A stretch of 20,000 nt of DNA from an uncultured virus (IMG/VR IMGVR_UViG_3300024279_000006) (taxonomy: Duplodnaviria; Heunggongvirae; Uroviricota; Caudoviricetes): IMG/VR virus record IMGVR_UViG_3300024279_000006, positions 48,066 through 68,065 of that record. One strand, written 5' to 3'. The position numbers were made by a program, and so were the translations under genes. Below the pieces are notes generated by a model. That model saw nothing but the letters and a program-made list of their open reading frames with translations, did not search any database and had not been told where the DNA came from. Numbering within the stretch: the first letter of the stretch is position 1; every line of letters begins with the position of its first letter. This document shows, one piece after another, positions 1-20,000 of this stretch.

Positions 1-111
1 AACTTCTTTCCCTACAGGGAAACTCATTTGCGCTTCAGTGCCACAATTCGAGCACCACACTTTTACTGAGTACTGTCTGGCCGCTTCCGGTTCCCGCTCA
101 CTTGCTGCCAT
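1..111 (-). CDS. Partial small Zn-ribbon-type protein (5' end only; runs off the window)
   Basis: Not in ORF track. ATG at 111 after GGGAG SD, overlapping the end of 98..412; translates MAASEREPEAARQYSVKVWCSNCGTEAQMSFPVGKEV with a CxxC motif, open to base 1. Confidence 0.7.
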   Translation of the reverse strand, partial: MAASEREPEAARQYSVKVWCSNCGTEAQMSFPVGKEV

Positions 112-412
112 GTTCCCGCTCCCTTCGCTTGTCGCCGCGCACTGTAAAGCGCTTCCTAAACTCTCTGGTTTGAGTCGTGAAAATCCTCACTAAGCCGGTT
201 CTCCAAGCTCGGCAGTACTGTCTGCCGTACTCCGTGTCGAGGAACTCATATTCGTCGGCGCTGATGAGTCCGTTTGGGTATGCGTCACGGAGGTCACAGG
301 CTCGGTTGTAAATCGCGTCGATCTTTCTCCTCTGCCGTTTAAGCACCTCGGCATCCAGAGCCAAGAACAATTTGAGGTCATCCAGCGTCCGCTTGCGCTC
401 ACTCTTCGGCAT
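98..412 (-). CDS. Hypothetical phage protein
   Basis: ORF 98..457; better start ATG 412 (MPKSERKR) after AAGGGAG SD; overlaps neighbours in a tightly packed operon. Confidence 0.7.
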   Translation of the reverse strand: MPKSERKRTLDDLKLFLALDAEVLKRQRRKIDAIYNRACDLRDAYPNGLISADEYEFLDTEYGRQYCRAWRTGLVRIFTTQTREFRKRFTVRGDKRREREHGSK

Positions 413-653
413 GTCCTGGCTCCCTTTTTTGTTGCGGCACAAACATCGGCTTGACATGATACATTTCGTACATGCAGGCGGCTAAGTGGCACGCTTCGCG
501 CAGTTCGGTCGGCGTATATTTGGCCTCGCGCATGTGGTAATAAAACGTGTCCACAAGTACATGGAACGTTGCATCGTTGTGATACCGTTCCTCGACTGGC
601 GTGCGATTTGGGTACAAATTCATTGCTGCGTTATTCTCGCCCATCCCCTTCAC
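399..653 (-). CDS. Hypothetical phage protein
   Basis: 84-aa ORF in operon; start could be 653, 644 or 623. Confidence 0.65.
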   Translation of the reverse strand: MKGMGENNAAMNLYPNRTPVEERYHNDATFHVLVDTFYYHMREAKYTPTELREACHLAACMYEMYHVKPMFVPQQKREPGHAEE

Positions 654-686
654 CCATCCTCTCTGCTGCGCTCAGGGGCGCGGCGC

Positions 687-980
687 TCAACAATGCTTTG
701 CCATCCACCAAAACTTCACTTTTACGAGTTCGTTGATATTCTTCCAAAGGCGCTTCAGTCCATCGACGCCGCCATTTTCCTCGAAGCACTTTCGGCAGGT
801 GAATGGGTTGCCTCCGGCGCTCGACCCATCGTTTGTAAATATCCAGCGGAACTCGTCGCCAGCCTCAAACTTGTGTCCGCAGAAGTAGCAGCGAAACCAT
901 TTACCGTCCTTGCCGCCAGACCAAGGCAACTTGCACTGCTCTGGCGTAGCGTGAACAAAATCAATCATCCAATCTTGCAT
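687..980 (-). CDS. Small Zn-finger-like protein (CxxC...CxxC)
   Basis: CYFCGH and CRKC motifs; ATG 980 after GAGGGGG SD (track start 995). Confidence 0.7.
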   Translation of the reverse strand: MQDWMIDFVHATPEQCKLPWSGGKDGKWFRCYFCGHKFEAGDEFRWIFTNDGSSAGGNPFTCRKCFEENGGVDGLKRLWKNINELVKVKFWWMAKHC

Positions 981-1016
981 CCCGTTCCCCCTCACTTGGC
1001 TCCCGCGCAGGAGCCG

Positions 1017-1235
1017 CTAGGCTCGCTGGCCACGACTAGTCTCTTCGTGCTGCTGCCGCTCCATCTCTTCGTAATAAGCCTTTGATTGCTCAACACAGGC
1101 ATCGCAAACGCCGCAATCCATGCAATCGTCAGGGTCGCGCTCGTCATCCTCAGCATCCGGCTCACAAACGCATCTGCGCTGCCCACAATACGTACACAAG
1201 CCCTCGCCAGTAATCCAAGCGTCTAATCCGTCCAT
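1017..1235 (-). CDS. Cys-rich acidic small protein
   Basis: CTYC-x4-CVC and CMDCGVCDAC; GAGAGGGG SD upstream. Confidence 0.65.
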   Translation of the reverse strand: MDGLDAWITGEGLCTYCGQRRCVCEPDAEDDERDPDDCMDCGVCDACVEQSKAYYEEMERQQHEETSRGQRA

Positions 1236-1278
1236 GTTCCACCCCTCTCCGATGAAGGTTGCTGGCCGCGCCGCTGGG

Positions 1279-1614
1279 TCACAGTTTCAGCGTTGCCGGG
1301 TCGAACCACTTGTTCTTCATCAAATGGCCGATTCGCAACACTCTGCCGCCAACGCCTTCTGTCTCAACGCGGCAATGCTGCCCTTTCAGTTTCTCCCAAG
1401 TTTCCACTTCTAGCGTCCGCAGAATGGCGCCAATGAACTCCATGCCGTAAGCCGTCCCTACTCGGCGCTTCAGTTCGTTTTTATACTCGTCCAGCGCGTA
1501 ACCACCGAAGCCGCAACCCCAGCCATCGCCAGAGAGATGCAAGTAGCAGCTAAAGATTCCGTGGTCCTCGACGCCCAAAGTCGTTGCTACAATCTGGACA
1601 TTCTCAATTTTCAT
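1279..1614 (-). CDS. Conserved phage hypothetical protein
   Basis: Motif TLGVEDHGIF...GxGFGGYALD resembles a widespread uncharacterised phage family; strong GGAGGAG SD. Confidence 0.8.
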   Translation of the reverse strand: MKIENVQIVATTLGVEDHGIFSCYLHLSGDGWGCGFGGYALDEYKNELKRRVGTAYGMEFIGAILRTLEVETWEKLKGQHCRVETEGVGGRVLRIGHLMKNKWFDPATLKL

Positions 1615-1658
1615 CTCCGCTCCTCCTCGCCACCGTCAGGCAGCGAGCGAAAGTCACC

Positions 1659-1850
1659 TTACCGCTTACTCTCGGCCTTCGTCAGCCTCCGGCAGAGCCA
1701 CGCGGTTTTATTCGCGTAGACCTCGAAGCGCGTGAAGCATGGCTTGCAGCACTGGCTGCCCCGCACCTTTCGCACCACCACTTGCTTCGCTCGACAGTTC
1801 GAGCAAGTGCCCATAAACTCCCTACGCTTACCTGGCCTTCGTCCGCTCAT
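1659..1850 (-). CDS. Small basic Zn-finger-like protein
   Basis: CSNC and CKPC motifs; GGGAGG SD upstream of ATG 1850. Confidence 0.65.
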   Translation of the reverse strand: MSGRRPGKRREFMGTCSNCRAKQVVVRKVRGSQCCKPCFTRFEVYANKTAWLCRRLTKAESKR

Positions 1851-1888
1851 CCGCTTCCTCCCGCGAAACTCGATTGCTGTGCCGATAC

Positions 1889-2122
1889 CTAGCGGCTCTG
1901 GCTTATCGGCGTCAGCCAGCCACGCGATTCTGAGCCATGTAATTTTCTAAGAGTTTCTGGGTATGGTTCGCAGACAAAGTAGCCGCCGCCGCTATGTGCG
2001 GTACGCTCTTCGACATGCCAACCATCGGGACAATTGCAATAGCCAATAATGGGACCAGCAAGTGGACCCCCCTCACTCGGAAATTTACAATTTGGCTCAG
2101 GAGCTTTTTTATCAAGTAGCAT
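1889..2122 (-). CDS. Hypothetical protein (frame uncertain; overlapping hydrophobic ORF 1912..2115 is an alternative)
   Basis: Fills the gap between the methylase and 1659..1850; ATG at 2122 or 2128. Confidence 0.4.
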   Translation of the reverse strand: MLLDKKAPEPNCKFPSEGGPLAGPIIGYCNCPDGWHVEERTAHSGGGYFVCEPYPETLRKLHGSESRGWLTPISQSR

Positions 2123-2191
2123 CACCATCCTTCCCCGCGCCAGTAGCGCTCGAAACTCGATTGCTTGCAAGGACGCCCCGCCGCCAGCCGC

Positions 2192-3019
2192 CTAAAACAG
2201 CCGCGTTCCCATCTGCCAAGCCCGCTTGTTAATCCAAAGCACTTCTGTCCGCGCTCTAGCTCCGTCTGCACGGTGTTTCTTCTCGACGCGATGCCAGTCT
2301 TTGTACAGTTCCTCGTCATACAACGCACACGGATAGCCCGAAAGCACCACGAAGCCCTTGACCGCTTTTAGCTGCTCTGACAATTCCCGGTGGCCGTCGT
2401 CGGTCATGTCGTAGACGTAGACTGCATTGCCTCGCGCCATATTGCGCGTTGAGTGCGGATAGGGCGGGTCAACGTAAAAGAGAGTTTCGGTCGTGTCGTG
2501 CTGCGCGATAACGTCCGCTGCTGCCTTGTTTTCGATTACCACTCCGCGAAGCCGCTCAACGAAAGCCCTGACATGCGATGGATAGTTAACCCAGTCGTGC
2601 GCAGGCGTGGTTCCGGAGCGGTTGGAATTGCAGCGAAAGCCGGTCGCATATTCTCCATTGGTGCTGGCGCTTCCAAATCCGGCATAACTCCTAAGAATGG
2701 TCAACCTGGCGCACTCAACGTCCCCAATTCCTGACGGCCGGCGCTTGAATGCAGAGTCAAACTCGGTGCGGGAAAACGGGGTCAGTTCCAAGAGCGTTTT
2801 AAGCTGCTCGGCTTTCGCTGGGTCACGCATACAGAAAAACACGTTCACCACGGCGTCCCACATATCGTTGTAGACTTCCGCATAGGAGCGGGACTTCCGC
2901 ATGAGCACAGAACCTCCGCCGCCGAACGGCTCGACGTAGACGCGATGCTTTGGGAAGTGCGAAATAATCCAATCAGCCAACTTCCACTTCCCTCCGTGAT
3001 AGCGCAATACAGGCCTCAA
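2192..3019 (-). CDS. dam: DNA adenine methyltransferase, Dam/D12 class (alpha group)
   Basis: RYHGGKW start, EPFGGGGS SAM-binding motif I, YND motif, catalytic YVDPPY; TTG start with AAGGGAG SD. No cognate restriction gene is adjacent. Target sequence not determinable. Confidence 0.93.
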   Translation of the reverse strand: MRPVLRYHGGKWKLADWIISHFPKHRVYVEPFGGGGSVLMRKSRSYAEVYNDMWDAVVNVFFCMRDPAKAEQLKTLLELTPFSRTEFDSAFKRRPSGIGDVECARLTILRSYAGFGSASTNGEYATGFRCNSNRSGTTPAHDWVNYPSHVRAFVERLRGVVIENKAAADVIAQHDTTETLFYVDPPYPHSTRNMARGNAVYVYDMTDDGHRELSEQLKAVKGFVVLSGYPCALYDEELYKDWHRVEKKHRADGARARTEVLWINKRAWQMGTRLF

Positions 3020-3094
3020 ATCTTCTCCCTTTCAGTGCGCCAGCGCCGCAGCGAGACGCCCATGCAAGCAATCACCTAATCCCAAAGTCTCCCG

Positions 3095-3940
3095 TCATGC
3101 CACTTGGTTCTTGTGAGTCAACAATGGCATTTGTGGTTGTTCTCCAAATAGCTTCAGCGCGTCGTGCACGGCATCCATTGGCCAACCTTGTTGATTCAAT
3201 AATTGTAGAAAACCCAACGTGTCACCCCGCAGTAAGCAAACTTCTGCTGTGGTGGTCTTGCGGGAATGACATGGAATGCACGTCGTCAGTAAGTTTCTGC
3301 CGTCGTTAGAAGCGAACATCCGAAAGGGAACTATGTGGTCTACGTGCAAAATAACACCGCGCTCTTTGATTCTTCCACACACTCGGCAAGTATTTCGATC
3401 TCTCTTCCGAATTTTTTTAGACTTCTGCGGCCAATCCGTTCCCCTAAAATGGTCATCTCCTCGGAATTGAGGCGAGTTTACGCCTCGATTGTGCGCAATG
3501 AAACATTGGCGTGAGCAAAAAGTTCGTTTCACCCGAGTCCTTAGTGCTTTAGCACGTTGGAATATATTTCGACAATGGGGGCAACGGAGGGATATTTTGG
3601 TATCTTGGGTAGCACCTCGACATTTTCGCGAGCAGAATCTCCTGTTGGTCGTCCGTTTAGATTTGAAGTCTTTCTTGCAGGTTTGGCATTTTAGAACAAC
3701 CCATGCGTTCCTAAAGACGTTGTAACACTCCCTTGAGCAAAATCGCGTGCGACCTGTAGTCCTCTCAACGGTCCAAGTCTTTTTGCATATAGAGCAGGTT
3801 TTAGTTGGTCGTTTGGATCGTGAATGCTCATAGAAACAACGTGGAGAGCAAAACTTGGTTTTCACACTTGGGCGAAATGGGAAGTATTTAACTGGACTTC
3901 CACATTGTCCGCAAGGGCGCGGCTCACGGTCTTTATTCAT
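3095..3940 (-). CDS. HNH endonuclease with four N-terminal CxxC...FCSxxC Zn-finger repeats
   Basis: Repeats ending FCSPRC, FCSREC, FCSRKC, FCSRQC; C-terminal RDRNTCRVCG...HVDHIVPF...NLLTTCIPCHSRK HNH domain. Confidence 0.88.
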   Translation of the reverse strand: MNKDREPRPCGQCGSPVKYFPFRPSVKTKFCSPRCFYEHSRSKRPTKTCSICKKTWTVERTTGRTRFCSRECYNVFRNAWVVLKCQTCKKDFKSKRTTNRRFCSRKCRGATQDTKISLRCPHCRNIFQRAKALRTRVKRTFCSRQCFIAHNRGVNSPQFRGDDHFRGTDWPQKSKKIRKRDRNTCRVCGRIKERGVILHVDHIVPFRMFASNDGRNLLTTCIPCHSRKTTTAEVCLLRGDTLGFLQLLNQQGWPMDAVHDALKLFGEQPQMPLLTHKNQVA

Positions 3941-3941
3941 C

Positions 3942-4406
3942 TCAGTACGCTTTCTTCGTGCCGGCTAGATTCTGAATCTCGTCATGGGACAGGTCCGCGA
4001 AGCAAGCATTGAGAAACTCTATTAGGTCGTCGCTGGTTTTCAGTTCCGCGTGCATCTCTAATCTCTTCACTGTGCGACACCATTCGTCGGCCAACGAACG
4101 CGAGACACGGTAGCGAAGGATTGTGTCCGGTTCCTGCTTCTCGGCCTTCCTAGAGGCTGCAAATGCTGAAAGTGTGGTTCCTTGTCCGGCGGCGGCGATA
4201 GCTTTTTCGTTCCAACCCTGCTCTCGCTTATGGTGAACGGCTTGAAACTTCCGCTTGATCGTCGCCTTCGTTGCTCCGGTAGCTTTGGCCAGTATTTCGG
4301 CTTCACGGTCCACGTGCTCAGGTCCACACTGGAAAGCAATTGAGACAATGGCCGCCCATGCGTTGCCGTGGCTGGCGATGTACTGCTGCATGGAGCTGGG
4401 AGTCAT
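3942..4406 (-). CDS. Hypothetical protein
   Basis: 154-aa ORF whose start overlaps the recombinase stop; helical composition. Confidence 0.7.
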   Translation of the reverse strand: MTPSSMQQYIASHGNAWAAIVSIAFQCGPEHVDREAEILAKATGATKATIKRKFQAVHHKREQGWNEKAIAAAGQGTTLSAFAASRKAEKQEPDTILRYRVSRSLADEWCRTVKRLEMHAELKTSDDLIEFLNACFADLSHDEIQNLAGTKKAY

Positions 4407-6052
4407 GGATTAAACAGGGTTCCTTCTCGCCCAGGAGCGCGGTCTTTCTGTATCACTGGCACCTTGCCGTCAAATTCTCGTCCAGCCAGCATCTTGAATC
4501 CGACTAGGTTCCAAAAGTCTCCGTTTTGCGTTACCAGAAACTCCCCGCTCTTGCCTTTTGCCTTACTGACGTATTCAAACAGGTCACGGTCAAAAGCAGA
4601 GTACCAACGGTCTCCGCTTTCGGTTTTGATGAGCACGTTCATGTACGGCGCCGACGGCTTGCGTGCGGAGCCTTTCGTCATTTTCTCGGTGAAGTGTTGG
4701 ATGGTTCCTTTTACAATAGACGGCGCAGTGCTGGCAGAGGGCACAGATCCAGCACTGGCCGTGGGTTTTGAGTTTGTCTCCTTTCGTGAGGTTGTGGGAG
4801 CAGCCGCACTTTGAGCCGCGGACGACGCGGCCTTGTTTTGTGCTACTCCCTTTCCCTGTGGGGGAACTTGTTTGGGTAGAATCTCGATCACGCGGTAATT
4901 CAACTGCTGCGCCATCGCGTGAATAGTGGCAACGTCCGACGGAAGGATGTGCCACCAGTCACCCGCCCATTTCGCCGTGCAGTGCTTTTGAATCAAATCG
5001 AGCAGGTTTCCCAAGTCACCGCGGATGATTGGGTCGTTGGCGTCGGTAAGGTCTAACTCGATGGTTCCGTTAGGGGATTGGGGCGCGGCGATGTCTATTG
5101 CCGCGTTCTGCGTCTCCGGCTGGTCACTCGCCGTAGTTTTCGCAGCCTTCGCGCCCACAAGTTCAGCATCGGCCGCTTCCACGCGTGCAAGAGCGGCTTC
5201 GGCTTGCTTGGCTTTCTCGGAGCCTGGTTCGTGGCCATGCGCAAGTTTTTCGTCCAACACTTCTTGCTGCCGTTGCTTTCCAAGTTGCCGATGCGCTTCG
5301 TAGGTTACAGGCTGGCCGGATGGCGTGAATCCGTTGGCGTCGGTAATGATGCGGCCGCCTTCGGTGTAGTCCTGATCGGCTTGTACCATTTCTTCGCTGG
5401 TGTAAATGTCGGACAGGTCCGGGTAGCCTTTGCGAATCGCTTGAGCTTCGGCGCATTTCGCTAACATTAAACGGGGCATACGGTTGTAGAAGTCAGCCTT
5501 AGATTCGGTCAAATCTCGCGGCGCAAACTCATCCCAATACGCCACGCCAACGATAGGATGCTCTAATCCCTTCTTCCATAACCGGATTGTGGCGCTCTCT
5601 GGTATCGGCTTCCCGGCTGGTGTCTTGATGCCAGACATTACAAACTGCGGTTCATCGCACCCGCCAAAGTCTTTATGATGACGTCCGGCCAGCGCTCGCA
5701 GTCCGTCGATCCCCATCTGGATTGTCATTTGCTTTCCGGCAACCCAAATTCCTTTTTCGTCCGTGTGGTGTTTGGTGACGTTGCGCATCACGGCGTAAAT
5801 CTGGCGGGTGATGGGATCTAGCTTGTGCTTGCGGCAGGTCCAAAGGAATAGCGCAAACTCGTCGTTGCTGGCGCCCTTGCACACCGTCCGCTTGAGTAGT
5901 TCGATCTCGTCGCCAGTCAGCGCGCGCTCACGGTTGCGCTGCACGATAATCGGCCGCGGGAGTGCTACCGCTGGAACGATGGCGCTAGAAGGGGGTTGTT
6001 TCGTCTTTGTCGGTTTTGAACGGCTTGCGCGCTTCTTTGTCTTCTTCGGCAT
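4403..6052 (-). CDS. bet: Single-strand annealing recombinase, Red-beta/Bet (RecT superfamily), with long C-terminal extension
   Basis: GASNDEFALFLWTCRKHKLDPITRQIY, IQMGIDGLRALA and MPRLMLAKCAEAQAIRKGYPDLSDIYTSEEM are hallmark Bet motifs. Confidence 0.9.
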   Translation of the reverse strand: MPKKTKKRASRSKPTKTKQPPSSAIVPAVALPRPIIVQRNRERALTGDEIELLKRTVCKGASNDEFALFLWTCRKHKLDPITRQIYAVMRNVTKHHTDEKGIWVAGKQMTIQMGIDGLRALAGRHHKDFGGCDEPQFVMSGIKTPAGKPIPESATIRLWKKGLEHPIVGVAYWDEFAPRDLTESKADFYNRMPRLMLAKCAEAQAIRKGYPDLSDIYTSEEMVQADQDYTEGGRIITDANGFTPSGQPVTYEAHRQLGKQRQQEVLDEKLAHGHEPGSEKAKQAEAALARVEAADAELVGAKAAKTTASDQPETQNAAIDIAAPQSPNGTIELDLTDANDPIIRGDLGNLLDLIQKHCTAKWAGDWWHILPSDVATIHAMAQQLNYRVIEILPKQVPPQGKGVAQNKAASSAAQSAAAPTTSRKETNSKPTASAGSVPSASTAPSIVKGTIQHFTEKMTKGSARKPSAPYMNVLIKTESGDRWYSAFDRDLFEYVSKAKGKSGEFLVTQNGDFWNLVGFKMLAGREFDGKVPVIQKDRAPGREGTLFNP

Positions 6053-6275
6053 GTTCTTCCTCGATCTTTCTGCATGGAAACTTTGGCTTGATGGTTTTCA
6101 AGAAGTGACTGCCCTTTGACTCGGCTTGCTGAAACGCTTCCCAATCCGCCGGCGTAAAGTTGCTGTAGTGGTAGACCTTCTCCGGGTGAGCACGAAAAGA
6201 CAATTCAAGCACTTGGCTTGCTGCGTCATAAGCGGCGGTAGAAAGCAAAGATGATTCAATGGCGGTTCTCTTCAT
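5985..6275 (-). CDS. KTSC domain protein
   Basis: ESSLLSTAAYDAASQVLELSF...YHYSN...AESKGSHF matches the KTSC pattern; ATG 6275 with AAGGAG SD. Confidence 0.88.
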   Translation of the reverse strand: MKRTAIESSLLSTAAYDAASQVLELSFRAHPEKVYHYSNFTPADWEAFQQAESKGSHFLKTIKPKFPCRKIEEEHAEEDKEARKPFKTDKDETTPF

Positions 6276-6738
6276 ATTTTCTCCTTGCGACGCTGATCTT
6301 GCGCCTGCGTTCCTTTTCTGTTTCTGCTGTGGGTTTCCGTCGATTAGCCGATTGCTCTTTTCTAGTTGCCCACCGGCAATTCCCAGGTTCATAATTGCCG
6401 TCGTTGTTGATTCGCTCTATTGTGTGCAGCGGAGTTGGTTTCGGTCCCATGTCAGCTAGAAAATTTGCAAACTTAGCCCACCGTTCGCACACTTTAATGC
6501 CCCGTCCTCCATAGTAAGGAAAGGCCACGGCTTTGGGATTTAGGCACCTGTAGCGCATCATGAACCACGACCTTCGCTCTGGTGAGTAACCTTTACGTTG
6601 AAAGTACTTTCGCTTGGCTTCCTTTATCTGTTCCAGGTGTTCGGCACGATATTTGTGTACTCGTGCCAAAATCTTGTCCCTGTTCGCTAGATAATAAAGA
6701 TGAGCAGAAAGTTTCCTCCGGTCCGTTTTTGGTTTCAT
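6256..6738 (-). CDS. HNH-type homing endonuclease (YGGRGI.VC.RW family)
   Basis: MRYRCLNP...YYGGRGIKVCERW...FLADMG...IERINNDGNYEPGNCRWATRKEQSANRR. Confidence 0.88.
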   Translation of the reverse strand: MKPKTDRRKLSAHLYYLANRDKILARVHKYRAEHLEQIKEAKRKYFQRKGYSPERRSWFMMRYRCLNPKAVAFPYYGGRGIKVCERWAKFANFLADMGPKPTPLHTIERINNDGNYEPGNCRWATRKEQSANRRKPTAETEKERRRKISVARRKYEENRH

Positions 6739-7511
6739 ACTTTGCCGCCGAATGCGTCTTTGGCTTCACAAGTCACGCCAGGAATCTCTTTGTTGAATTG
6801 CTCGGGGTCTTTCAGTTCCTTTGCGTAGGCGGCCAGCTCGCGTTCATTCAATACCACAAAGCGTGAGAGAAACTGCACGCGCTTGGTGTCGGTCTTCTTG
6901 TACGCTTTGAGCATCGCGCGAATCAATTCCTTTGGGTCTCCGATGGTGATCGGGTAATTGGTGGTCTGTCGCACGCTGGTCTTGGGTAGGCTCGGCTGCA
7001 CGCGAACCTCTGGCGCTGGCTCTTTCGCTATTTCTGCGGCTTCGCGCTTGGTGATCTCGCCAGTTTTAACCTGGGCTTTCAAGTCAGCGTCACGCTTGCG
7101 CTGCGCTTCTTCGTTCAGTCGGCGCTGTTCTTCTTCGGCGGCCGCTTTTTCCTTGCGGGAGTAGTCTCCCATTTTCATATTCAGAACGCCGCGCGCCTCT
7201 TCTGCTCGGTTCTTATTTCTGTTGAAGCGTTGCTGGATGAAGTCGAGCACCTTCCGCACTTTCAATTTGTACGGCTCCATGCACGCTTCTGATGCCGACG
7301 TGGTGTGCTTGAGTTCGGCGATCAGATTCCCAGCCTCGGCGAAAGAGTCCGCGTCTTTCACTTCCAACGCGCGCGCTTTGTTGAAAAGCGCAGTGGCTTC
7401 CGTTTCGTGCTGGTCCATCTCGGTCAGCGACTCTTGCCAGCGGTCGAGAACGATAGGGCTTAGACTAGTCTCCACGTTTGACGGATGTACTACTATTTCC
7501 TGTGTGTCCAT
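6735..7511 (-). CDS. Coiled-coil phage protein of the recombination module (Gp157/Gam-like, tentative)
   Basis: ATG 7511 with GGAGG SD; long charged helices; C-terminal EIPGV motif; located near bet. Confidence 0.6.
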   Translation of the reverse strand: MDTQEIVVHPSNVETSLSPIVLDRWQESLTEMDQHETEATALFNKARALEVKDADSFAEAGNLIAELKHTTSASEACMEPYKLKVRKVLDFIQQRFNRNKNRAEEARGVLNMKMGDYSRKEKAAAEEEQRRLNEEAQRKRDADLKAQVKTGEITKREAAEIAKEPAPEVRVQPSLPKTSVRQTTNYPITIGDPKELIRAMLKAYKKTDTKRVQFLSRFVVLNERELAAYAKELKDPEQFNKEIPGVTCEAKDAFGGKV

Positions 7512-7525
7512 TCTTTCCTCCAGAT

Positions 7526-7924
7526 TTATAAAATTTCCTGTTTCAACGTCCAAACCTTTTTTGCTCCGCGCACTCCGTCTTTCGGGCGTAACTTCCAACC
7601 ATGCAACAGAACCAAACCACCGGCGTCCTTCCACTTCTCGAACTCAGGAATGGCCAGAATCTTTGCGCGATGCTTTGAAATGCTGGTCCAGTCCGTTGTT
7701 TGTATTAGGGCAATTTCGCGCCTGTCTTTGGTCGTTAAAACTCCATTGTCCAAAAATGAATCAGTCCAACTCAGGCGGCACGCCAGAATATCCCCGAATC
7801 CCCACACATCTTGACGAACGCCAAACTTCATTCCAGGGAAGTGCTTCCACTTCTCGACAACGGCCACAGTCCAGCCCGTATCTTTCAAATGCTTTAGGCT
7901 GCGCTGCATGGGTTTCGATGCCAT
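7526..7924 (-). CDS. PD-(D/E)xK-fold nuclease (Holliday-junction-resolvase-like phage family)
   Basis: QRSLKHLKDTGWTVAVVEKW...QDVWGFGDILAC...IALIQTT...HGW; ATG 7924 overlaps the upstream TAA. Confidence 0.7.
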   Translation of the reverse strand: MASKPMQRSLKHLKDTGWTVAVVEKWKHFPGMKFGVRQDVWGFGDILACRLSWTDSFLDNGVLTTKDRREIALIQTTDWTSISKHRAKILAIPEFEKWKDAGGLVLLHGWKLRPKDGVRGAKKVWTLKQEIL

Positions 7925-8184
7925 TAGAGTGACAACACTCCCGCAATAATCAAATACGAAACGGCGCAAATCGCCACAACCTTCAGTAGAAAGAACCCGA
8001 CAGCCTTTGCCAATTTGATATTGGCCGCGCGGTTCTGCTTGCGCTCGCGTGCGTAAAACTTCCGCAAGGCTTCCTTCTCGCGCTCGTCTTCGATCTCCAA
8101 ACCTTTGATGGCCACTTCCACATCTTGACGGCTGGGTGTCTGGTAGTTCACGTAAAAGCCTCCTAGCGGATAGTGTCGGCTCAC
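7924..8184 (-). CDS. Small membrane protein (C-terminal hydrophobic segment)
   Basis: AVGFFLLKVVAICAVSYLIIAGVLSL; coupled to neighbours. Confidence 0.7.
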   Translation of the reverse strand: MSRHYPLGGFYVNYQTPSRQDVEVAIKGLEIEDEREKEALRKFYARERKQNRAANIKLAKAVGFFLLKVVAICAVSYLIIAGVLSL

Positions 8185-8465
8185 TGGTTCACTGCCTCAT
8201 AAGCTCTTTGCAAATAGCGCTGCAAGCGGTCAGCAATGACGTGCTCCGTACAACCGCACTCGCCGTCGATCTGAACTTCCTCCACGGTGATGCTCCGGTC
8301 GTGCTCGCAACCGTTCTTGCCGTGGTCACTGATTGGGTGGAAACATTCCCCACACTCAACCTCGGGCGGTTCAAACTGCGGCATGGTCTTGTGCGCCAGT
8401 ACGTCAACGGGATTCTCTCCGCGTTCTAGGGCGCCTTCCACTATGCGGTCGTATTCTTCGATCAT
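8181..8465 (-). CDS. Hypothetical acidic Cys/His protein
   Basis: CGECFHPISDH...C...CGC; ATGA overlaps on both sides. Confidence 0.7.
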   Translation of the reverse strand: MIEEYDRIVEGALERGENPVDVLAHKTMPQFEPPEVECGECFHPISDHGKNGCEHDRSITVEEVQIDGECGCTEHVIADRLQRYLQRAYEAVNQ

Positions 8466-8656
8466 GACGATGCCCCCGTTTTCAAAAATTCATCAATGGT
8501 GATTTCCTTCACCGCGAACACGCCAGAGTACCCAAACTTCTCGCGCGCTTCCTCTTCGGTCTCGGCGGCAACATACGTTACCCCTACCTTCCCGCTGGTA
8601 GCTGTGAATTTCGGGAAGCTCTCGTTAAAAGTGTGAGCTACTGCGAATATCTTCAC
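8462..8656 (-). CDS. Hypothetical protein
   Basis: GTG 8656 overlaps the upstream TGA, GGAG SD; YVAAETEEEAREKF motif typical of small phage proteins. Confidence 0.7.
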   Translation of the reverse strand: MKIFAVAHTFNESFPKFTATSGKVGVTYVAAETEEEAREKFGYSGVFAVKEITIDEFLKTGASS

Positions 8657-8952
8657 GACGCTATCTCCAATCGCCGGCGAATGTCTGGCAACGCATACCA
8701 TTCGCGGCAAATCCGCGCGTAGGTCGTGCAGGCTTCGCAATACGCTTCTTCCTGCAATTTCAACTCAATACAGTCTGTCCCAACATCTTCTGCGGCGCAC
8801 TGTTCCGGTACACCTGCTGGCCAATTAGCGGTAAGGAAGTCGGCAAACTGTTCTCCGTTGCGTGGTCGGTGCGCGCGGAGTTGGGCTATCGTGTCCTCTG
8901 CTGGCAGGTTCGTGCTGGTGAGTACTTCCGGTTCGATCTGTTCTTGATTCAT
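8653..8952 (-). CDS. Hypothetical protein
   Basis: 99 aa; GGAGG SD; ATGA overlap with the upstream gene. Confidence 0.7.
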   Translation of the reverse strand: MNQEQIEPEVLTSTNLPAEDTIAQLRAHRPRNGEQFADFLTANWPAGVPEQCAAEDVGTDCIELKLQEEAYCEACTTYARICREWYALPDIRRRLEIAS

Positions 8953-9233
8953 ATGCGGACAACCTCCAATCGGAAACTATCGGGACATACGAGCGTTACC
9001 ACTCCGGCGTTAAACTCGATCGTGCATCGGCAGTCGGCGGCCAACTCTTTGATCTTGCTGATGATGCGTTCCAATTTGCGGTCCTCTGCGAAAGTGCGCG
9101 GGTACTGGTTCGTTAAACGGTACACCGTCGAGCTGTATCGCATAAACCGCTGCGCTGCACTGTAATCAGTCGCCGGAGCGCGCCGGATTAGTTCGGCCAA
9201 AAACTTCTCTCGGTTGGAATGGGTAGCGGTCAT
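8949..9233 (-). CDS. Hypothetical protein
   Basis: 94 aa, in operon. Confidence 0.65.
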   Translation of the reverse strand: MTATHSNREKFLAELIRRAPATDYSAAQRFMRYSSTVYRLTNQYPRTFAEDRKLERIISKIKELAADCRCTIEFNAGVVTLVCPDSFRLEVVRI

Positions 9234-9238
9234 GGGTT

Positions 9239-9364
9239 TTAACGCGAGTATTTGTTAACCGTGAATCGCACAGCTACGACAAACCCGACGAAAAACACCA
9301 TCAAAAAAGCATCGGAAACAAAGGCTTGGTACACCGTTGCGGCTGCGTTGGAAAGTTCATTCAT
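9239..9364 (-). CDS. 41-aa single-pass membrane peptide
   Basis: Below track cutoff: MNELSNAAATVYQAFVSDAFLMVFFVGFVVAVRFTVNKYSR*; GGAG SD; first gene after the leftward promoter. Confidence 0.7.
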   Translation of the reverse strand: MNELSNAAATVYQAFVSDAFLMVFFVGFVVAVRFTVNKYSR

Positions 9365-9414
9365 TGGTTGGCTCCGTTTATCGTCTGACCGACGTATTGC
9401 TTACTTGCAAAGCG

Positions 9415-9443
9415 AATATCGCATTTCCACAAATACTTGTCAA
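9415..9443 (-). promoter_or_regulatory. Leftward sigma70-type promoter
   Basis: Minus strand TTGACA (9443-9438), 17-nt spacer ending in TGc, then GATATT (9420-9415). Confidence 0.65.
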
Positions 9444-9459
9444 GAGAAATCTACAGGTC

Positions 9460-9488
9460 TTGACAAAATAATTATGGTGGGGTACAAA
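9460..9488 (+). promoter_or_regulatory. Rightward sigma70-type promoter (probably leaderless transcript)
   Basis: TTGACA 9460-9465, 17-nt spacer, TACAAA 9483-9488; ATG 9494 follows after 5 nt with no SD. Confidence 0.65.
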
Positions 9489-9493
9489 GCCAC

Positions 9494-9679
9494 ATGGCCA
9501 AAGCAGGTAGACCACGTAAGGAAAAGACCAAAGTACTATACATTCGGCTCTCAGAAACAATAGCCAAAGCTCTTCAAAAGAAGGCCCAGAACGAACGGCG
9601 CGGCCTCTCCGATACAATCTCCATAATTCTCGAAGGTAAATCCACTCTGTATCCACCGGCCACCGATGCCAGACTTTAA
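9494..9679 (+). CDS. Ribbon-helix-helix (Arc/CopG-like) DNA-binding protein
   Basis: GRPRK, then KVLYIRLSETIAKALQKKAQNERRGLSDTISIILE: beta-alpha-alpha RHH pattern. Confidence 0.8.
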   Translation: MAKAGRPRKEKTKVLYIRLSETIAKALQKKAQNERRGLSDTISIILEGKSTLYPPATDARL

Positions 9680-10115
9680 GAAGAACGCGCGGGTGCGATT
9701 AAAATACGCCGTTGATACCGGCAAGCTAAAGCGCCTTCCTTGCGAAGTTTGTGGCGAGGTCAAGTCGGAAGGGCATCACGAAGATTACACACTTCCTTTG
9801 GAAGTCCGCTGGCTCTGTAAAAAGCACCACATAGCCGAACACCGTAAACATCTAAAGTCTAAGTGCCAACCGTTGCTTCGCAGGAAAACCTTTACTGAAG
9901 CAGAGTTGCCACTATTCATCTTGGCGCTGTCTGAGAAGTGTGGGTCGCAAAAAGACTTCGCTAAAAAAATGCGGATTTCACCGTCAATGCTGAGCGACAT
10001 GATCTCGGGACGCCGAAACGCTTCCGACAAATTCTTGGCGAAAATCGGACTAGAGCGCGTGGTGACTTACAGATACATAGTCAACTCGCTTCCTTTGCCC
10101 GTTTCAGCGGTCTAG
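9666..10115 (+). CDS. HNH-like domain fused to a Cro/C1-type HTH
   Basis: N-terminal PCEVCG...EGHHEDYTLPLEVRWLCKKHH; C-terminal SQKDFAKKMRISPSMLSDMISGRRNASDKFL. Confidence 0.75.
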   Translation: MPDFKKNARVRLKYAVDTGKLKRLPCEVCGEVKSEGHHEDYTLPLEVRWLCKKHHIAEHRKHLKSKCQPLLRRKTFTEAELPLFILALSEKCGSQKDFAKKMRISPSMLSDMISGRRNASDKFLAKIGLERVVTYRYIVNSLPLPVSAV

Positions 10116-10124
10116 TGGTACGAT
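10095..10124 (+). promoter_or_regulatory. Putative extended -10 promoter for terS
   Basis: TTGCCC-18 nt-TACGAT with a TGn extension; ATG 9 nt downstream, no SD. Confidence 0.45.
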
Positions 10125-10133
10125 TCCTTCATC

Positions 10134-10718
10134 ATGGGTCGGAAGTCTCATCACAAAGCGCGTGCCAGAATAGAATCCTTTGCCCGTCAGTATGTCATTC
10201 TTGATTGCAACGGAACTGAGGCTGCCATTGCCTGCGGTCTCTCTCGAAAGACAGCGGCTTTTCAGGCATCACGGCTGTTAAAGAATGCTCAAGTAAAGGC
10301 GGAAATTACCCGCATTTTGGCCGAGAGTAGAAAAAAGTTGGATTTTACGGTGGAACGCACGCTGAAACAGCTCACGCGGCACGCTTTTGCAGACCCGCGG
10401 CAAGCGTTTGACGCGAACGGGAAGTTAAAGAATATCTCGGAGATGGGCGCCGATATTGCTGCTTGCATCCATTCTTATGATGCGAAAACTGGCTCGGTTC
10501 GCTTCACGAATCCTCAGCAGGCGTTAGAGATGCTGGCCAGGTATCACAAGTTTTTTGCTGATGACCGCACACCAACAGATATGGGAGTCAAGATTATCGT
10601 ACTCGATTCCCCGCGGCCGCCGCGACTGGTTGGAGCTGGTGCTGCCCAACTGCCGCCGATCCAACATACCAATGGCAACGGGCATAAGAACGGCCACAAG
10701 ACCCCTAAAGACGAATAG
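10134..10718 (+). CDS. terS: Terminase small subunit
   Basis: FARQYVILDCNGTEAAIACGLSRKTAAFQASRLLKNAQVK...AFADPR...ALEMLARY: typical Terminase_2 pattern. Confidence 0.9.
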   Translation: MGRKSHHKARARIESFARQYVILDCNGTEAAIACGLSRKTAAFQASRLLKNAQVKAEITRILAESRKKLDFTVERTLKQLTRHAFADPRQAFDANGKLKNISEMGADIAACIHSYDAKTGSVRFTNPQQALEMLARYHKFFADDRTPTDMGVKIIVLDSPRPPRLVGAGAAQLPPIQHTNGNGHKNGHKTPKDE

Positions 10719-10748
10719 TTGCGTATCAGTACGTACTCATGCTACTGT
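10719..10748 (+). promoter_or_regulatory. Putative promoter with palindromic operator in its spacer
   Basis: TTGCGT-18 nt-TACTGT with TGc extension; the spacer holds ATCAGTACGTACTCAT (perfect 10-bp core AGTACGTACT, 10728-10737). Confidence 0.55.
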
Positions 10749-10754
10749 GTGCGC

Positions 10755-11210
10755 GTGCCAAAGATAGCTGTCACATTTAGCGAGGATGAGCTGGCGCAGG
10801 TACGCCGCGATGCGGGGCTGGTCCCGCTGAGTGCTTGGATTCGGAACTGCACCATAAAAACCCAGCCGGAGAGTGAGCAGTCAAATGGAAGTACGGCTAA
10901 TCAAAACGTGTCACGGGTTGCAGGAAGTTCGATTCCTGGACGGCGCGCTTCTGTCTCCGGGAATGACTCCATACGAAGTAAGCGAAGCTCGCTATTGGGC
11001 AAGAGGCGAGCGGTGGCTGACGGAATCATTGGCGCAACTACGGAAACTGATAAACCGCCGGACGGATCACTTGGACCTGAAACACTGGGGACGGTCCACA
11101 CAGCAACCAGCAACCGATTAACCTGCCTCTGTAATACCTGCTCGACCTGGCGCAAGAACAACGCTATCCCGCTCGGTGGACTGCCGAAGAAAGAGAAGGC
11201 CAAACGGTGA
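10755..11210 (+). CDS. RHH-like N-terminus, low-complexity linker, C-terminal CxCxxC
   Basis: GTG 10755: MPKIAVTFSEDELAQVRRDAGLVPLSAWIRNC; ends LTCLCNTCSTWRK. Confidence 0.65.
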   Translation: MPKIAVTFSEDELAQVRRDAGLVPLSAWIRNCTIKTQPESEQSNGSTANQNVSRVAGSSIPGRRASVSGNDSIRSKRSSLLGKRRAVADGIIGATTETDKPPDGSLGPETLGTVHTATSNRLTCLCNTCSTWRKNNAIPLGGLPKKEKAKR

Positions 11211-11458
11211 GTTTAAGAATGCGTAAGGTTGGGCTGGATGCGCTAAAAGGCAGGGAAGCCACAAATGCGATTAAGGCCATCGCAGCGGACACCAGATTCT
11301 CCGATTCGCGTGGCGCGGCAATGATGTATTTGACGATGGTCGCCTGCTCAAATAAAAACGGCATGATATTGTCCAAGGAGTACGAACTTTCAGAATTTAT
11401 GACTGTGCATTGGAAAGAATTGGAAAGAATGCTCGATGAGGTTTTGACGCGTGAGTGA
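11207..11458 (+). CDS. Hypothetical protein
   Basis: GTGA overlap with upstream gene; 83 aa. Confidence 0.65.
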   Translation: MSLRMRKVGLDALKGREATNAIKAIAADTRFSDSRGAAMMYLTMVACSNKNGMILSKEYELSEFMTVHWKELERMLDEVLTRE

Positions 11459-11693
11459 CCTAGACTTCGATCAACTAATCCACACAGCAGAAGGCAGACT
11501 GGTGATAGAAGTCCTGCAACAGCGTCGGCTCCCGCTGATGATCGCCATTCAGGATAAAGGGGAAGTCACGTTCTGGTATCCACCGACCGCGGTGCTGGCC
11601 GAAATGGAAAAGGATTCAGAGCGTTTGCTTGAATGGGTGCGGCTGCTCGAAGAACACGCGCGGCTGTTGCAGAATATGGCTCCGAAGCAATGA
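11451..11693 (+). CDS. Hypothetical protein
   Basis: 80 aa; GAGG SD; overlaps neighbours. Confidence 0.65.
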   Translation: MSDLDFDQLIHTAEGRLVIEVLQQRRLPLMIAIQDKGEVTFWYPPTAVLAEMEKDSERLLEWVRLLEEHARLLQNMAPKQ

Positions 11694-11788
11694 GAGAACG
11701 AAAGCGGCGAGACTTCCGTATCGTGCTGCCCGTCGCTTTACTTGCGGCCATTGGGGTTGTGTTGTTCCTGTGGGCCGCGCTGCCGTGA
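11690..11788 (+). CDS. 32-aa membrane peptide
   Basis: Below track cutoff: MRERKRRDFRIVLPVALLAAIGVVLFLWAALP*; ATGA and GTGA overlaps on both sides. Confidence 0.7.
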   Translation: MRERKRRDFRIVLPVALLAAIGVVLFLWAALP

Positions 11789-12408
11789 GAATCATGCGCT
11801 CCAAGTCCGGCGAGAAGCTCTACCGCAATATGACGGTGCGCGTAATCATGCCCGGACAGAAGGACGTAACCTGGCGCGCTCGGGCTAAACCTGGAACGGG
11901 TTACGGTTCAGAACAGTTAGACGAAATGCTTGAGCACGCGGTTAAGCGCGCCGATCAAATGTTCCCGTCTGTCGAGTTTCGGTTAGTCGAGTTGGCTCCG
12001 AATGATTTCAAATTCATTTACGAGGGGAGAAAAGGTATGCCAGAAAAGATTGCGAATCCGTGCGGGTTGTCGGCACAGAGTGCAGCTATCTCGGAGAAAG
12101 TCTGCTCTGTATCCGGCCACACAATCGGTGTGTATCAGGACGGGATTCAAATCACGTCACAGGGAGCCATTCCGAAGGCGATCAAGTTCTGTTCCAAGTG
12201 TGGCTTCGGGCTGAGTGAGATTCGCGGGGATATGGACTTGGTATTTCAGGATGCGGTACGCCAGACAGCCGCGGCGACGCTGGAAGCGAACAAGCCAAAG
12301 AACCCCGGCGACACTGCGCAACCCGGAGTTGGCCCGATTCCCATCAGCAACGCAAAGGATGCCGGCGACCCGCCACCAGAAAAGGCTAACGCAGCGACCG
12401 CTGATTGA
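11785..12408 (+). CDS. Hypothetical protein, possibly two fused units (Zn-ribbon-like C-terminal half)
   Basis: GTG 11785 overlaps the upstream TGA; internal in-frame ATG 12037 with strong SD; CSVSGH...CSKCG. Confidence 0.65.
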   Translation: MRIMRSKSGEKLYRNMTVRVIMPGQKDVTWRARAKPGTGYGSEQLDEMLEHAVKRADQMFPSVEFRLVELAPNDFKFIYEGRKGMPEKIANPCGLSAQSAAISEKVCSVSGHTIGVYQDGIQITSQGAIPKAIKFCSKCGFGLSEIRGDMDLVFQDAVRQTAAATLEANKPKNPGDTAQPGVGPIPISNAKDAGDPPPEKANAATAD

Positions 12409-12445
12409 CGTACACTACTTTTCGATACGCGGTAAGGCATGGCGT

Positions 12446-12498
12446 GCGGGAGATAGCTTTCCAGGACTGATCCTCCGAGGGACTGTCTCCCGTTTTTT
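12446..12498 (+). terminator. Intrinsic terminator-like stem with structured interior
   Basis: CGGGAGATAG (12447-12456) pairs with CTGTCTCCCG (12483-12492, one G-U), followed by T6. Confidence 0.6.
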
Positions 12499-12518
12499 AT
12501 TGTGATAGCATCCTTCCA

Positions 12519-13058
12519 ATGTCTTCGTCACGGAACAAAGTCCGAGTTTTAGCCCTAAAGCATCTTGGAAATAAGTGTGCCAACCCTGACTGTCGGTGGC
12601 AGAACGCAGACGGCTCTTTCGGCTGTGACGACCCGGACATGCTCCAGATCGACCATCCTTCCGGTAGTGGCAATATTGACCGCAAGACAAGGAATCTTCA
12701 CACCATTTACCGAGATGTTCTGAACGTGCCGCTTGGCACCTATCAACTACTTTGTGCAAACTGCAACTGGAAGAAACGGAAACTGAACGCAGAAGTTGTA
12801 GGACGACCCCACACCGAAGCGAACAAGCAACGTATTTCCAATGCACTTCGAGGGCGTATCAGAACAGCGGCGCATCGCGCCAATATATCTGCGGGTGGCA
12901 AAGGCAAGCATAGCGTCCCATGTCCCGAAGAAACGAAGCGAAAACTTTCAGCAATCCACAAAGGCCGCATAATTACGCCCGAATGGAGAGCCAAGATTTC
13001 AGCGACTAAGCGACTGCGCAACGCCGCCGCTCGCGGTCAAGCGGAATTACCCCTGTGA
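12519..13058 (+). CDS. HNH endonuclease with NUMOD3-type DNA-binding repeats (free-standing homing endonuclease)
   Basis: LGNKCANPDC...LQIDHP...YQLLCANCNWKK, then HTEANKQRIS, EETKRKLSAIHKG and TPEWRAKISA repeats. Confidence 0.85.
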   Translation: MSSSRNKVRVLALKHLGNKCANPDCRWQNADGSFGCDDPDMLQIDHPSGSGNIDRKTRNLHTIYRDVLNVPLGTYQLLCANCNWKKRKLNAEVVGRPHTEANKQRISNALRGRIRTAAHRANISAGGKGKHSVPCPEETKRKLSAIHKGRIITPEWRAKISATKRLRNAAARGQAELPL

Positions 13059-14689
13059 CCATAGAAGTACAAAGAGACGAAGGCTCGCGCAATATAAGCG
13101 ACTTTTATGTCCCGTGGGCGCACCAGATTGCCTTTCATATATCTCCAGCAAAATTCAGATTACAAGTTGGTGGATTCGGGAGCGGAAAGTCGAGACCGCT
13201 TTTAATGGAAGCGGTGTTCCATGCGCTTGAGTATCCTGGGAGCAACAGCATAATTTTACGCAAGACCATACCAGACATGAAGCGGACCGTGATTGACAAG
13301 TTCTTGGCGGACGTTCCGCGCTGGGTGTACGAGTTCTACCACCAGGGCGACCACATCGTTTACTTCCACCCGCAACCGGAGATCGGATTAGACGGCAAGC
13401 CGACAGGCAAGATGCTGCAAAGCAAACTGTTCTTTGGTGCCTGCGAACGGGAACAGGACGTTGGAAAGTATCTCTCCACTGAGTACGTCTTTATTGGCTT
13501 TGAGGAATTGGGCGAGTTCTCATTCGCCATTTGGGACGCGCTGGCCGGCCGCAACCGCTGCCCGATACCTGGCGCACGCGCAACGATGGGCGGCGCTACT
13601 AACCCGATGGGTATTGGTTGGTCCTGGATTAAGAAGCTCTGGAAAGACCATAAGCCAGTGCAGGGGATGGACGCGGACAAATACAACCCTGCGGATTATG
13701 AGTTCTTCCACTCGACGGTAGACCAGAATCCAATTTACGCGCAGGACACGGAGTACATCGCTACGCTTGAAAAGTCTCCACTGCGGGACAAGATCCGCTG
13801 GGGCAACATGGATTCCGTCTCCGGGCAATTCTTTGACAATTGGGAACCGAAGCGGCACGTCCGGCCAGCGTCAGACTTCCACTTTGAGGACTGGCAGCCA
13901 GTTTGGATTGGCTACGATTATGGATTCGGCCACTTCGCCTCAATCGTGTTTATGACTAAGGCTTTGCTCAAGCCGCGATGGGACGGTGAGAAGCCCCGCA
14001 TGGTTAACGTTGTAATCCAAGAATTGTGGATGCAGGAAAAGACTCCAGAGTTCCAGACTAACGCACTGGTCTCTTCTATCCCACGCTTTCAAGAACGACG
14101 AGAGATTGCCGCTGGCGAATCGTTTTTTGAGGAAGACCAAGCGAAATTTGAGCGGAGTCAGGAAGGCTATCGGTGGAATATCAGTTCAATCCATTTCTCC
14201 TGGGAGCGGTTCAATCGAACAGTAAGCAATCGTACCGTGGCTGATGAAGTCGGAGATATTCTAGCGGCCGCTGGATTGCCTCGCCCAACCCGTTCAAATA
14301 CTGATCGAATAGCTGGATGGCAGAAAGTCTACAGCCTTCTCGACTCTGATGAATTATTTGTCTTGAATACCTGTACTGCGGTGGCTGAAGCAATTCCAAT
14401 GTTAGTGCGAGACCCGATTCATTTGGAAGACGTTCAGAAACCAAAGGGAGTCAGTCTCAACGATGATTTGGGGGATGCCCTTCGCTATGCGGTGGCGGGG
14501 GCACTACTTGACCCTGAAGATAAACCAGAGCACATTAAAAAGCGAGAGAAATACGCTGCGATTACAGACCCGATGCGCCGCGCCGCTGTAATGTATAAGG
14601 ATTACAATCTAGAACGCGCCAAAGAGCGCAGGCCGCAGAAGCCAATTACAGTGCCGACTTGGTACAGAAGAGTTAAACCAAATGCGTAA
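13055..14689 (+). CDS. terL: Terminase large subunit
   Basis: Walker A GGFGSGKS, Walker B IGFEE, motif III ATNP, nuclease IGYDYG and DDLGDALRY. Confidence 0.93.
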   Translation: MTIEVQRDEGSRNISDFYVPWAHQIAFHISPAKFRLQVGGFGSGKSRPLLMEAVFHALEYPGSNSIILRKTIPDMKRTVIDKFLADVPRWVYEFYHQGDHIVYFHPQPEIGLDGKPTGKMLQSKLFFGACEREQDVGKYLSTEYVFIGFEELGEFSFAIWDALAGRNRCPIPGARATMGGATNPMGIGWSWIKKLWKDHKPVQGMDADKYNPADYEFFHSTVDQNPIYAQDTEYIATLEKSPLRDKIRWGNMDSVSGQFFDNWEPKRHVRPASDFHFEDWQPVWIGYDYGFGHFASIVFMTKALLKPRWDGEKPRMVNVVIQELWMQEKTPEFQTNALVSSIPRFQERREIAAGESFFEEDQAKFERSQEGYRWNISSIHFSWERFNRTVSNRTVADEVGDILAAAGLPRPTRSNTDRIAGWQKVYSLLDSDELFVLNTCTAVAEAIPMLVRDPIHLEDVQKPKGVSLNDDLGDALRYAVAGALLDPEDKPEHIKKREKYAAITDPMRRAAVMYKDYNLERAKERRPQKPITVPTWYRRVKPNA

Positions 14690-15179
14690 AATGTTGGACC
14701 TGAGCGGGAGAACATTCGGGAGATTGAAAGTTCTCTGGCCAGTTGGCAGAGTTCGGCATGTACGCTGGTTGACCGCTTGTGAGTGTGGCGCGATGCGAAT
14801 GGTTGCGAGCCACCATCTCGTAGCCGGTGGAGTACAATCCTGCGGTTGTTTGGTCCGCGATACGAGCCGCGAACTAATGAAACGTCTACCGCAGTTACGC
14901 CACGGCCACGCAATACACGGTAAAATCTCGCGGACCTTCCGAAGCTGGGATGCCATGCGCCAACGATGTTTGAACCCTAACTCAAATAAGTTTTCACGAT
15001 ACGGCGGTCGTGGGATTACAATCTGCAAGCAGTGGGATAGGTTCGAGACGTTCTTGGCCGACATGGGGCCACGTCCGATTAACATGACCATCGACCGAAT
15101 CAACAACGATGGAAATTATGAACCGGGAAATTGCCGGTGGGCTACACCGAAAGAACAAAGAGCGAATCGTTCTAATTGA
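14682..15179 (+). CDS. HNH-type homing endonuclease (YGGRGI family)
   Basis: DLSGRTFGRLKV...WLTACECG...SCGC...HGH...MRQRCLNP...YGGRGITICKQW...DRINNDGNYEPGNCRWAT. Confidence 0.9.
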   Translation: MRKMLDLSGRTFGRLKVLWPVGRVRHVRWLTACECGAMRMVASHHLVAGGVQSCGCLVRDTSRELMKRLPQLRHGHAIHGKISRTFRSWDAMRQRCLNPNSNKFSRYGGRGITICKQWDRFETFLADMGPRPINMTIDRINNDGNYEPGNCRWATPKEQRANRSN

Positions 15180-15187
15180 GGTGCCCA

Positions 15188-15403
15188 TTGGAAGACAAGC
15201 GCGAGCAAATCCGTAAAGCCCCCGACGCACGTCAACAACGCCAGTGGGCGCAAGAAGCGGAAAGAGAAAAAGCGGCCGCGTTTAACGCGATGACCATCGA
15301 AGAAAAGGAACAGGAGTACCGCGAGCGAGCCAGACTCTCAGTACTGAACCTGACGGCTCGGGACAAACGATTTCTGCAAGCGTTGAAAGTGAAAGGTGAT
15401 TGA
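15188..15403 (+). CDS. Hypothetical charged helical protein
   Basis: TTG 15188 after GAGG SD (track start 15176). Confidence 0.6.
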   Translation: MEDKREQIRKAPDARQQRQWAQEAEREKAAAFNAMTIEEKEQEYRERARLSVLNLTARDKRFLQALKVKGD

Positions 15404-15732
15404 TGGATAGGCGAAATTTCATGCGGTCGATACTTGGCGTTGCTGCCGCTACTGCGCTGCCGTCTGAGGTCTGGCCGTTTAGAAAGATATTCCTGCCAGC
15501 GGTTCCCCCGATTACTAATTTCTGGCTGCAAGCGTCGGGCATGGTGAATAATCCCAACGGCCTGTATCGCGTTACCGGAATATGCGTTCCGGCAATTGAA
15601 ATGCAAAATACAATGAATGAGTTTCTCCGCAATCTTGATGCTGTATTATTCAGCGATGGCTCAGGGCGACTTGAACAACCAGTATCATACAAAGACGGTA
15701 TTTGGCATTCGCAGCGAGGATTATTTACATGA
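15403..15732 (+). CDS. Protein with twin-arginine (Tat)-like N-terminal signal
   Basis: MDRRNFMRSILGVAAATALP resembles the S/T-RR-x-F-L-K consensus; AAAGGTGA SD. Confidence 0.65.
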   Translation: MDRRNFMRSILGVAAATALPSEVWPFRKIFLPAVPPITNFWLQASGMVNNPNGLYRVTGICVPAIEMQNTMNEFLRNLDAVLFSDGSGRLEQPVSYKDGIWHSQRGLFT

Positions 15733-16127
15733 GTTGGACTGACCTTCTCCGTTCTCGCTACGTCCGCGCTCTGGAAGCTGAACTGGCCACGTTACGCCAG
15801 CGACACATAGACGAATTGGAGCGGCTAAAAACTGTTCACGCCGAAGAACTGAATCGGTGTATTGTAGAGGCGAATCGGGGCTGGGCGGAAGCGGATCGCC
15901 TGCGGCAATACCTGATTCCTGGTCTTCCCGTTGCGAACCGCGTCACAGAACCACCGAACAATAACCCGCCTGAAGCCACGCAAGTTGAAAGTGGCACCCC
16001 GTACCAACGGTTACTCAAGAAGCGATTGAAAGAAATTGCCGAAGCGAACGCCGCAGCCGAAGCCGCACAAAGGGCTGCATTGCAGGCAAAGACAGAAACG
16101 CCGGTCACTCCGGCACAGGAGAACTAA
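15729..16127 (+). CDS. Coiled-coil hypothetical protein
   Basis: ATG 15729 overlaps the upstream TGA; heptad-like RALEAELATLRQRH. Confidence 0.7.
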   Translation: MSWTDLLRSRYVRALEAELATLRQRHIDELERLKTVHAEELNRCIVEANRGWAEADRLRQYLIPGLPVANRVTEPPNNNPPEATQVESGTPYQRLLKKRLKEIAEANAAAEAAQRAALQAKTETPVTPAQEN

Positions 16128-16128
16128 C

Positions 16129-16554
16129 ATGGCCGTAGCAGACAAGACCGGAAAGATGCACCACAGCGGAGGGCGCGCACGCCTTGCTGACTCGATGGCC
16201 GGAGACAAGCCCAAACCGAAACCGATGGAGAAGAAGCCCGAAGCCGCGGCCGACGACGACGGCAATTCCGAAGACATTGAATCCGTTGTGAAGAAGCACG
16301 GGCCAGCTCACCACGTCGAGTACGACAAAGACAAAGAGACCGGGAAGCACAAGGTCAAATCTGTCCACGGCGAACAGAACGTGGAGCATGAATCGGAGTT
16401 TGACTCCGAACCGGAAGCCCACGTACACGTTGGCAAAGCGATGGGCGGCAGTCCTGCCGAAGAAGACCCGGACGAAGAGATGGGCGACGAAGCTGGCGAG
16501 ATCATGCCGGAGATGGAACACAAGTCGCACGGCCACATCCCTGGACTTGGATAA
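16129..16554 (+). CDS. His/Glu-rich, largely disordered protein
   Basis: ATG 16129 with AGGAG SD; many His within acidic tracts. Confidence 0.75.
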   Translation: MAVADKTGKMHHSGGRARLADSMAGDKPKPKPMEKKPEAAADDDGNSEDIESVVKKHGPAHHVEYDKDKETGKHKVKSVHGEQNVEHESEFDSEPEAHVHVGKAMGGSPAEEDPDEEMGDEAGEIMPEMEHKSHGHIPGLG

Positions 16555-16560
16555 AACCCT

Positions 16561-16749
16561 GTGCCATCTAAAGACATCATGCCGTTGTTTCGGCGGGGAG
16601 AATTGCACTCAGGCGGTAGCGGGAAGATCGTGAGCAACCCGCGCCAAGCCAAAGCAATTCTCCTGTCTTATTTGCGGAAGGAAGGCCACGACATACCGGA
16701 GAAGCGCGATGGCCCGATGGTGACTGCGTTCAAGAAAGCAAAACGATGA
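16561..16749 (+). CDS. DUF6496-like small basic protein
   Basis: FRRGELHSGGSGKIVSNPRQAKAILLSYLRKEG resembles the family motif FKxGxLHSG..G..V.S.KQAIAIALS. Confidence 0.7.
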   Translation: MPSKDIMPLFRRGELHSGGSGKIVSNPRQAKAILLSYLRKEGHDIPEKRDGPMVTAFKKAKR

Positions 16750-16958
16750 AACCCTGCGAATATCGGATTGACGCTAACACCCGCTGCGGCCAACCTGCCA
16801 CGTGTGTAATCAAAATAAGCGAAGGCAAATTATCCATTAAAAACGAAGACGGTGATGACATTGGCCGTGGCGTCGGGAGTTTTTACGCTCCTATCTGTGA
16901 CCTGCACAAGTCCTGCTATCCTGACCACGACGGATTTGAGTTGGAGCCTGCACGATGA
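16746..16958 (+). CDS. Small Cys-containing hypothetical protein
   Basis: C-x8-CGQPA...ICDLH; ATGA overlap. Confidence 0.65.
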   Translation: MKPCEYRIDANTRCGQPATCVIKISEGKLSIKNEDGDDIGRGVGSFYAPICDLHKSCYPDHDGFELEPAR

Positions 16959-17101
16959 GGATTCCGTCCGCTGGAAGAACTGGCAGCGCACGCCCTGACA
17001 GCGCAACCGGGGATCGATACCCGGATGGGACTAGAGCATCCCTTCTTCCTAAGCCCCTAGCTCGGGGTGCAGAAGCGCACAGCGGAACGGATGGCGTGCA
17101 G
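16948..17101 (+). ncRNA. Candidate structured RNA upstream of the portal (alternative: 50-aa ORF 16955..17107)
   Basis: Nested complementary segments 16948-54/17095-101, 16963-72/17081-91, 16973-79/17043-49, 17007-11/17020-24 and 17053-57/17064-68. Confidence 0.4.
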
Positions 17102-17135
17102 TTTTAGTGTAGACTTTTCTCGCAGCACAATCGGG
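17100..17135 (+). promoter_or_regulatory. Repeated motif copy 1 (putative late promoter)
   Basis: AGTTTT-AG-TGTAGACTTT-N11-AATCGGG; second copy at 19595-19630. Confidence 0.6.
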
Positions 17136-17150
17136 TGATTGCGGGGAGTA

Positions 17151-19595
17151 GTGGCAACAGCCGTTCTTGAACAAGAGAAGACTGAAGCGCTTGCGCCAGT
17201 TGAATATAATCCTGGTGTCCTTGCCGGTATTGAGTTTGACGGCACCACGTTTGGCAAGATCGACCTAACCGACGCCGAGAAGAGAGAATTAAAAGCCCTC
17301 ATCACCAAAGCCTGCAAACGGGATTATCCGGCTCGCCTAATCGAAGTAATCCAAGCATGGGAAGCGGCACTCTTCTATCGTGGTTTCCAGTTCCTCATCC
17401 CGCGTGTTGGTGGCGGATGGGAAATTCCTGGCGAGTCTACCGGATACGGCCCGTCGATGCAGATGGACTTGGCGCTCCTGCCGACGAACATTTATTCCGC
17501 CTACGCTCAAATTATTATTTCCTCGCTTACCCGCGCGGTCCCTAATGTACGGTTTGAACCGCAAGATGCTGACAACGATGCGCAGATTACCGCGACGGAA
17601 GCAGCGGATAAATTCGTCAAGGTAGTCTCCCGCAACAATGACCTAACGATGGTGCAGACAGATGCGGCGCGCTACTTCTGGACTGACGGCCGCGCACTGT
17701 ACTACACCCGTTTTGTCAAAGATGGCCAGCGCTTCGGATGGGAAGAAGAAGACCAGAACGATGACATCGTGCCGGAGAACGAGCCGGGAACCGAAGAGAC
17801 TCAGCAAGCGGTAGAAGTGGCGAACCAAGCCGAAGATAACCAGCCAGTAGCGAACCGCAAGCCCCGCGGTCAAGAGGTGCGCACCTGCCACGGCAAACTG
17901 GAAGTGAAGCTCTCGCCGATGATGGCGAACGATCTGGAAGACGTAGATGTGTTGCAGTACGAAATGGAAGTAGATACCACGCGCGCCAAAGGAATGTTCC
18001 CCTGGGTAGCGAAAGACATTAAGGCCGGAGCCAACGGAGTTTCTGAAGGGGAGATTGCGAAGCTGGCGCGGCTGAACGTGAAATTAGGGATGCAGTCCAC
18101 CTACATCACGTCGGACTCAATCGCGGAAGATGTGACCATTCAGCGGAGTTGGTTGCGTCCGTCGTACCTGATGGGGATTGACGACGTAACGGTTCGGGAT
18201 TCGATCATTCAGAAATGCCCGGATGGGGTGCTGGTAGTCTACGCTGGCGAAACATTCTGCTTTGCGCGTAATGAGTCGATGGATGACTGCTGGGCGCTCG
18301 GGCAGGCGTACTCCGGCGACGGCCAGAACCGCAACGCGATGGGCACGTCCATGATGCCATTGCAGAAGCGGCTGAATAACTGGCTGGACCTGATGAACGA
18401 TGGATTTGTCCGTGCCATTCCGAAAAAGTGGATGCACAACAAAGCGTTCAACGTTGAGGCGCTACGCCAGCAGACCAACGTACCGGGAGACATCGGCGCG
18501 TTCATGCCGCAAGCCGGTCTGACGCCAGACCAGTTGATTTTCGTTGAGCCAGCAGTACAGATGCCGGCGTCCCTGCCGGAGTTCATTAATTCGTACAAAG
18601 GCGACTTCGCGGAGTTGGTAACTGGCGGGTATCCTGCGCTCGCCGGCGGCGACACTGGTGCGAACGACACAAAGGGCGGCATCGCTATTCAGCGCGACCA
18701 GGCGCTCGGGCGCATCGGCCCGACCTGGCACACGATTCAGAACATGGAAGCCACGGCCATGCGGCAAGCGGTACGGTGGGGAGCCAAGTGCCGCGACAAG
18801 AGTATCAATGAGCGGATTCCCGGAGCCGACGCAATCCGTCTGGAAATTAACGATCTGAAAGCCAACATCCTATGCTTCCCGGAAGCCAATGAGAACTTCC
18901 CGGAGACCTACACACAGAAACAGAATCGGCTGATGGGATTGCTGGACGGCTCCGCGAAGAACCCAGCATTGCAGGAAGTATTCTTTAACCCTGCGAACCT
19001 TGTTTTCCTAAAGCGCATGGTGGCGCTCGATGACCTTTACATCCCGCAAGCGGCATCCTATGAAAAGCAATTGGGAGAAATTGAAATTCTACTTAAAACG
19101 TCCCCGCCGCCAAATCCAGAGGTTGTGGAACTTGAGCAGAAGATTCAAGCGATAAAAGATAATCCTGGTGTCGATCCGGCCATGCTGCAACAGGCGGAAG
19201 CGGAGTTGGCCGCACTGCCGAAACAGTTGGTCAGTTCAATCCCAATCTCCGACTACGAAGACCACGCGACCGAAGCGTTTTGCTGCTGGCAGTACATGAA
19301 CTCGCCCGATGGCCGCAAAGAGAAGAAACTGCACCCCGACGAATTTCATAACGTGGAATTGCATTTCGAGGAACACGAAAAGGCCGCCGCAGACAAGGCT
19401 GCAAAGAACGCTCCGCCTCCGCCACAAAAGCCTGTTAGTGTTTCTCTAAACTACAAAGATGTCGCTGATGCGGCTGAAGCCGACGCCATTCTCAGCAAGG
19501 CAGGTATCCCGGTAACACCAAAGCCACCAAACGCCCTGACGCCAGCCGCGCACGCCATGTTGCCGGAGCCGCAACCGCCTGTACCAGTTCAGTAA
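17151..19595 (+). CDS. Portal protein (large, P22-like, tentative subtype)
   Basis: ~814 aa downstream of terL; LFYRGFQF, PTNIY...SLTRAVPNVRFEP, MMPLQKRLN, GIAIQRDQALGRIG portal-like blocks; start GTG 17151 or TTG 17139. Confidence 0.82.
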   Translation: MATAVLEQEKTEALAPVEYNPGVLAGIEFDGTTFGKIDLTDAEKRELKALITKACKRDYPARLIEVIQAWEAALFYRGFQFLIPRVGGGWEIPGESTGYGPSMQMDLALLPTNIYSAYAQIIISSLTRAVPNVRFEPQDADNDAQITATEAADKFVKVVSRNNDLTMVQTDAARYFWTDGRALYYTRFVKDGQRFGWEEEDQNDDIVPENEPGTEETQQAVEVANQAEDNQPVANRKPRGQEVRTCHGKLEVKLSPMMANDLEDVDVLQYEMEVDTTRAKGMFPWVAKDIKAGANGVSEGEIAKLARLNVKLGMQSTYITSDSIAEDVTIQRSWLRPSYLMGIDDVTVRDSIIQKCPDGVLVVYAGETFCFARNESMDDCWALGQAYSGDGQNRNAMGTSMMPLQKRLNNWLDLMNDGFVRAIPKKWMHNKAFNVEALRQQTNVPGDIGAFMPQAGLTPDQLIFVEPAVQMPASLPEFINSYKGDFAELVTGGYPALAGGDTGANDTKGGIAIQRDQALGRIGPTWHTIQNMEATAMRQAVRWGAKCRDKSINERIPGADAIRLEINDLKANILCFPEANENFPETYTQKQNRLMGLLDGSAKNPALQEVFFNPANLVFLKRMVALDDLYIPQAASYEKQLGEIEILLKTSPPPNPEVVELEQKIQAIKDNPGVDPAMLQQAEAELAALPKQLVSSIPISDYEDHATEAFCCWQYMNSPDGRKEKKLHPDEFHNVELHFEEHEKAAADKAAKNAPPPPQKPVSVSLNYKDVADAAEADAILSKAGIPVTPKPPNALTPAAHAMLPEPQPPVPVQ

Positions 19596-19630
19596 GTTTT
19601 GATGTAGACTTTGCCAGTCGGTAAATCGGG
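19595..19630 (+). promoter_or_regulatory. Repeated motif copy 2 (putative late promoter)
   Basis: AGTTTT-GA-TGTAGACTTT-N11-AATCGGG, running directly into the GGGAGG SD of the next gene. Confidence 0.6.
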
Positions 19631-19637
19631 AGGAACG

Positions 19638-20000
19638 ATGCTTGAAGGAATCGAAGCGGTAGCACCAGCCCTTGACTCCACGCCTGCAATAGAAACCACG
19701 CCAGTTGAAACGACAGAAACCACGGATGCGCCAGCGCCCGAAGGTACGGAAGCGCCTGCCGGTGGTGAAGGTGGAGATGCTCCCGTCGAGGGGGCGGAAG
19801 AAACTGAGTTACCTGGCGAACCGGAAGACGAAGGCATCGAGACCGACGCGCGCACGATGGACAAGGCCACGCGCGATACCATTGCCGCGCTGAAGAAGAC
19901 CAATCCTGCCGCAGCGAAGTTGCTGGCCAAGCAGTACTACGGCCGCCAAGCCTACGAAAAAGAATTTCCTACGGTGAAGGACATTCTTTTTCGTAGGCTT
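19638..20000 (+). CDS. Acidic scaffold-like head protein (partial)
   Basis: Not in track (open at window end). ATG 19638 with GGGAGG SD; MLEGIEAVAPALDSTPAIETTPVETTE..., E/P/T/A-rich; immediately after the portal. Confidence 0.7.
   Translation, partial: MLEGIEAVAPALDSTPAIETTPVETTETTDAPAPEGTEAPAGGEGGDAPVEGAEETELPGEPEDEGIETDARTMDKATRDTIAALKKTNPAAAKLLAKQYYGRQAYEKEFPTVKDILFRRL

Follow-up and report, generated by a model that had tools for sequence, protein, structure and literature searches.

The phi29 packaging RNA (pRNA) has its 5' and 3' ends in one helix, a central junction and two complementary loops, by which copies join hand in hand. The EAR RNA is intercistronic and pseudoknotted, and both EAR and the HK022 put RNAs are cis-acting processive antitermination RNAs in long operons. 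The dimerisation initiation site (DIS) of HIV-1 is a kissing loop. The twister, pistol and hatchet ribozymes have a patchy distribution, no constant gene partner and phage-like contexts, and the hatchet and VS ribozymes function or crystallise as dimers. RNAs that combined a pseudoknot, a second long-range contact and many invariant bases have in the past proved to be ribozymes, riboswitches or assembling particles. ROOL, GOLLD and OLE are linked to phages. These large bacterial RNAs have been reported to form RNA-only complexes (bioRxiv 10.1101/2024.12.08.627333). An IMG/VR-derived catalogue holds 8,495 candidate structured RNAs from intergenic regions only, with a mean length of 67 nt; 14 of them precede terminase genes, and several precede GroES genes (PMC10690425).

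The element described here lies in a 20,000-nt stretch of an uncultured Caudoviricetes phage (IMG/VR record IMGVR_UViG_3300024279_000006, positions 48,066 to 68,065), hereafter called the window. A first-pass annotation of the letters alone had flagged positions 16948-17101 as a multi-stem, partly tRNA-like element and had proposed a new phage non-coding RNA, a proposal supported by strong covariation, the lack of a match in Rfam 15 and an overlapping open reading frame (ORF) that is not conserved. From the comparison of 28 distinct sequences, we conclude that the flagged stretch is a real, conserved and intricately folded phage RNA, one member of which occupies window positions 16963-17099 on the + strand (about 137 nt), and that it represents a previously uncatalogued RNA family of about 127-149 nt.

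Like phi29 pRNA, the present RNA is phage-encoded, of similar size and located near packaging genes, with paired ends and a central junction; in one of its two subtypes (type A) there are also two complementary loops, which may meet within or between molecules. Unlike pRNA, it has an extra H-type pseudoknot, palindromic loops in the other subtype (type B) and no Rfam match; it is dispensable in close relatives, and its carriers have ordinary large terminases. With the EAR and HK022 put RNAs it has in common that it is a structured RNA inside operons, but it shows no sequence or model match to them, is absent from relatives that keep the operon and has no excess of terminators downstream. The loops of hairpin H2 in type B resemble the HIV-1 DIS in that a 6-nt palindrome is preceded by two purines and followed by one, although they belong to a DNA phage rather than a retroviral genome and their dimerisation is predicted from sequence only. 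As with ROOL, GOLLD and OLE, as far as these have been reported, the fold is ornate, the function is not known and self-assembly is salient, here as read from the loops; the present RNA, however, measures only about 137 nt and has no Rfam match to those families. YrlA and the tRNA-like Y RNAs are likewise multi-stem phage RNAs with a T-arm-like hairpin, but the present RNA is negative in ARAGORN and Rfam, has seven helices with a pseudoknot and carries an 8-nt H1 loop (4 nt in most members). A tRNA mimic of the YrlA kind, as first suggested, is therefore not supported, since this fold contains no cloverleaf.

Members and extent of the RNA

The motif is carried by 37 IMG/VR phage contigs, which yield 28 distinct sequences of 127-149 nt. 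Its extent in the window follows from covariance-model scores and the limits of homology:

16963..17099, + strand: the RNA motif in full (137 nt), bounded by the P1 5' strand and the P2 3' strand

At these positions, the two covariance models give 157.6 bits (R1) and 130.1 bits (R2). In an RNA-library contig, homology to the window is limited exactly to 16962-17100, and the flanks are unlike. When the whole window was compared by blastn with 18 other motif-bearing loci, the RNA alone aligned, at 74-87% identity, together with one portal-gene match. Stretches of the window left uncovered by contigs of runs X16, X6, X8 and X5 carry no meaning. The first pattern scans (flanks of the window and of locus L012; viral contigs) returned the same lineage and nothing beyond it. 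A metagenome scan gave 12 stretches, in which alignment beyond the pattern was confined to copies of known contigs, and a scan of genome contigs gave six, every one aligning over the pattern only. The last pattern scan yielded 27 new loci; five of them (L140, L146, L149, L151 and L156) had no model match and poor P1 pairing, and were excluded as chance matches. All sequences obtained by pattern scans carry a bias toward the conserved blocks from which the patterns were built.

Searches of Rfam 15, including YrlA, tRNA, pRNA and the ribozymes, gave no match to the element at E<=10 within 16500-17500 of the window, and none at E<=1 in eight further motif-bearing loci. ARAGORN predicted 0 tRNA or tmRNA genes in the window. 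Comparison of four members with 50,697 GenBank phage records by blastn revealed nothing significant (best E 0.4, short within-gene matches). A pattern search covering 401 genomes from a single bacterial phylum, together with three individual genomes, gave 0 matches, a result that is uninformative on the host. A promoter and terminator scan of the window found nothing at the element, and an intrinsic terminator was rejected because the scan of 12000-20000 gives no terminator-like site there. No description of the motif turned up in literature searches, the IMG/VR candidate catalogue being compared through passages and tables rather than alignments. That catalogue draws on the same data source as the present motif, and none of the candidates named in those passages and tables could be matched to it; the motif may nevertheless already sit unnamed among the 8,495 predicted phage RNAs (PMC10690425).

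Secondary structure

The predicted fold comprises seven helices: P1 on the outside; P3, Ha, H1 and H2 around a four-way junction; the hairpin H3; and the pseudoknot P2. P1 closes a three-way junction, and P3 (GGAAG/CUUCC) closes the four-way junction with Ha, H1 and H2. The features are as follows:

16963..16972, + strand: P1 5' strand (P1a 16963-66, P1b 16967-72), from covariation and RNAalifold
16973..16980, + strand: conserved GGAAGAAC, (nearly) invariant in 28 sequences; GGAAG is the P3 5' strand, with partner CTTCC at 17045-49
16981..17000, + strand: hairpin Ha, stem 16981-86/16995-17000 with a G.A mismatch and an 8-nt loop, from covariation
16988..16994, + strand: P2 5' strand GCACGCC, inside the Ha loop, pairing with 17093-99
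17001..17006, + strand: conserved junction GCGCAA, family consensus GCGSAC (alignment A6)
17007..17024, + strand: hairpin H1, CCGGG/CCCGG with loop GATCGATA; the stem covaries
17027..17042, + strand: hairpin H2, GGGA/TCCC with loop CTAGAGCA; the stem covaries
17045..17053, + strand: P3 3' strand CTTCC followed by conserved TAAG; CCTAAG is invariant in 28 sequences
17053..17068, + strand: hairpin H3, GCCCC/GGGGT with loop TAGCTC, from covariation
17069..17080, + strand: conserved unpaired tract GCAGAAGCGCAC, family consensus CAGAAG[A/C]GCAC (alignment A6)
17081..17091, + strand: P1 3' strand; partner of P1b at 17081-86, partner of P1a at 17088-91, A17087 bulged
17093..17099, + strand: P2 3' strand GGCGTGC in the 3' tail, from covariation

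Among the 28 sequences, the 7-bp helix P2 is the best supported, with double changes at all seven pairs and 94.4% of cells paired; in a scripted search, 25 of the 29 true sequences contained the complete complement (7/7). P1 (TCCGTCCGCT/AGCGGAACGGA) shows double changes at 10/10 pairs (88.4% of cells paired) and H3 at four of five pairs (93.1%). All five pairs first assigned to Ha have double changes, and a sixth (alignment columns 38-47) emerged from the all-column scan and RNAalifold. The H1 stem varies from CCGGG/CCCGG to GCGGG/CCCGC and others. Seven of the eight Ha loop bases pair with the 3' tail, and P2 crosses P1, P3 and Ha, as in an H-type pseudoknot. P3 is inferred from complementarity alone, its near-invariant strands offering variation neither for nor against the pairing. 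Roughly 35 nucleotides, mostly unpaired, are nearly invariant in this compact pseudoknotted fold.

For the fold as a whole, 84.8% of cells are paired in the 28 sequences, compared with 60.6% in shuffles (0 of 500 as high) and 35.2-43.6% in controls with slid partners, and the covariation score is 0.623 against 0.193. Double changes occur at 35 of 41 pairs. The 12 strongest covarying pairs of an all-against-all column scan all fall within the proposed helices, and RNAalifold independently recovers P1, Ha and H3. The lower values for H1 (63% of cells paired) and H2 (74%) are partly due to misregistration, since the MAFFT and first covariance-model alignments were shifted in these two hairpins and in the 3' strands. 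G.U and U.G cells number 81, against 23 A.C and C.A cells. These comparisons indicate that what is conserved is an RNA on the gene strand, neither a protein nor a DNA palindrome. Two of the checks proposed at the outset gave different pictures: covariation across relatives is strong in the 28 distinct sequences, whereas the single sequence folds only modestly better than its shuffles, 16948-17101 having a z-score of -2.16 on the + strand (4 of 200 shuffles as good) and -1.95 on the - strand, with coordinates that had been picked for paired ends.

All pairings listed in the first-pass annotation are present in the sequence at the positions given. H1, H2 and H3 were correctly recognised, and each covaries; GCACGCC, offered as an alternative partner of GGCGTGC, turned out to form P2. 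The proposed switch is not supported, as that pairing is a constant pseudoknot and not one of two conserved alternatives. Of the paired ends, the inner stem TCCGTCCGCT/AGCGGAACGGA is P1 and covaries, but the outermost stem CTGCACG/CGTGCAG fails, as it has no counterpart in the nearest homologue and overlaps the P2 3' strand; its 5' half lies outside the family:

16948..16954, + strand: CTGCACG, without counterpart in L012, L086, L113 and others

From GGAAGAA/TTCTTCC, the first 5 bp (GGAAG/CTTCC) survive as the near-invariant P3, on which covariation is silent. The supposed D-arm consists of the H3 loop and a conserved single-stranded tract, and the supposed T-arm is H1, whose loop measures 8 nt in the window; most other members, including most of type B, have a stem of 6 bp and a loop of 4 nt. 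A tRNA-like cloverleaf was rejected, as H1 lacks a 7-nt T loop and is not adjacent to the P1 3' strand. The annotation had overlooked helix Ha (16981-86/16995-17000), whose loop carries the P2 5' strand.

Loop sequences and possible self-association

The sequences fall into two subtypes, type A (nine sequences) and type B (19 sequences). In the window, GAGC in the H2 loop (17034-37) is complementary to GCTC in the H3 loop (17060-63). A Watson-Crick complement of at least 4 nt between these loops occurs in seven of nine type-A sequences, with four different pairs, and is absent in type B; among non-cognate pairs of type-A loops, 10 of 68 also reach 4 nt. This suggests a second long-range contact between H2 and H3 in type A, which may lie within one molecule, as an ordinary kissing contact, or between molecules. 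In type B, 13 of 19 H2 loops contain a palindrome of at least 6 nt, compared with 4.7% of random 9-mers of like composition, and these 13 have the DIS-like form of a self-complementary hexamer with purine flanks, the 9-nt loops placing the 6-nt palindrome after two purines and before a single one (GGUAGCUAG, AAAACGUUA, AACAUAUGA). Four different palindromes occur (UAGCUA, AACGUU, CAUAUG and CCUAUAGG); 10 of the 13 palindromic loops share one hexamer, so that independent support comes from the three others. Tetraloops or other loops take their place in two type-A and several type-B members. Taken together, the loop sequences suggest self-association of the RNA.

Overlapping reading frame

The record of the window phage calls a hypothetical 50-aa protein over the same bases:

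16955..17107, + strand: 50-aa ORF, judged spurious from frames, lengths and family searches

If this were a protein translationally coupled to the upstream ORF through an ATGA overlap, the RNA pairings would be incidental. Its ATG does overlap the upstream stop, with GGAG 8 nt upstream, L012 and L086 have ATG-started ORFs in the same frame, and 16 of the 28 sequences keep the corresponding frame open. Eight of the 28, however, are open in no frame, element lengths (127-149 nt) differ by non-multiples of three, the start codon is missing in L113 and L117, L112 and L011 have in-frame stops, L099/L057 has a 1-nt deletion, and the substitutions compensate for helices. The product belongs to no Pfam or PHROG family, and a search of 5.8 billion clusters brought up just one further related protein. 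A small protein gene was rejected on these grounds; protein-level conservation, named at the outset as one of the findings that would overturn an RNA, was not observed. The 50-aa protein is already contradicted by the compared sequences, and we give it almost no credence.

Gene neighbourhood and distribution

In the loci examined, the RNA is co-oriented with its neighbour genes and takes up the space between two ORFs of the late/packaging region, squeezed in after a stop codon and ahead of the following ribosome-binding site. In 23 of 29 loci, no more than 10 nt separate the end of the upstream ORF from the RNA 5' end. On the 3' side, the distance to the next start codon is at most 25 nt in 19 of 29 loci, usually with an A/U-rich spacer and a Shine-Dalgarno sequence in between, and 30-81 nt in the other 10. 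A recognised large terminase (TerL) gene is found within 3.3 kb in 15 of 27 loci, with varying PHROG families (phrog_2/5902, 3717, 38 and 979). The downstream genes are inconstant (portal, DUF6496, His-rich protein, GroES, histidine phosphatase, TerS-like and others), and a riboswitch or gene-specific leader was rejected for want of a constant downstream gene family. The position directly upstream of the portal gene holds for the window phage but is peculiar to it: in L012, the RNA is directly 3' of a DUF6496-like gene and two ORFs separate it from the portal gene, and in other loci it precedes TerS/TerL or follows the portal gene. A histidine-phosphatase-family gene lies beside or near the RNA in L112, L126 and L125. 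In L113 and L117, a promoter-like sequence was seen by eye ahead of the RNA.

Each of six complete or near-complete genomes (42-119 kb) has one copy of the RNA. It is absent (E<=0.01) from five of five complete genomes with a portal protein that shares 59-78% identity with that of the window, whereas the same model detects it in five of five genomes known to carry it. The hosts of the RNA are otherwise unrelated phages from soil and freshwater. From this occurrence and from the absence in the complete relatives, we conclude that the RNA is an accessory module, exchanged horizontally between unrelated phages. As such a module beside packaging genes in unrelated phages, it likely marks an overlooked phage function that is invisible to protein-centred annotation. 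With about 137 nt, it is short enough for direct biochemistry and structure work, and 28 natural variants are at hand.

Possible functions

The explanation that we favour, tentatively and as something close to an even prospect, is that of an autonomous, trans-acting folded RNA of a new accessory phage family, probably a homodimer or oligomer joined by its loops. Such an RNA would be co-transcribed with its neighbour genes and fold on its own, with P1 bringing both ends together; as a free-standing molecule it would act in trans by binding a protein or other partner, and it would form a homodimer or higher oligomer through the H2 palindromes in type B and H2-H3 complementarity in type A. The tight spacing (start within 25 nt in 19/29 loci, ORF end within 10 nt in 23/29), however, fits a cis leader or intercistronic element equally well. 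We consider it unlikely, yet worth serious attention, that the RNA is a cis-acting element of a polycistronic late transcript, controlling either translation of the ORF that begins a few bases beyond the pseudoknot or the whole operon, for example by processive antitermination as with the EAR or HK022 put RNAs. Its co-orientation, the filled inter-ORF gap, the A/U-rich spacer and Shine-Dalgarno sequence usually found before the next start, the head/packaging region with TerL within 3.3 kb (15/27 loci) and the promoter-like sequences in L113 and L117 agree with a cis element, but the downstream gene is inconstant, the next start is 30-81 nt off in 10 of 29 loci, and the Shine-Dalgarno sequence lies outside the conserved pairings. 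Furthermore, terminator-like sites in window positions 12000-20000 are not in excess (6 against 10.7 expected), absence from five of five complete relatives with the same late genes is hard to fit to an operon-level need, and the palindromic loops are left unexplained.

A role in packaging had also been proposed at first. The gene neighbourhood speaks for it to the extent that terminase and portal genes adjoin (TerL within 3.3 kb in 15/27 loci), and a 5'/3' helix, a multi-helix junction and two loops with covarying 4-6 nt complementarity would suit a packaging RNA like phi29 pRNA, joined hand in hand and working with portal and terminase. We nevertheless regard it as very improbable: the absence from all five complete close relatives argues against an essential packaging part, the carriers encode ordinary large terminases, some loci have no TerL within 3.3 kb, no Rfam pRNA matches, and the self-complementary type-B loops alone would give dimers, not rings. 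Somewhat more credible, although still improbable, is a self-cleaving ribozyme of a new class, or some other element for RNA processing, by which the polycistronic transcript would be cut between cistrons. The compact pseudoknotted fold with its ~35 nearly invariant, mostly unpaired nucleotides, the patchy distribution without a constant gene partner, the intercistronic position, the dimer signals in the loops and the histidine-phosphatase-family gene near the RNA in L112, L126 and L125 are consistent with a ribozyme; on the other hand, no Rfam 15 ribozyme family matches, 137 nt exceeds most small self-cleavers, and the RNA-library contig runs across both RNA borders, so that no processing is seen, although this contig could be DNA carry-over. 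Returning to the trans-acting RNA, a bolder form of it is possible, though less likely than not: a new class of small self-assembling phage RNA, working late in infection in trans as an RNA-only particle or, if the conserved core is catalytic, a new class of self-cleaving ribozyme. In such a particle, copies would be joined by the DIS-like palindromes (type B) or by reciprocal H2-H3 pairing (type A), and the particle might, for instance, scaffold a protein of host or phage or act as its decoy.

Description of the neighbouring open reading frames

Two ORFs flank the RNA in the window:

16746..16958, + strand: upstream 70-aa ORF, an insertion relative to relatives; its stop overlaps the ATG at 16955
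17139..19595, + strand: 818-aa ORF, probably a portal protein, from Foldseek matches of the predicted model

A homologue of the 70-aa ORF in L036 is 53% identical, and in a DNA contig of run X8 position 16739 is followed directly by 16953, skipping this region. The 818-aa ORF has no Pfam, PHROG or PDB sequence match, and its AlphaFold model is poor (pLDDT 53). Since sequence searches failed and the model is of low confidence, the portal call is drawn from local Foldseek matches only (best E 4e-8, TM about 0.2), the top ones being entries for portals, or for tail/neck structures that include a portal, from phages SU10, N4, Pa223 and DEV; on this basis the ORF is probably the portal protein. A GTG at 17151 within this ORF aligns with the start called in L012.

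Fold of the RNA

Comparative analysis shows that the element is an RNA of 137 nt (16963-17099, + strand), whose predicted compact fold combines a pseudoknot with another long-range contact. For the final alignment, A6, 28 distinct sequences were aligned to a model including the pseudoknot helix, and 41 pairs in seven helices were counted.

Helices of the RNA, with base pairs showing double changes and alignment cells paired
16963-72 with 17081-91, +: P1, outer helix; double changes in 10 of 10 pairs; 88.4% of cells paired
16981-85 with 16996-17000, +: Ha; 5 of 5; 86.3%
16988-94 with 17093-99, +: P2, pseudoknot; 7 of 7; 94.4%
GGAAG with CUUCC, +: P3, closing a four-way junction with Ha, H1 and H2; 0 of 5; 85.7%
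17007-11 with 17020-24, +: H1; 5 of 5; 63.2%
17027-30 with 17039-42, +: H2; 4 of 4; 74.1%
17053-57 with 17064-68, +: H3, hairpin; 4 of 5; 93.1%

Standard pairs fill 84.8% of the cells. Column shuffles give 60.6%, none of the 500 attaining the observed value, and the control in which the 3′ partners were slid by one to three columns gives 35.2-43.6%. The covariation score was 0.623 versus 0.193, and 35 of the 41 pairs changed on both sides. The percentages of H1 and H2 are low because the alignment does not bring the two subtypes into register there. P3 is nearly invariant, so that variation neither supports nor contradicts it. An all-against-all column scan, blind to the proposed structure, placed its top 12 covarying pairs inside the proposed helices and added a sixth pair to Ha; RNAalifold recovered P1, Ha (sixth pair included) and H3. 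P2, which crosses P1, P3 and Ha, with the 3′ tail pairing with seven of the eight Ha loop bases, is a predicted H-type pseudoknot. The folded strand is the gene strand (+), since G·U cells outnumber A·C cells by 81 to 23.

The stems listed in the first-pass annotation are all present where it placed them, and comparison upholds five of the six. The outermost, CTGCACG/CGTGCAG, is not a family feature but peculiar to this phage, and competes with P2 for 17095-99. GCACGCC/GGCGTGC, offered there as an alternative partner, proved to be real and is the best-supported helix of all, P2. The suggested likeness to the T and D arms of tRNA fails in ARAGORN, Rfam and a comparison of H1 and its loop. Folding of 16948-17101 was better than that of dinucleotide shuffles, but only modestly (z -2.16 for the + and -1.95 for the - strand; 4 of 200 shuffles fold as well on the + strand), and these coordinates had been selected for pairing ends. 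As, in addition, ARAGORN found no tRNA or tmRNA gene in the whole window and no Rfam 15 family matched the element at a cut-off as loose as E ≤ 10, the lone sequence proves little and the case rests on comparison.

Relatives of the RNA

Among 56 loci encoding relatives of the window's 818-aa protein, blastn found the element to be common only to the nearest lineage, that of locus L012. Here the 5′ and 3′ parts of the element are conserved and the middle is swapped for other sequence of equal length; a compensatory change is already present in this pair (GCACGCC/GGCGTGC versus GCACGTC/GACGTGC). The translation of the 50-aa ORF over the element, used as a query, matched only one other protein among 5.8 billion clusters. 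Its locus, L086, is from a phage whose terminase is of another kind, and the element there repeats the window's sequence exactly for about 60 nt of the middle and 3′ part. Further members were found with patterns from conserved blocks and then confirmed by a covariance model from nine sequences, which also found a divergent copy in L011. In 88 sources this model gave 14 matches at E ≤ 2e-16, and the next best had E 0.04. The last pattern scan yielded 27 new loci, of which the model upheld 22 (E ≤ 2.4e-9), the other five being chance matches. In total, the motif occurs in 37 IMG/VR contigs, which supply the 28 distinct sequences of the alignment.

The 50-aa ORF (16955-17107) was rejected as a protein gene, as it belongs to no family and its frame is not kept. 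Element lengths range from 127 to 149 nt with differences that are not multiples of three. The matching frame is open in 16 of 28 sequences, and eight have no open frame at all. At the ORF's counterpart the start codon is absent from L113 and L117, and L112 and L011 have in-frame stops. An L012-type RNA (L099/L057, IMGVR_UViG_3300024254_000237) carries a 1-nt deletion in the junction after Ha that leaves every helix intact and shifts the frame of the overlapping ORF.

No Rfam 15 family matches the RNA, GenBank phages gave no blastn match, and we found no description of the motif in the literature. A 2023 study predicted 8,495 structured RNAs from IMG/VR, 14 of them upstream of terminase genes (PMC10690425); its tables, as far as available to us, hold no link to the motif, which may be listed among its candidates without description. 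With that proviso, we rate the RNA as a new class in respect of its family and fold.

Loop contacts and two subtypes

Nine sequences, including the window, have CUUCC (type A), and their H2 loop is complementary to the H3 loop: GAGC/GCUC (17034-37 with 17060-63 in the window, and four others), GAAC/GUUC, CAAAAC/GUUUUG or AUUGA/UCAAU. The complement reaches at least 4 nt in seven of the nine, the remaining two having tetraloops; non-cognate type-A loop pairs also reach 4 nt in 10 of 68 cases.

The other 19 sequences have CUUACC (type B); their H3 is short and in many cases ends in a GNRA tetraloop. In 13 of 19 the H2 loop contains a purine-flanked palindrome of at least 6 nt (UAGCUA ten times, AACGUU, CAUAUG, CCUAUAGG), against a rate of 4.7% among random 9-mers of similar composition. 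When a 9-nt loop holds a perfect palindrome, this is unable to pair inside the loop. The HIV-1 dimerisation loop has the same design, and on sequence evidence we read the type-B palindromes as a putative signal for pairing between two copies.

Genes around the RNA in the window

The window comes from a 68-kb phage record judged complete.

Genes around the RNA
12519-13058, +: NUMOD3/HNH-type homing endonuclease
13055-14689, +: terminase large subunit (TerL)
14682-15179, +: HNH endonuclease, phrog_374; overlaps the TerL gene end by 8 nt
15400-15732: 110-aa phage ORF; twin-arginine (TAT) signal at the start (Pfam 23.1 bits, cut-off 22.7)
16561-16749, +: DUF6496 protein, one of several small ORFs
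16746-16958, +: 70-aa ORF, Cys-rich, separating the DUF6496 gene from the RNA
16955-17107, +: 50-aa ORF over the flagged stretch
17139-19595, +: 818-aa ORF

The TerL gene is flanked by two endonuclease genes, NUMOD3/HNH-type before and phrog_374 HNH after. The 70-aa ORF is an insertion relative to relatives: in L012 the RNA lies directly 3′ of the DUF6496-like gene, and this ORF is missing from a freshwater DNA contig in which 16739 runs straight on to 16953. Both its junctions show the same CGATGA stop/start overlap.

The 818-aa protein is probably, but not firmly, a portal protein: sequence searches of Pfam, PHROG and the PDB gave no match, nor did a profile comparison with phrog_156 portals, and its AlphaFold model is poor (pLDDT 53), yet the best Foldseek matches are portal or portal-containing tail/neck entries of the podophages SU10, N4, Pa223 and DEV (best E 4e-8, TM about 0.2). 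It may represent a divergent portal family missed by sequence profiles.

Genomic context and mobility

One copy of the RNA is present in the window's genome and in each of five further genomes (42-119 kb) that are complete or nearly so; in every locus the RNA lies on its neighbours' strand. In 23 of 29 loci an ORF of at least 40 aa stops no more than 10 nt from the start of the model. The start codon of an ORF of at least 35 aa follows within 25 nt of the RNA 3′ end in 19 of 29 (30-81 nt in the others), in most cases with an A/U-rich spacer and a Shine-Dalgarno sequence in between. At most loci two to four A, and then a short run of U, come after the 3′ strand of P2 (AAGUUU, AAAGUUU, AAUUUU; window 17100-17106); this we take to resemble an RNase E site, or it may be a spacer before the Shine-Dalgarno sequence.

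PHROGs were compared with 81 of 133 same-strand ORFs of at least 110 aa, overlapping shadow ORFs having been removed by eye. TerL was recognised within 3.3 kb of the RNA in 14 of 26 loci (15 of 27 counting the window), in four different PHROG families. Portal proteins (phrog_156) lie 3′ of the RNA in L113, L129 and L137, and a homologue of the 818-aa protein precedes it in L147 and L120. As the RNA stands before the terminase genes (TerS/TerL), between TerL and portal genes, or after the portal gene, the position upstream of the portal gene noted in the first-pass annotation is not a family trait. Immediate neighbours are changing small proteins (DUF6496-like, His-rich, GroES, histidine phosphatase).

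When the whole window was compared by blastn with 18 other motif-bearing loci, the RNA alone aligned (74-87% identity), aside from a single portal match. In a soil metatranscriptome library, which may contain DNA, a 267-nt contig matches exactly 16962-17100 at 92% identity with both flanks unlike. Besides the freshwater DNA contig without the 70-aa ORF, another one diverges from the window beyond 17117. The RNA is absent at E ≤ 0.01 from five complete genomes with a portal protein 59-78% identical to that of the window; as the same model detects it in 5 of 5 genomes that are known carriers, the RNA is dispensable for this phage group. The RNA is thus autonomous, accessory, encoded once and located in the late/packaging gene region. 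Judging from the aligned loci, it is exchanged among unrelated phages as a module that begins and ends with the predicted fold.

Proposed role

We tentatively favour a reading in which the RNA would be co-transcribed with its neighbours, fold independently and act in trans, probably as a dimer or oligomer, because the downstream gene is not constant, relatives manage without the RNA and the loop palindromes need explaining. The tight fit between two ORFs favours a cis-acting intercistronic element, either controlling translation of the next ORF or causing EAR/put-like processive antitermination; with the distance to the next start and the downstream gene both varying, and the RNA absent from relatives, we regard this main rival as rather unlikely.

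The patchy distribution and many invariant unpaired bases could instead mark a new self-cleaving ribozyme, a candidate we consider improbable. A pRNA-like packaging RNA would agree with the gene neighbourhood and the complementary loops, but relatives lacking the RNA and the presence of ordinary terminases make it very improbable, and a protein gene is hardly credible.

Further features of the loci

Downstream of the RNA, three loci have a histidine-phosphatase-family gene (phrog_12933; L112 3058-3579, L126 3140-3748, L125 4708-5325), immediately adjacent in two of them and 1.7 kb away in the third. Recurrent unannotated small-protein families, namely His-rich acidic (HHxDGSHT motif), 'LRKGGLH' and 'LHDFAST', occur within 1.3 kb of the RNA in L121, L125, L126, L133, L134 and L135. 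Upstream of the RNA and after the TerL stop, at about 2830-2910 in L113 and L117, a promoter-like TTGCTA/TTGCCA-N17-TAAAAG/TATTAG and an 8-bp hairpin were noted by eye. TerL of L137 (1311-2749) consists of two adjacent 240-aa ORFs with PHROG matches to the N- and C-terminal halves, reflecting either a split gene or an assembly frameshift.
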